Positions 1 to 64,000 of a stretch of 64,000 nucleotides of DNA are shown in pieces. The notes beneath the pieces were generated by a model. The model saw nothing but the letters and a program-made list of their open reading frames with translations. It was not told the origin of the DNA and searched no databases. Each line of letters opens with the position of its first letter. The stretch's first letter is position 1. The stretch lies in the NCBI GenBank assembly GCA_050253415.1, contig JBFWJC010000006.1, forward strand, positions 124,702 to 188,701. Direction: 5' to 3'. This DNA is from Pedobacter sp. GTDB lineage: Bacteria; Desulfobacterota; Desulfuromonadia; Desulfuromonadales; Syntrophotaleaceae. The position numbers and the translations under genes were made by a program.

Positions 1-2
1 CA

Positions 3-1127
3 ATTGAGGACACCTGGGACGAACGCAATGCCTGGAATACCCGTGAGGTCATCAGCAAATGCGTTTTCACCACCCACACTCCCGTACAGGCCGGGCATGA
101 CCAGTTTCCCTATGATCTGGTGGGCCGCACACTGGACCATGAAATCCCTCTTGATCTACTCAAGGAGTTGGGCGGCCCAGACCATCTGAACATGACCCTG
201 CTGGCCATGAACCTCAGTCAGTATGTCAATGGTGTTGCCAAGAAACATGGTGAGGTTTCCCAGGCTATGTTCCCCGGCTTTGAAATCCATGCCATCACCA
301 ACGGCATCCATCCCTTCACCTGGACCTCACCCTATTTCGTCAACCTGTTCAGTCGTTACCTGCCAAGCTGGGCCACAGAACCGGAGTTGCTGGTTCGGGT
401 CGACAGCATTCCGGACGAGGAAATATGGGAGACCCATTGCGGCGCCAAGGCGTACCTGTTTCAGTACATCGACGAAACCTGCGGCGTGCAGCTGGATCCG
501 GACATTCTGACTATCGGCTTCGCCCGGCGTGTTGCGACCTACAAGCGAGCGGATCTTATTTTCACCGACATTGAACGCTTGCTGCGCATCGGTGAAGGCA
601 AGCTGCAACTGGTGTTCGGCGGCAAAGCCCACCCACACGACATACCGGGAAAAGAATTGATCCACAACATCACCCAAACCATCAAACGTTATCAGGACCG
701 CATTCGCATGGTCTACCTGCCCAACTACAACATGGAAGTTGCCGCGCGCCTGATCCCCGGCGTCGATCTGTGGCTCAATAACCCCATGCGACCGTTGGAG
801 GCCTCGGGTACCAGCGGCATGAAAGCCGCCATCAATGGCGTGCCCAACTTCAGCGTACTGGACGGCTGGTGGATTGAAGGGCACATCGAAGGTGTAACAG
901 GATGGTCCATCGGGCCGCCATCGAGTGGTAATTCCATCAGCCAGAATCATACCGCCGAAGATGTCGACGATCTCTACCTCAAGCTCGAGCACACCATTAT
1001 CCCATTGTATTATCAGGATCGCCCGGGCTGGATTCGCGTCATGAAAAACGCCATCGGCAAAAACGCCTATTATTTCAATACCCATGTCATGATGCGCCGC
1101 TACGTTACCGAGGCTTACTGCCATTAG
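3..1127 (+). CDS. glgP: Alpha-glucan (glycogen) phosphorylase, 5'-truncated by the window edge
   Basis: Frame is open from position 3. Motifs FTTHTPVQAGHD, ITNGIH, GFARRVATYKR, GKAHPHD and the PLP site EASGTSGMKAAING. Confidence 0.95.
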   Translation: MEDTWDERNAWNTREVISKCVFTTHTPVQAGHDQFPYDLVGRTLDHEIPLDLLKELGGPDHLNMTLLAMNLSQYVNGVAKKHGEVSQAMFPGFEIHAITNGIHPFTWTSPYFVNLFSRYLPSWATEPELLVRVDSIPDEEIWETHCGAKAYLFQYIDETCGVQLDPDILTIGFARRVATYKRADLIFTDIERLLRIGEGKLQLVFGGKAHPHDIPGKELIHNITQTIKRYQDRIRMVYLPNYNMEVAARLIPGVDLWLNNPMRPLEASGTSGMKAAINGVPNFSVLDGWWIEGHIEGVTGWSIGPPSSGNSISQNHTAEDVDDLYLKLEHTIIPLYYQDRPGWIRVMKNAIGKNAYYFNTHVMMRRYVTEAYCH

Positions 1128-1142
1128 TCGCCTGCCAGACAC

Positions 1143-1182
1143 AAAAAACCCCGAACTGACTTAATCGGTTCGGGGTTTTTTT
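1143..1182. terminator. Bidirectional intrinsic terminator
   Basis: AAAAAACCCCGAAC...GTTCGGGGTTTTTT between convergent glgP and aroL. Confidence 0.85.
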
Positions 1183-1226
1183 ATGATCTTTGATCGGAAT
1201 GCAACGACTTCCGGCAACCAAAAATT

Positions 1227-1739
1227 CTAAAATTCCAGCAACCCAAGCGCCTGCTGCAACACCGCTCCAACGGGGGCAGAGGCATCCAGTACGTGGTGCG
1301 CGGCTTCCCGGTAAAGAGGCTCGCGGGCTGCCAGCACTTCGGTCACCTCTTCAATGATCGAGCGCCCTGTAAGCGTGGGCCGTTGATCGGCATTTGGATC
1401 GGCCTCAAGACGCGCAGCCATGACATCCGCAGGCACGCTCAGGTAAAGCACGGTACCGTTGGCACGCATGAAGGCGCGATTCGCCGCTGACAACACCATG
1501 CCGCCCCCCGTGGCAATGACTTTTCCAGGCGCGGTGACAGCTTTTAAAGCTTCACTTTCCCTAAGACGAAACCCACCCCAACCCTCCCTGGCAACCACGT
1601 CGGCAACGGTCATGTTCGTGCTCTCCTGCAAGTACAGATCCGTATCGACAAAATCATATTTTAGAGCTTCGGCCAATGCGCGGCCGATGGTGGTTTTCCC
1701 GGATGCGCGGGCGCCTATTAGAAAAATGGTACTGGACAT
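1227..1739 (-). CDS. aroL: Shikimate kinase II
   Basis: GARASGKTT Walker A, FVDTD, VIATGGG, RPTLTG. Closely resembles enterobacterial AroL. Start taken at MSSTIFL. Confidence 0.92.
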
Positions 1740-2091
1740 GTCAAATAAATCCTTTATGACTGACAACGAATTTTAAACGCAAAGCATATCGTGGCATCAT
1801 CCGTGAACTTTGGTGATTGGCGTGCTCCACTCCATGGCAAAATGTTTACCGGCCGATGAGTATAGGAGGTTTACCCCTGCCCTTCAACCTCCTTTTTCTT
1901 GCAAGCCTCTCCATGCAACAACACACAGGACAAGACCTATAAGTCACAAACAAGCAAACCACTATTTATCGATATTTTAGTAACTTATATTTACATACCT
2001 AAACAGATACATTACATATTAATTACATCGGACAGACTGCAAAAAGGCCACAAACCGATCGAACACATTGCAGCATCAAACGCATGCAACT

Positions 2092-4485
2092 TCACCTGAC
2101 TGAGTTCGCAGCCGCCTTGTTCCCGATATCCTGCATCTTCCGCTCCACTATCTTTGCTTCCCCAGTTTTGCCAAGTTTGGACAAAACCGCAAGCAACTTT
2201 TCATAAGTTTTAAGACGGCTATCCGGTTTGACATCGTCATCCTGTCCTTCCAATACGTCAACCTGACTGAAATACGCTTCGGCTGCTGCCCACTCGCTAC
2301 GGGCTTCAGCAATCAGCCCGAGTTCCCACAGGTCACCAATTAAATAAGAACTGTCTTTGCCATAAAGGTTCTCGTATATGTGCAACCGAGCCAAATAGTT
2401 TTGCGCCGCCTGCTCCAGATCGCCGGCCTGGCGGTGAATATCCGCAAGAATACCAGATGCATCGCCATACTCTTCACTCTCCGGTCCGAACAAGCTTTTC
2501 AATAACCCAAGCGCTTCGTGGCAACGTGCTTTAGCCTGATCAAAAGTGCCGGCGGACTTGAGGCCTTGCGCATCGGACAATAATGCATAGGCATATTCCT
2601 CACTCTGCTCACCGAACTCCGATCGTGCAAATCCCAAGGCCTTTTCAGCATATAGTCGAGAGCTTTCATAATCACCTTGCCCGGCAAAACTTTCTGAAAA
2701 GTCCTCCAATGCCTGCAAATACGCTCCGCGCCCTTCCTCACCGAGGCCTCGATAAAGCTCTAGGACCGCCTCGAACAAAGGTTTGGTTTCGGCAGTTCGG
2801 TTGAGACTGCCCAAGCTATAAATCATCCACTCCAGCGTATCGGAGCGACCCCAGGCGTCATCGGCAAGATCTTCCTGGACCTTGCGTGCCTGGATAAATG
2901 TCTCCAGAGCCTTTGCGTAATCTTCTCGATTAAAATAGACACGTCCCAAGTTTTTCAGGGAACGGACGACTTTGAGGTCCTTGTTTGCATAAAGCTGCTC
3001 ACCGGTTGCCAATGCCTGTAAGCCATATATTTCGGCATCTTCCCACTGACCCGAAGAGACCATGTATTCGGTGAGGTCATTAAGACTAATGTAGGTTTTG
3101 CTGGAATATCTGCCGAATTTATCGAGGGACAACTGCAGGGCCTGCTTAATAGAAACAAGCGCTCTTTGATCGTTTTGTTGGCGTCTCTGGGCATGATATG
3201 CCTTATGCAGCCTGGTCCATCGTTCGCTATCGGAAGGTGGCAGATAGTTAGCAATCACGGCAAAAAACCCACCGATCAACAGCCATGCAACCATCAACCT
3301 CAGCATCTTACGACCAGGCACCGAACGTTTTATTTGTTTGCCCTCGCAGACGCCAGCAATCCTTTCATCGGTGTCCAGATGGGCAAAGTTGTGCCTTTTG
3401 CAAAAATTTTCGTCCAGACCATTCATGGCCCTGACTTTTTCAAGGCCTGAGATCAGGTGCCCCCATAAATCCTCATCGGTGCTTTTCACAAACCTGTCCG
3501 CATACAGCTCTGCCTGCAAGCGTGTCTGTTTGTTTTTATACTGGGCAAAGAGCAACATCAGCCCAATAAGCACAATGCCGATCGTCGTGATGGCGAATAC
3601 TTGGGTGTGAATGCAAATAAAAAACAACCATACGCAGGCATCCATGCCATACGAATATCGACGGATTTTCGGTAGAAACGTCGGATCCTGCAGGTGTCCC
3701 AATTCATGGGTCAGCACTGCCTGCAGTTCGCCAGCCTCCAGACCTCGGATCAGATCCGCCCCGACCACAATCTTCTTTTGGGAATAGAGCGCAACAGCGT
3801 TCAGAAGGCCGGGCTTGGCGATTTCAATGGTACAGTCATTCCGTTGCCGGATCGGCGCGCTGGCTGTCACAAATTTCCTGCGGCAGTCCTCCGACAGCTG
3901 GCTTTGATCCATGGAAAGACCGAAGATCCCCACAAGTTTCGGCCATATCAAAAACAGCAGCGTTAGATAGACCAGCAGCATCATGACCAGCATCCCCACA
4001 TAGACCACGCCACGGGAATGATCGAAAATCGGCACATTAAAGAGGATGATCGGTAGCAGAAAATGCCCGGAGGAAAACCAGCTCAGCCATAAATTGGCCC
4101 GCAAATAGGAGAAAAATGGCGGCGCCTTTGATTCACTCTTTATGAACAGCCATGCCCCCGAAAGCGCGATGGCCATTGCGGTGCCGATTGCCACAATACC
4201 GATAAACAGATAAACCGGAGCAAAAGGAATAGCTTGGAAGTATTCGTTGAGATTGAAAATACCGAAGAAAAACCCACCCCATACAAGGATGGCGAACAGC
4301 CGTAAAAGGCTGTATTTTCTGGATGGCAGCCAGGTCTTGACCGCCCACCACAGAGGCAGATACAGAACAGGCATCCCAAAAAGGAACAACCCGAGAAAGG
4401 CGCATTTTGCTCCGCTGCCGGAAACATACCAGGAAAAGCGAGGCAAAAATTCCAATCCATAAGCCGAAAGTGCGGTCCAGGTCAT
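2092..4485 (-). CDS. Membrane M48 zinc metalloprotease fused to C-terminal TPR repeats
   Basis: Several N-terminal TM helices, LNAVA, VLTHELGH, AELYAD, then kinesin-light-chain-like TPR repeats. RBS AAGGA before ATG 4485. Confidence 0.8.
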   Translation of the reverse strand: MTWTALSAYGLEFLPRFSWYVSGSGAKCAFLGLFLFGMPVLYLPLWWAVKTWLPSRKYSLLRLFAILVWGGFFFGIFNLNEYFQAIPFAPVYLFIGIVAIGTAMAIALSGAWLFIKSESKAPPFFSYLRANLWLSWFSSGHFLLPIILFNVPIFDHSRGVVYVGMLVMMLLVYLTLLFLIWPKLVGIFGLSMDQSQLSEDCRRKFVTASAPIRQRNDCTIEIAKPGLLNAVALYSQKKIVVGADLIRGLEAGELQAVLTHELGHLQDPTFLPKIRRYSYGMDACVWLFFICIHTQVFAITTIGIVLIGLMLLFAQYKNKQTRLQAELYADRFVKSTDEDLWGHLISGLEKVRAMNGLDENFCKRHNFAHLDTDERIAGVCEGKQIKRSVPGRKMLRLMVAWLLIGGFFAVIANYLPPSDSERWTRLHKAYHAQRRQQNDQRALVSIKQALQLSLDKFGRYSSKTYISLNDLTEYMVSSGQWEDAEIYGLQALATGEQLYANKDLKVVRSLKNLGRVYFNREDYAKALETFIQARKVQEDLADDAWGRSDTLEWMIYSLGSLNRTAETKPLFEAVLELYRGLGEEGRGAYLQALEDFSESFAGQGDYESSRLYAEKALGFARSEFGEQSEEYAYALLSDAQGLKSAGTFDQAKARCHEALGLLKSLFGPESEEYGDASGILADIHRQAGDLEQAAQNYLARLHIYENLYGKDSSYLIGDLWELGLIAEARSEWAAAEAYFSQVDVLEGQDDDVKPDSRLKTYEKLLAVLSKLGKTGEAKIVERKMQDIGNKAAANSVR

Positions 4486-4655
4486 GAGATATCCTTTTTG
4501 GAAACTGGCATTCCGACAACCGGATATTGTCGAAACATCCCAGTTATACTCCAAAAAAGCTCTCACTATTGGATTTTTTTAGTGAGTGCGGAAAATTATT
4601 TAGGAATTCGTCAAACCATAAACCGTCCCTCCTGCGACCTGAAGGCGCTGTCACT

Positions 4656-5894
4656 CTAAGGCCAGAGCCAAAGCAACACCATGCCGCCGAGCAGGGAACC
4701 GCCGAATAGCACCGCGATTCGCCTTAGCAGTCGCGGGTTTCCCAGGGTTGCGACCACTCCTGCTTTGAACAGGATATTGGACAAAGCCCCGATCATCATC
4801 ATGCGCCAGCCGGTCTCGACATCCAGGCGATCGGCAGTGATCAATTGTGCAGTGGATAGCGTAATAGCGTCCATGTCGGTTAATCCAGAAAGGGCCGCCA
4901 CCAGATACAGGCCACCATCACCGAAGTGCTGTTTGGCGGCCGCTACTGCCAGCAATACCAGCGCATACAGACCACCAAAAATCACGGCAGCGGCAAGGTT
5001 GGAAGGATCTTTCGGTTCCGGGCCAGCTTCCTGTTTCTGCCTCGTGAGCTTGAAAGCCATGGCAGCGATAAGAGCCATCCATAGCCCCATGACTCCAAAC
5101 TGCGGGCACACCTGCCAGAAGATACCCGGCGCAACCACGACCACCTCAAATGCAACCCGCACAAACACAATCGTTGATGCGACCATGATAACCAGGGCTG
5201 CCAAGGTCGATGAGTCTGGAGCGGTTTTTGACTGGCGGGCATAACTGACAGTCGTCGCTGTACTCGAAATCAGGCCTCCCAGAATGCCGCTCACAACCGA
5301 TCCGGCCCTGGTGCCTATATAGCGGGAGGTCAGATAGCTGGCAATGCTTATCCCGACGATCAGAACCACCATCAGCCAGATCCGAAAGGGATTTAAAACC
5401 GCATACGGCCCGAAGGACCGATCCGGCAACAACGGCAGCACGACCAAGGCAATGAGTACCATGCGAAACACGGCCTGGATATCGCTGTCACCAATGCGTT
5501 TAACAAAGTGATGCAACGGTTTTTTCCAGTGCAGCAGCAGCGCCACCCCGCCACCGATGGCTGCAGCTTCCGCAATCATCCCCCCCTGTAACAGGGCCCC
5601 GACCGCAAACATGACCAGCGCCGCCATCTCGGTCGTCGGCCCGGGATGAGCCTCCTTGGACCGATCCCGGCGCAGATTGGATACCACCATCAGACCGCCC
5701 AGGGCCACCAGGCCTCCAGCCAGAACCAGGCCGCCGAATCGCGCCGCAAGATGTGCACACGCGGTACCCAGTACGGTGATCAAGGCAAAGGTTCGGATGC
5801 CGGCCGCTTCCGGTTCGGCCCATTCACGTTGCAGCCCCACTAAAAGCCCCAGTCCGAGGGCTATGCCGAATTGTTGCCAGATCTGCAAATCCAT
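4656..5894 (-). CDS. MgtC/SapB family membrane protein with DUF4010-type domain
   Basis: GLLVGLQRE, AGIRTF, GGLISSTATT, SGLTDMDAI; multi-TM. Confidence 0.88.
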   Translation of the reverse strand: MDLQIWQQFGIALGLGLLVGLQREWAEPEAAGIRTFALITVLGTACAHLAARFGGLVLAGGLVALGGLMVVSNLRRDRSKEAHPGPTTEMAALVMFAVGALLQGGMIAEAAAIGGGVALLLHWKKPLHHFVKRIGDSDIQAVFRMVLIALVVLPLLPDRSFGPYAVLNPFRIWLMVVLIVGISIASYLTSRYIGTRAGSVVSGILGGLISSTATTVSYARQSKTAPDSSTLAALVIMVASTIVFVRVAFEVVVVAPGIFWQVCPQFGVMGLWMALIAAMAFKLTRQKQEAGPEPKDPSNLAAAVIFGGLYALVLLAVAAAKQHFGDGGLYLVAALSGLTDMDAITLSTAQLITADRLDVETGWRMMMIGALSNILFKAGVVATLGNPRLLRRIAVLFGGSLLGGMVLLWLWP

Positions 5895-6212
5895 TGGGAC
5901 TCCATCAACATGCGCAAGAGTTAAAAAATCCCCTATGCTACAATTCTAACGGCGGATAGCGTATTTCATAGCTTTGGTTACCATGTTTAGAACCGGAAGC
6001 GCGTGATTCACGACAAGTGATGAGCAATTGCTGAAAATAGCCACTTAAATCGAATCTGTATTGGCATATACTGGTAATCGGTACGCCAATTCAATCAACA
6101 CGAGATTATCCTTTAAATACATGGCAACCTTATAATATCCTTATAAATAAATTATCAACGCATAGCTAACGGGTTATTCTCCGAATACCAAAGTTTTAAT
6201 GGAAGGGATTCT

Positions 6213-7634
6213 ATGGCCAGAAAAGTCGACGTGATCGTCATCGGCGCAGGAAGCGCAGGGCTCGCCGCCGTGCGCCAGATAGAAAAGACTACGGACAACT
6301 ACCTGCTCATCGACCACGGCCCCCTCGGTACCACCTGCGCCAGGGTGGGATGCATGCCGTCAAAGGCGTTCATCAAGGTGGCCAAAGACTTTCATGGCGC
6401 CACCAAACTGGCCAAAGCCGGACTGGCGGGCAACGCCCTACCTGCCTGCGATATACCCGCCGTACTCGACCATGTGCGCCGCTTACGCGACCGTTTCTCC
6501 TCAGGCATGATCGAGGCTACCCGCAAACTTGCTGGAGACCATTTAATAGAGGGATCTGCACGCCTGCTCAGTCCGAATCTTGTACTGGTCAACGACGAGG
6601 AAATCGCATGTTCAAGCATTATCCTGGCGACGGGATCAAGACCCACCATACCTGAGGCCTGGCGAGGTTTTACCGATCGGATTCTGACAACCGACACCTT
6701 TTTCGAGCAACAGGATCTGCCCCGCCGTATCGCAATAGTCGGTCTCGGTATAATCGGGTTGGAGCTTGGTCAGGCCTTGTCCAGACTGGGTGTCGAAGTG
6801 ACGGGATTCGGCCGCAATCCCCATATCTGCGGTATCCGCGATCCTGAAATCAACCAAGTTGCTCTGGAAACATTGGGTCGGGAGTTCCCCCTCTACGTGG
6901 GCGATGAAGCAAAAATGACTCCCGGAAAAGCATCCATCCGCATCCGCAACGGCTTCCACGAAATCGAGGTAGATGCCGTCATCGCCGCCCTCGGCGTAAC
7001 CCCTAACATGGACAAGCTGGGACTTGAAAATCTCGGCGTCGCTCTGGACGCACGGGGTCTGCCGCCCTACAATCCCTACACCACGCAGATCGGAGACTTG
7101 CCGGTTTTCATTGCGGGCGATGCCAACGGCTGCCTGCCGATTCTGCATGAAGCGCAGGATGAAGGATTTATAGCCGGAAGAAATACTACGGGAACCAAAG
7201 TACAGAAATACCGGCGCCGCACCGGTCTTAAAATCGTCTTTACCGATCCGCAGGTTGCCGCCGTAGGCCGAACCCTGGATAAACTCGAAGACGCCGACAT
7301 TATCGTTGCACGCTCCGATTATTCCGAGCAATCTCGCGCAATCGCCGAAGGACGCAATTCAGGTCTTTTGCACCTCTACGTGGACAAGACCGATGCCCGC
7401 ATCCTCGGCGGCGAGATGATCGCCCCCGAAGCCGAACACCTTGCTCAGCTGGTAGCCCTGGCTATCCACCGAGAAATGACGGTGCACGACATGCTGACCA
7501 TGCCCTTTTATCACCCTACCGTTGAAGAAGGATTACGCACCGCATTGCGGGATGCCGCGCAGCAACTGGCTCATATCCATACGATGGAAGAGCTGACCCT
7601 GTGCGAAAGTTGCCCCGAACTGCCACTGTGCTGA
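6213..7634 (+). CDS. Dihydrolipoyl dehydrogenase-like pyridine nucleotide-disulfide oxidoreductase
   Basis: GAGSAG FAD site, GTTCARVGCMPSK redox disulfide, GLGIIG NAD site, HPTVEE. Confidence 0.9.
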   Translation: MARKVDVIVIGAGSAGLAAVRQIEKTTDNYLLIDHGPLGTTCARVGCMPSKAFIKVAKDFHGATKLAKAGLAGNALPACDIPAVLDHVRRLRDRFSSGMIEATRKLAGDHLIEGSARLLSPNLVLVNDEEIACSSIILATGSRPTIPEAWRGFTDRILTTDTFFEQQDLPRRIAIVGLGIIGLELGQALSRLGVEVTGFGRNPHICGIRDPEINQVALETLGREFPLYVGDEAKMTPGKASIRIRNGFHEIEVDAVIAALGVTPNMDKLGLENLGVALDARGLPPYNPYTTQIGDLPVFIAGDANGCLPILHEAQDEGFIAGRNTTGTKVQKYRRRTGLKIVFTDPQVAAVGRTLDKLEDADIIVARSDYSEQSRAIAEGRNSGLLHLYVDKTDARILGGEMIAPEAEHLAQLVALAIHREMTVHDMLTMPFYHPTVEEGLRTALRDAAQQLAHIHTMEELTLCESCPELPLC

Positions 7635-7695
7635 CTTTTCAGGGAATATACAAATTGAGCTTACCGGGATGATCAGGACATTATAAAAGTCGGAC

Positions 7696-7724
7696 TTGTG
7701 GGTGTGACTGTTTGGAGGTATAAT
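7696..7724 (+). promoter_or_regulatory. Putative sigma70 promoter
   Basis: TTGTGG-17 nt-TATAAT upstream of the AGGAG RBS and ATG 7778. Confidence 0.5.
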
Positions 7725-7777
7725 GCTTACCAACTTGGTAATATTTTTATTAAACCATCAAATACAGGAGAGCCCCT

Positions 7778-8005
7778 ATGTTCTCTAACTATAAATGCGG
7801 TAAATGCGGAGTCGTCACGGACAACAAAAACCACTTATGCAAACCCGAACCGGTGGAAAATAAATCTGAATTTTGCGGATCCGGACCGGACCGCGACAGC
7901 CAGATCTGCGAATCGATGGCCCAGCATCTGAGTTTCCAATGCTCTACCTGCGGGCGCCCGGCGGACAAACCGGAACTGGTCTGCAAGCCGGTTTCCATTC
8001 GCTAA
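7778..8005 (+). CDS. Small Cys-rich putative metal-binding protein
   Basis: AGGAG RBS; two CxxCG...CKP units, 8 Cys. Confidence 0.75.
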   Translation: MFSNYKCGKCGVVTDNKNHLCKPEPVENKSEFCGSGPDRDSQICESMAQHLSFQCSTCGRPADKPELVCKPVSIR

Positions 8006-8012
8006 GAAACAT

Positions 8013-8053
8013 AAAAAAGCGGCCGTCCGGTTGGATGCCCCGGACGGCCCTTT
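8013..8053. terminator. Intrinsic terminator between convergent genes
   Basis: GGCCGTCCGG/CCGGACGGCC stem with flanking A and T runs. Confidence 0.7.
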
Positions 8054-8064
8054 GCATATCGAAA

Positions 8065-8706
8065 CTAACAGGCAAAATCATAAGGATGATGAGGATTACA
8101 GGACGGCCAGCACCACACCGAGCGCCCCTGTGACCATTTCCATGCCGCCAAAGCACAGGCACAAGCGGCAACATAATGATCGGAAGGATCCTGTCGCGCT
8201 ATCCCTTTTAAGCCCTCCTCAACCAACCACTCAAGCAACACCTGTCGTGAGTCTTTCTCGGTTTTAAAAGCCTTAACAGCCTCCAAAGAGGCGCCACCAA
8301 GCGCCATAGCACCGCCGGGATGCACCTCTACCACTCTGACCAGCACACTACCAACTTCGGCGATTATCCGGGCAACCCCCATGCCCCTCAGGGTCAGGTA
8401 CGCCATTTTGGTCATGGTTGGCGTCATGACGCTGCCAGGATGCAAGCCCGCTTTTACAACCATCTGGCGCAGATCCTTATCCGAGGGGCGGTCGCCACCT
8501 CCCGGATTGTAGGATAGCGGCGCATCCAAGCCAATGGAAACGGCTTCGGATGAAGCCAGCGTTGTAAGAATCGCGACGATATCCTCATCTGTGGCGCCGG
8601 ACACGCAATCGACCAGATGCAGAGCCCCACCCTGTTCCTCAAATACCACGCAGTCCGTGTCGGCCGTGTTACTCGGACCCGACAGATCAATACCGATAAT
8701 TTTCAT
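8065..8706 (-). CDS. DUF429 family (RNase H-like fold) protein
   Basis: IGIDLS, IGLDAPL, VEVHP motifs. Confidence 0.8.
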   Translation of the reverse strand: MKIIGIDLSGPSNTADTDCVVFEEQGGALHLVDCVSGATDEDIVAILTTLASSEAVSIGLDAPLSYNPGGGDRPSDKDLRQMVVKAGLHPGSVMTPTMTKMAYLTLRGMGVARIIAEVGSVLVRVVEVHPGGAMALGGASLEAVKAFKTEKDSRQVLLEWLVEEGLKGIARQDPSDHYVAACACALAAWKWSQGRSVWCWPSCNPHHPYDFAC

Positions 8707-8733
8707 AGAACCCGACAGGAAGAGAGAGGGCAT

Positions 8734-9546
8734 TTAGCCGATATGCGCAGCCAGCCAATGGTGCATGGTGGTAAAGAATACTTCCCTTGCATGCCGCTCG
8801 ATGGAGGGCTTATGCCCGCAATTTTCAAACTCCCGATATTCCAACTGGGGAATGTACGGCATCAAGCTGTCCCGGATCATTTTCCCGGGATGGGGGTCGT
8901 AATCTCCGTGAAGCATTAAAACGGGGGAATGAATATTTGAGAAAGTTTCAGGATATAATCTCGCCTCCTGACAGCGAAGCATGTCCTGCCAGGTTTCGGC
9001 AAAAGCCTGTCTGTCAAAGGGAGGGTTTTCGGGATTAGGCGGAACCGGCAACAGGTCGTAATTATCCGTCATCTCATGCCATTTCATGATCCGCTCCCCA
9101 AAACTGAGATCCAGATCCCCCGCGTATTCCGGATGTTCGGTTATATAATCGGTAATCCGCTGTTCACGGATACGAACACTGCAGGCCCGCGATGACCTGT
9201 CAAAGGTTCCGCAGCCGACAAGAACGATCGGACCCGTTTTATCAGGATGCTTGGCCGCATACGCAAGGGCCAGCATAGCGCCCCAAGATTCACCGACCAG
9301 CGCAGGCGGGTGTTCGTCGCCAACCCGACGCACCAGTTCGTGCAGATCAGCCACATGTCGCGCCACGCTCAGCGGTTCATCACCACCCGACCCGCGTTGC
9401 CAAGGCTCAATAACCCGGAAACCGTCCGCCAACCCCCTGGCCAGTTCCTCCGCACTGCCGGCGGCGGCAGGCCCACCATGCAGCACGATCACCATCGGGC
9501 CTGCGCTGCCATATCGGCGGATTTTGAGATTACCCAGGATTTCCAT
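8734..9546 (-). CDS. Alpha/beta hydrolase
   Basis: LHGGP, GESWG nucleophile elbow, HGDYD, CGH. Confidence 0.88.
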   Translation of the reverse strand: MEILGNLKIRRYGSAGPMVIVLHGGPAAAGSAEELARGLADGFRVIEPWQRGSGGDEPLSVARHVADLHELVRRVGDEHPPALVGESWGAMLALAYAAKHPDKTGPIVLVGCGTFDRSSRACSVRIREQRITDYITEHPEYAGDLDLSFGERIMKWHEMTDNYDLLPVPPNPENPPFDRQAFAETWQDMLRCQEARLYPETFSNIHSPVLMLHGDYDPHPGKMIRDSLMPYIPQLEYREFENCGHKPSIERHAREVFFTTMHHWLAAHIG

Positions 9547-9678
9547 AATTCACCGAGGCGGTTCGTTCATCCCTTGTCCTGCCATACTCCCGCGATACAA
9601 TTACAGAACCAAACACTTACAACGAGGCGAGATACAAATCGCCCCGCCAGTTGGTTATAAAGGAGACACCACAAAAAT

Positions 9679-10317
9679 ATGCAACAAAACAGACCGAATT
9701 TTTCAGCAGCATATTCACCATTTCGCCAACAGTCGCTGAGCCGTTTGGTCTTGCCTCTGCTTCTGGCGGTCCTGCTGCTGATACCATTCTCAGGCAACGG
9801 AGAAATGATCCGCTACCTCGATGAACACGGCACCCCCGTATTCGTCGACGACAGAGATCTATCGCCGGCCGAGCGCCAGGAACTGCGACAAAAAGCGCAC
9901 GCCGCCGAGCAGACCCGGCGGCGTCCCAAAACCACCCCGGTGGAGGTGCATGGCAACATGGTGCTGGTGCCGGTGGAAATCAGCGACGGCTACAATGAGA
10001 TCACCGTCCAATTACTGCTGGACACCGGTGCTTCGCAGACCGTCTTCCATCGCCGTACCATGGAATCCCTGCGCACCAGACCGTTAGCAAAGGGCTGGTC
10101 ACGCCTGGCGAGCGGAGAGATGATCGCCACGGAACAGGTCCGCATCAAATCCCTCAAAGTCGGACCATACACTTTGCAAAATCCCAAGGTGTACGTTATT
10201 GATGTCCAAGATGAGGAAACCCCCTTCGATGGCCTGCTCGGCATGGATTTCCTCAGGGCCCATCACTACCGTATCGACTTTGGCCAGCAGGTTATTCAAT
10301 GGCAGGATGGAGATTGA
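9679..10317 (+). CDS. Exported retropepsin-like aspartic protease
   Basis: Hydrophobic leader, YLDEHG (DUF4124-like), LLDTGAS, GLLGMDFL. Confidence 0.85.
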   Translation: MQQNRPNFSAAYSPFRQQSLSRLVLPLLLAVLLLIPFSGNGEMIRYLDEHGTPVFVDDRDLSPAERQELRQKAHAAEQTRRRPKTTPVEVHGNMVLVPVEISDGYNEITVQLLLDTGASQTVFHRRTMESLRTRPLAKGWSRLASGEMIATEQVRIKSLKVGPYTLQNPKVYVIDVQDEETPFDGLLGMDFLRAHHYRIDFGQQVIQWQDGD

Positions 10318-10348
10318 GCCATGATTTAAACCTTTTAAAACCTTTATC

Positions 10349-10434
10349 ATCCACAGATTTCACGGATTTTCGCAGATTAAACCCAATAATCATGGTTTAA
10401 AAAAAATCTGTGTTCATCTGCGTAATCTGCGGAT
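10349..10434. repeat. Intergenic palindromic repeat of ~9-nt periodic units; partial copy at 11343-11384
   Basis: ATCCACAGATTTCACGGATTTTCGCAGATT...AATCTGTGTTCATCTGCGTAATCTGCGGAT. Confidence 0.7.
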
Positions 10435-10456
10435 AGCATGCCTTTATGTAGTGACC

Positions 10457-11266
10457 TCAGGAAGTCTGACCAAAAACCCGCTTCAATAATTCAGTTGTCC
10501 GTTTCGCGGGGTTTTTGCGGATGGCGGCTTCTTCTTGCGCCAGGTAGTGAAAGATACCGGCCATCCCCTTTTCCACCACATAACCGGTGAGATCCGCCTT
10601 GATCTCCGGAGCGTACGGAATGGCGCTTACTTGCGCTACTGCCTGGTTGTAGACCCGCACCGCGCCGACCTCATTGAGGCTCTGATCGATTACCGGACGC
10701 ATGGCAGCCGCCAGTCCGGGCGTCATCTTGCGCTCAAAATAGCGGGTGGCGGCGTCATCCGGTCCTTTGAAAATGGTTTGGACATCCTGGATGCTCATCT
10801 CGCGGATCGCCTGCCAGAAGAGCTCCTTGGCTTTTGGGGTGGCCGTTTCTGCCGCCCGGTTCAGGCGCAGCTCCAGATCATTGAAAAGTCCGCCCAGCCC
10901 GATCTGCCCCAACATGGTCCGGGCAGCGGCCAGCTTGTTGGGAAGAGGGATACGGATAGCAGGATCGGCGTTGAAACCATCTGTTTTCCCCAATTGACCG
11001 ACCACGCTCTCGGTCCCGACCCGCAAGGCCTCCTTGAGGCCTGCGTCGATCTCACTGAGAGACAAGGCGCTGCCGGTCTGAGATCCGTTATTGATTTGAT
11101 TGATGACCTGCCCAACCTGCTGCCATTCGGCTTCGGTGCAGGCTCCAAGGCAAAGGGCGAGGACCAGAAGCGCCGTAATATGGAATATGTTCCATCTGCG
11201 AACAGGCTTTTGATGATTTGAATTCACTGGATTCTCCATTGTGTTTGATACGCTCATATTATGCAT
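10457..11266 (-). CDS. DUF4197 family lipoprotein
   Basis: Lipobox LGAC; GLKEAL, LNRAAE, AATRYF, EEAAIRKNP..RTTELLKRVF. True start uncertain. Confidence 0.88.
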   Translation of the reverse strand: MHNMSVSNTMENPVNSNHQKPVRRWNIFHITALLVLALCLGACTEAEWQQVGQVINQINNGSQTGSALSLSEIDAGLKEALRVGTESVVGQLGKTDGFNADPAIRIPLPNKLAAARTMLGQIGLGGLFNDLELRLNRAAETATPKAKELFWQAIREMSIQDVQTIFKGPDDAATRYFERKMTPGLAAAMRPVIDQSLNEVGAVRVYNQAVAQVSAIPYAPEIKADLTGYVVEKGMAGIFHYLAQEEAAIRKNPAKRTTELLKRVFGQTS

Positions 11267-11384
11267 AGGAACAAGCCATTGCGAGATTTTTAAGTAGTTG
11301 TGCTGGACGGGTACCGAAACCCCAAGCTTAAAAAACTACGCATTTATCATCCACAGATTTCCGCAGATTGACCCCAATACCATG

Positions 11385-11747
11385 TCATCCCCCTGCCCGT
11401 TTAACCGTCCAGCCTTGTTTCTTGAGCTCCTCCACCAGCAGAGCGCAGTGATCCCCCTGAATCTCGATCACCCCGTCCTTGACCGTGCCGCCGGAACCGC
11501 AGCGCTGCTTAAGGCGTGTGGCCAGCGCTTTGATACCCGTATCATCAAGAGGCACTCCGGTGATCAGGGTGACCCCCTTCCCCTTGCGCCCCTTGGTCTG
11601 GCGTGAAACCCTCACCACCCCATCCGAGGGTGGCGCCGTTTGCTTCGCGGCGCAGGTGCATTCCTTGATCGGCCGCCCACAGCCGGGACACATGCGTCCG
11701 TGCTCGCTGGAATAAACCAATCCGCCACTATTATTTTTTAATGCCAT
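11385..11747 (-). CDS. yciH: Translation initiation factor SUI1 family protein
   Basis: LVYS, KGRKGKGVT, CGSGGTVKDG, IEIQGD. Start overlaps the upstream stop (TAATG). Confidence 0.92.
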   Translation of the reverse strand: MALKNNSGGLVYSSEHGRMCPGCGRPIKECTCAAKQTAPPSDGVVRVSRQTKGRKGKGVTLITGVPLDDTGIKALATRLKQRCGSGGTVKDGVIEIQGDHCALLVEELKKQGWTVKRAGG

Positions 11748-13021
11748 TAGTTTCTCTCCCCGGCTCCTTGCAAATCGTCTGCCTGCCCGGATGGCGCCGA
11801 CACCTGTTGCCACAACGCGGTGAACGGGATGGAGCTGAAAGCGAACAGCAACCGCTCCTTTTTCTCCCCGGGGGTAAATCCCCGATCCAGTATCGCCGCC
11901 TCGATAGCCGGCATATGCATACCACCCCAGGGGACGATGACAGTGTCGTAACGATCAAGGCTCCGCTGCAGGGCGTCGATGACCACCTCGTTGCGCTTGG
12001 TGAGAATATCGTCCATCACCCCCGAGAAAACCTCCGGGGTCCCATGGACCTGCGCCCAGTCATGATATGCCGCAACCCCCTGCGCCAATGGCTTGTCACC
12101 AAGCAGGGTCCTGGCGAGAACGTTGAGAAACTCGATGGTCTGAGGGGCGAAGCGGCTGATATCCACGTCGGCCTGCACAATATCCGGTTTGGTCTCGTCC
12201 CGCTCGCGTTCACTCACCGGTTCCAGGTCGTCCAGTTCGAGCAGATTGCCGTCAAGCTTCATCGTCTCCTGGGAACTGAGGCCGACCAGGTTAGCCAGTC
12301 TGCCGTACTGAAACCGGCTCTTCAGCAACTGATTCTGATCGGTCACCCCCTCGGCGAGAACAATCGTCCCTTTCGCCGGCAGCGAAGCGACCAGTTCCTG
12401 GTAGTACCCCTTGCGGGCGATGTGCATCATCGCCACCAGGCGCACCACCTTGTCATCTTCATGATAACTGCGTTCGGAGGCATAGATGCCGACCGGACTC
12501 AGCCGCATGAAACCGGCGGTCTTCTGGTCGAGATAGTAGCCGGCCGACGCCATCAACGAATAGATCAGCACCAGAGGGAGCAGCAGCAGGTTGACTGCAG
12601 CAAAGACGAGGGTATTGCGCCAACCGAACAGCGGCCGCCGAAAAAGCTCCACGGGCAACATGCTGCTCCCGTAAGAAGTGCGCAGCGTAATCAGAGCGAT
12701 GCCACCGATGATAACCTGGCCGATAGCAGCCGCCAACCCAAGGGATTCGCTGGGAATCATGCCCAGCAGCGGCCACAGCATCAGGGAGCACCAGAAGATG
12801 TACAGGGTCAGCGGTAGAAAAATCCGCTTCGGCAGCCTCCGGTCGATTCCCATAAGGGCATAAATCACCAGGGAAAGAACGATCACCAGTAAGGCAACGA
12901 AATTGCGGACCGTGGAGAGAGCCGGCAGGTGTGCAACGAACATCGTCAACAGTTCATCGGTCAACGAAAGGCCGGCATCGATCAAAAACAGGACGATATA
13001 AAAATTGGCGAAACGTCGCAT
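11747..13021 (-). CDS. Membrane protein with a soluble C-terminal domain, possibly TraB/GumN-like
   Basis: About 5 TM helices, then MMHIA, VLAEGV, RNEVV, WGGMHMP. AGGA RBS before ATG 13021. Confidence 0.7.
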   Translation of the reverse strand: MRRFANFYIVLFLIDAGLSLTDELLTMFVAHLPALSTVRNFVALLVIVLSLVIYALMGIDRRLPKRIFLPLTLYIFWCSLMLWPLLGMIPSESLGLAAAIGQVIIGGIALITLRTSYGSSMLPVELFRRPLFGWRNTLVFAAVNLLLLPLVLIYSLMASAGYYLDQKTAGFMRLSPVGIYASERSYHEDDKVVRLVAMMHIARKGYYQELVASLPAKGTIVLAEGVTDQNQLLKSRFQYGRLANLVGLSSQETMKLDGNLLELDDLEPVSERERDETKPDIVQADVDISRFAPQTIEFLNVLARTLLGDKPLAQGVAAYHDWAQVHGTPEVFSGVMDDILTKRNEVVIDALQRSLDRYDTVIVPWGGMHMPAIEAAILDRGFTPGEKKERLLFAFSSIPFTALWQQVSAPSGQADDLQGAGERN

Positions 13022-13031
13022 AGGGATTCCT

Positions 13032-13244
13032 TGCGAGGACGATATCCTCGTCTTTCGAGTAGAGCGGCTACTTGCCTGTGCCAAGGTCGATGATCGAGAG
13101 CCTCGCATGCCCCAGGGCAACCGGGCTTTCCGGGTTCACGAACAGGCCGCTCTCGTCAGGTCCCCGATGATGCAGGGAAGAGACCGCCCTGCGTAATGTC
13201 TCCTCGGAAATTGCATGACGCGTTATTCCAACAATTCCGCACAT
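13032..13244 (-). pseudogene. asnB: 5' fragment of asparagine synthetase (glutamine-hydrolysing)
   Basis: MCGIVG...HRGPD...LGHARLSIIDL. TAG sits where the conserved QP is expected; similarity ends about 12 codons later. Confidence 0.85.
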
Positions 13245-13422
13245 AATGCCTCTCTCTCCCATGAAAGACCGATTTTAGCCGAAAACAACGTCCTGCAAGA
13301 GGGATTTGAGGAGGTATTTTCAACAAAAGTTATTCCAGTTCAATGAATTGGTTTGGTCCAGCCGCAATACACGAAAATAGATCTGTCCGGATTTTTTCTT
13401 GCGGCGAGGGGTAGAATCCATT

Positions 13423-13905
13423 TCAAAGTTCATCGAATGCATCGATATCATTAATGTACCTGGATATTAAATCAAATTTATAGAATGAGTTTCCTGTTTC
13501 GATCTCATGCACATATACAGGACATTTCGGTTTATTGAGATAAATATAAAATATTTCCTCACCGCCATCATTGCCAATAACAAACTTCTTTGACTCTACC
13601 CACTCCTTATAGTGCTTTTTACGTTGTGCCAATATTCTTTTTTTGGAACCGTGGTACAAAACCCTCTTAAGCCTACCGATAAACCTACCATCATCGATAT
13701 CGGAAAGATCATCCAAGTTCATTTTGTATGCTTTATTAATTTCGATAAGTCGCTGTGGATCTGTGATCAAATAATAAATAGAAGAATCCTCGTACTTAGA
13801 GAAAGGAGGATTGTCCAAAATATTTTTATAGAGATCTGGCAATATTATGCCCAACTCAATTTCAATTTCCCTGGAGGCACTCACTGGTATATTTATCTCC
13901 TGCAA
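13423..13905 (-). CDS. SMI1/KNR4 (SUKH) family immunity-like protein
   Basis: IEIELGIILPDLYKNIL, IGNDGG, PVY; AT-rich. Confidence 0.75.
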   Translation of the reverse strand: MQEINIPVSASREIEIELGIILPDLYKNILDNPPFSKYEDSSIYYLITDPQRLIEINKAYKMNLDDLSDIDDGRFIGRLKRVLYHGSKKRILAQRKKHYKEWVESKKFVIGNDGGEEIFYIYLNKPKCPVYVHEIETGNSFYKFDLISRYINDIDAFDEL

Positions 13906-14003
13906 TTAACATCCTGCATAATACAATAATGTAGGGAAAAGACAGCCCTGCGTAATGTCTTCTCGGAAATTGAATGGCCCGTTATTCCGACAATTCCGCA
14001 CAT
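13893..14003 (-). pseudogene. asnB: Second, shorter asnB 5' stub
   Basis: MCGIVGITGHSISEKTLRRAV; diverged copy of about 13167-13250. Confidence 0.75.
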
Positions 14004-14137
14004 AATGCTTCCTTTTGTCTTGGAAAGCCGATTGTATCCCAAAAAACAGCCTTTAAGAGGATTTTTAGGGGCTATTTACAGAAAAGGTATCACTATTCCG
14101 GTAGGTCAACTTGGTCAGACCTCAAAGGCGGCCAAGT

Positions 14138-14189
14138 TACAATCAGCTGGTCAGCCTCAACATTTTTATCAAAAGTTGAGATCTGACCC
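14138..14189 (+). repeat. ~50-bp direct repeat, second copy at 15550-15601
   Basis: TTACAATCA.CTG...CAACATTTTTATCAAAAGTTGAGATCTG present at both sites. Confidence 0.85.
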
Positions 14190-14226
14190 TTTTTTGCATT
14201 CTATTTACGCTGTGTCTCACCGCATC

Positions 14227-15156
14227 CTATCTACTTACAATCATCCCCACCTTTGGCGTGAACCCCCTTCCCCTTCTGTCGGCAAACTCAAAAGGTATAG
14301 ACCGTAGCTCCATACCAAAGTTTTTCTGAATGACGAAATGCAGATGAGGGCCTGATGAATATCCGGTATTTCCAGACTCGCCAATAAATTGTCCACGCTC
14401 AACTCGGGTCCCAGCAGGATATTGAATGGACTCCAGCTTCAAATGGGCATAAAGAGCCATGGTCCCATCATCGTGAAGAATCCTAATAAAGTTGGCTTTT
14501 TCGGTGAATGGTGCGGTTATACCGCCCGTGAAAAAATCATTGGCAACCTCCATAATAACACCCGATCTCGATGCACATATTCTGGTCCCCTGCGGCATAG
14601 CTATATCGACGGCATATATACTTTGGGGGTGCGTGTGAGTCGTATTCCCTTTGAAACCTTGTGATATGCGATATCCCCTACCGGCCTGAACGGGAAACAG
14701 ATAAGGCGCATAAGGGATATGATTGGCTCTGGGGTCGCCGGGCACAATACTGGTAGTGTATGAGTACTTAAACCCTTTGCGGTTATCGGCTTGCCATATA
14801 TGCACCAGCGGTTGGCTTTTTCGCGGCGGAACAATAGCGTTGTATATTTTGGGGCGATCCCAGTTTATATTTTTATTCTCATCCATTGTAAAAGAAAATT
14901 CTGCAGGTCCATAACAATCGTTTACGCCGTAAAGCCTTAAGTTCTCTTTGCTGCCCCGTGCCGAGATACTGAAACACACCTTTTTTGCGACTTCGACCTG
15001 CTTAACCTCAAACACTTGCGTATTCTCCACAGGCCTGTCGGAAAACACCAGAGAGCCGTTCGTACTTCGAGATTTATACAGCTTTTCAGCAGAGACATTT
15101 GCGGCTGAAAGAATGGGCAAGATGACGAAAACAAGGATTTTGGACCAGATGCTCAT
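14227..15156 (-). CDS. Exported M23 family metallopeptidase
   Basis: Signal peptide, H...YAVD, YAHL, GESGNTGYSSGPHLHF. Start taken at MSIWSK. Confidence 0.88.
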   Translation of the reverse strand: MSIWSKILVFVILPILSAANVSAEKLYKSRSTNGSLVFSDRPVENTQVFEVKQVEVAKKVCFSISARGSKENLRLYGVNDCYGPAEFSFTMDENKNINWDRPKIYNAIVPPRKSQPLVHIWQADNRKGFKYSYTTSIVPGDPRANHIPYAPYLFPVQAGRGYRISQGFKGNTTHTHPQSIYAVDIAMPQGTRICASRSGVIMEVANDFFTGGITAPFTEKANFIRILHDDGTMALYAHLKLESIQYPAGTRVERGQFIGESGNTGYSSGPHLHFVIQKNFGMELRSIPFEFADRRGRGFTPKVGMIVSR

Positions 15157-15214
15157 CTGAAAACAACCTTGAGTATTAAATCCTGTAGACCGAACTTTAA
15201 TCATAGGATTGCGC

Positions 15215-15441
15215 CTAATGAATGAGGTGTCCCCGGGACTTGGTAGTTGCCTCGCGCAGCAGTTCACCCTCTTTGTACAGGTTGCGGATATGCAAACCAA
15301 CGGTATCGGTGTCCCTTTCAAACAACTCCGCCATCTGTATCTGGGTCAACCATACCGTCTCATGGTCAAGCTGTACCTCAAGACGGGTCCACCATTCTCG
15401 GCCAAGTACAGCAGAATATCATTTTGTTCATCAGTCTGCAT
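15215..15441 (-). pseudogene. Frameshifted, truncated RhuM-family N-terminal fragment
   Basis: GGAG RBS; MQTDEQNDILLYLAENG, one-base shift, then TRLEVQLDHETVWLTQIQMAELF...HIRNLYKEGEL. Homologous to the N-terminus of 31591-32556. Cut at GGGGACAC. Confidence 0.8.
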
Positions 15442-15815
15442 AAACAAATCTCCGCTATTGGTACCGCGTCATTCCCTCACCTGCCGAGGTATGCCAAACG
15501 GTTCAAATCCTATAACACCGAGGCATATAAGGGGGAAGATTTTCATTCTTTACAATCAACTGAGCACCCCAACATTTTTATCAAAAGTTGAGATCTGCCC
15601 CTTCAGTGCATACTCATCGATTGAATTAGCGCTCCCTTCTCTGTACACCACACCGGTCAAATCAACCACTCTTTCCAAGCATGTAGAATCCGCTTTCTCC
15701 TGACCAGGCCGAACTTCCTCTTCCGGGTGAAGAAACGTGCAAACGAGGTAAACTTGATCGCAAGTCTGTTGCCGCACCACCTGCCCCCTTTTTATTTCGA
15801 GCAGAGGAGCGAACC

Positions 15816-16604
15816 ATGAACAAGCGTTGGTATGTCGGAATCCTGATCGTAGCTGCCGTGTTGGTGTATGCCGGCTGCAAGCAGAGTGAGAAGAAGGCTG
15901 AAGAACCTGTGCCCGTGGCAGGCGATCCTTACCTCGGTGGCCTGGTCTGGAACAACTGGGCCGATCAAGTGGCAGGCGGCTCCGGTTACCCGGCCGGATT
16001 CGATTCGAAAATGAAGGACTTTCTGCGCTGCAAGGCCTGCCACGGCTGGGATGCCGCGGGCTTAAACGGCGGCTATGTGCGGCGCACCGCCAAGGATTCG
16101 CGGCCGGCGCCGCTACCGACGGCAGATCTTACCACCAAGCTGGGTACCATCACCAAACAGCAGGTTCAGTATGCAAGCGGCCGCGAGTTCGCCGTCCTGG
16201 ATAAACGCATGCCGGCGTTTAACCAGCCGGGCGGCCTGACCGACAAACAGGTGGTCGACGTAATGGCCTTTTTGAACCAAGGCCCGAAAGTCACGGATTT
16301 CGCCCGCCTCGATATCGCACAAAACCCGGTGGCCTATACCTTTACTGGCGCCGATCCGAAGGCCGGAGGCGAACTCTACACCAACAGATGTGCCGCCTGT
16401 CACGATGTCGACGGCAAAGGCATAGATATGTCTCTGGGCAACTATTTCCGGGAGGATGGCAAGTACAGCGAAGGCTTCCACAAGATGGTCTACGGGGCCG
16501 GCGGCACCAGCATCATGACCCGCACGGCGAGCGGCGATCTTACCGGTCGGCAGGCCGCAGACATTCTGGCCTATATTCAGGCCAACCTGGGCAGCCGCTT
16601 CTAA
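15816..16604 (+). CDS. Diheme c-type cytochrome lipoprotein
   Basis: Lipobox YAGC; CKACH and CAACH; AGGAG RBS. Confidence 0.88.
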   Translation: MNKRWYVGILIVAAVLVYAGCKQSEKKAEEPVPVAGDPYLGGLVWNNWADQVAGGSGYPAGFDSKMKDFLRCKACHGWDAAGLNGGYVRRTAKDSRPAPLPTADLTTKLGTITKQQVQYASGREFAVLDKRMPAFNQPGGLTDKQVVDVMAFLNQGPKVTDFARLDIAQNPVAYTFTGADPKAGGELYTNRCAACHDVDGKGIDMSLGNYFREDGKYSEGFHKMVYGAGGTSIMTRTASGDLTGRQAADILAYIQANLGSRF

Positions 16605-16631
16605 AGGCTGTTATTTGAGTTGAATAAACAC

Positions 16632-16663
16632 AAACGCCCGTTGCCGTTGAGGCACGGGCGTTT
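16632..16663 (+). terminator. Hairpin after cytochrome gene
   Basis: AAACGCCCGT...ACGGGCGTTT. Confidence 0.6.
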
Positions 16664-16753
16664 GCCGTATCCAAATAATCCCGAAAACGCCCCCAAGACT
16701 TCCCTCATAAGCCTGAAATTGACGTCAAAATATTCCTTCAAATAAGTTTTAAG

Positions 16754-16790
16754 TGAAGTGGCCTACTAAACTCGGACACCAATAAAGGTG
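16754..16790. mobile_element. Orphan IS3-family-like terminal inverted repeat
   Basis: TGAAGTGGCCTACTAAACTCGGACACC resembles IS911-type ends as recalled. No transposase nearby. Confidence 0.45.
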
Positions 16791-17029
16791 ATATATTCAT
16801 TCACCTCAAAATATGGGCTTATAAGCAGTTTTTGAGGATAAATCATTTAGAAGTTACTCGAAATTTCAACAACTTGAATTGATCCGACACACAAGCCCTT
16901 TAATTAATCCAATAGAAACTCCTGTAAATTGGTTTTTCCATAGCAAATCTGAGCATTGGAGTCTTTAAAGAAAGTGGGGAGTGTCCCGCTTTTTCCGCTT
17001 TTTCAATGGGGATCCCCTGCCATCAGGGG

Positions 17030-17632
17030 TCATTGAGCCAGCTTTCGCAGATAGATCAGATTATCATTGACGTAATCGACCGTTACTTCTCGGTCGAACG
17101 TTTCCAATTTCGACAATATCACCGTTTCACCGGGATTCAGCCCATCGAGGAGCCTGCTGTACCAGCGTATCGCCGGTTCGGCGGAGTCGGAACGGGCCAG
17201 GCCGTCGCCTGCATCCATGGCGTCGCCCAAACTCCTTGCAAAGTAGATTTCCGCCAACAGATACTGAGCCACCTTATCACCGCTCTTGGCCATTTCGTTC
17301 GCAAGTTTAAACCATTTATCGCTTTCCTCCTCACTGGAGGTCGAATCATATCCCCTCTGCAGGAGAGCCCGCTTGGCCTCAAAATGCCCCTGGTCAGCAG
17401 CAGCCTCGCACCAGTGGCGCACCTTTTCCCATAGTTCGGGTTCCGGCTCGAACGGATCCTCGCTCTGATCGTACGCCTCTTCCTCGTAGATCATCGCCAA
17501 CTCATATTGAGCGTTCGCGTCGCCGGCGACGGCGGATTCCAGCAATGCCAGCTTGTGCTCGGCTTCACCGGCCATGGCGGGGATTGCCGCCCCCCAAAAT
17601 AAAATGCAGAGAATCAACACAAAGCGATACAT
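17030..17632 (-). CDS. Exported SEL1-like repeat protein
   Basis: Signal peptide (AMA); AQYELAMIY, WCEAAADQGH, AQYLLAEIY. Confidence 0.8.
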   Translation of the reverse strand: MYRFVLILCILFWGAAIPAMAGEAEHKLALLESAVAGDANAQYELAMIYEEEAYDQSEDPFEPEPELWEKVRHWCEAAADQGHFEAKRALLQRGYDSTSSEEESDKWFKLANEMAKSGDKVAQYLLAEIYFARSLGDAMDAGDGLARSDSAEPAIRWYSRLLDGLNPGETVILSKLETFDREVTVDYVNDNLIYLRKLAQ

Positions 17633-17861
17633 AACACATCCTTTCAGTTCGCAGGACTCAAAAATCCCTATCCCTAATCCTTACTTCCATTGACACAAAT
17701 TCATTTCCGGTGTTACACCATCTGCTCCGACATGTAAAGTTCCATTCCTTTTACATCGATGCACGGGTGGACTCTTTTCCACGGCCACAAACCGGAGCTC
17801 GCCACTCTCGGCGTGCTATCTTGCCGCACCGAAACCGAGACGCAGGCGCTAACCATGGCAC

Positions 17862-19355
17862 GTGGACCACTCGCAGGGAGGATCGTTGAGTACGACCAAT
17901 GCAGCTCTTGAGCTTCTGGAGCACAACCTCAGGGACCGCCCGGACAAGACCGCCTATCTCTGCTCCGGCAGGGCCCACACCTATCGCGAGCTTGGCGAGG
18001 CAGTCCGTTGCCTGGCCCGCCGGCTGCGGGAGCTGGGGCTCTCACCAGGGGAGCGCATCTTCATCGCCCTCCCGGACTGCTTTGCCTTCCCGGTGGCTTT
18101 TCTCGGCTGCCTGCTGTCCGGCGCCGTAGCGGTGGTGGTAAACCCGGAGCTCGACCAGGAGACACTGGCGCATATCGCCAACGACGCGGGCGCGCGCCTG
18201 CGAATCTGCCTGGAGGGGAGCGCGGCGAGGTGGCCGGCAGACTCCCTGAAGGAGATCGTCTGCAACGAGGTGGGCCCGCTGGAATGCACCGGCGCCGGGC
18301 TGGAGCTGTGTGACGCCTTCCAGCCGGCCGACAGCGACCTCGCCTACGTCCTCTATACCTCCGGCTCAACGGGCGCGCACAGGGGAGTGCCGCACCGGCA
18401 CCGATGCCTGGTGCTGCCGTGCGACCTGGTCGGCAAGGCCGTGCTGGGTCTGACAGGCGAGGACATCATCTTTTCCACGAGCAAGTGCTCCTTCGCCTAC
18501 GGGCTCATCAACAGCCTGGCCCTACCACTGCAGCTCGGCGCCACCGCCATCCTCTACCCGGGAAAGCCCGATCCGCCGGCGGTTCTCGAACTCATCCGCC
18601 ACCACAGTCCGTCGGTGCTCTTCTCGGTCCCCACGCTCTTCGCCCAGATCCTCCGCTCGTGGCCGGAGGGCCGGCAGCGGCTGCCGATGCGGCTCTGCTG
18701 CTCGGCGGGGGAGGCGTTGCCTGCGGCGCTGTTCGAGGAGTGGCAGCGGCTCACCGGTCTGGAAATCCTCGACGGCATCGGCTCCACCGAGATGGCCTAC
18801 CACTTCATCGCGAACGCCCCCGGACAGGCCGTCGCGGGATCGGCGGGGCGGCTGGTGCCAGGCTACCAGGCGCGGCTGGTGGACGAGCGCGGCGAAGATG
18901 TCGCTTCCGGACACATAGGGCAGCTGCTCATTGACGGGCCTACCCGGCCCCCGGACTGCGGGAGCTCGACGGAGGCTCCTCTGGCAACCGGCGACCTCTT
19001 CGTGGAACGGGACGGCTTTTACTATCATCGTGGCCGGAGCGACGATATGTTCAAATCGGCCGGCTGCTGGGTCTCCCCCACCGCCGTGGAGGAGGTCCTG
19101 CGAAGCCACCCGGCGGTGGCCGAGTGCGCCGTGGTGGCCACCCGGGTCGGCGGGCTCAGCGTCCCGGGCGCCTTCATCGTACTCGACCGTGCAGTGAATG
19201 GGTCGCCGGAACTGGTGGCAGAGCTGCGGCGACACTGCCAAGAGCGGCTCCCGGACCCCATGTGTCCGGCCCGGATCCGGTTCGTGACCGAGCTGCCGCG
19301 CACCGCCACCGGAAAAGTGCAGCGTTTCAAACTCAGAGAGCGGAACACGGCGTGA
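17862..19355 (+). CDS. AMP-dependent ligase, benzoate-CoA ligase-like
   Basis: YTSGSTG, SAGEALP, DGIGSTE, TGD, GRSDD, LPRTATGK. Visibly GC-rich. Start uncertain. Confidence 0.88.
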   Translation: MDHSQGGSLSTTNAALELLEHNLRDRPDKTAYLCSGRAHTYRELGEAVRCLARRLRELGLSPGERIFIALPDCFAFPVAFLGCLLSGAVAVVVNPELDQETLAHIANDAGARLRICLEGSAARWPADSLKEIVCNEVGPLECTGAGLELCDAFQPADSDLAYVLYTSGSTGAHRGVPHRHRCLVLPCDLVGKAVLGLTGEDIIFSTSKCSFAYGLINSLALPLQLGATAILYPGKPDPPAVLELIRHHSPSVLFSVPTLFAQILRSWPEGRQRLPMRLCCSAGEALPAALFEEWQRLTGLEILDGIGSTEMAYHFIANAPGQAVAGSAGRLVPGYQARLVDERGEDVASGHIGQLLIDGPTRPPDCGSSTEAPLATGDLFVERDGFYYHRGRSDDMFKSAGCWVSPTAVEEVLRSHPAVAECAVVATRVGGLSVPGAFIVLDRAVNGSPELVAELRRHCQERLPDPMCPARIRFVTELPRTATGKVQRFKLRERNTA

Positions 19356-19433
19356 TACGCCGACAACAAGAGGCGCCAGTGTCCCGTGCGGGTAGTCGTG
19401 TCAAATAATTCTGAGACATTTTTGGTACTGCCA

Positions 19434-19449
19434 AGGCGTCGCTAATGCA
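19434..19449 (+). promoter_or_regulatory. Possible sigma54 promoter
   Basis: AGGCGTCGCTAATGCA fits GG-N10-GC upstream of 19566. Confidence 0.3.
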
Positions 19450-19565
19450 GGCCTGGCCGTGCGCTAAGTCAAATTGGCGCAACGCAGGCAGGGCCGATAA
19501 GGGCCAGAATCAGAAGACAGGATTAACCGCACAGGGCACTAAACCGGAGCGCCCAAGGAGGAAAC

Positions 19566-20663
19566 ATGGCAGCACCGATGATCGATCGACTGAGGGAACT
19601 CGTGGTACAGGTCGGGGGCAACGCGCAGACGGCCCGCGAGCTGGAGCCGGATCAGGCCGTCGCGCACAACGCCCTCGACTCGCTCGGCTTCACCGCGTTC
19701 ATCGCGGCCATCGAGGAGCATTTCGCCATCCGGGTCAGCGACAAATCCTCGGTAAAGCTGCGCTCCCTGAAAGATTTCGCGCAGTTTGTCGAAGCTCAGC
19801 TCGAGCGGACGGCGGATGCCGACACGCCTGCGGCGGACAGCGGCTATGCCGAGGCGGGTGACTTCATGCTCGATGGAACGCCGCTCTACTACGAGATCGC
19901 CGGCAGCGGACCGCCCCTGCTCCTGTTGAACGGCATCGGCCTCGATCTGTCCGCGTGGGGTCCTCTGGTGCAAGCGCTCAGCGGCGAGCGCCAGCTGGTG
20001 CTCCTTGAAACCCGCGGGTCCGGCCTCTCCGGTCCGCCGCCGGAACCCTGTACCACGGCACGGCTCGCCGCCGATGCGCTCGCGCTCCTCGACCACCTCT
20101 CGCTCGACAAAGTGGACGTGCTCGGATTCTCCCTCGGCGGCCTTGTGGCGCAGGAGCTGGCGATCCTCGCGCCGAAGCGGATCCGCTCGCTGGTGCTCGC
20201 CGCCACCGCAGCCCATCTCCCGGGGCGGTCTCGCCGCGCCCTCGACGCCTGGCGGCGTCTCATCCTGGCGGGGGTAGAAGCCGACGCCTTCCGGCGCGAG
20301 CAGTTCGCCTGGATCTTCGGTCCTGCGACCCTTGAGAACGACGCGCTGATCGAGGGGGCCCTGGCGGCCCTCGCCGGCACGCCCGCCCCCTCGGCGCGAG
20401 GCTTCGCCGCGCAAGCCGACGCCTGCCTGGCCCACGACACCCGGGAGCGGGCTTCACGGATCGCCGCCCCGACCCTCGTCCTCGCCGGAGCGGACGACGT
20501 CCTCCTCCCCGCGACCGCAGCCGAGGCGCTCGCCGGGCTCCTGCCCCGGGGGCGGTTCGAGAGCCACCCCGGCGGCCACGCCTTCCTGACGGAGAGCACG
20601 AGCGCCGTTGCGACGTCGGTGCTGCAGTTCCTGGGCTCGGCCCGCGAAACATCGGGAAAATGA
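19566..20663 (+). CDS. Acyl carrier protein fused to alpha/beta hydrolase (thioesterase-like)
   Basis: N-terminal LDSL...IEEHF carrier motif; GFSLGG, GADD, GGH triad; AGGAGG RBS. Confidence 0.82.
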   Translation: MAAPMIDRLRELVVQVGGNAQTARELEPDQAVAHNALDSLGFTAFIAAIEEHFAIRVSDKSSVKLRSLKDFAQFVEAQLERTADADTPAADSGYAEAGDFMLDGTPLYYEIAGSGPPLLLLNGIGLDLSAWGPLVQALSGERQLVLLETRGSGLSGPPPEPCTTARLAADALALLDHLSLDKVDVLGFSLGGLVAQELAILAPKRIRSLVLAATAAHLPGRSRRALDAWRRLILAGVEADAFRREQFAWIFGPATLENDALIEGALAALAGTPAPSARGFAAQADACLAHDTRERASRIAAPTLVLAGADDVLLPATAAEALAGLLPRGRFESHPGGHAFLTESTSAVATSVLQFLGSARETSGK

Positions 20664-20694
20664 ATCGACAACGGGAGAATTAGCACGGAATACC

Positions 20695-20741
20695 GGGACA
20701 GGTTTATTTATTATAAATTAACGAAAATACAAATCTGTCCC
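20695..20741. repeat. GGGACAG...CTGTCCC hairpin element
   Basis: Inverted ends with AT-rich centre. Right half is repeated at 13371-13394. Confidence 0.7.
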
Positions 20742-21013
20742 GGATTTCCCCAAACTTGGTTATCGACTTGACGGCCTCCCCACCGGGCCCCCCATAGCCC
20801 CATTGGCCAACCTCGAAAGAAGCAAGTTGGGCTCGACCTCTGCGCCCAAAAACCAACAACGGGGACCCCTATTTATCAAGCTGTGCCCCTCGTTTATCCC
20901 TAGTTTCAGGTTCCGGATGCTGGGTGAAAAGTGCTGAGGACATATCCACAACGTGCCACCTTCGAAGCCTGCCTCCCTGACCCTTTGCCCCCCCGCAGGA
21001 TATTAAGATGTTC

Positions 21014-21166
21014 TTGCAATTGTGCCGTTCAGCCGCTATGACTGTAGGGGCGAGAAAATCGGGCGGATCCCGCTACATGAGAGAAACCGCCCGAAGGCGT
21101 ACATCGGTACGCCGCACCAGGCAACCCGCGGATTGACGCCGCCAAGGCGGAAAAGGACTGTTTCCG
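21014..21166 (+). promoter_or_regulatory. Putative promoter followed by a structured 5' leader
   Basis: TTGCAA-17-TATGAC, then stems TCGGGCGG/CCGCCCGA, GGCGTAC/GTACGCC and CGGAAA/TTTCCG. Confidence 0.45.
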
Positions 21167-21228
21167 TATAAAAACTTTATCAATGCGGATCCTTAATACA
21201 CCCATACTTGTGGAAATTTGACACGCTT

Positions 21229-24200
21229 ATGAGATGGACACCGATCTTTTTTCTTTGCCTGTTATATGTCATCTGGACAGCGCGGGTCTCCACCGCCGCC
21301 CCGGTCACGACCACCGGCCTCAGTTGGCAGACCGTTCTGGATCAAAACGACCGCACCCTGACCTATTCCTTCGACACTACCGGCGGTTATGCGGTGGAAG
21401 GTTATGCCTCGCAATCGCTCGAGGAGCTTTTTGCGACCATACCCCAGTGGCGCGACCTCATTCGCCAGGAGCTCGACGCATGGAGCGTTGCCGCCGATAT
21501 CACCTTTGTCGAGGTCCCGGACAGCGGCGATGCGTTTGGGACAGCCGGTGCCCGGGGCGCGATTCGCTTCAGCGCTCATCCGATGGCGGTTGATACCCAT
21601 GCCCATGCAGATCTTCCCTTAGCGACCGGCACCACCGAAGCGGAAGCTGGTACCAGTTACTCGGGCGACCTGCACTACAACACTGACTTCCCATGGGGCA
21701 CGACCGACTTACAGGCGGACACTCTTCATGAACTGGGGCATTCCCTCGGACTTGCTCACAATCTCGACATAGAGTCGACCATGTTTCCATGGTCGGTGGC
21801 GGGGGTGAACGTAACGACGCCCAGCGAGCACGACTTGGCGGACCTCCGGGCGATCTATTTCCCCCAGAATCTTCCCGCCCCGGTCCTGGTCTCCCCGGTG
21901 GTCGCGGCAGAGCGCGACTGGTTCGCCGTTGCCGACGGCACTGCGGAGGCGCACGGCACGGTAGCGATCACCGACAGCGGCCGTCTTTTGACCAGCGGCG
22001 AACAAAAGACCGGCATCAAGGGCATTGGCGCTTCGTTGGCGGATGAGAACTACGGCTTCGATTACGTGGACCTGCGTCTGGAAGCGGGCGGACGGATCGA
22101 AACCGCCGGCCACAATGCCTACGGCATCGGCGCCGGCGATTTCAACACCCTTCGTGTCGACGGCCTGATCACCACTGCAGGCTATTCCGCCGACGGCATC
22201 GCCCTGCTGGGACGCGACAACAGTTTGCAGACCGGCGCCACCAGCCTGATCCGCACCAGCGGGGCAAGCGGTAACGGTATCTTCGTCGGTGGTGAACAGG
22301 ACGCACTCGGATGGCCTCACGGCAACCTGGTGGTGGCCAACGGCCGCATCGAAACAAGCGGCAATGGGGCCTGCGGTATCTTTGCAGCGGGATATTCCGA
22401 GCTGACCTTGAACGGCAGCATCTCCACCACCGGCAGTTACGCCGCCGGCATCGGTAGCGATTATTACGGCCATCAGCACATCCTCATGAAATCGGGCGCC
22501 ACCATCGACACCGGCGGCAGCAACGGCTACGGGATCCTGGCCCGCGGCGCCGCCAACCTGGTCACCATGGACGGCACGATTACCACAACCGGCAGCGACG
22601 GCTACGGTATTTATGGCTACTCGGCGGAGTCCGCCACCATGGTTATCGGCGGTTCGATTATCACTTCGGGTGAGTCTGGATATGGCGTTTATACCGAGGG
22701 CAACGACAATGTCGTCACATCAAGCGGAAGCATCGTCACCGCAGGGACCATAGCGCCCGGTATGCTTGCCAGCGGCACCGGCAACTATCTCGAAAATTCC
22801 GGCAGCATCGCCACTTCGGGTCAGTCTGGATATGGCATATACGCCTCCGGCAACGACAATGTCGTCACATCGAGCGGCAGCATCGCCACTTCGGGTCAGT
22901 TTGGATATGGTCTGTACCTGTCCGCAGCGAATAATAAGGCTGTAAACGATGGCACCATCCAAACCGAGGGCTGGCTCGGCCACGGCATGGTCGCTCGGGG
23001 CGGCGGCAACATTCTGGTCCACTCCGGCACCATCGAAACCACCGGCGAGGATGCCTATGGGGTCTTCGCCCGCGAAGGCGGCAACATCCTCGATATCAGC
23101 GGCGACATCCTCTCCCGACAAGCCGCAGCGGTACGGGTCGGAAGTTTCTGGAACTCTGCCACAAACATGGTGGAACAGGCCGAGGCGACAGGGAATCTGC
23201 TCTTACTCCACGGTGCGCCGCAGATTGTCGGCGACATCATTAACGACGGCGCCGATAACGGCGCCATCGCCTACTTCGGCGTGACGGTGGACGATACAGT
23301 CCCTGGCGGCTATGCGGCAGCGGACACCGACCTGGCCTACACCGGCAGTTTCAGCGGTCGATCGTGGCTGGGCGAAGTGGTGGCCGGCCGGGTCAGCCTG
23401 AACGGAGCGCAAAACGCCTTTTCGACCCTCACCGTGTATTCCGGCGCCACCCTGGGCGGCAACACCACCCTGGCCGGCGATCTGGTCAATGCCGGCTATG
23501 TCGCCCCCGGCAATTCCATCGGCACCATCACCGTGGCCGGCGACTATCTGCAAAGCGCCGGCGCCACCTTGCTGCTGGAAATCGGCGGCTCCTCCAGCGA
23601 CCAACTGCTGGTTGGCGGGGATGCCACCTTTCTGGATGGCTCCCTGCTGGCCGTCTCACCGATTGCCCCGATGCTGTCCGGCGATTTCTCTCTGCTCCGT
23701 GCCGACGGCACCCTCAGCGGATCGCCGCAGCTGACCCTCGCCGACAGCGCCCTGCTCGATTTCACCCTGAACAGCGGCAGCCAGAACCTGACTCTGCAGG
23801 TGGCCCGAACCGCCTACGCCGATCTGGCCGCAAGCGATAACCAACGGCAGCTTGCCGCCGCCCTCGACCGCCTGGTGGCAGGTGCCAGCGGTGATCTGGC
23901 CGACGCGCTGCTGCAGATCGACGCCCTGGAGCAGGCCGCGGCGGTGCGGCAGGCGTTGGACAGCTTGGCCCCCACCGCTTATGCCGCCCTGCCCGATGCG
24001 GTATTGGGCGCCCTGCGCGGTTTCATCCGGACGATGCCGACGGCGGAGCGTTATCCGCTGGCTGGCGAGGATGGCTGGCGAGCCCATGCGCAGCTGATCG
24101 GGGTGCAGCGCCAAACAGGCCCTGGCGACGGCGTGGCAGGCTACCAATACGACAGCCGGGGCTTTGTGGCCGGCGCCGACCGTTCTTTCGATGGTTACAG

Positions 24201-24894
24201 GCTCGGCGCCGCCCTGAGTTATCAGGATCTGAGAATCGATCACGACGACAGCCGTTCCCGCAGCGATGCCGATGTGCTGTTTGCCGCCCTGCGCGGCGGC
24301 TTGCAAAGCGATTTCTGGTACCTGCGGGGCCTGCTCGGCTACGGCCACCAGTGGCATGATACGCGCCGCGACATTCAGGTGGCGGGTCTGACCCGGCAGG
24401 CCGACAGCCACAGTCAATCCGACACATTGTTTGCCGGCCTGGAAGGCGGCCTCGATATCCCCATCGGCCGGTTTAGCCTGACCCCTTTTGCCGGCCTCGA
24501 CTATGCCGCCTGCTTCTGGGGGGGATTCGATGAAACGAACGCCGGGACTCTGAACGTGAAGATCGACGACGCGACGGCCGAGAGTCTGCGCAGCAGCCTG
24601 GGGCTGGCTTTGGCCGCTCCGATTGCTTTCGGCAGCACCTTTACGCTCGATACCCGGCTGCGGCTGGCCTGGAGTCATGAACTCGGCGATGATGCCTACG
24701 CCTACGGGGTGCGCATGCAAGGCCAGAACTTCAGCATGCGCGGACAGGACCTGGGGCGCGATCTGTTGCTGGCCGGATTGGGGCTGCAGTCGCGATGGAG
24801 TAAAAAAGTAGCCGTTCATGTCGGTATCGACTATGAACGGAGGCGTGATGATGATGGGTTTTCCGCCCAAGGCGGATTATCCTGCGCGTTCTGA
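21229..24894 (+). CDS. Autotransporter with N-terminal matrixin (M10) metalloprotease domain
   Basis: Signal peptide; GDLHYN, HELGHSLGLAH, Met-turn STMFP; TxG..xGI beta-helix repeats; APGNSIG; beta-barrel ending in F. Confidence 0.9.
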   Translation: MRWTPIFFLCLLYVIWTARVSTAAPVTTTGLSWQTVLDQNDRTLTYSFDTTGGYAVEGYASQSLEELFATIPQWRDLIRQELDAWSVAADITFVEVPDSGDAFGTAGARGAIRFSAHPMAVDTHAHADLPLATGTTEAEAGTSYSGDLHYNTDFPWGTTDLQADTLHELGHSLGLAHNLDIESTMFPWSVAGVNVTTPSEHDLADLRAIYFPQNLPAPVLVSPVVAAERDWFAVADGTAEAHGTVAITDSGRLLTSGEQKTGIKGIGASLADENYGFDYVDLRLEAGGRIETAGHNAYGIGAGDFNTLRVDGLITTAGYSADGIALLGRDNSLQTGATSLIRTSGASGNGIFVGGEQDALGWPHGNLVVANGRIETSGNGACGIFAAGYSELTLNGSISTTGSYAAGIGSDYYGHQHILMKSGATIDTGGSNGYGILARGAANLVTMDGTITTTGSDGYGIYGYSAESATMVIGGSIITSGESGYGVYTEGNDNVVTSSGSIVTAGTIAPGMLASGTGNYLENSGSIATSGQSGYGIYASGNDNVVTSSGSIATSGQFGYGLYLSAANNKAVNDGTIQTEGWLGHGMVARGGGNILVHSGTIETTGEDAYGVFAREGGNILDISGDILSRQAAAVRVGSFWNSATNMVEQAEATGNLLLLHGAPQIVGDIINDGADNGAIAYFGVTVDDTVPGGYAAADTDLAYTGSFSGRSWLGEVVAGRVSLNGAQNAFSTLTVYSGATLGGNTTLAGDLVNAGYVAPGNSIGTITVAGDYLQSAGATLLLEIGGSSSDQLLVGGDATFLDGSLLAVSPIAPMLSGDFSLLRADGTLSGSPQLTLADSALLDFTLNSGSQNLTLQVARTAYADLAASDNQRQLAAALDRLVAGASGDLADALLQIDALEQAAAVRQALDSLAPTAYAALPDAVLGALRGFIRTMPTAERYPLAGEDGWRAHAQLIGVQRQTGPGDGVAGYQYDSRGFVAGADRSFDGYRLGAALSYQDLRIDHDDSRSRSDADVLFAALRGGLQSDFWYLRGLLGYGHQWHDTRRDIQVAGLTRQADSHSQSDTLFAGLEGGLDIPIGRFSLTPFAGLDYAACFWGGFDETNAGTLNVKIDDATAESLRSSLGLALAAPIAFGSTFTLDTRLRLAWSHELGDDAYAYGVRMQGQNFSMRGQDLGRDLLLAGLGLQSRWSKKVAVHVGIDYERRRDDDGFSAQGGLSCAF

Positions 24895-25054
24895 GGTTGC
24901 CATAGGACAATTCTGGTTTCTTGGGTTGCGTAAGCTGAACCGTTTAGTCAAGGGAAGATCGTCCCCTCACGTATCGAGCGCCACCGTCGGTTTTCCAGGT
25001 AAGATGTCCCCCGGACTCCCCTTCCCGCCTCCGGCCCTCGTTTTAATTCCTGCA

Positions 25055-25834
25055 TCACATAAAGATCTCCGGTACTTTCGGCGTGCTGCAGTTCTTATGC
25101 AGCATCGTTCGTGCTTTCTCGATCCAGGGATGGGTGAAGAAGCGAGCCTTGGCCTCACACGCTTTGACGCAGGCACAGCACAGGATGCAGTTTTCGGCGT
25201 TTGTGGCCAGCACATCGGACGCGTTGATAGAGCCCGGGGGACAAACCGCCGCACACTTTCCGCAGAGAGTGCACTGTTCGCTGTTAGCCTGCGGGGCCAT
25301 CACGTCAAAATGCGGGCGTTCCCTGTATGGTATGTTGCCGGCGATGTCCGGGGTGCGGAAATCCCCACCATTGATCTTCGCTGCAACCTGCTTTCCAAAC
25401 TGAACAGCCAGGTTCAGGTCCTCGGCATCGGGTCTGCCGGCCGCTATGGGCTGCGCCGGGATGGAGAAGGAATGTTCGCCGATAAAAGCCCCGGCAGCGA
25501 TAACCTTGAACCCCTTTTCGACGGATAGATCGCGCAACTCGACAAGGGCATCTTCGAACTCGCGGTTACCGTAAAGAGCGACAAGCACGGCGGGTATCTG
25601 TCTTGCGGTGATCGCCTGCAGGCGCCGCAGGCAGAGTTCCGGCACCCTCCCGGCATAGACCGGGATGCCGATAATCGCAACGCCATCGGTCAGGACGCCC
25701 TCGCACCTGACATCCGCCGTTGTCAGGTCGTAATGGACAACCTTTTCCGCACAAAAGCCTTGAGCGATGGCTTCGGCTATCTTTCTGGTAGTTCCGGTGG
25801 GTGAAAAATAGACAAGATGAGCGGTCCGTATCAT
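25055..25834 (-). CDS. EFR1-family flavodoxin/ferredoxin fusion
   Basis: YFSPTGTT, PVYAGR, YGNR, GRPD and two CxxCxxCxxxC motifs. Confidence 0.9.
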   Translation of the reverse strand: MIRTAHLVYFSPTGTTRKIAEAIAQGFCAEKVVHYDLTTADVRCEGVLTDGVAIIGIPVYAGRVPELCLRRLQAITARQIPAVLVALYGNREFEDALVELRDLSVEKGFKVIAAGAFIGEHSFSIPAQPIAAGRPDAEDLNLAVQFGKQVAAKINGGDFRTPDIAGNIPYRERPHFDVMAPQANSEQCTLCGKCAAVCPPGSINASDVLATNAENCILCCACVKACEAKARFFTHPWIEKARTMLHKNCSTPKVPEIFM

Positions 25835-25975
25835 TAATAACTCCTTTTAGGGTTCATAACACGATGGATGTCTGGGGTATGACCGTAGAGCATGAAGCCC
25901 ACACCAGCCACGGCGGCCCTGGTTTTGAATTTTCCGAAGGAGCCCGCAGAATATATGTTGCACGGAGAATTTCGG

Positions 25976-26242
25976 CTATTTCAACTGACTGTCCTTGCTG
26001 CCCCGTCGATTGAAAGCTGCAAAAGGTTTCTGCTGTTTTTCTCGCTCCGATTGACAACTGACACAAAGGAGAACGCCAGGAACCGCCTTACGGCGAGCCT
26101 CCGGAATGACCGAATCGCACTCTTCGCAATGGGTTAAACTCTCGCCGGCAGGCAACCGGCTTCGGGCCCGCTGTACCGCTTCTTCAACCGTAGCGTCTAT
26201 CTGATCCTGAACGGCGCCATCACGAGACCAGCCGATAGCCAT
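25976..26242 (-). CDS. DksA/TraR family C4 zinc-finger protein (YbiI-like)
   Basis: GWSRDGAVQDQID, CEEC..IPEARR..CVSCQ, NRRGSKDSQL. Confidence 0.92.
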   Translation of the reverse strand: MAIGWSRDGAVQDQIDATVEEAVQRARSRLPAGESLTHCEECDSVIPEARRKAVPGVLLCVSCQSEREKQQKPFAAFNRRGSKDSQLK

Positions 26243-26612
26243 GATTTACTCCTTCGCGCAGGTGATTCCTCCTCTCCGAGTATATAACAAACGATGCAGA
26301 AAAGACGTATTCTATATTCCCGCCGCCAGAGAAGTGACCTTTCGGGAACACCGTCTTCCGGACGACTGGAAACGGCCCAACTATGACGGCAAGGAGTTTG
26401 CCATCCTCCTGTCTGGCGGTACTTAGCTTGGTACGACCCCGCACACACCTTTATTTCAACGGGTTCACTTGGTCCGTCCCCCAACATGATCACCAGAGGC
26501 CCCGCTGTTCCTAAGGGGAAAAAAAAATACTACCTTATGGACAATGAAATCCGACTTAGTGAACAACTTAACAATGTCCCCTCCGGTTTCTCGTAAACAG
26601 CTGGGTTCCCGG

Positions 26613-26656
26613 CGACAGTGTATTAATTTCTAAAAATTGAGTATACTGTCCCCGAA
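26613..26656. repeat. Hairpin element, repeated at 27106-27153, bracketing the rhodanese gene
   Basis: GACAGTGTATTAATTTCTAAAAATTGAGTATACTGTCCCCGAAA versus GACAGTATATTTAACTTTGAAAAATTGAATATAGTCTCCCCCGAAA. Confidence 0.75.
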
Positions 26657-26777
26657 ACCGCCCAATGATTAGCACATTCAATTTGCAAGTGCACCACTCG
26701 GGGCTTCATCGAAGACCTCCCGGGGGTTCCGGTAGCCGAGACATTTTTCGCGCAAAACCCCATACAAAGGAAAGATA

Positions 26778-27089
26778 ATGCAGCCTCAGGAATTAGCAAA
26801 ACGCATAAAGGCCAAGAATTCACCGGCAATCATAGACGTTCGGAGCGGTTTTGAATTCAAAGCCGGACACATCCCCGGAGCGATCCATGCCCCGACATGG
26901 AAAATACTCCTGCTGTTTGCACGCCTCCCTTCCGACAAAAATGCCGAACTGGTCGTGACATGCGAACATGGACCCCGTGCCCAGATGGCCAAAGGAATCT
27001 TGGGAATCCGTGGCTATCGGAATGTTAAACTTCTATCCGGTCACATGTTCGCATGGAGAAAGGCCGGGCATGTTGTGAATCGGATTTGA
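26778..27089 (+). CDS. Rhodanese-like domain protein
   Basis: IIDVR, GHIPGA, CEHGPRA, LSGHMFAW. Confidence 0.92.
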   Translation: MQPQELAKRIKAKNSPAIIDVRSGFEFKAGHIPGAIHAPTWKILLLFARLPSDKNAELVVTCEHGPRAQMAKGILGIRGYRNVKLLSGHMFAWRKAGHVVNRI

Positions 27090-27277
27090 ATTTCCAGGGA
27101 TTCTTGGGACAGTATATTTAACTTTGAAAAATTGAATATAGTCTCCCCCGAAATGAGTGTTTGTACTCCCCCCATTTTCGAACAGAAACCTTAAAAGGCC
27201 GATTTTGCCCCCGAAAATGGACGTTTAAGCCGTTTTGGGGGGCATTTTTTCGGACATTTTCATTACCTTTCAGCTGG

Positions 27278-27589
27278 TTAGCTTGGTCCGACCCCGCACA
27301 AGGTCTTTCCCTTGCTCACGTTGACACGCCGATAGGTACCAGCCCATGGATAAATCTCACTCAGCCAAAGCTTGTGCATGGTACAGACATCTTGGGCGGT
27401 AAACACTTGATCTGGCTCAATCTCAGCAAGCAAGCTCTCCTGAGCCGACCACAGCTTTTCCGTCTCGGCTATTTCCATCTCCTCACGCGTGGTAATCCCG
27501 AGGAAATTTTTAAGTACTTTTCCATCGGAGCCAGGCTCAAACTGGTCTTCGGGCAGTCCCGAAGTGTCATATTTATCCGTTGGAGTCAT
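27278..27589 (-). pseudogene. Truncated Fic-family protein (N-terminal part only)
   Basis: VLKNFLGI, H..WLSEIYPWAGTYRRVNVSKG. No HPFxxGNGR motif; cut at the GGGGTCGGACCAAG repeat. Confidence 0.8.
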
Positions 27590-27628
27590 TCATTCAATCC
27601 ACAAAAACGAAGATCTGGTTGATTCTTT

Positions 27629-27669
27629 TGATTACGAATCAGTTGCTCTACCAGCTGAGCCAGGGCAGC
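27629..27669 (-). pseudogene. 5' half of tRNA-Thr(CGT), possible att remnant
   Basis: GCTGCCC TG GCTCAGCTGGTAGAGC A ACTGA TTCGTAA TCA; T arm and 3' acceptor strand absent. Confidence 0.8.
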
Positions 27670-27770
27670 ATTTCCATCGTCCTAACTGTCCCACAATGCT
27701 TTGCCGTTTCATCCATCAGGGGCGAGCCCGCTCAAGCTATCCTTGTTAAAGACTTATCAGCATAAAAAAT

Positions 27771-29567
27771 TTACAGCGAGAAGTAATAATCCCGCATCTT
27801 TTGGGCCATCAAAACCCTTCTCTCCAGCAAAAAGTCATCATAATCTTCCAGCGTCATGTCAAAAATCGTGTTGGGGATACAATTTCTTCCGAGGTTATGT
27901 TTCAGGGTCTCAATATCGCCGATGGCTCCGTATTTTGCGGTGCCTCCATTACATTGCGCCGTAAGTTCGTCAAAATAGGCCTGCGGTGCTTTATTGCCGA
28001 TCTTGATGTTGATCTCCGACTGCATATAGACATAGTTAGCGATCTGGTTGTATTGGCCGCGCTTGAGACCGTTTCTTTTTAAGTAATCCCTGGGGAAGAT
28101 ATGATGTATATCTCCCTTGTGACTCACGAGGTCGGTCACCGTGATATCCCTGGACAGGAATCCCTTATCATTGGCTTTTATCTGGGCCGCCCAAAACACA
28201 TTTAAATACGGGCTGCTGCTTACCGAGGTATTGAGGCTTTGCACCAGGCCGGCATCCCAAAAAGCATCGGACAGAGCAGCATCCTCGACGGCCTGCAAAA
28301 ACTCCCCGAAAGGCCTGCTTTCTATCTGGCGAATGTCAAAATCCATACTCGACTCAGGCGATGCAGAATACCTCCCAGTAAGGACGGACATTGCAAACCA
28401 ACGACGGACAAATTTTTCAATGTCGTGGGACGGTATGCCCTGTGAGCGCAATTTCAAATAGACCACGTAGGCAAAATTCAGCGCGTTCTGCGAACGGATC
28501 ATGCCGGAATCGATGAACCCGGCAGAGCGGATAATCATCAAAAACCGCTTGAAATGCGTCTCGTTTATGGCATCCAGGATCCCTGTTTTCAGCTTTTCAA
28601 ACGCACTCTGGGCAATATCCTCTTCGAACTGTTTGGTTTCAAAATTTCTACCCGACAACAAACTGACCAGGTCGGAGAATTTTCCCCGATTGAATTGGGG
28701 GACAAAAGCAACCCGCAGCAAATCGGTGTAGTCGGGGTCGTAGAGGTTGTCGTTTTCATTTTTCAGCCAGGACATCTTCTGGAAATAGTCCGTATTGACG
28801 AACTCCTGATCGACATCAACGATGGTGGGGTAAAACTCGGGGGCAATGGCAAGGTGGCAGAAGTAATCGATGGCTTTTCGCAGGGTCGAACCGCCGTAGG
28901 TTTCGTTACTGGCAATCTTTGACATGGCGAAATCGGCCTGACTGAGAACCACCCCTTTGGAGTTGATTCGTATAAAGACTTCCGTAACAGTTTCAATGTC
29001 CAGGTCAGAGGCCAACTCGATCAAACCGATCTGTTTTTTGGGTATCTGCATCAGGTTGGTAATCGTGACCTCTACCCGCTCCGGTTCAATATCCGGATTC
29101 TTTTCACAATAATCCTTGACGCTTTTTATCAGTCCGACCTGTCCACTGACGAGGGGTGCAATGTCGGCGACCCAGCGTTTGTCCTTTTCGATGGCGGGAT
29201 TGGTTACTTCGAATTTCTCCTCGTCCGGGTGAAAAGCGATCCGGATCTTGCGGCGGCGATAATTCTGGTCGATGATATAGTGGCCCAATATTGCGGCGGA
29301 GAGAGCCGTCACCCGCTGCTGGCCGTCAATCAGGATTTTTTTGCCCTCGGAATTTCTGCCGTCTTTGAGTTTGACATCGGGGTTGCGCCAGGCGATAAGA
29401 TAACCTATCGGATATCCCTGATACAAGGAATCCATCAGGTCGCGGACTTTCGTGGCATCCCAAACGAAGGGACGCTGAATTTCGGGGATGGCTATTTCGC
29501 CTGTATTAACAAAAGCGAGAATACTTTCGAGAAGGTGTTGATTGACAGAGTATTTTTGAGTTTTCAT
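27771..29567 (-). CDS. GmrSD-family (DUF262 plus C-terminal HNH-like) modification-dependent endonuclease
   Basis: [34 protein letters not shown]...N...N. Confidence 0.88.
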
Positions 29568-29599
29568 AACTGCCTATCCTCCGTTAAAAATTGCTTACT

Positions 29600-31591
29600 C
29601 TATATTCTCCGATACCGCGCTCCGCGGCGTTCTCCAATTTGACGAACTTTACCAAGCTCTTTCAACTGTCTGATTGCCCAGGTCCAGTCGGCGCTGCTGA
29701 CACGGGTTGCGGTAATAATTTCAGTGCGCGAATATTCATGCCCGGAGTCCATGCAATCAAGAATGATCTGAGGTATGTTCCCGCCATAAGTGGATTGCTG
29801 CGGTTCAGCAACGAATGATTGAGCAGGCTCTACCTTGACTCTGGCCTGTTTACGAACCTTGGGAGCCGGCTTTGGTTCAGCGGTTTTTAGGGTCGGATGT
29901 GGAACATGCGTCTTTGAGCTGTCCCTCTCCCACAAACACAGCTGGACAGTGGCCTCCATAAGTGTTTCGCTGTGCTGCCGAGCCTTTTCGAGTTTGGCTT
30001 CGAGTTCATCACACAGGGCCATGAGTTGGTCGACTTTGGCGACAATGCGTTTCTGTTCTGCTTCTGGTGGAAGCAATATGGCCATATTCATAAGAATTTT
30101 TTGGTTCAAGTTACTCATGGTGGAGCCAACAGAAGACTCTGATAAATAGTGCCTGACGGCATCAGAACTTATCAGTTTCACAAAATATGGGTTAAAAATC
30201 ATTTTCGACAGCCTGAGAATTACACTTCCCGTTCCACAGAGCCAACCTTCTTCATTCTCTGTCACAAGTGCACAGCGGCCCATCTCGCCACGACGAGCTA
30301 AAACTATGTCCATTCGCTGCAGCATAAAGCTAGATAGCCTATCGATGGTTTCTTCGCCCACAGCCATGTTTGAAAGTGGAGTAATTTTCCCATCTCTCAA
30401 ACTTGCAGGGTTTATTACCGGTATTCCATTTTGGACATAATCAGACTTATGCAGAGAGCTTCCAAATGGGCCAGTTATAAGAGTTAGAGAGATATCTTCT
30501 AATCGACACCTCTCCCATCCATCCGGTTGAGTATGCGGTGGTTCAACTTCAGTAGAGGTAACTTCTATGCTTATCTTCCCTTTTCGGATAACCTTTTCTC
30601 TAAATAACCTCTCCTTCTCAGCCTTAATCCTCTCCAGCAAAACCGAAGCAGGCTCATCGTTGGGATCTTGGGGAACAAGTTTACCCTGAACCGCAAGTTG
30701 AAGGATGACGGCGCGGAGTTTGGCGATGGTTTCGGGGTGGTCGTAGAGCAGATCGAAGTTGTTACAGATGCGCTGCCAGTGATCGGCGAATTCTTCGGCT
30801 TCGCTGGCGTTGAGCAGTGAGTCGAGGGCCGCGTTGTTAAGGCGCATCCTTCCCTGCTGCTGTTTTTGCTGCCGGGCTTCAAGGTCGCTGCACAGGGCCA
30901 TGAGTTGGTCGACTTTGGCGACGATACGTTTTTGTTCTTCGATGGGGGGAAGAGGAATTGCAATTGAAACTAGCTTCGCCTGATTTAGCTTAGGCACCGT
31001 AATCCCTGTTATGTACTGCTGGAGATCCGAGCCAACAAGAACATAAACCAGAAATTGATCATCTACAACCGCCCTAATAGGCCGCAAAACGTGGGCATGG
31101 TTGTTCACCCATGTTTTCCCTGAAATGAGAAATGCCGTATTTTCACCCTGGTCCCATTTAGCACCATCCTCACCAACTAGCACCAATGGCTCATCAAAGA
31201 TAAATTCTGAAACATAATCGACTATCCCCGAAGCACCGTAATAAGGATAAGGGCCAGGCTTGCGGGCATGTTTAGTCACAGGTTTTCTGAGGCTGTCTAA
31301 AACTTCCACTATCTGTCCAAGCCTCACCCACGTCCAATTCGTCGGAATCGGGTAAGACTCGTCATCTGTCACTGAAGGCAACGACGTCGCCTTTGCGTTT
31401 GTTCTGGAATTTGAAAGTAACTCCTTCGATGATTCCAGTCTTTGAGAAATCGTTGCAGCAGCATCATCTGGGTGCTGCGGCACCAGCTTCCCCCGTACCG
31501 CAAGATGAAGAATAAGCTCCCGCAATTTCTGCACCCCGTTTGGGGCGTCTACAAAATGGTCGAAATTTGCAAAAAACGTCTCGATGGTCAT
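29600..31591 (-). CDS. hsdS: Type I restriction specificity subunit with C-terminal extension
   Basis: Two TRDs; PP..EQKRIVAKVDQLMALC twice; LAVRGKLVPQ and LAVQGKLVPQ. Confidence 0.93.
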   Translation of the reverse strand: MTIETFFANFDHFVDAPNGVQKLRELILHLAVRGKLVPQHPDDAAATISQRLESSKELLSNSRTNAKATSLPSVTDDESYPIPTNWTWVRLGQIVEVLDSLRKPVTKHARKPGPYPYYGASGIVDYVSEFIFDEPLVLVGEDGAKWDQGENTAFLISGKTWVNNHAHVLRPIRAVVDDQFLVYVLVGSDLQQYITGITVPKLNQAKLVSIAIPLPPIEEQKRIVAKVDQLMALCSDLEARQQKQQQGRMRLNNAALDSLLNASEAEEFADHWQRICNNFDLLYDHPETIAKLRAVILQLAVQGKLVPQDPNDEPASVLLERIKAEKERLFREKVIRKGKISIEVTSTEVEPPHTQPDGWERCRLEDISLTLITGPFGSSLHKSDYVQNGIPVINPASLRDGKITPLSNMAVGEETIDRLSSFMLQRMDIVLARRGEMGRCALVTENEEGWLCGTGSVILRLSKMIFNPYFVKLISSDAVRHYLSESSVGSTMSNLNQKILMNMAILLPPEAEQKRIVAKVDQLMALCDELEAKLEKARQHSETLMEATVQLCLWERDSSKTHVPHPTLKTAEPKPAPKVRKQARVKVEPAQSFVAEPQQSTYGGNIPQIILDCMDSGHEYSRTEIITATRVSSADWTWAIRQLKELGKVRQIGERRGARYRRI

Positions 31592-32556
31592 CAGTCGTTG
31601 CTCCGATTTATAAGATTGACGATGACCTTGACGATGGTGTCCTTCTCTTCGGGTCGGCTCTCGGCGATCAAGAGGGTGAGTGCCACCAGTGCGTTGTCCG
31701 CAAGGCGTTTGCTGCCGTCGGGTCGGTAGAGAATGCCGTTGCCTGCGAGGAAATAAATAAAGATGGCTGCGGCGATCCTCTTGTTGCCGTCTGTAAAGGC
31801 GTGGTTTTTGACGACGAAGTAGAGCAGATTGGCGCTCTTTTCCTCTATTGTCGGATAAACATCCTTGCCGTCAAAAGTCTGATAGACGGCACCGAGAGCG
31901 CTTTTGAATCCCTGGTCCTTCTCCTGTCCGAAGAGCCCGTCGAAATCCCCCTTCATGGAGTGAACGATCGAGATGGCTTCTCCGTATTCGAGCACGAACC
32001 GTGCGGGACCGCTGGTCTCTTCGATGGTCAGGGTGCCGTGATCGTAACGGTCGAGGGTGGCCAGAGCATAGGCATAATCGGTGATGACCCTGAGAACATC
32101 CCGACCGGTGGCGGTTACCAATTCCTGGTTGGCTAGGGTACGGGACAGAAGGTCGACAGTCTGCTGCATCTCCTTCAGCTTTGCACGCTCTTCGCGTAAG
32201 CGCTGCTCATTGAGAGTGTAGCCTTTGACAAGATGCTCGCGCAGCAGACGCGTTGCCCATTGCCGGAACTGGGTACCACGCTGCGATTTGACCCGGTAGC
32301 CAACGGAGATGATGACGTCAAGGTTATAAAAAACAACCGGTTTGTCGGAATTTGCAATATGCATTTTCTGCATATTGCTTTTCTCCTCCAGTTCGCCTTC
32401 CTTGAAAACATTACGAATATGACGGGAGAGAACGGACTGGTCACGTTGAAACAAGTCGACTAGTTGAGCTTGATTCAACCAGACCGTATCCTGCTGCAGA
32501 TGAACATCCAGTGTCGTTTTGCCATCTTCCGACTGATAGATAGTAATTTCAGGCAT
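31591..32556 (-). CDS. RhuM / Fic-DOC family protein
   Basis: TVWLNQ, YNLDVIISVGYRVKS..GTQFRQWA, HAFTDGNKR. Confidence 0.9.
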   Translation of the reverse strand: MPEITIYQSEDGKTTLDVHLQQDTVWLNQAQLVDLFQRDQSVLSRHIRNVFKEGELEEKSNMQKMHIANSDKPVVFYNLDVIISVGYRVKSQRGTQFRQWATRLLREHLVKGYTLNEQRLREERAKLKEMQQTVDLLSRTLANQELVTATGRDVLRVITDYAYALATLDRYDHGTLTIEETSGPARFVLEYGEAISIVHSMKGDFDGLFGQEKDQGFKSALGAVYQTFDGKDVYPTIEEKSANLLYFVVKNHAFTDGNKRIAAAIFIYFLAGNGILYRPDGSKRLADNALVALTLLIAESRPEEKDTIVKVIVNLINRSND

Positions 32557-34006
32557 TGCCCCGGGCTCCCAGCGCATCCATCAACTCACGTTTCAGCGCC
32601 TCGCGCGTCTCGGCAACACTGGCAAGCATCGCCTTGTACTCCGCCAACAGTTCCTCGGGATCACCGTGGTCATCCTCGACGGTGTTGGGATTCTTGATAT
32701 CAAGGTTGTAGCCGTTTGCCTTGATCTGATCGACGGAGACCTTCCATGCTTGTTCGGTCTCTTTCCGATCCTCCCACCAGGCTTTTTCGAAATTGAACTC
32801 CTCAATACGCATCGGCTTGGTTTTGGAGTAGCTCTTGTACCCTTCGGGATACGGGTGCTCGTAGTACCAAACCTCTTTGGTCGGCTCCCCCTTGGTAAAG
32901 AACAGCAGGTTGGTCTTGATGCTTGTGTAGGGATTAAAGACACCATTCGGCAGACGCACGATGGTGTGCAGGTTGCATTCGTCGAGCAGCTTTTCCTTGA
33001 TCCGGGTCTTGACGCCTTCGCCGAACAGGGTGCCGTCGGGCAAAACGATCGCGGCGCGGCCACCATCCTTTAGCAGGTGCATGATAAGCACCAGAAACAG
33101 ATCCGCGGTTTCACGGGTACGAAACGCAGCTGGGAAATTAGCCTCGATGCCGTCCTCTTCGGTGCCTCCGAAAGGGGGGTTGGTGACCACAACATCGACC
33201 CGGTCCTTGGGGCCGTAGTTACGCAGGGGACGCGATAGTGTGTTGTCATGCCTGACCTGTGACGGAACTTCGACACCATGCAGCAGCATGTTGGTGGTGC
33301 AAAGTAGGTGCGGCAGTGCCTTTTTCTCTACGCCGTAAATCTGTTTTTGCAGGACCTGTTCACCGGCGGCGGTATTGACGTACTTGCCGCGGACATAATC
33401 GATGGCGCAGGTGAGAAAACCGCCGGTACCGCAAGCCGGGTCAAGGATTTTCTCTCCAAGTTTCGGATCGACCATGTCGACCATAAATCGGGTGACGGCG
33501 CGCGGGGTGTAGAACTCCCCGGCATTGCCGGCACTTTGCAAATCTTTGAGGATCTGTTCATAGAAATCGCCGAACAGATGACGGTCCTCGGAGCGGTTGA
33601 AGTCGATCTCCTCGATCTTGTTGACCACCTGGCGGATGAGGGTGCCGTTTTTCATATAATTGTAGGCATCCTCGAAAACCGATTTGACCACCCGGGCGCG
33701 CCCGTTGGCGCCGACAGTCAGATCTATCTCCTTGAGGGTCTTGAACAGGGTGTTGTTGATGAATTCGAGCAACTCTTCGCCAGTAATTCCCTCGGGATCA
33801 GCGGCCCAGTTGCGCCAGCGCAGCTTTTCGGGAATCGGGGAGACATAGCCGTCCTGAAGAAGTTCTAACTCCTGCTCCTGGTCATCGAATATTTTCAGAA
33901 AAAACATCCATACAAGCTGACCGATGCGCTGGGCATCACCATCGACGCCTGCGTCTTTGCGCATGATGTCCTGAATCGTTTTAATAATGGTACTGCTGAG
34001 GGTCAC
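32549..34006 (-). CDS. hsdM: Type I restriction methyltransferase subunit
   Basis: GEFYTPR, DPACGTGGF, NPPF. Confidence 0.95.
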   Translation of the reverse strand: MTLSSTIIKTIQDIMRKDAGVDGDAQRIGQLVWMFFLKIFDDQEQELELLQDGYVSPIPEKLRWRNWAADPEGITGEELLEFINNTLFKTLKEIDLTVGANGRARVVKSVFEDAYNYMKNGTLIRQVVNKIEEIDFNRSEDRHLFGDFYEQILKDLQSAGNAGEFYTPRAVTRFMVDMVDPKLGEKILDPACGTGGFLTCAIDYVRGKYVNTAAGEQVLQKQIYGVEKKALPHLLCTTNMLLHGVEVPSQVRHDNTLSRPLRNYGPKDRVDVVVTNPPFGGTEEDGIEANFPAAFRTRETADLFLVLIMHLLKDGGRAAIVLPDGTLFGEGVKTRIKEKLLDECNLHTIVRLPNGVFNPYTSIKTNLLFFTKGEPTKEVWYYEHPYPEGYKSYSKTKPMRIEEFNFEKAWWEDRKETEQAWKVSVDQIKANGYNLDIKNPNTVEDDHGDPEELLAEYKAMLASVAETREALKRELMDALGARGNA

Positions 34007-34147
34007 ACAAATCTCCTACAAGTAAACTTCCGTTTTTCCGCCTTGCAAAATCATCATATTTGCAACAGGACAGCCGGGGATAGAACCGATGGATCTTGAG
34101 GTCCCAAAATGGAACCTCAAGTTTATAACTGATTGATATTACGTGGG

Positions 34148-36490
34148 CTAAAGTACACCGTAGAGTTGATTTTCAAGCTCCTTTAGTGCCTGTTCAAATT
34201 TTCTCCTGCCGCCGAAGGCCTTGACAATCTCCACCGGGGTACCGAAGCGCTCGAAGGGATGTACCCGCAGTACCTTCAAATCTTCGATATTCTCGATACC
34301 TTCGTCGGCATATTTGTCCAGTAAAGAATCGAGGACCGCCCTGGCCTGCTCGCCGTACCGGGTGAAGTAGTTGCGTTTGCGCACATTCTCGGCACGCTCG
34401 CGCCGGGTCAGCGGTGGCTGGTCGAAGGCCACATGGCAGATAAGATCAAAAGGTCCAAAATCCTTACCTACTTCCTCGGCCAAAGGTTCCAACAGCACGC
34501 CCTGCTCTTCGAGCTCGCGGATTATAGCCTGTTTTTTGTCGGAGCTGTTCCATTTTTTCAAAAAAGCATCGAGAGAAGCGTACTCCTTACGCACGGTCGC
34601 TTTGGTGTAATCCTTAAGTGATTCGGTGATAAGCTTACCGTCGTTTCCATAGTACTGGACCCGCTCGGCGACTACAAATACGGGCACGTCACCGACCACG
34701 TATTTTCTCGGGGAAGTGGTTTCATCGTCCGGCGGGTCTGGGATCGGAGGGTCTCCGGTACCGCCGTTCTCCTCATCCCCAGGCTCATCGGGAGGCACAG
34801 GCGGATCGCCTGGGCCAGGGACAAAAATGACCACCGGATCACCGTCGAAATCCGGATCGGCAAAAAGTTCGGTGGCCTTTTTGAAATCCATTATGGTGAA
34901 GTAAAACTTGCCGTAATCCTCTTTGATGCGGGTCCCCCGACCGATGATCTGTTTAAAGGTGGTCATCGACTGAATGGTCTGGTCGAGAACAATAAGCTTG
35001 CAGGTCTGAGCATCGATGCCGGTGTTCATAAGGCGCGAGGTCGTAGCGATGACCGGATAGCGGCTCTCCGGGTCGATAAAGTTGTCCAGTTCCATCTTGC
35101 CGAGAGCGTCGTCACCGGTGATTTTCATGACATATTTGCTGTTGTCGGCGGCCAAATCAGCATTCTGATTGACCAAGGACTTGCGCATCCGCTCGGCATG
35201 ATCGATGTCTTCGCAGAAAACGATGGTCTTGTCGAAACGGTCATTGGCTTTGAGAAACTCCGTGACTTTGCGAGCCACCAGGTCGGTGCGCTGTTCAAGT
35301 ACCAGTTTGCGATCAAAATCCTTCTGGTTGTAGATACGATCTTCAATTTCATATCCGTATTTATCTCTCTTCCCTCCCTGCGGCCGCCACCCGAGAAGGT
35401 CCTTGTCAAGATCGATGCGAACCACCTTGTAGGGGGCAAGAAAGCCATCCTCAATCCCTTGTTTAAGAGAGTAAGTATAGATCGGCTCCCCGAAATAGTG
35501 CGAATTCGAAACATCTCTGGTTTCTTTGGGCGTTGCAGTCAAGCCTATATGGGTGGCACTGGAAAAATAATCGAGAATCTCCCTCCAAGCGGAATCCTCG
35601 GCGGCACTACCTCGATGGCATTCGTCGATCACCACCAAATCGAAGAAATCGGGGGAGAACTGTTTGTAGATGTTTTTCTCCTCTTCGTTGCCTGTTACCG
35701 CTTGATAGAGTGACAGGTAAATTTCGTAGGAGGTATCCACCTGACGTTTCTGAATTTTGGTCATGGCCTGACCAAAAGGCTTGAAGTCGTTGGTCTTGGT
35801 CTGATCGACCAATATATTGCGGTCGGCAAGAAAAAGAATTCGTTTTTTGGTGCGGGATTTCCAAAGCCTCCAGATTATCTGGAAGGCGGTGTAAGTCTTG
35901 CCAGTGCCGGTGGCCATGACCAACAGAATGCGGTCTTGCTCTCGGGCAATGGCTTCGATGGTACGGTTGATGGCAATGCGCTGATAATAGCGTGGCTCTT
36001 TGCCGCTGCCGTCGCTGTGATAAGGCTGGGTCAAAACTTCTTCAGGAGCCTCGTCGATACCCTTCCATGCTTTATAGCGTTGCCAGAGATCGTCCGGAAT
36101 TGGGAATGATTGTAGGGAAAGTTCGGTTTCAACAGAATCCGCGTTGCCGGTCCGGTCATGGAAGAGAAAACCGTCGCCATTGGAACTGAAAACAAAAGGC
36201 ACATCGAGCGTTTCGGCATAATCGAGAGCCTGCTGCATGCCATCCCCTATAGCGTGGGTATTATCTTTGGCCTCGATTACCGCAATGGGAAAGTTGGGCT
36301 TATGGTAAAGAATGTAGTCGGCGCGTTTGGCTTTTCCCCGCGAATAGAGTTTCCCACGGACAATGATGCGACCGGCAGTGAATGTAACCTCTTCACGGAT
36401 CTGGGAGTGTATATCCCATCCAGCCGATTTGATAGCAGGAGTTATGAATTTGGTGCAGATATCGCGTTCGGATAGTGATTTCTTCACCAT
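34148..36490 (-). CDS. hsdR: Type I restriction endonuclease subunit R (EcoAI-like)
   Basis: [39 protein letters not shown] before ATG 36490. Confidence 0.95.
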
Positions 36491-36851
36491 GCCGCCAACC
36501 TCCCCTAATATTAATCCTGAAAACAGGAAAACCGCCCATACCTCACAGGCACCAAGCGGTTTCATCAAACAATTCGAATGTACTCCTGAACTTTCATCCC
36601 ATCCTCCAGACATCAAATATCATTTGTCTTAAAATACGCTTAAGAAAATGCGATGTCAACGCAAAGGGCTGAAAGGACTATGATTTTAATGTATGTCTTG
36701 ATAAAGCTTGAACATGCATCGGACAACATTCCAAAACCGTTATCTAACGCGAAGATACAAAGACGATACTAAATCAAGAGTCTGAGAACCGGCCTGTCGG
36801 GTTTGGTTGACCTTGGCGTTATGTGAGACAGCTTTTAAAAGGTTTGCCTTA

Positions 36852-36990
36852 CTTCGCGTCTTGGCGGCTTAAGTGAGCAACACGAACGAGCGTGAGAATG
36901 CTTTTTGAGATCTGCTTTATACGAAAAATACGAACCGCAAATCTGAACCAAAACCTTTATCTTACGCAAAGCCGCTAAGACACCAAGAGA
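36852..36990. repeat. Palindromic repeat family; other copies at 40172-40264 and 41822-41913
   Basis: GCCGCTAAGAC / GTCTT(A/G)GCGGC arms with a CGAACG(A/G)GC(G/A)TGA tail. Confidence 0.7.
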
Positions 36991-37333
36991 ATCAAACCTC
37001 TTCTTTTGATGTAAATCCTTCCCCTTAAACCTTTGCAGCTTACGTATGTACCCGACGAGCATAGGGCATGTATTCATGCACCGTATCCGCTTAGTTTATC
37101 CAAAGAAACTCACGCTAACTCGCATACTTCGCCCCTATCTCATGAGTCATTAAGTTTTTTTACTTTTTCTATTTTATTGTTATCATATTCCAATCCAACA
37201 ACCTGCTCGCCATCACCTCGACCCTCAAGCGTCCCTATTCGCAAATCTACACGGGATATCGAGCCATCGACGTTCCATCAGGGAGCAACCGTATAAGGGA
37301 ATAGACAACGCACGCAAATCAAGGAGGAATACC

Positions 37334-38257
37334 ATGCCTGAACAGATCCATGTATGGGAGATGCCGGAACTTATCGCTTTTGATGGCACCCACTCCGCAA
37401 TCGCCGGGCGACTTATTGAATTCGAGACCAAAAAATCCGAACTTTTGCCGGACCACCGACATTGGCTGCAGGAGAAGGTGGTGCCGGCCATTCTGGCACG
37501 CCCCAATGCATGGATCGATCTGTACGGCTATGCCAGCAAACTGGGGAACCAAAGTGATAACCTGGCGCTGTCCCGGGAGCGGGTCGAATCGGTAAAGGAT
37601 TTTCTTGGCCAACATTTGGCGATACATGGAAGGAATATCGATGGCATGGTCAACATCGATTGCGGATTCGGGGAAACGGCGCCGGGATATTATGACAAGG
37701 ATTCCGATAATTCGGGTTATTGGCGGGCCGCCGAAATTATCGTCTTCGGTTCCAAGCCGTCCGTTGTCAGGCCTCCGGTCATCCCTCCGGCATCGGGCAA
37801 TAGTTTTGAAATCAAGGTGGTTGCCGGAGGCTCGGCCTCGCTGTTTCTACAAGCCGACAACTACGTGTTTCAAATAAGCGATCTGACCCGCCGCCAGACG
37901 GCGTTTTTCTTCTATACGGGTGGCGGACTGGGCATATCGATACCCAAAATACCGGGACCCGGTTCGATGACCAAAGCTGGGCCGCCTACCCCGTTTCGTA
38001 CCAGCAGGCCGGCCGAACTGCACCAATTCAACTCGAAAGCTTCTCTCTATCAGGATCCCGGCATGACGGTGGGGCCCTTCAGTGCCGGAGGGACTCTGCG
38101 ATTACGTATTTACGAGATCCATGATTCCACCGGGCTTGTCTTTACCTCCCCCTCGATTCTGCCGATCGAAGGCGGTTGGGGCATCCAGATGCCGGGACTT
38201 GGATCGGCGAGTGAAGGCATCCTTGCCTTGGCCAGCGCGGTCTTTCCTTCCCCCTGA
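37334..38257 (+). CDS. OmpA-C-like domain protein with unknown C-terminal domain
   Basis: F....SEL, GYAS..G....NLALSRERVESV, GFGE, WRAAEI. AGGAGG RBS; no signal peptide. Confidence 0.72.
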   Translation: MPEQIHVWEMPELIAFDGTHSAIAGRLIEFETKKSELLPDHRHWLQEKVVPAILARPNAWIDLYGYASKLGNQSDNLALSRERVESVKDFLGQHLAIHGRNIDGMVNIDCGFGETAPGYYDKDSDNSGYWRAAEIIVFGSKPSVVRPPVIPPASGNSFEIKVVAGGSASLFLQADNYVFQISDLTRRQTAFFFYTGGGLGISIPKIPGPGSMTKAGPPTPFRTSRPAELHQFNSKASLYQDPGMTVGPFSAGGTLRLRIYEIHDSTGLVFTSPSILPIEGGWGIQMPGLGSASEGILALASAVFPSP

Positions 38258-38378
38258 TGCGCTATTTACGACCGCGATGGTATCGAAAGACTGAGCTTGA
38301 CCGATTGGTGGAGCGCTACCGATAGGCCGAAGGCCACCCACATTTATCTGCATGTGATTTCTACAAAAGGAGAACATT

Positions 38379-40130
38379 ATGGGCTTCAACCCGGTAAAAG
38401 TATTGGAGTCGGGGTATAACGCAGCCAAGGATGTCGTAAAGGGTACCGGACATGCGGCCAAAAGCGGAGTTAATGCTTTCGGCGACGGGGCCAAAGTCCT
38501 TTACGACTCGGGAGCCGATCTGATCGATGAAGGCGGCAAATTTTTCGAAGACCCCTTGGGCTATATCGAAAACCAGTTATCCGGCCTCTCCTTTGAAAAG
38601 ATTGCCGGTGCCGTAACCCTCGGTCTGGATGACGTGGCCGACGATCTGGCTCGCCAGGCCGGCCTGGGGCCGTTGGTTGACGGCATCAATCAATTTGCCG
38701 AAGTCGTCGGCGAAGTGGTGGAGACCATCCTGCGCTTTGCCAAGTGTGCCCATTGGATGGAAAATCCCGGTTTCTGGGCACTATCCGGTGCTCTTTATGC
38801 GGCACGCTCCCAAGGCTGGATTACGTCGAAGGCGCAATGCACCGAATTTGCGCAAAAAGGTGAAATCCTCAAAGCCGTGGGCGCAAACGTTCCGGTTTTG
38901 GACATGCTGCCGTGTGCCTCTGAGGTGGCTTTTAGCGCACCGTCACCTTCGCAGGTTGCCGGTGCGGCATCGACCGCAACAGGCGGTTCTCCCGGCCAGA
39001 AGGCAACATCGTCGCTCAACCACTCGTCCGTCGGTCTTGCGGCTGCACTTTCCCCCGGGATGAACCTCAACTTCGCCGCCAGCGTCGCGCGCCCCCCTGC
39101 CGTGAAAGGTATCAGCCGCTCGCGAGATAAACTCGATGTGTTCATCGTACGCCCCGACGGTAAAGCCGCGACCGCGGCCTGGGAACCGGGGGACACGCAT
39201 TGGCGCGGCTGGTGGCAGGCAGCCACCGGCCACACGGCTCCCGGCGCCCCGGTAACGGTTGTTTCACGGAGCCGGGACAAGCTCGACATCTTCATGGTCG
39301 GAATGGACGGCCATGTGTTGACCGCTGCCTGGCAGCCGGGGGATAAAACCTGGCGCGGCTGGTGGCCCATCGGCCGGGTCAAGGCCCTGCCCGGCAGCCA
39401 GGTGGGCGCGGTCTCCCGCTCCACGGATAAACTGGACATCTTCGTAACCGGCCTCGACGGCAAGGTATGGACGGCGGCGTGGCAACCGGGAGACCAGCAT
39501 TGGCGCGGCTGGTGGCCGGTGGCCGGAGGCAATGCTGTGCCGGGAACACCCGTCACGGCCGTGAGCCGTTCGGCCGACAAGCTCGACATCTTCATGGTCG
39601 GTTTGGACGGTCGTATTTGGACGGCCGCCTGGCAGCCGGGGGATAAAACCTGGCGCGGCTGGTGGCCCATCGGCCAAGTCAAGGCCCTGCCCGGCAGCCA
39701 GGTGGGCGCGGTCTCCCGCTCCACGGATAAACTGGACATCTTCGTAACCGGCCTCGACGGCAAGGTATGGACGGCGGCGTGGCAACCGGGGGACCAGCAT
39801 TGGCGCGGATGGTGGCCGGTGGCCGGAGGCAGTGCTATGCCGGGAACACCCGTCACGGCCGTGAGCCGTTCGGCCGACAAGCTCGACATCTTCATGGTCG
39901 GTTTGGACGGTCGTATTTGGACGGCCGCATGGCAACCGGGCGATAAAACCTGGCGCGGCTGGTGGAGGATCGGTGGCTTGAATGCTCCGGGAAAAGCCGT
40001 CGTCGAAGCAGTATCCCGCGCTACCGATAAATTGGATATTTTTGTGCGTGGTCGGGACCGGGCCATATATACGGCAGCATGGGAACAGGGGCGCGATAAA
40101 GATTGGCGCGGGTGGTGGCGAATAAGCTAG
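38379..40130 (+). CDS. Seven-repeat beta-propeller lectin-like protein (PLL/fucose-lectin type) with unknown N-terminal domain
   Basis: Seven ~50-aa repeats SRS.DKLDIF..G.DG..WTAAWQPGD..WRGWW, including a near-identical 300-bp tandem duplication. Confidence 0.8.
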   Translation: MGFNPVKVLESGYNAAKDVVKGTGHAAKSGVNAFGDGAKVLYDSGADLIDEGGKFFEDPLGYIENQLSGLSFEKIAGAVTLGLDDVADDLARQAGLGPLVDGINQFAEVVGEVVETILRFAKCAHWMENPGFWALSGALYAARSQGWITSKAQCTEFAQKGEILKAVGANVPVLDMLPCASEVAFSAPSPSQVAGAASTATGGSPGQKATSSLNHSSVGLAAALSPGMNLNFAASVARPPAVKGISRSRDKLDVFIVRPDGKAATAAWEPGDTHWRGWWQAATGHTAPGAPVTVVSRSRDKLDIFMVGMDGHVLTAAWQPGDKTWRGWWPIGRVKALPGSQVGAVSRSTDKLDIFVTGLDGKVWTAAWQPGDQHWRGWWPVAGGNAVPGTPVTAVSRSADKLDIFMVGLDGRIWTAAWQPGDKTWRGWWPIGQVKALPGSQVGAVSRSTDKLDIFVTGLDGKVWTAAWQPGDQHWRGWWPVAGGSAMPGTPVTAVSRSADKLDIFMVGLDGRIWTAAWQPGDKTWRGWWRIGGLNAPGKAVVEAVSRATDKLDIFVRGRDRAIYTAAWEQGRDKDWRGWWRIS

Positions 40131-40289
40131 TCCAGGCTCTATTGCAACAGATCAAAAACCATGAACCTCTTATCTCGCAAAATGCCGCTAAGACGCAAGA
40201 CACCATATTATAAGGTCTTTCTCTGCGTCTTAGCGGCATAAGTTGGTACAGCGAACGAGCATGACCCCAGCCTTACAGCCGTTGCTCCG

Positions 40290-41093
40290 CTACGCGACAG
40301 GTCCGATGCACGCGACCTGCTCCAACTCCTGTCGGGCCTGTTTCGCCTCTGCGGCCAGATCGTCGTAGGCCAGATCGAGGTACTGCTCCAGCACGTTTTT
40401 GAACTCTTCGAAACCGAACCGTTCGATGGTTTTAAAAAGCCGTTCGTTGGGTTGCGCCAGTTCCCGGTAGGCGCGCAACATGGCCGCCAGGTACTTGGGC
40501 ACTTCGTCAGCGGAGACCGACAGGGAGATCATCTGGGCGACGACGGGGGCCAGACCCATCTTGCCCCCGATATAGATCCTCCAACCGTTGGAAGTCGCGT
40601 GAATGCCGAAATCGCTGAGTCGGGTATTGGCGCAGCAGTTGGCACATCCGGACACGCTGATCTTGACCTTCATCGGCATGGGCAGACACCGAAACGTCTC
40701 TTCCAGGTAAGTGACCAGGGAAAAGGTACGTTGCAGGCCGAAGGGAGAAAAGTCGGCACCGGGGCAGCACTTGACGTGGTAAACGTCATGCCCCACGGAG
40801 CGGACCTGAAAGCCAGCCTCCAGCACCGCCTGGCGGGCCGGGTAGTAGTCCTTTCTGGATATTCCCAAAAGGATGATGCTCTGCGCCGTGGAGAGGTGGC
40901 TGACACGTGCGTATCGCTCGACGATATCGGCCAGGCTGTGCAGCTGCTGCGCCGTGAAGCAGGCGGTGGGCACCCCGACGATCAATGCGAAACCGCCATC
41001 ACGCTGTTTTCCGAGGCAGCGATGCCCCGGCTGTTTTTTGCGCGCTGCAGTGGCTTTGCGCAGTTCGATATCGAGTTCAGCTGAAGTATCCAT
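40290..41093 (-). CDS. Nitrite/sulfite reductase 4Fe-4S domain protein (single module)
   Basis: KCCPG, PMKVKISVSGCANCC, DFGI, IYIGG, NERL. Confidence 0.82.
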   Translation of the reverse strand: MDTSAELDIELRKATAARKKQPGHRCLGKQRDGGFALIVGVPTACFTAQQLHSLADIVERYARVSHLSTAQSIILLGISRKDYYPARQAVLEAGFQVRSVGHDVYHVKCCPGADFSPFGLQRTFSLVTYLEETFRCLPMPMKVKISVSGCANCCANTRLSDFGIHATSNGWRIYIGGKMGLAPVVAQMISLSVSADEVPKYLAAMLRAYRELAQPNERLFKTIERFGFEEFKNVLEQYLDLAYDDLAAEAKQARQELEQVACIGPVA

Positions 41094-41545
41094 GATCTTA
41101 CTACTGTCCTTTTCTTTTTACGGTTGTGTCCTATACGGATCAGGATCTTTTGATGACGGGTGTCAGGCTATTCCATCTCTTAAAAATGGCATATCAACGT
41201 AACCTTAGGCAATGTCATTGTTTTTATATATTAACCAGGCATAGGAGTTCAATGGGCAAGAATTCCACGGAGCATGGCAGTACGCGCTTATTTTTTGTGC
41301 CCGCCAAGCAACAATCGGGCGATTCGATGGTAAAATGAACAGATTGCCCGCTCAGGAACAAGTACCCGATAAAGCTACGTCCCCGCAAGAAGGCACGGAA
41401 GCACCGGATTCGCTGAAGCTCGCTGAAAAGCGGATGGCCGAGCTGCCGGAGGACATGGGTCAAACGGCTGGGCTCGGTTTTTACGTTTGGACATCATTCA
41501 ACAGGTGGGGTAAGGCAACCCATCAATGACAAAAGGAGAAGTGCC

Positions 41546-41809
41546 ATGAAAAAAGCAATGTACATTTTCATTCTTATCGTAACCATGGGCCTGACGGTAA
41601 TGCTTACGGCCTGCGAAAAGAAAGGGCCTGCCGAAAAGGCCGGGGAACAGATCGATCAGACGATGGAGCAAACCGAAGAAGCCCTCGATGAGGCCAAGGA
41701 AAACATGCAGGACATGATGGACCAACAAGGCCCCATGGAAGAGGCCGGTGAAAAGATGGATAATGCTGTCGAGGGTACCAAAGAAGTTGTTGAAGAATCG
41801 ATGAAATGA
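41546..41809 (+). CDS. Small acidic lipoprotein
   Basis: Lipobox LTAC; GP.E.AGE..D twice; AGGAG RBS. Confidence 0.82.
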   Translation: MKKAMYIFILIVTMGLTVMLTACEKKGPAEKAGEQIDQTMEQTEEALDEAKENMQDMMDQQGPMEEAGEKMDNAVEGTKEVVEESMK

Positions 41810-41970
41810 GTGAGCAATGCTGCAAGGGCGCCAGGAAAGTCAAAACCAGTATCGCCGTTTTGCTTTCCTTAGCGCCTTTGCGGTTTGAGTGAGCACAGCG
41901 AACGGGCGTGAGACCGTATCGTCCATGCCCCCCTCACCTGCCATCCCCTCCCAAAGCTAAACCCGCCAAC

Positions 41971-42303
41971 TTATAAAGAATCAAGCAGCTTTAAATACTC
42001 TTGAAAAACGCGGATGGAGTGCATCGTAGACAGGTACAATCCCCAAGTCAGAAGCAGGATTCCGACCGTGAGTCCGATCTTCCACGCCAGGGAGGTTTTT
42101 GGCCTCCACCAGATCATGGGCAACGCCAGGGGGCCCACACAGGAGAGTGCAATAACAATAGAGGATGTCCGGAAATACCAGGGAAGTTTCTCAGTTGTAA
42201 GGTTCGGTCGTTTATAGCCATCCAGAAACTCACCACAGTGCTTGCACTTAATGGCGGCATCCTGGATTTCTTCTGCGCAAAATGGACATGTTTTCATTTT
42301 CAA
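41971..42303 (-). CDS. Zinc-ribbon membrane protein
   Basis: CPFCAEEI...IKCKHCGE followed by two TM helices. Confidence 0.8.
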   Translation of the reverse strand: MKMKTCPFCAEEIQDAAIKCKHCGEFLDGYKRPNLTTEKLPWYFRTSSIVIALSCVGPLALPMIWWRPKTSLAWKIGLTVGILLLTWGLYLSTMHSIRVFQEYLKLLDSL

Positions 42304-42589
42304 CTCTCTTGCTAAAGCGAGTAAAGAACACGGCAGACCACATTGTCCGCAGCCACTTTCGTGATTTTCATGATGTGATGCAGATATTGCACCAGCTTAT
42401 CGCATTTACTTCAGAGAAACCAACAGGTAAAACCCGCTCAACACCAGGAAGGCAAAACCTTTATCTCACGCAAAGAGGGTCAAGCCACCCCTGCCCCCTA
42501 TCCAAAATACCCCTGTTTCTGGTATGGTGTCAGACATGATAACTTTACAAGGCTTCCATGCCACCATCCGCATCAAGGAGAAACGTAAC

Positions 42590-42826
42590 GTGCTCGCAGA
42601 AGAAATGCTGATCCTCGACTGCCCCTATTGCGGCGCAGCGATTTACCAGCCTTTGAGCTGGTTCAAAAAAACCTACTCTACCTGCCCCGCCTGCGATCAG
42701 GGACTGGCAGCCAGCCAGTTTGAGAATACTATCGCCGACCTGGAACAGGCTCTGGACGAAAGCATCGACGAAATGGTGTATGGAAAACCTCACAGCGGCT
42801 GCTGCGGCAACCATGACCATAGCTGA
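42590..42826 (+). CDS. Small zinc-ribbon protein
   Basis: AAGGAG RBS before GTG 42590; CPYC...CPAC; Cys/His tail; terminator follows. Confidence 0.65.
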   Translation: MLAEEMLILDCPYCGAAIYQPLSWFKKTYSTCPACDQGLAASQFENTIADLEQALDESIDEMVYGKPHSGCCGNHDHS

Positions 42827-42845
42827 ATCCACGCGATATCATAAC

Positions 42846-42878
42846 AAAAGCCGAACCCTGTAACGGGGTTCGGCTTTT
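42846..42878. terminator. Intrinsic terminator
   Basis: AAAAGCCGAACCC/GGGTTCGGCTTTT. Confidence 0.8.
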
Positions 42879-43192
42879 CAAATGGTCCGATCCTTCCTTC
42901 TCTGCTCACACATTACCTGCAACCACTTATATCCTCAGACCTCCGGCGATGCCGACCCGTCAGTCAAATGGCTGTTCGCTCTGACAACCACTTATGCCCT
43001 CTGAAGCCCCCTTCAGGCGACCCGTTCCAGGACGGGCTGGCACACCAGGGACTTACTCTGGGCATCATCTTCAATTGTTGGCGAACGACATTTGCCGGTA
43101 TCGGCACCCCAGAGGCATCGTTGATCGTTCTTCCACATTTATTTTAGCATAGTCAGGGGTTTGTCTGCTGGTTTTAAAATAACATCTGAGGA

Positions 43193-43819
43193 TCACAGTT
43201 CCCCTAGAACCGCTTCCGCCAAGGCACGGATCCGACTCACCAACCGCCCCTTGTTACTTACCCCTATGGATCCAACCGCGTCAGCTTCGGCCACCCTGAG
43301 CAACATGGGAAACAGCGGATGCCGGCAGAATTGCAGTTGGCGTTTGCTCAATGGATGCATGCCCACCTTGCCCCAGGAAAAATAAAAATGATGATGCCGC
43401 ACCAGCCAAACCACATCTCCGGCTATCCCTGACTTACCGATGCGGTGCATTACGGTCCTGGCGGGTTCGGCCCCCGCTTCGGCATGGCCACGAGCACGCC
43501 AGCGACCGTCTTCCAGCCGGGTCACCGTCGCCTTGCCGAGATCGTGCAGCAATACCGCCCAAAACACCCGTTCGTCATCGTCATCATCTACGGCATCCAA
43601 GGCCAACAAGGTGTGCGAGAGCACGTCCCCCTCGCTGTGGTATTCAGGAGGTTGCGGCACATCCTGCAGGACCAGCACTTCCGGCAGCAAAATCACCAGT
43701 TCGCCGCGTTCCTGCCAATTCGTAAGCTGTCTGCGGGCTTCTCCCGCCGTGGCCGATGCTATCACACTCACCATGTATCCATTGGGGGTTGTCGGGTCGC
43801 GTTCCAACCCTACCCGCAT
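43193..43819 (-). CDS. HD-domain phosphohydrolase
   Basis: VPQPPEYHSEGDVLSHT, LLHDLGK, GHAEAG, HH, AD. Confidence 0.85.
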   Translation of the reverse strand: MRVGLERDPTTPNGYMVSVIASATAGEARRQLTNWQERGELVILLPEVLVLQDVPQPPEYHSEGDVLSHTLLALDAVDDDDDERVFWAVLLHDLGKATVTRLEDGRWRARGHAEAGAEPARTVMHRIGKSGIAGDVVWLVRHHHFYFSWGKVGMHPLSKRQLQFCRHPLFPMLLRVAEADAVGSIGVSNKGRLVSRIRALAEAVLGEL

Positions 43820-44364
43820 TCTTTGAGAATCTGGGCTATTTCATAGTCCGTCAATTCCGGTAAAAAATAACTGCCGTCTTCGGATTTTCCCGATGGCGTA
43901 CTATCGGTAATCGTTGTTTTGAGCTGCTTGAGGGCGAGATGCTGCGTACGCACCAAGGCCATCATTTGACGGAGTTTCGTTTCCAGATCGTATTTTTCTA
44001 TGGCTGAGCGAATCGCGAGGGCAAGGTCGAGATCTGTCCAGGGCTTAGTGAAAAACCGCCATATTTCACCCTCGTTTACCGCTTTCATGGCGCTTTCCAG
44101 AGTGGCATATCCCGTTAAAAGGATGCGCACGATTTGCGGGTGTCTCGTATTGACGATCGAAAGCAGTTCCGCTCCGGACATGCCGGGCATCCTCTCATCG
44201 CAAACGATCACCTTGACCGGCTGCGTTGAGAGGATCGCCAGGGCTTCTTCTCCGCTATGCGCGGCAATTATCTCATACTCTTCATCCATGAGAGCGCGCC
44301 GCAACGCGTTGACGACATGAACCTCGTCGTCCACCAGCAATATGCAGTTTTTAGTTTCTTCCAT
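43810..44364 (-). CDS. Response regulator (receiver plus coiled coil)
   Basis: LVDDE, D.RMPGMSG, LTG, TKPW. Confidence 0.92.
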   Translation of the reverse strand: MEETKNCILLVDDEVHVVNALRRALMDEEYEIIAAHSGEEALAILSTQPVKVIVCDERMPGMSGAELLSIVNTRHPQIVRILLTGYATLESAMKAVNEGEIWRFFTKPWTDLDLALAIRSAIEKYDLETKLRQMMALVRTQHLALKQLKTTITDSTPSGKSEDGSYFLPELTDYEIAQILKECG

Positions 44365-44445
44365 AGCTCGCCCCTTTCCGCCGCAAGGCCGCCTACAGCC
44401 GCGACCGGGTAAGGATTTCCATTTTAACGTATCCGATCAAAAACC

Positions 44446-46860
44446 CTATCGTTTGCTGCCGCACGATGCACAGTTAATCCAATCGTCTTCCAGCGGCATT
44501 TGGCATTGTTGGCAGATGTCCCGCCGAAATTGTCCGCAGAAAGGACAAAAGATAAATTTGGCATCGATAATTTTCTGACATGTTTCACAGACTCTTTCGT
44601 GGCGTATTTGAGGACCAAGCACCCTCAAAATTTCGCTCAGAGTCGTTTCTCCCTGCCTGACCTTGGCCAGTCCGTCGTCAAGCAGGCTTTTCATGCCTAT
44701 AGATTTGGCCATGTTGAGCAATTCCGATCCCTTGGAATTTTCCGAAATAACATGGCGGAAGTCATCGTTCATCATGAACAGCTCGTAGATTCCGATCCTA
44801 CCCAGATAACCGGTGTTGTTACAGCGTGGGCAGCCCTTGCCCCGTACCACCAGATCACCGATGCTCTCCGGCGAAATGCGTAGAAGTTCGAGTATCTCAC
44901 TATCCGGCGGCTCTTCAACCCTGCAATATTTACAACACCGTCGAACCAGTCGTTGGGCAATGATCCCCTCCAGGGCCGAGGCAATCAGATACGGCTTGAT
45001 ACCGATATCGATAAGACGGGTGATGGAGGCGATGGAGCTGTTGGTATGCAGGGTGGTGAGTACCATGTGTCCGGTCAGGGCCGCCTTGAAGGCGACATCG
45101 GCTGTATCGAAATCGCGGATTTCTCCAACCAGGATGACATCCGGGTCCTGGCGCAGGGTGGCACGCAACACAGAGGCGAAGGAAAGCCCTATCTTGTCCC
45201 GTACATAAATCTGATTGGCCTCCTCGACAAAATATTCCACCGGATCTTCGATGGTCTCGAAATTTTTCGACCGCTCGAGCATTTTCCCCAGGATCGAGTA
45301 GAGCATGGTGGTCTTGCCGCTGCCGGTGGGACCGGTGGCAATGAGTATCCCTTGCGGCTTTTTGATCAGGCTGTAGATGCTTTTCAGATCATCGGGGAGA
45401 AGGCCGAGCTCGTCGATATTGCGGACGGAGGCGCTTTTGTCGAGGATCCGCATGACCACCTTTTCGCCATTGATGGACGGCATGGTGGAAACCCGCAGAT
45501 CCACCATCCGGGTAGCGGATTTTACGGTGATGCGGCCATCCTGGGGTTTGCGTCGCTCGGAAATATCGAGTTTGCCCAGAATCTTGATCCGGGAGATCGT
45601 CGCCGGATGCAGATCTGAAGGGATGCGGATCTTGTCATGCAGCATGCCGTCGATGCGAAATCTTACCACGGTGTATTTGGTCTTCGGCTCGATGTGAATG
45701 TCGCTGGCCCGATAGCGGATGGCTTCGGATATGATGGAATTCACAATCCGGATAATAGGCGGGACTTCGGAGGAGCTGAGGAGTTCCTGAACACTGATAT
45801 CGACCTCATCGTCCTCGATGACAATATCCACCTCATCCATGGGATCGAAATCCTGGATGTCGTCGAAATTCACCTTGCCCAGTTGAGGCTCGGTATCGTG
45901 AAAGGTGTGGAGTTTTTCCAGGATATCCGAACTGCGGGCAATCACCGGACTGATTCTGAACCCGGTTATCATGGCGAGATTATCGCACTGATAGATGTCG
46001 GAGGGATCAGCCATGGCGAGGGTCAACTGACGGTCATCAAGCCGAATGGGAATCATGCGGTGTTTTATGCAAGGTTCCTTGGGCAGAATGCGAACCACCT
46101 CGCCACTCAGATTCATCTCCTTGAGATCCACATATTCGAGATGCAGTTTGTCCTGAAGGAGCTTGAGAATTTCGGTTTCATTGGCCGTGCCCAGCCGCAC
46201 CAGGGTATCGATGATGAATTCCTCCCCCAGGCGTTGGCTCAGAGCACGATGAAAATCCTCCAGTTTCACCAGGCCGGCCTTGGCCAGAAGACTCCCCAGC
46301 ACCCCGTTGTTCTTCTCGATCAGGGATGAGTAATTTTTCAATTTTTCCTTTTGCTGCCTGCTGACTTCCTTGAGTTTGCGGTTTTCCTGCAGCAGGGCAT
46401 ACTGCTGCAAAGCAAGGCTGATAGTTAGCCGTAAGTCATCGTCATTCCATGGTTTTGTAATAAATTTATAGACGGAACCTTCATTGACGGCCCCCATGAT
46501 AGACTGAACATCGGCATATCCGGTGAGCATGATGCGGATGGTTTCCGGCCAGCGCTCCTTGATTCGTTTGAGCAGTTGAGCTCCGGTCATGCCGGGCATC
46601 CGATGGTCGGAAACGATCAAGTGGATGGTGTGCTTTTCCAGAATCGTCAGGGCTTCAGAAGCGGTGGAGGCGGTCAGGACCTGGTAATTTTCGTCTTGAA
46701 AGATCCTTCTCAACGCCTTGAGAACACCGTCTTCGTCATCCACAAACAAAAGGGTGTAGCCGCTTTGTTCGGGGATGCTTTTATCCGAATCATCCACGTC
46801 GGGTGCCTCGACGCCCTGGTTGCCCAGCACGTTTCGAAATAGTTCAGCGTACCTGGCCAT
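44446..46860 (-). CDS. Receiver-domain-fused GspE/PilB-family ATPase with C-terminal double zinc ribbon
   Basis: REC, MshEN-like segment, ASDIHIEP, GPTGSGKT, TIEDPVE, RQDPDVILVGEIRD, tetra-Cys and four C-terminal CxxC. Confidence 0.92.
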   Translation of the reverse strand: MARYAELFRNVLGNQGVEAPDVDDSDKSIPEQSGYTLLFVDDEDGVLKALRRIFQDENYQVLTASTASEALTILEKHTIHLIVSDHRMPGMTGAQLLKRIKERWPETIRIMLTGYADVQSIMGAVNEGSVYKFITKPWNDDDLRLTISLALQQYALLQENRKLKEVSRQQKEKLKNYSSLIEKNNGVLGSLLAKAGLVKLEDFHRALSQRLGEEFIIDTLVRLGTANETEILKLLQDKLHLEYVDLKEMNLSGEVVRILPKEPCIKHRMIPIRLDDRQLTLAMADPSDIYQCDNLAMITGFRISPVIARSSDILEKLHTFHDTEPQLGKVNFDDIQDFDPMDEVDIVIEDDEVDISVQELLSSSEVPPIIRIVNSIISEAIRYRASDIHIEPKTKYTVVRFRIDGMLHDKIRIPSDLHPATISRIKILGKLDISERRKPQDGRITVKSATRMVDLRVSTMPSINGEKVVMRILDKSASVRNIDELGLLPDDLKSIYSLIKKPQGILIATGPTGSGKTTMLYSILGKMLERSKNFETIEDPVEYFVEEANQIYVRDKIGLSFASVLRATLRQDPDVILVGEIRDFDTADVAFKAALTGHMVLTTLHTNSSIASITRLIDIGIKPYLIASALEGIIAQRLVRRCCKYCRVEEPPDSEILELLRISPESIGDLVVRGKGCPRCNNTGYLGRIGIYELFMMNDDFRHVISENSKGSELLNMAKSIGMKSLLDDGLAKVRQGETTLSEILRVLGPQIRHERVCETCQKIIDAKFIFCPFCGQFRRDICQQCQMPLEDDWINCASCGSKR

Positions 46861-48139
46861 GGGTTCTCCCTGTTGCTGGCAATTGAATAAGAAATACGGC
46901 CCCGCCTTTCTTACCGTTTTCCACCTCAAGGGTTCCGCCGTATCCCGTGACGATCTCATAGGCGACAGTCAACCCCAGGCCCGTGCCCTGACCAACATCG
47001 CGCGTCGTGAAAAAGGGCTCGAAAATTCTGCCGTGAATCTCATCCGGCACTCCGGGACCGTTGTCGGAAAAACGTATCCTCACTGTGTCGTTTTCATGCT
47101 CTGTGGTGATAATCAGTTGCAATCCCTCGGACCTGGCCTGGAAGGCGTTGCGCAACAGGTTCAAAAAAACCTGGCACAACAGAGCCCCGTTTCCCCCGAA
47201 CACGGGAAGATCTCCGAATTGCTTGATTATGCAGGCATCTCCTGGAATTTCCCCGGCAAGGACGCCCAGGGTGCGGACGATTTGATGATTGATATCCACC
47301 GCACCTGCACCCATGTCTTCAACATGGGCAAACCCTTTAAGGTCGAAAACGATCTGCTTGACTTTTTCCGCCCCTGAAACAGTCTGATCCAATAGTTCGT
47401 CAACATCTCCGAGCACCGTATCAAGCTTTAGCTCCCGCCATTTCTCAGCTCCGGCAGCCCCATGCAAGCCACGATAGTACGCCAGCATATTCGTCATTCT
47501 CCCGACATACTTTCGCAATGTATTGAGATTACTGAGAATATAGCCGTTTGGATTATTGATTTCGTGAGCCACCCCGGCGGCAAGCTGACCGATGGAGGCC
47601 ATTTTTTCCTGTTGGAGGAGCCGGGCATAGGCACGCTTGAGTTCCTCGGTTCGACTTTGTACCCGCAACTCGAGGTTTTCCGCCAGATCCCGGTATTTCT
47701 TTTCCGATTCCGCCAGTTGCCGGTTGCTCTCAAGCAATTCGTCGTAGGACTGGTTGACCACCCTGGTATGGATTTCCGTCGTCAGCATCCGCTTCAGATT
47801 GTTGGTCATGATGCTGTTAAAGGCCTCGCCGATCAGATGAGCCATCATCTCGCATCCAGGGGGATTGACCTGCCCCCGTCTGAGGCAAACAGCACCTACC
47901 GGTTCACCTTCCAACAGGAGCATGCAGCGCGCATCCCAGTTTTCCGCACCGACAACCGACGCCGGGGGGTACGGTCCCAGAGTCCACAATGGTACGTTTT
48001 TATCATCGACGACAGCGGCAAATCCAATCCCTGCTTTTACGGCGCTTTTAAACAATGGCAGGATTTGCGCTTCATCAAGTACGTCGGCAAGACGTTTCTC
48101 CGCGCCCACCAGGAATTCGATCTCATTGGTTAGATTCAT
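46844..48139 (-). CDS. Sensor histidine kinase
   Basis: AHEINNP, NLLRNA, DNGPG, FEPFFTT, GTGLGL. Confidence 0.93.
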   Translation of the reverse strand: MNLTNEIEFLVGAEKRLADVLDEAQILPLFKSAVKAGIGFAAVVDDKNVPLWTLGPYPPASVVGAENWDARCMLLLEGEPVGAVCLRRGQVNPPGCEMMAHLIGEAFNSIMTNNLKRMLTTEIHTRVVNQSYDELLESNRQLAESEKKYRDLAENLELRVQSRTEELKRAYARLLQQEKMASIGQLAAGVAHEINNPNGYILSNLNTLRKYVGRMTNMLAYYRGLHGAAGAEKWRELKLDTVLGDVDELLDQTVSGAEKVKQIVFDLKGFAHVEDMGAGAVDINHQIVRTLGVLAGEIPGDACIIKQFGDLPVFGGNGALLCQVFLNLLRNAFQARSEGLQLIITTEHENDTVRIRFSDNGPGVPDEIHGRIFEPFFTTRDVGQGTGLGLTVAYEIVTGYGGTLEVENGKKGGAVFLIQLPATGRTHGQVR

Positions 48140-48171
48140 GGCTGCTCCCCGTTGTCATCGGGCCCGGAGTT

Positions 48172-48852
48172 TCACGCATAATCCGCCCTTTTGCGCACAA
48201 GTTGAGACAGAAACATCTGTTTATCAAGACCATGATTTTCGGCCAGCCCGTATCGGGAGTCGACATGCGCGTAGGTTCGATCCGCCAGATGGATAAAGGT
48301 CTCAAGCACACCGGTGCCGTACAGGGCGGAACTCATGAAAACAGGGATACCGGACGGGTCCCACACCCGGCGGATCTCTTCTTCGGCAACGATGCTGCCC
48401 AGATCCCGCTTATTGAACTGCACCACCAGGGGGACATGGTCGATATCCAGACCAACAAAGCCCAGGTTTTTTTCGAGGTTTTGGAAGCTGTTAACGTTAT
48501 TGGATATTTCCGATACTTGTGAATCAGCAATGAATGCCACGCCGTCGGCCCTCTGCAAAACCGCCTTGCGGGTGGCATCGTGCTTGACCTGGCCAGGCAC
48601 GGTGTAAACCTTGAGCTTGATTTTCAGGCCGCTGGGAGCCTCCAAAAAGAACGGCAGCAGGTCGAAATAAATGGTCCGGTCATCCTTGGTGTCCAGAACC
48701 ATGAGATCGCCACGTCCTTCCTGCTGAAGCAGATCGTGCAGCATCAGCAAATTGGTAGTCTTGCCCGACATTGCGGGTCCGTAGTAGACCAGCTTGAGAA
48801 CCATCCGTTTTTCCCATTCGTCGAACTCGATCACAGGCCCATCCTTTGGCAA
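48172..48852 (-). CDS. MglA-family small GTPase
   Basis: KLVYYGPAMSGKTTNL, RTIYFD, YTVPGQ, NKRD, SA. Start uncertain. Confidence 0.88.
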   Translation of the reverse strand: MPKDGPVIEFDEWEKRMVLKLVYYGPAMSGKTTNLLMLHDLLQQEGRGDLMVLDTKDDRTIYFDLLPFFLEAPSGLKIKLKVYTVPGQVKHDATRKAVLQRADGVAFIADSQVSEISNNVNSFQNLEKNLGFVGLDIDHVPLVVQFNKRDLGSIVAEEEIRRVWDPSGIPVFMSSALYGTGVLETFIHLADRTYAHVDSRYGLAENHGLDKQMFLSQLVRKRADYA

Positions 48853-48873
48853 AAGGCACCGGAAATGACACCG

Positions 48874-49824
48874 TCATTCGGTCTTATTTCCGAACAAATC
48901 AAGGAACAGGTCGACCATGTCGGGATCCAGAATGCTCCCCTTGAGATTTCGGAGTATCTGCAAAGCTTCGTCTCTGGGGAGGGCATCCCGATAGGGTCGG
49001 TCGGTCGTCAGAGAATCATAGACGTCCGCCACGCTGATAATCCGGGCTTCCAGAGGGACCTCTTGTCCCTTGAGTTGAAGGGGATATCCTGTCCCGTCGA
49101 AATGTTCATGATGATGCAGGATGATATTGATCACCCTTTTCGAAAGCCCGCCTTGCCTCGCCACATCCGCTCCCCAAACGGGATGTTTTTTGACGATGGC
49201 ATACTGGCTCGCGTCCAGGGGACCCCTGAAGTTCAGGATTTTCCCCGGCACCCCGATCTTTCCGCAGTCGTGCAGCCAGCATCCTTGGCGTATCTCTTTA
49301 CGAGCGGATTCCGCGAACCCGAGTCGGCGCGCCATGGCCACGGCATATTCTCCTACCCGCTCACAGTGTCCGCGTGTATAGGGATCCTTCAGCTCAATCG
49401 TTTGCGCCAGACTCAGCAAGGTTGACTCGGTTCCCCGGGAAAGAGCCTGGATGATACGATAGCGAGCCAGACTTTCCTCAACAACCCATTCCAACTCGTT
49501 GTTGTCCCAGGGCTTGAGAACAAAGCGGAAAATTTCGCTTTTATTGATAGCCTCAACCGCGGTACCAAGATCCGCATAGGCCGTCATCAACACCTTGACG
49601 GTGGAGGGAGAAATATCCCGGACCTGGCAAAGCAGATCGAGTCCCGACATACCCGGCATCATATTGTCGGAAACGATAACCGCCACATCCTCTTCGTGCA
49701 GGATGGACAAAGCACTTTTGGCGTTCGAAACGCTGCGTAAGTTCACATCCTTTTCCATGAAAAGACGCTCAATGGAACGGAGAATATTCTCCTCATCGTC
49801 AACGAACAGTACCGTTTCAGCCAT
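48874..49824 (-). CDS. REC-HD-GYP cyclic dinucleotide phosphodiesterase
   Basis: REC; KDPYTRGH, LHDCGKI, HHEHFDGTGYP, ADVYD, RPYR. Confidence 0.93.
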   Translation of the reverse strand: MAETVLFVDDEENILRSIERLFMEKDVNLRSVSNAKSALSILHEEDVAVIVSDNMMPGMSGLDLLCQVRDISPSTVKVLMTAYADLGTAVEAINKSEIFRFVLKPWDNNELEWVVEESLARYRIIQALSRGTESTLLSLAQTIELKDPYTRGHCERVGEYAVAMARRLGFAESARKEIRQGCWLHDCGKIGVPGKILNFRGPLDASQYAIVKKHPVWGADVARQGGLSKRVINIILHHHEHFDGTGYPLQLKGQEVPLEARIISVADVYDSLTTDRPYRDALPRDEALQILRNLKGSILDPDMVDLFLDLFGNKTE

Positions 49825-50641
49825 GATCCCCTTCTTCCAGGTCAAAGGCCAGAAGCAGGCCATCAAGATGGTCCAGGTGAATCGTGTTGCCCTTGATCCA
49901 CCCTTTTCGCCCTCCGATCAGACAATTATCGGAAATCTCACCCTGGGCTATAAGCTTTTGCAGGAATGGACCAAACATCTGCGGCAGCGCCACGGACCAG
50001 GGACGGCCGAGGATTTGTTTCCTTGGTCCGCCGAGTAATTTGATAGCCGCATCGTTGTAGAGGGCGACACAGCCATCGGAGTCGATGCCTATGATGCCCA
50101 TTGGCAATGAACTGATTATTTTGTGATAGATGTTTTGAACCTGCTGCGGGAAAGTCTCCTGCAAAATGTTTTGCCGGGCGATCTCCAAATTCTGGTTGGT
50201 TTTTCGCAGTTTTTCGTTGGATGTTTTCAATTCGGTCAGAAGTTCAAGATTCTGTTTTTTCTGAAAGTAAGCTTCGATCCCCTTTTGAATCGTAGACCGC
50301 AACTCATCGTCATCCCAGGGTTTGGGAATGAATTTATAAATCTGTCCATCGTTGATGGCCTCTACCACTGCCGCCGTATCCGCAAACCCCGATAAAACGA
50401 TCCGTACGGTATCCGGCCACTTCTGGCAAACTTCCCGTAAAAATTCGATGCCGTTCATGCCCGGCATCCGATAATCGGAAATAACGATTTGAACCTCATC
50501 GATCCTACCAAGGATTTCCAATCCTTCCCTGGCCGAAAGAGCAGAATAGATTTTATAGTCGTCATCCATAAACAGCCGTTGAATAGCGCGCAGCACATTC
50601 TTTTCATCGTCAATGCATAGGATTTTCACCTGTTCATCCAT
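49817..50641 (-). CDS. Response regulator with C-terminal PAS-like domain
   Basis: REC plus LPMGIIGID...YNDAA..LLG. Confidence 0.88.
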   Translation of the reverse strand: MDEQVKILCIDDEKNVLRAIQRLFMDDDYKIYSALSAREGLEILGRIDEVQIVISDYRMPGMNGIEFLREVCQKWPDTVRIVLSGFADTAAVVEAINDGQIYKFIPKPWDDDELRSTIQKGIEAYFQKKQNLELLTELKTSNEKLRKTNQNLEIARQNILQETFPQQVQNIYHKIISSLPMGIIGIDSDGCVALYNDAAIKLLGGPRKQILGRPWSVALPQMFGPFLQKLIAQGEISDNCLIGGRKGWIKGNTIHLDHLDGLLLAFDLEEGDHG

Positions 50642-50819
50642 GGCCCCTCCCGGCCACCCTTAAGTCAGGGCAGCAATCCGACATCCTCCGGACTGATTTC
50701 CAGATTCTGCTTGCATCGCAATCCAAATCGGGATCGGGCTCGGACCTTGAGATCCCGTGGAGTATGTTTGCGCCCGAATGTCATGGTGTTTCGATGTCGA
50801 CAGGTATCCCGAGTCGGTT

Positions 50820-53006
50820 TCATGCATCCGCGTCTCTGGACATTGCTTCTGCATCGATGGGCAGACGCACGGTGAAAATTGTCCCTTTTCCGGGCGTGCT
50901 CTCTACAAAGATCTCGCCCTGATGTTTTTTCACAATTTGGTAAGAAACGCTCAATCCCAGACCGGTGCCTATGCCGACTTCCTTGGTCGTAAAAAACGGC
51001 TCAAAAATTCGGGATAAATGTGTCTCGGGAATACCGCAGCCGGTATCCGCCACAGAAAACAGCACCTCCTTGCCATCCTGCCAGGCTTTCACGGTGATCT
51101 GTCCTTCCTTGTCGATGGCCTGCGCGGCATTGATAAGCAGATTCATGAAGACCTGATTCAACTGATGGGGATAGCACCGTACAGGGGGTAGTTCAGAGAA
51201 ATCCCGAACGAGAGTGGCTTTATACTTGATCTCGTTCCAGACAATATTGATGGTACTTTCAAAGCACTCGACAAGATCGATCGTGCGCCATTCCGATTCG
51301 TCCACCCGGGAAAATCCTTTTAAATCCTGGACGATTTTCCTTACCCGCTCGGCGCCATCGAGGGATTCCTCGATAAGATCCACGACATCCTCGACGATAA
51401 AATCCGGTTTGAGCTGTTGGCGGGCTTTTGCAATGGTTTCATGGTCCTCAGAACTCCCGGAGACCTTTAATGCCCCATCCTGGACATGGATAAATTCTAC
51501 CAATCGGGCGAGATATTTTTGCAGAGTCCGCAGATTGCTCGAGATGAAACCGATGGGGTTGTTGATTTCGTGGGCCACCCCTGCTGCCAATTGCCCGATG
51601 GTGGCCATTTTTTCCTGGGTAAAAATTTTGATCTGCGTAGTCTTCAACTCAGCATATGCAGCCTCCAACTGACGGCTTTTGATTTCAAGATTGCGGTTGG
51701 AATCGACCAGCTGTGAAGTCAGCTGTTTCAGGCTGGTATAATCGTACAGCGTGACAACGGCTCCGCCACCATCCCGGCAATCGTCCAACCGGTAACTGTT
51801 TGCAAGAAACCACCGCCCGCCGAGCTCGTGACAGACTTCCCCTTTTTGTCTCTTAAGCACATCGTCCGCGAAACTGTCCTGACTGAAAATCTCGCTCAGT
51901 TCCTTGCCAAGAAGTTCGGGGTAGCCCTTCCCGGTCAATTTTACCAAGGCCTTATTACAACGGCGGACCCTTCCGGATTCATCAACCAGAACGATCACTT
52001 CTTTGAGGCAATCGATCGTCCCTTCCCATTCCCTTTTGGCACGGTGCACCTGCCGAAATAACTGCGTTAATGCTTCATGCTGTTTTAGAGAGTTATTCGG
52101 ATGATTTTTACTGTTTTCCTCACTGTTTATAAGACTGACGTTCTCTTTCTTCCAGGCCGGTTTGATATCACGGCGATCAGCGACATCCCCATCAACCTTC
52201 TCTTGAAATAACCCGGGTTGGATTTCCGATACGTTGTGTTCGGAGATATCGACACAGACTCCGATATATCCGGCGAAGGTGCCATCCGGACTGAACCGGG
52301 GCGAACCTGTCTCCAATACTCGCGCGTAACTCCCGTCCGTGCGCCGCAAGCGAAATTCGGTACGGAATTCCCGCCGGTTTCGAAAGGCGTCTTCCCCAGT
52401 CGCGAGCCGTTGAGAAAGATCATCGGGATGAACGTTCTCCGTCCAACCTGCCCCGAGTTGTTGAGACATAGTGCACCCGGTAAAATCCTCCCAGGCTTTA
52501 TTGAAGTAGCAAGCCTCGTTTTGAGGGCCTGAAAGCCACATCATACAGGGGGCCACATCAACCAAATGCATAAAGCATGGTTCATCCCGGGGGAAACAAT
52601 CTCCCACTCCTTGCTGATGACTATGATGCTCCAAAGCCAGAAGGAAGCCGGAGACGGAACCGTTTTCGGCTAAATTCGGAAACGCATGAACACTTAAGCC
52701 GGGGGTATTGCCAAACAGAATGTCATGTGATGGCGCTTGAAAAACCGAGGTTCGCGTGTCCATGGCCTGCCTACCGATACATCGCGAACAAATATCCTTA
52801 CTTCCCCGGAAAACTTCATAGCAATGACATCCAACCAGATCGGCATTAGGCATGCCGCAAATCTGCCCTACCCTCGCATTATGCAAAACCACACGGAAGT
52901 CCGGATCGATCCAGACAAGACCAAGCGCGGTATTATCAATGAGAGAACGAAAGCTGTTTTCACTAGCCAGCATGTTCATTGAGCCTCCGGAACGTTTTTC
53001 GGACAT
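50820..53006 (-). CDS. Multi-PAS cytoplasmic histidine kinase
   Basis: Three PAS-like regions (one with VHPDD), AHEINNP, NAAQA, DTGCG, GTGLGL. Confidence 0.93.
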
Positions 53007-53236
53007 GGCATTTTCACCTATCCCCGTTCATTCCCAAAAACCTGACCGTTTGAACCTTTCAGTACAAATGATCGAAATGCCGCCAGAAATCTTCCTCCGT
53101 TAAATATTAACGGCTTATTTTTATTTTTCCATATTCTTACTTATACCTAATTACTTTCCGCATACTTGAATATTCCCCGCATTTCATTTTCTGCCCTTAT
53201 AACCTGGAAATCTCACTTAAAAGATAACGATAGAAG

Positions 53237-53277
53237 CCAACAAAAAACCCGGCCTTTTAAGGTCGGGTTTTTGTTGG
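53237..53277 (-). terminator. Intrinsic terminator
   Basis: CCAACAAAAACCCG...CGGGTTTTTTGTTGG on the minus strand. No CDS ends here. Confidence 0.75.
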
Positions 53278-53418
53278 TGTAGGAGCGACAGTCTTATTTA
53301 TGACGTTGCACGACACATCAAGCACCTCGATTAGGCACCTGGAGGGCTTGCGGCAAGAACAGTTATGCCAAAGCCTATGCGGGTCGAAGCACCCCTCTGG
53401 CCCACAGTCCCCTCCAGG
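53278..53418 (-). ncRNA. Candidate structured ncRNA or attenuator, family unassigned
   Basis: GC-rich block in AT-rich spacer; nested stems CCTGGAGGG/CCCTCCAGG and GCCAGAG/CTTTGGC; followed by terminator. Confidence 0.45.
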
Positions 53419-53708
53419 AAAAAGGATGCAAATTACACTTCATATTTGACTTAAACTTACCCATCTTAAATAACTAAAAAACCAACAATTAAAGCCGTAC
53501 GCTTCCTTTAAATTGGAATTGTCGAGAAAACCCCGTGCCAGACAATCTTTTAAAATTATGCGTGGAAAAACGGTAGGCATTGTGGAAGATTTTTGTGTCC
53601 GGAAACGATAAATAGGTATCGAACTGATCCCTGGTGACGACTTAAGCCTTATAATAAGTAGTTTTCGTAGGACCAAATAAGCTCTCGTTGTCGTCACAAT
53701 TCCAAGAG

Positions 53709-53737
53709 TTGACAAGGCAAAGGAAAAACATCATTCT
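53709..53737 (+). promoter_or_regulatory. Putative sigma70 promoter of aroQ
   Basis: TTGACA-17-CATTCT. Confidence 0.5.
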
Positions 53738-53825
53738 CGTCGGGTGTAGGATTCCCGCAAATAGATCAGTTTGTGAACTTGATGCTGCATCATTGCAATT
53801 CGGATAAAAAGATTTGGAGGCGTAT

Positions 53826-54266
53826 ATGAAAAAGATACTTGTGCTTAACGGCATCAATTTAAACATGTTCGGCAAGCGGGATCCCGCTCATTACGGCACT
53901 ATAACCCTCAAGGAGATTGAGCAACAGGTTGCAACGTGGGGTGCTGAACTTGGTTTTGAAATCGAGTGTTTTCAGACCAATCTTGAAGGCGAAATGGCCT
54001 CCCGCATTCATCGTGCCCATGAGGAAAACATCGACGCCGTCATTATTAATGCCGGCGCCTGGACCCACTACAGTTATGGCATTGCCGATGCGCTGGCCAT
54101 ACTTAAAGCACCGATTATTGAGGTGCACATGTCAAATATTCATGCTCGGGAAGAATTTCGGCACCATTCCGTTATTGCCAGCCTGGCAAAAGGGCAAATA
54201 TGCGGGTTTGGTGTCAAAAGTTACCATATGGGCTTGATCGCAGCAGCAGATCTGCTTGCCGATTAA
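53826..54266 (+). CDS. aroQ: Type II 3-dehydroquinate dehydratase
   Basis: LNGINLNMFGKRDP..YG, NAGAWTHYS, EVHMSNIHARE.FRH. Confidence 0.97.
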   Translation: MKKILVLNGINLNMFGKRDPAHYGTITLKEIEQQVATWGAELGFEIECFQTNLEGEMASRIHRAHEENIDAVIINAGAWTHYSYGIADALAILKAPIIEVHMSNIHAREEFRHHSVIASLAKGQICGFGVKSYHMGLIAAADLLAD

Positions 54267-54308
54267 TAGATACGACGTGGGGTCTCGCGCATTCAGCCCT
54301 ACCTATCA

Positions 54309-56225
54309 TCAGCCAGGTCCGCCCAGTAACCCCGTCAAAGGTTCATGGTGATAAATCGCCAACCGGTTACTGGCCCGGGTGATGGCCACATACAGCAGGT
54401 TTTTGCCGATTTCCGTATCCGGATAAGCCTTCCGGGTCGGATTCCACAGAATCACGCCGCCGAATTCCAGCCCTTTGACCTGGTGGGCGTTGGTGATGAG
54501 CACGCCGGGCTCAAAGGTCAGCGAACCGGTCTGCAGGCGCACTCCGGGGAGATCCTTGATGGCAGCATAGATAGACTGAGCGTCGCCTTTATAGCGGCAA
54601 ATGATGGCCGTCAAGCTCTTGGGTTCCTTTGCCAGCAGAACCCTCAACGATCGCTTGAGATGCGCCAACGACTCGTCCCGGGTTTCCCACTGGTGAAAGC
54701 GCGGATCGGGGCCTTCGTTGACTACTTCGGTGACCGGACGGCCCGACACCCGGGAAGCCAGGGCCATGATTTGGGCTGTTGAGCGATAACTTACACAAAG
54801 TTCGCCCGACGATAAGCCCTGTTTTTTCAGATCCATCTGAAAGGCAGAAATGCCCTTGGAATCCACGAAATCGAGGATCTTTTGTTTTTCATCCGCACAC
54901 ACCGTCAGGCTTCTGTGCTTGGTGGTGGCCAGGGTCAGGGCTTTTAATTCGATCAGCGAAAGATCCTGCGCTTCATCGATCAGAATGTGGTCATACCATC
55001 CATACGCTTCCTGGTAAACGTCCTCCCCGTGGCACCGAAGCTGGAGAAGGTGCAGCAGTATCCCGCTATCGTCAAACGAAAGCTCCGGTGACGGCTCCTC
55101 AAACATTTCCGCACCGCTTTGCGCCAGGCGCTCTATCTGCCGCCGGTCCGAAAGATGTCTGGCCAGCAGGTCAGTCCGGCTGTAAAACGCTGCCAGGTCG
55201 GCAAAAGGGTTTTCCTGGACTTTCGTCGCATGTACATATTCGACCAAAGCATGATACATCCCGGCCTGCTTTTTCAGCGATCCCAAGCCTTGCCCCTGGC
55301 TGGCCGAGAACCTGGCGATCACGCCAAAGGCGCGCAAGGCTTTCGCCGACCAGGAATGAAAGGTCTCCACCGGCAATCGATCGGTCAGCAGATCGATCGA
55401 GGTCTGACGGATATAATCACACAGGGATCGGTTAAACATGACGACCAGGCAACGGTGCGGCCGGAATCGTTCCGGCTGGTTGAATAACAGATACGACAGC
55501 CGGTGCAGCGCAACCGTGGTCTTGCCGCACCCGGCGCCACCGGTCAGATACAGACAGCCATCGTGCTGCCTGGTAATCAGGCCGAACTGCTCTCGGGAGA
55601 TCAGGGAAACGATGTCTACCATCCGGTGGTCCCCCACAGCCTCTTTCCGGACGGCACTGGCGTTTTGCCTGCCCTGCTCCACCCAGCCGTCATCGGTCTT
55701 TACCAGGGTGCCCACGCCGGTCTGGATGGTCAGTAATTCGCGTCTCTGAATGCCGTAGGAGATCTTCTTTTCGATCATCCCGCAGCGTTCCCGCCCACCG
55801 ATATCATCCTCGTATTCCTCCCCCTCTTCCCAATCGTAATAGAGCTTGGATACCTCGGCCTTGCGCCAATCGACAACGATAACCCGCGACCCAACTACAA
55901 GACTCTGCTTGCCAAATAACAGGTGCTTCCGGCCAATACGCGGATCTTCATCATGAATGACCACCCCGGCAAGATAGGGAGACTGGCCCTGCTCAAAGGG
56001 AACCAGATACTTTGCAGGGTCATACTGTGACAGCCGGCGGATTTCAACAGTCAGACGATCCTTTTCCCGAGGATCGACCGACTCCAGGCGTTGAACTTCA
56101 AGGTCTTTTATCGTGCGGTCATGTTCGGACAACTGCCTCTTGCGGTCGGCTTGAAAACTGTCGACAGCGTTACAGACCTCCAAAAGGCGCTGTTCTTCCT
56201 GCTGGGTGAATGTGTGGGGCATCAT
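54309..56225 (-). CDS. HelD-like SF1 (UvrD) helicase/ATPase
   Basis: VVDWR..VSKLYY, DIVSLISREQ, GGAGCGKTTVALHR, IDEAQD, SYRST, KGLEF, YVAITRA. Confidence 0.85.
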   Translation of the reverse strand: MMPHTFTQQEEQRLLEVCNAVDSFQADRKRQLSEHDRTIKDLEVQRLESVDPREKDRLTVEIRRLSQYDPAKYLVPFEQGQSPYLAGVVIHDEDPRIGRKHLLFGKQSLVVGSRVIVVDWRKAEVSKLYYDWEEGEEYEDDIGGRERCGMIEKKISYGIQRRELLTIQTGVGTLVKTDDGWVEQGRQNASAVRKEAVGDHRMVDIVSLISREQFGLITRQHDGCLYLTGGAGCGKTTVALHRLSYLLFNQPERFRPHRCLVVMFNRSLCDYIRQTSIDLLTDRLPVETFHSWSAKALRAFGVIARFSASQGQGLGSLKKQAGMYHALVEYVHATKVQENPFADLAAFYSRTDLLARHLSDRRQIERLAQSGAEMFEEPSPELSFDDSGILLHLLQLRCHGEDVYQEAYGWYDHILIDEAQDLSLIELKALTLATTKHRSLTVCADEKQKILDFVDSKGISAFQMDLKKQGLSSGELCVSYRSTAQIMALASRVSGRPVTEVVNEGPDPRFHQWETRDESLAHLKRSLRVLLAKEPKSLTAIICRYKGDAQSIYAAIKDLPGVRLQTGSLTFEPGVLITNAHQVKGLEFGGVILWNPTRKAYPDTEIGKNLLYVAITRASNRLAIYHHEPLTGLLGGPG

Positions 56226-56782
56226 CGTGAACCTGTATAGGGAAACTCTACGGTCGGGTGGACGCAAAGACTATAAATCTCTTGCAGGATATACCTTTTT
56301 CGTGAGCCGTGATAATTGATGGAAGATTGTCGGGCACGATTTGTAGCGTTTGCCGAAACAAAGCGGAGTGATGTTATACGCAAAAAGAGCGGATAAGGCT
56401 AGCCCATCCGCTCCATCCTAATCCATCTCGGCCAAATCTAGTGCTTCGCGTTGCTGAGCAACCTGTGCTCGAAGGATTTTAACCGATGCGGTTGGTTCCT
56501 CACCACATCCTACAAAGAGCAATAGCCCTGAATGCGACCGATCATATCCATTATTGCGGTCGGCACCATGACCGAATCCTACAGGCTGTGCAAAATATGC
56601 TTAAATATAAAAAACAAGGTGATAGGTAAAACATTAAATGGCCAATCTCCTTCAATTTGAGACCTGTTTTCACAATTGCCAGATTCCTAATACAACATCC
56701 TTAAGAGTGAAATGTCTGTCTTTAGGCCAACTAGTGATACTAATTCATATTTCGCAAAATAACCGGGACGTTGGGAGGGCAT

Positions 56783-57775
56783 ATGAATTCACCACCCGAG
56801 CAAAGGTACTCAGAGCAGGAGATTAGAAGCATCATTGACGGATACAGGTCTCTAGACCAGGGCGGGCGCCTATCAGCACTTATGGCCAACATTACCCGCT
56901 GCAGGCAATGCCACGCTATGATTTCCTTAGGGACGAATAAGCCCATTAATGCTCTTTCGCGTCCCCTTCCTCTCCCCCGATTGTCCGACGACAATGCCTT
57001 TCGAAATTACTGCATCAAAATCAAACGAGACGACACCTATCTGCGGCACCAATTTACGTCGGGAAGGTCTGCAGAAAAAGTGATCGCAGCACTTGGACCA
57101 AGTAAATTTTCAATCGGACTTCTCCCCTGGACAGACCGCTGCATGCTTTACAAAAAAAACAATGGGCGAACAAAGCTCATGGTCATCGGGATCGACTACA
57201 AAAACTTCCCCCCGTTTTTCGACTCTCCCAGGGATCACCAGTTTCCCCTCGACAGCTACCGTAAATCAAACAACATCTGGGGACCTTCATGGCGGCAATT
57301 TTGGCGATATCTACTTGGGACCGCTGAAGACTCGGCAGTTAACCATTTTATCGCTGAAAATGGTGTCTTCTTTACTAATTCAATGCTTTGCTTTGGTGGC
57401 TCCCAAGACCGTACTCATCATGAGGAAGTGTGCTTGACAAATTGCCGTAGCCACATAGCTGAATTGATTTCCATCATACGACCCGATGTGTTGGTATCTT
57501 TTGGAGTTTTGGGATTGCGAAACACTGTTGGTCTTTTATTAGAGCAAAACCCTGACCACCCCCTTCTCAAGAAACTGAATGGAGCAGATATGCCTTTTGC
57601 AGCAATGGAGAAAGCTGTGAAACGAGGAATGGGGGCCAATGATGTTCAAGTTATGTGGGAAGGTCAGAGCGTGGCCTATTGGCCTCTATATCAACCTGCG
57701 CGGCCCAACAGATACCACCGAGACTACGAGGGCTTGAGAGGTCTGCTGGGGGTTAGAGATAAGGACATTGGATAG
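56783..57775 (+). CDS. Uracil-DNA glycosylase superfamily-like protein
   Basis: N-terminal CRQC, MVIGID, FFTNSMLC, C..HI..LI.IIRPDVLVSFG, PLYQP. Confidence 0.6.
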   Translation: MNSPPEQRYSEQEIRSIIDGYRSLDQGGRLSALMANITRCRQCHAMISLGTNKPINALSRPLPLPRLSDDNAFRNYCIKIKRDDTYLRHQFTSGRSAEKVIAALGPSKFSIGLLPWTDRCMLYKKNNGRTKLMVIGIDYKNFPPFFDSPRDHQFPLDSYRKSNNIWGPSWRQFWRYLLGTAEDSAVNHFIAENGVFFTNSMLCFGGSQDRTHHEEVCLTNCRSHIAELISIIRPDVLVSFGVLGLRNTVGLLLEQNPDHPLLKKLNGADMPFAAMEKAVKRGMGANDVQVMWEGQSVAYWPLYQPARPNRYHRDYEGLRGLLGVRDKDIG

Positions 57776-57920
57776 CTTTGACATAATACCCCCTATTGTT
57801 AAGTATGCATTTATCGCCAATGCGATATAGGACTGTATGGATACAGGGAGGACCTTTTGACAGTGTGAGATATAGTGATTTACAAGAACTTGCTATCTTG
57901 GAAGCCTGACCCTCATCCCA

Positions 57921-58210
57921 ACAGACCTCCGAAAGGCGCTGTTCTTCCTGATGAGTGAATGTGTGGGGCATGATCATGAACCTGTATGGGGAGCATTACG
58001 GTCGGGTTAACGCAAAGACTTTAAATCTCTTGCAGGATATACCTTTTGCCGTGAGCCGTGAAAATTGATGGAAGCCTGTCGGGCACGATTTGTAGCGTTT
58101 GCCGAAACAAAGCGGAATGATGTTAAACGCAAAATGAGCGGATAAGGCTAGCTTATCCGCTCTGTCGTGATCCATCTCTGCCAAATCGTGTGCTTTGCGC
58201 TGCTGAGCAA
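57921..58210 (-). pseudogene. Diverged duplicate of the helicase 5' end and upstream region (56172-56461)
   Basis: ~290-bp alignment; encodes MPHTFTHQEEQRLSEVC and is then cut at the CTGACCC repeat. Confidence 0.9.
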
Positions 58211-58286
58211 GATGGCTCTGATGAAGTTTGCTCTGCTTACCGGCGGGCATCGACCAGCGTGCGGCATGTACAAACCCAATCCTGAC

Positions 58287-58362
58287 CCAACTTGGAATCT
58301 TGGAAGCCTGACCCTCATTCCTCTCCAACTTGGAATCTTGGAAGCCTGACCCTCATTCCTCT
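58287..58362 (+). repeat. Two perfect 38-bp tandem units; related copy at 57887-57916, inverted copy at 62852-62882
   Basis: CCAACTTGGAATCTTGGAAGCCTGACCCTCATTCCTCT. Confidence 0.9.
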
Positions 58363-58510
58363 CCCTCGAAAAGACTCTAGCATCCATTATGGGACATCCG
58401 AAATGCTTGACCAATGATCGCACCTCAGATAAATTGACCATCTCTTAATTTAATGCATCTGAACTGCGTATGGCTCAACAAAGATAAAGCTAAAGGGAGT
58501 AATGAAATAA

Positions 58511-60544
58511 ATGTCAAGCATAGGGAAGAAACCAGAATTTAACGAGTTTGTGCTCTTTTCACAGGAAGAAAATATTGCGCTGAACCAACGCAGTTTTGAA
58601 CGAGAGGTCCGTGGTAAAATGGAGACCTTTGTCACCTGTTTGGTGCGTAATAAAGATGTTCAATTGAAACCTGAAGAACGCACCCGACAACTCTGGCTAT
58701 CCCGCTTAATCAGCCAATATGGCTATCCCGCCTCGCGCATTGCGGTTGAGTTCCCGATCACTTTTGGCCGAGACAGTTCGAAGCGTGCAGATATCGTGGT
58801 CTTCGATGCCGACCGCCCAACTGTTCCATACATCGTTATCGAAGTGAAACAGGCCAAACTGAGCGATGGGAAGGAACAATTACGCTCTTATGCTCATGCA
58901 ACTGGTGCCCCTCTGGCAGTCTGGAGCAACGGTGTCCTGGCTGAAGTCTGGCACCGCAAAAATCCCAATTATTTTGTTCCCATTCACTACCTGCCCCATG
59001 CGGACCAGACGATTGAGGATATCGTCGATGAGCCTTGGACCATTCAGACCCTAATCGAAAAAGAGAAGGAGCGCGAACAAGAAGGAGCCAAAGCTCGATC
59101 CTTACGCGAACTGATCGTCGAGATGGAGAACGAAGTTCTGGCGAATGCAGGCGTAGATGTATTTGAAGAAGTATTCAAACTGGTCTTTACCAAGCTTTAT
59201 GACGAAATGTTTCATCACCGGGGAAGGCATCCCTTCTTACGCTTTCGAAACAGCAATACAGCAGCACAACTAAAGAAGGCTATTCAGGCTCTTTTCGACG
59301 AAGCGAAAGATCAATGGCCCGGTGTATTCCTTGAAGACGAGCGCATTCGACTTTCACCCGATCACCTGCAAGTTTGTGTTGGCTCTCTTGAAGAATGGAA
59401 GCTCTTCAACTCCAACCTCGACGTTATCGACGACGCTTTCGAATACCTTGTGAACAAATCATCGAAAGGCGAGAAGGGACAGTATTTCACCCCCCGCTGG
59501 GTGATCGATATGTGCGTGCAGATGCTCAACCCACAAGAACATGAAACTGTAGTCGACACCGCTTGCGGATCGGCAGGCTTCACGGTCCACACCATGTTCC
59601 ATGTCTGGCGCAAAATCATCACAGACCTTGGTTTAGAGGAAAGTCACCTCTTTACGATGGACGCCAAGCCTCAGCGTTGTGAAGATTTTGTGCGGGACAA
59701 GGTGTTTGCTATCGACTTCGACGAAAAAAGCGTCCGTGTATCCCGCTGCTTAAACCTTATCGCAGGAGATGGGGAAACCAACGTTCTTCACCTAAACACG
59801 CTTGACTGGACCAAGTGGGACGAGACAGTAAAACAGGATGAATGGTCGGATACCTATGGCGAAGGCTGGCGACGATTGCGAAAACTGCGTGTCAGGAAGA
59901 AGCAGGCTGATTATCGTCAGTTCAACTTCGACATCCTAATGGCTAATCCACCCTTTGCTGGTGACATAAAACAGTCCGACATGCTGTCTCCTTATGAACT
60001 GGCCCACAAGAGAACCGGCAAACTGGAACGTACTGTGGGACGTGACCTCCTGTTTATCGAACGTAACCTTGACTTCCTTAAGCCCGGTGGGCGCATGGCG
60101 ATTGTGCTGCCTCAAGGGCGGTTCAACAATCTAACCGATCAGCGGGTGCGCGAGTTTATTATGGAGCGGTGCCGCATTCTAGCTGTTGTCGGGCTGCACC
60201 CCAATTCCTTTAAACCTCACACAAACACTAAGACCAGTGTTTTGTTCGTTCAAAAATGGAACGATGACCCGAGCGCTGGGCCACTAAACCCGAAAACGGA
60301 TGACTACAATATCTTCTTTGCTACGCAACAAGTGGAAAGCATTAACAATAGCGGAGAAAAGGTCTATGAGCTAGATGATGATGGAAATCGTTTGCGGGAT
60401 GCGCACGGCCATTTCATTGTTGCACATGACCTTTATAATCACGAAGGACTGACCCGAGACGGGATCGCAGAAGCATTTAAGGAATTTGCAGCGAAAGAGG
60501 CCTTAAGTTTTTTTTGGGGTGCCCCTTCAACAGCGACCGTCTAA
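58511..60544 (+). CDS. Fused restriction endonuclease / N6-adenine methyltransferase (type IIB/IIG-like RM subunit)
   Basis: PEE..RQ, RADIVVF...IEVK nuclease; GQYFTPR, DTACGSAGF, NPPF. Confidence 0.9.
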   Translation: MSSIGKKPEFNEFVLFSQEENIALNQRSFEREVRGKMETFVTCLVRNKDVQLKPEERTRQLWLSRLISQYGYPASRIAVEFPITFGRDSSKRADIVVFDADRPTVPYIVIEVKQAKLSDGKEQLRSYAHATGAPLAVWSNGVLAEVWHRKNPNYFVPIHYLPHADQTIEDIVDEPWTIQTLIEKEKEREQEGAKARSLRELIVEMENEVLANAGVDVFEEVFKLVFTKLYDEMFHHRGRHPFLRFRNSNTAAQLKKAIQALFDEAKDQWPGVFLEDERIRLSPDHLQVCVGSLEEWKLFNSNLDVIDDAFEYLVNKSSKGEKGQYFTPRWVIDMCVQMLNPQEHETVVDTACGSAGFTVHTMFHVWRKIITDLGLEESHLFTMDAKPQRCEDFVRDKVFAIDFDEKSVRVSRCLNLIAGDGETNVLHLNTLDWTKWDETVKQDEWSDTYGEGWRRLRKLRVRKKQADYRQFNFDILMANPPFAGDIKQSDMLSPYELAHKRTGKLERTVGRDLLFIERNLDFLKPGGRMAIVLPQGRFNNLTDQRVREFIMERCRILAVVGLHPNSFKPHTNTKTSVLFVQKWNDDPSAGPLNPKTDDYNIFFATQQVESINNSGEKVYELDDDGNRLRDAHGHFIVAHDLYNHEGLTRDGIAEAFKEFAAKEALSFFWGAPSTATV

Positions 60545-60562
60545 ACGGTCTGTTGAAGGGGC
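60508..60562 (+). other. Candidate -1 programmed frameshift signal
   Basis: In-frame T TTT TTT, 6-nt spacer, GCCCCTTCAACAG/CTGTTGAAGGGGC stem extended by ACCGT/ACGGT. Confidence 0.75.

Positions 60563-64000: not shown

What the first reader, a model, noticed from the sequence alone, without database searches (positions are those of the whole stretch)
60493..60562. Candidate programmed -1 frameshift joining the RM and S subunits of a restriction system
Seen: the RM ORF reads AGT TTT TTT TGG, giving an in-frame X XXY YYZ heptamer (60508-60514). Six nt later is a perfect 13-bp stem extended by 5 bp (60521-60562), with the RM stop TAA in its loop. A purine-rich AAAGAGG lies just upstream. The S ORF is exactly -1 and has no ATG near its start; its TTG start abuts the hairpin. 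Known: slippery heptamer + 5-9 nt + hairpin is the dnaX/IS3-type -1 signal, and type IIB enzymes occur either as separate RM and S (BcgI, 2:1) or as single chains (AloI). Inference: this locus makes both RM (677 aa) and RM-S (~1143 aa), with recoding setting the subunit ratio. The T8 tract could instead act by transcriptional slippage or phase variation.
Basis: partly seen in the sequence, partly recalled or inferred. Interest (0 to 1): 0.88.

Follow-up and report, generated by a model that had tools for sequence, protein, structure and literature searches.

The report
Frameshift signal fusing restriction-enzyme subunits
A slippery run of T's followed by an RNA hairpin at the end of a nuclease-methylase gene, kept in dozens of unrelated bacteria, most likely makes some ribosomes slip back one base and fuse the enzyme to its DNA-recognition subunit, a way of making both chains from one message that I could not find described for restriction systems.

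Summary

The window alone proves little, but comparison is strong. Of 78 related loci from other species, 61 have the in-phase T run, spacer and hairpin with S in -1. All seven bases are T even though Phe is TTT in only 25% of other RM codons. Inner stem sequences differ between clades while pairing is kept.

One genome locus and 10 metagenome loci carry G_GGA_AAG/A instead, in the same phase and spacing. That argues for ribosomal rather than transcriptional slippage.

The -1 frame between heptamer and hairpin has no stops, shows protein-like conservation (PFD..R..LLEGLE), and lacks any start codon in 44 of 57 loci. Natural in-frame RM-S fusions (~1190 aa) have a colinear junction. Relatives with an ATG-started S, or with S fused in frame through a different linker, lack the signal.

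I conclude a genuine programmed -1 frameshift giving RM (677 aa) and RM-S (1143 aa), confidence about 0.8. Stoichiometry-setting, (RM)2S-like, is inferred. There is no direct protein or RNA evidence. Annotation pipelines call two genes, starting S at a TTG inside the hairpin.

The parts
58511..60544 (+). RM gene (zero frame), 677 aa: N-terminal PD-(D/E)xK-type nuclease domain (HSDR_N_2) + gamma-class N6-adenine methyltransferase (motifs DTACGSAGF, NPPF)
   Evidence: PF13588 4.4e-27, PF02384 7.9e-31; PADLOC MTase_I PDLC03034 1246.8 bits over the full length; closest solved structure: RM.BsaXI
60494..60500 (+). Shine-Dalgarno-like AAAGAGG, 7 nt upstream of the heptamer; possible upstream stimulator. 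It also encodes the conserved K-E.
   Evidence: GGAG at -12..-9 is nearly invariant in A1 but weak in the G_GGA_AAG loci. The role is inferred only.
60508..60514 (+). Slippery heptamer T_TTT_TTT, in phase with the RM frame (AG[T TTT TTT]); the T run continues to 60515
   Evidence: T at all 7 positions in 56-57 of 57 loci; replaced by G_GGA_AAG/A in 11 loci at the same place
60515..60520 (+). 6-nt spacer, variable in sequence and constant in length
60521..60562 (+). Stimulatory hairpin (about 18 bp; -29.8 kcal/mol for the 42 nt alone). The RM stop TAA 60542-60544 is in the apical part and the conserved TTG 60553-60555 is in the 3' arm.
   Evidence: (covariation)
60514..61941 (+). S (specificity) coding region in the -1 frame, two TRDs. 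Entered from the RM frame by the -1 slip (transframe RM-S 1143 aa). A possible separate start is TTG 60553, the equivalent of the start PGAP annotates in homologues.
   Evidence: (PADLOC Specificity_I 468 bits)
61941..62732 (+). Third gene of the operon, 263 aa, start overlapping the S stop. Conserved after S in 48 loci. Unknown family with an invariant RNxxxH motif (HEPN-like lead).

Best explanation
This is a programmed -1 ribosomal frameshift site at the 3' end of the nuclease-methyltransferase (RM) gene of a type IIB-like three-gene restriction system (RM, S, 263-aa protein). Ribosomes decoding AGT TTT TTT, with tRNA-Phe in the P and A sites, are paused by the hairpin that starts 6 nt downstream. 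A fraction slip back one base and both tRNAs re-pair perfectly with UUU. Those ribosomes continue in the S frame and make an RM-S fusion of 1143 aa. Ribosomes that do not slip terminate 10 codons later and give free RM (677 aa). One mRNA thus yields RM and RM-S. Together these would give the two-RM-per-one-S composition known for type IIB enzymes with a two-TRD S subunit. Shown here: the anatomy, its nucleotide-level conservation, stem covariation, replacement by a second canonical heptamer, protein-like conservation of the -1 frame upstream of any start codon, and colinear natural fusions. Inferred: that shifting really occurs, its efficiency, and the stoichiometric purpose. Some free S from the TTG in the 3' arm is not excluded.
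For: (1) Anatomy in the window.

(2) Conservation. Of 78 related loci, 56 plus 5 carry an in-phase T run (T7 45, T8 10, T9 1, T6C 1 among the 57 tabulated, own locus included). All have a 6-nt spacer, the hairpin, and S in -1.

(3) Nucleotide-level selection. The heptamer is T at 57, 57, 57, 57, 57, 57 and 56 of 57 loci. The codon before it is Ser, Gly or Pro but always NNT. Elsewhere in the same RM genes Phe is TTT 500 times against TTC 1520, and third-position T averages 16%. The two nearest conserved Phe codons vary freely (TTC 42/57 and 34/57).

(4) Hairpin. Per-locus MFE averages -28.7 kcal/mol with 16-19 bp. The inner stems differ between clades. For 15 pairs, 89.3% of cells pair, 7 pairs show double changes (48 cells), and 0 of 500 shuffles reach this.

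(5) A different heptamer at the same place. L017 has CT[G GGA AAG] CCC TAA + hairpin with intact RM and S. A metagenome scan demanding a non-T at heptamer position 6 gave 18 hits, of which 11 are true homologues: 7 G_GGA_AAG, 3 G_GGA_AAA and 1 G_GGG_GAG, all in phase with a 6-nt spacer. L056 (58% identity) keeps a U_UUU tetramer 6 nt before a covarying stem.

(6) Motif efficiency. H_HH.U_UU.Y and V_VV.A_AA.R are the most efficient motif classes in E. coli (PMC4066793, passages).

(7) The -1 frame is coding upstream of any start. In 65 unique +7..+44 segments it has 0 stops, against 63 in frame 0 and 49 in frame +1, and it has the highest BLOSUM score and third-position wobble. The conserved peptide is P57 F55 D/N56 .. 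R52 .. L57 L53. In 44 of 57 loci there is no ATG/GTG/TTG in that frame from its upstream stop to +12, and 8 of 57 lack the TTG at +45.

(8) Natural fusions. Natural in-frame RM-S proteins (60 hits of 1186 aa or more) have junctions colinear with the predicted product, e.g. LSFFDSSPFDEVKYRALLEGL.

(9) Correlated absence. The 4 loci with an ATG-started S and the 3 loci fused in frame through a different linker lack the hairpin; their best 44-nt fold is -12 to -18 kcal/mol, except an unrelated -24.6 hairpin in L043. L034, in frame only through one extra base after the T7, keeps it (see the Against line).
Against: There is no direct evidence of a transframe protein. No RNA run holds the locus.

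A TTG sits at +45 (window 60553) in 49 of 57 loci, and PGAP starts S there. Independent or re-initiated S synthesis could therefore supply S, and the fusion could be minor.

The 5' arm and TTG conservation are partly explained by the RNA pairing itself, so the coding and structural constraints are entangled.

A T7-T9 run can also slip during transcription (PMC4066793 notes this for UUUUUUU).

Relatives work with only a fused chain or only separate chains, so the need for two products is not proven.

Two loci break the pattern: L060 has T6, and L034 has an extra C that makes an in-frame fusion. Both could be long-read errors or real indel variation.

The loci are related by horizontal transfer, so the counts are not independent events.
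Confidence: 0.8

Rival explanations
1. There are two ordinary genes with translational coupling. S is made only from the TTG in the 3' arm (60553). The hairpin hides that start until ribosomes translating RM open it, and the T run is just the conserved Ser-Phe-Phe end of RM.
For: TTG is at +45 in 49 of 57 loci. PGAP annotates S from it in Klebsiella and E. coli copies. The RM stop lies in the hairpin loop in 34 of 57 loci. Distant relatives start S with ATG at about this position. The PADLOC and NCBIfam S profiles begin near here.
Against: It does not explain TTT TTT plus a preceding NNT in 57 of 57 loci against 25% TTT usage. It does not explain replacement by in-phase G_GGA_AAG/A at the same 6-nt distance. 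It does not explain the stop-free, protein-like -1 frame upstream of the TTG, which is colinear with natural fusions. Eight of 57 loci have no TTG (TTA, ACG or TCG instead), with 3 having no canonical start within 110 nt. In 23 genome loci and 11 metagenome loci RM stops 35-38 nt before the TTG and upstream of the hairpin. No SD precedes the TTG.
Confidence: 0.1
2. The fusion is made by transcriptional slippage: RNA polymerase adds one U in the T7-T9 run, giving an in-frame RM-S mRNA. The ribosome does not shift.
For: Homopolymeric UUUUUUU is noted as prone to slippage by RNA polymerase (PMC4066793, passage). Ten loci have T8 and one has T9.
Against: Eleven homologous loci have GGGAAAG/GGGAAAA/GGGGGAG instead of a T run, in the right phase for tRNA re-pairing. 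Phase and a fixed 6-nt distance to a downstream hairpin are not requirements of polymerase slippage, yet they are invariant. T7 is short for efficient slippage (general knowledge, recalled).
Confidence: 0.06
3. It is a broken gene, an assembly error or a phase-variable switch: an originally fused RM-S gene lost or gained a T in the homopolymer.
For: Fused homologues exist. L060 (T6) and L034 (+C) show indels next to the run. The window comes from a metagenome bin.
Against: The same -1 relation holds in 61 of 78 loci from many phyla, including isolates and complete genomes. Longer T runs (T8, T9) arise by substitution and do not change the frame. RM and S protein accessions are identical in the three copies fetched, the Klebsiella plasmid and two of the three E. 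coli chromosomes; the third chromosome matches at 99.9%. A second assembly gives T8. Both ORFs are otherwise intact and conserved.
Confidence: 0.02

Closest known systems
E. coli dnaX tau/gamma programmed -1 frameshift
   Same: A cellular gene with an in-phase X_XXY_YYZ heptamer, a downstream stem-loop about 6 nt away, and a possible upstream SD-like stimulator. Two products from one mRNA in a set ratio enter one complex.
   Different: dnaX uses A_AAA_AAG and the shifted product is the shorter one. Here the heptamer is U_UUU_UUU (or G_GGA_AAR), and the shifted product is longer and adds a whole second subunit. The comparison rests on general knowledge and on reviews PMC5009743 and PMC4066793 (passages only).
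IS3/IS1-family OrfA-OrfAB -1 frameshift
   Same: The -1 shift fuses two consecutive overlapping ORFs into one functional fusion protein. A heptamer plus a downstream structure is used, and U_UU.U_UU.C and G_GG.A_AA.G occur among IS motifs (PMC4066793).
   Different: That case concerns a transposase, not a restriction enzyme. Here the downstream ORF may also be translatable on its own.
Type IIB restriction-modification enzymes with separate S (BsaXI, BcgI)
   Same: An RM chain with nuclease + gamma-N6A methyltransferase, plus an S chain with two TRDs. BsaXI is (RM)2S (abstract of PMC11997821, listing). RM.BsaXI is the best solved match (E 1.2e-18).
   Different: Similarity to BsaXI covers only the methyltransferase domain. 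Two-sided cleavage was not tested. A conserved third gene is present. No frameshift between the subunits has been reported for these enzymes in the papers I could search.
Single-chain RM-S homologues (cyanobacterial and other ~1190-aa 'N-6 DNA methylase' proteins; architecture like AloI/CjeI, the latter recalled)
   Same: The same domains in the same order, and the junction SFF-xxx-PFD..(K/R)Y..LL..LE is colinear with the predicted transframe product.
   Different: They are encoded in one frame. The three whose DNA I held and whose linker differs (L043, L048, L065) lack this hairpin. L034, which differs from the -1 loci only by one extra base after the T7, keeps it. DNA for the protein-database hits was not available.
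MADS (methylation-associated defence system) MAD2/MAD5
   Same: RM and S are homologous to MAD2 and MAD5.
   Different: Scores are far below the NCBIfam cut-offs (322 against 720; 94 against 400). No other mad genes were hit among the 6 neighbouring ORFs scanned.

Membership tests
Programmed -1 ribosomal frameshift site (heptamer + downstream structure) | X_XXY_YYZ heptamer in phase with the upstream frame | tested here: met
   AG[T TTT TTT] in the window. Phase 2 in 57 of 57 tabulated loci. G_GGA_AAG/A in phase in 11 further loci.
Programmed -1 ribosomal frameshift site (heptamer + downstream structure) | Heptamer conserved at synonymous sites beyond codon usage | tested here: met
   T at 56-57 of 57 loci at each position, against TTT at 25% of the other Phe codons and third-position T at 16%.
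Programmed -1 ribosomal frameshift site (heptamer + downstream structure) | Stable RNA structure 5-9 nt downstream, supported by covariation | tested here: met
   The spacer is exactly 6 nt in all loci. Mean MFE is -28.7 kcal/mol. Seven of 15 pairs show compensatory changes and 0 of 500 shuffles reach this.
   0 stops in 65 unique segments, and protein-like conservation. No start in 44 of 57 loci. Caveat: a TTG downstream at +45 in 49 of 57 loci could start a shorter S.
Programmed -1 ribosomal frameshift site (heptamer + downstream structure) | Transframe protein demonstrated | not testable with these tools
   No RNA run is listed and no proteomics was available.
Type IIB restriction-modification enzyme (BcgI/BsaXI-like) | One chain carrying both nuclease and N6A methyltransferase | tested here: met
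   PF13588 + PF02384. D...E-V-K, DTACGSAGF and NPPF motifs are readable.
Type IIB restriction-modification enzyme (BcgI/BsaXI-like) | S subunit with two target-recognition domains | tested here: met
   PADLOC Specificity_I at 468 bits over 34-471, and two-stretch hits. An internal repeat, 'RLDSQF' / 'RIDAQYF', is visible.
Type IIB restriction-modification enzyme (BcgI/BsaXI-like) | Cleaves on both sides of a bipartite site; (RM)2S assembly | not testable with these tools
   This is biochemistry. Sequence similarity to RM.BsaXI is confined to the methyltransferase domain.
Classical type I R-M (HsdR/HsdM/HsdS) | Separate HsdR motor-nuclease subunit in the operon | tested here: not met
   The conserved operon is RM-S-263 aa. 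No HsdR-like ORF is adjacent. PADLOC and PGAP nevertheless label the genes 'type I' M and S.
MADS defence system | MAD2 and MAD5 equivalogs above the curated cut-off | tested here: not met
   322 bits against a cut-off of 720; 94 bits against 400.

The most novel reading that the evidence does not exclude
The frameshift is the stoichiometry device of the enzyme. With roughly half of the ribosomes shifting, one mRNA gives RM and RM-S in about a 1:1 ratio, and these assemble into a covalently tethered (RM)(RM-S) unit equivalent to the (RM)2S of BsaXI. The hairpin doubles as a mask for the internal TTG, so that free S is not made. The family has moved repeatedly between three states: fused, frameshifted and split. 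This would be a widespread example of -1 recoding that builds a hetero-oligomeric defence enzyme in cellular and plasmid genes across many phyla, including E. coli and Klebsiella. It travels with a third, HEPN-like partner of unknown role.
Probability: 0.35. Interest if true: 0.85.

Novelty: new member of a known kind. Interest (0 to 1): 0.78.

Why it matters
Proven -1 frameshifts in bacterial genes outside insertion sequences and phages are few. This one would be widespread: relatives were found in 463 stretches of a one-genome-per-species collection, spanning Proteobacteria, Acidobacteriota, Chloroflexota, Cyanobacteria and Verrucomicrobiota.

It would explain how a restriction enzyme that needs two RM chains per S chain can get both from one message. 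It would also mean that current annotation of these systems misses the main S-containing protein, because pipelines call two genes and start S at a TTG inside a hairpin.

For restriction-enzyme work, it predicts that cloning the S ORF alone from its annotated start may give the wrong protein. For recoding research, it offers a natural series for dissecting signal evolution: U_UUU_UUU, U_UUU_UUC, G_GGA_AAG, G_GGA_AAA, a bare tetramer, fused and split forms.

Native copies exist in E. coli, so the test is easy.

Tried and rejected
1. RNA evidence: the look-up of sequencing runs listed no RNA holder. Only contigs of the probable source DNA run could be laid. This says nothing about expression.

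2. Rfam: only chance-level rows for 60300-60800. The element is not a curated family.

3. Terminator reading: the hairpin is not followed by a T run on either strand and was not picked up by the scan.

4. RNAalifold on the 59-sequence alignment returned only the outer 9 bp, because the inner stems sit in different registers between clades. I therefore used per-sequence folds and a fixed 15-pair count. A half-swap chimera test gave only a modest difference (-28.4 native against -23.9 chimeric; 18% of chimeras are at least as stable), because the outer stem is shared.

5. T7 frequency in the window is at the chance level.

6. MADS membership was rejected on the score cut-offs.

7. Literature. 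Searches found no paper on frameshifting between RM and S subunits. So did targeted reading of PMC3711429 (passages, and supplement 2 part 2; supplement file 1 could not be searched, and part of the 146-cluster list may be there), PMC4066793 (passages) and PMC5009743 (first 300,000 characters only). One search failed on a term format.

8. Third gene: no Pfam, NCBIfam, PADLOC or PHROG family. The Atlas gives only 'hypothetical protein' clusters. Foldseek gave nothing at E <= 0.001. VIA-align gave only Z 4.6-6.2 rows.

9. Phase variation: no T-run length difference among the near-identical enterobacterial copies.

10. I did not build or fold the joined RM-S sequence.
Full report
**1. The observation**

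The RM ORF (58511-60544, 677 aa) reads AGT TTT TTT TGG. This puts a T_TTT_TTT heptamer at 60508-60514 in the X_XXY_YYZ phase; the T run is T8, 60508-60515. Six bases later a hairpin spans 60521-60562. Its outer stem is a perfect 13 bp. The MFE form is 12 bp, a 2-nt bulge, 6 bp and a 4-nt loop. The RM stop TAA (60542-60544) lies near the apex.

The 111-nt context folds at -47.2 kcal/mol (z = -5.16; 0 of 200 shuffles as stable). The S frame is exactly -1 and open from 60481. It has a TTG at 60514 and another at 60553 inside the 3' arm. A -1 slip on the heptamer would give 668 + 475 = 1143 aa. A T7 alone is unremarkable in this window (18 found, 17.0 expected).

**2. What the genes are**

RM carries an HSDR_N_2 nuclease-type domain and an N6_Mtase domain. 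The D...E-V-K, DTACGSAGF and NPPF motifs are visible. PADLOC models derived from restriction-enzyme collections match RM (1246.8 bits, full length) and S (468 bits) under 'type I' M and S labels. NCBIfam finds only sub-threshold similarity to MADS MAD2 and MAD5.

The closest solved structure by sequence is the type IIB RM.BsaXI, over the methyltransferase domain only. BsaXI assembles as (RM)2S (abstract of PMC11997821, seen in the listing). No HsdR is adjacent.

A 263-aa ORF (61941-62732) overlaps the S stop. It follows S in 48 related loci, so the unit is a three-gene operon.

**3. Relatives**

A scan of one genome per species found 463 stretches encoding relatives. The best 78 loci (72-86% identity, one at 58%) come from very diverse bacteria. 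I classified all 78.

- Six do not include the RM 3' end (L031, L053, L059, L064, L070, L072).
- Sixty-one have the in-phase T run, a 6-nt spacer, the hairpin, and S in -1. Fifty-six were tabulated. Five more (L033, L036, L037, L050, L058) were first dropped only because the RM frame is interrupted further upstream, and were checked.
- L017 has a different heptamer (section 5).
- L056 has a U_UUU tetramer.
- L060 has T6.
- L034 has an extra C after T7 that puts S in frame.
- Four loci have an ATG-started S (L013, L014, L025, L055).
- Three are in-frame fusions with a different linker (L043, L048, L065).

Among the 57 tabulated junctions (own locus included, L060 left out), the run is T7 in 45, T8 in 10, T9 in 1 and T6C in 1. 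The RM stop lies at +34 (34 loci), +10 (13) or +7 (10) from the first T. The longer runs arise by substitution, not insertion, and the alignment is gapless.

**4. Selection acts on the nucleotides of the heptamer**

Each of the seven positions is T in 56-57 of 57 loci. The preceding codon encodes Ser, Gly or Pro but always ends in T. In the rest of the same RM genes Phe is TTT 500 times and TTC 1520 times, and third-position T averages 16%. The two nearest conserved Phe codons are mixed.

**5. A second heptamer at the same spot**

L017 has an intact RM ending ...CT[G GGA AAG] CCC TAA. The hairpin follows 6 nt after the heptamer and S is in -1.

I then scanned the metagenome collection for the hairpin arms preceded by a non-T at heptamer position 6. 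Of 18 hits, 7 are unrelated palindromes and 11 are true homologues, with the RM frame open for at least 593 nt and ending ...EFAKKEKLSFAGKP*. Seven have G_GGA_AAG, three G_GGA_AAA and one G_GGG_GAG. All are in phase, with a 6-nt spacer, the RM stop at +10 and S in -1.

U_UU.U_UU.Y and V_VV.A_AA.R are the classes reported as most efficient in E. coli (PMC4066793, passage). Replacement of one canonical slippery motif by another is what ribosomal frameshifting predicts. Polymerase slippage, coupling or decay do not predict it.

**6. The hairpin is selected as RNA**

Every locus folds into 16-19 bp. The mean is -28.7 kcal/mol and the range -35.0 to -14.8. The inner stem differs between clades (CAGTG/CACTG, GGCCGC/GCGGTC, CAGCGCC/GGCGCTG, GAGGCCC/GGGGCTT) while pairing is kept.

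For a fixed 15-pair helix, 89.3% of cells pair. Seven pairs have compensatory double changes (48 cells), and no one of 500 shuffles reaches the observed values. Slid registers pair at 39-64%. RNAalifold itself returns only the outer 9 bp, because the registers differ.

L011 and L054 change the TTG of the 3' arm to TTA together with a compensating C-to-T in the 5' arm. L056 changes GCCCC/GGGGC to GCTCG/CGAGC.

**7. The -1 frame is translated upstream of any start codon**

Between the heptamer and +44, 65 unique sequences (from 75 junctions: 57 + 5 + L017 + L056 + 11 metagenome) have 0 stops in the -1 frame. Frame 0 has 63 stops and frame +1 has 49. The -1 frame also has the highest mean BLOSUM62 score (2.54, against 1.29 and 1.12) and the most variable third positions (entropy 1.18, against 0.90 and 0.83).

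The encoded peptide FF-x-x-(R/S/G)-P-F-(D/N)-x-x-R-(L/Y/F)-x-x-L-L-E-G-L-E is conserved (P 57/57, F 55, D/N 56, R 52, L 57, L 53). The zero-frame tail is variable and often absent.

In 44 of 57 loci there is no ATG, GTG or TTG in the -1 frame from its upstream stop to +12. The exceptions are mostly T8 loci, where the run itself creates a TTG at +6, as in the window.

**8. Natural fusions have the predicted junction**

A search restricted to longer proteins found 60 relatives of 1186 aa or more. Nearly all are about 1190-1270 aa and carry PF13588 + PF02384, most also PF01420. They come from Nostoc, Synechococcus PCC 7502, Pseudanabaena, Thiospirillum, Methylococcales and others.

Their junctions read, for example...LSFFDSSPFDEVKYRALLEGL...LSFFVDARPFDAERYAALMSGLE...LSFFELGSFNEAKYNALLEGLE and ...LSFFESSPSVTPFDAVKYQQLMDGLE. 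They are colinear with the transframe product SFF-S-P-R-PFD... predicted here.

**9. Correlated absence**

The four loci with an ATG-started S and the three in-frame fusions with a different linker have no slippery site in phase before a hairpin. Their best 44-nt fold is -12 to -18 kcal/mol. L043 keeps a T7 and has an unrelated -24.6 hairpin in its linker. L034 is the exception among in-frame loci. It is in frame only through one extra C after the T7 and keeps the hairpin (-31.8 kcal/mol).

**10. Rivals**

Coupled or independent initiation at the TTG in the 3' arm cannot be excluded as a source of some free S. The TTG is present in 49 of 57 loci. PGAP starts S there in a Klebsiella IncF plasmid and in E. 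coli chromosomes; 3 of 5426 complete E. coli genomes carry the system. But this rival explains none of sections 4, 5, 7 and 8. Eight of 57 loci lack the TTG, and in 34 loci RM stops upstream of the hairpin, 35-38 nt before it.

Transcriptional slippage could contribute at T7-T9 but not at GGGAAAG.

Error, decay or phase variation is contradicted by three things: the breadth and constancy of the arrangement, identical protein accessions in the three enterobacterial copies fetched (the fourth matches at 99.9%), and a second assembly of the source run.

**11. Known or new**

No Rfam family matches. Five literature searches found no report of frameshifting between restriction-enzyme subunits. Neither did reading of the GeneTack paper (passages and one supplement; one supplement unreadable), Sharma et al. 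2014 (passages) or the 2016 recoding review (first 300,000 characters).

It is an AI note and not independent evidence, and I reached these results from my own loci.

**12. Verdict**

This is a canonical-type -1 programmed frameshift signal in a new gene family, strongly supported by comparative evidence and lacking any direct demonstration. Confidence is about 0.8. The stoichiometric rationale, RM + RM-S equivalent to (RM)2S, is an inference.

Noticed in passing
window 61941-62732 (+): A conserved 263-aa third gene of the operon follows S in 48 related loci, with its start overlapping the S stop. It matches no family in Pfam, NCBIfam, PADLOC or PHROGs. The AF2 model has pLDDT 75.7. There is an invariant R230-N231-x3-H235 (RNxxxH) in 13 of 13 aligned sequences. 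Structural matches to HEPN toxins are weak (Z 4.6-5.6: 1wwp, 8xdj, 5yep, 7ae2). It may be a HEPN-type RNase partner of the restriction system.
   Followed up: partly
L100 (K. pneumoniae plasmid NZ_LR890357.1), L101, L102 (E. coli chromosomes): The same three-gene operon, with T7 + hairpin, sits on a conjugative IncFIB/IncFII Klebsiella plasmid and in 3 of 5426 complete E. coli genomes. It is flanked by a ptaRNA1-family type I toxin gene, a frameshifted recombinase and a DUF262 gene. PGAP annotates S from the TTG inside the hairpin.
   Followed up: partly
window 54309-56267 (-) and 56771-57775 (+): Just upstream of the RM operon are a 652-aa UvrD/NERD-type helicase with GajB-like and DRT-helicase PADLOC hits, and a 334-aa protein with a weak UDG-superfamily hit. 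This looks like a defence island.
   Followed up: no
L043:5090-5170: An in-frame RM-S fusion that still keeps the T7. Its inserted linker (ESPPPSLDKGESEAGG) holds a different G+C-rich hairpin (-24.6 kcal/mol). P0002 has nearly the same linker. It may be a recently fused derivative of a frameshifting ancestor.
   Followed up: no
L060:4984-4990 and L034:4877-4890: L060 (Pannonibacter, 4.4-Mb contig) has T6, which puts S at +1/-2. L034 (a long-read metagenome bin) has an extra C after T7, giving an in-frame fusion with the hairpin retained. These are either homopolymer sequencing errors or real indel variants.
   Followed up: no
L067 and L076 (S-frame ORFs of 835 and 757 aa): In two Thiobacillus-type loci the S frame runs on for about 300 extra codons. 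S may be fused to the downstream gene.
   Followed up: no
window about 32879-33583 (-): A second N6-adenine methyltransferase-like ORF (open frame 488 aa) lies in the same window, 30-36% identical to parts of RM. It is probably an ordinary type I hsdM.
   Followed up: no
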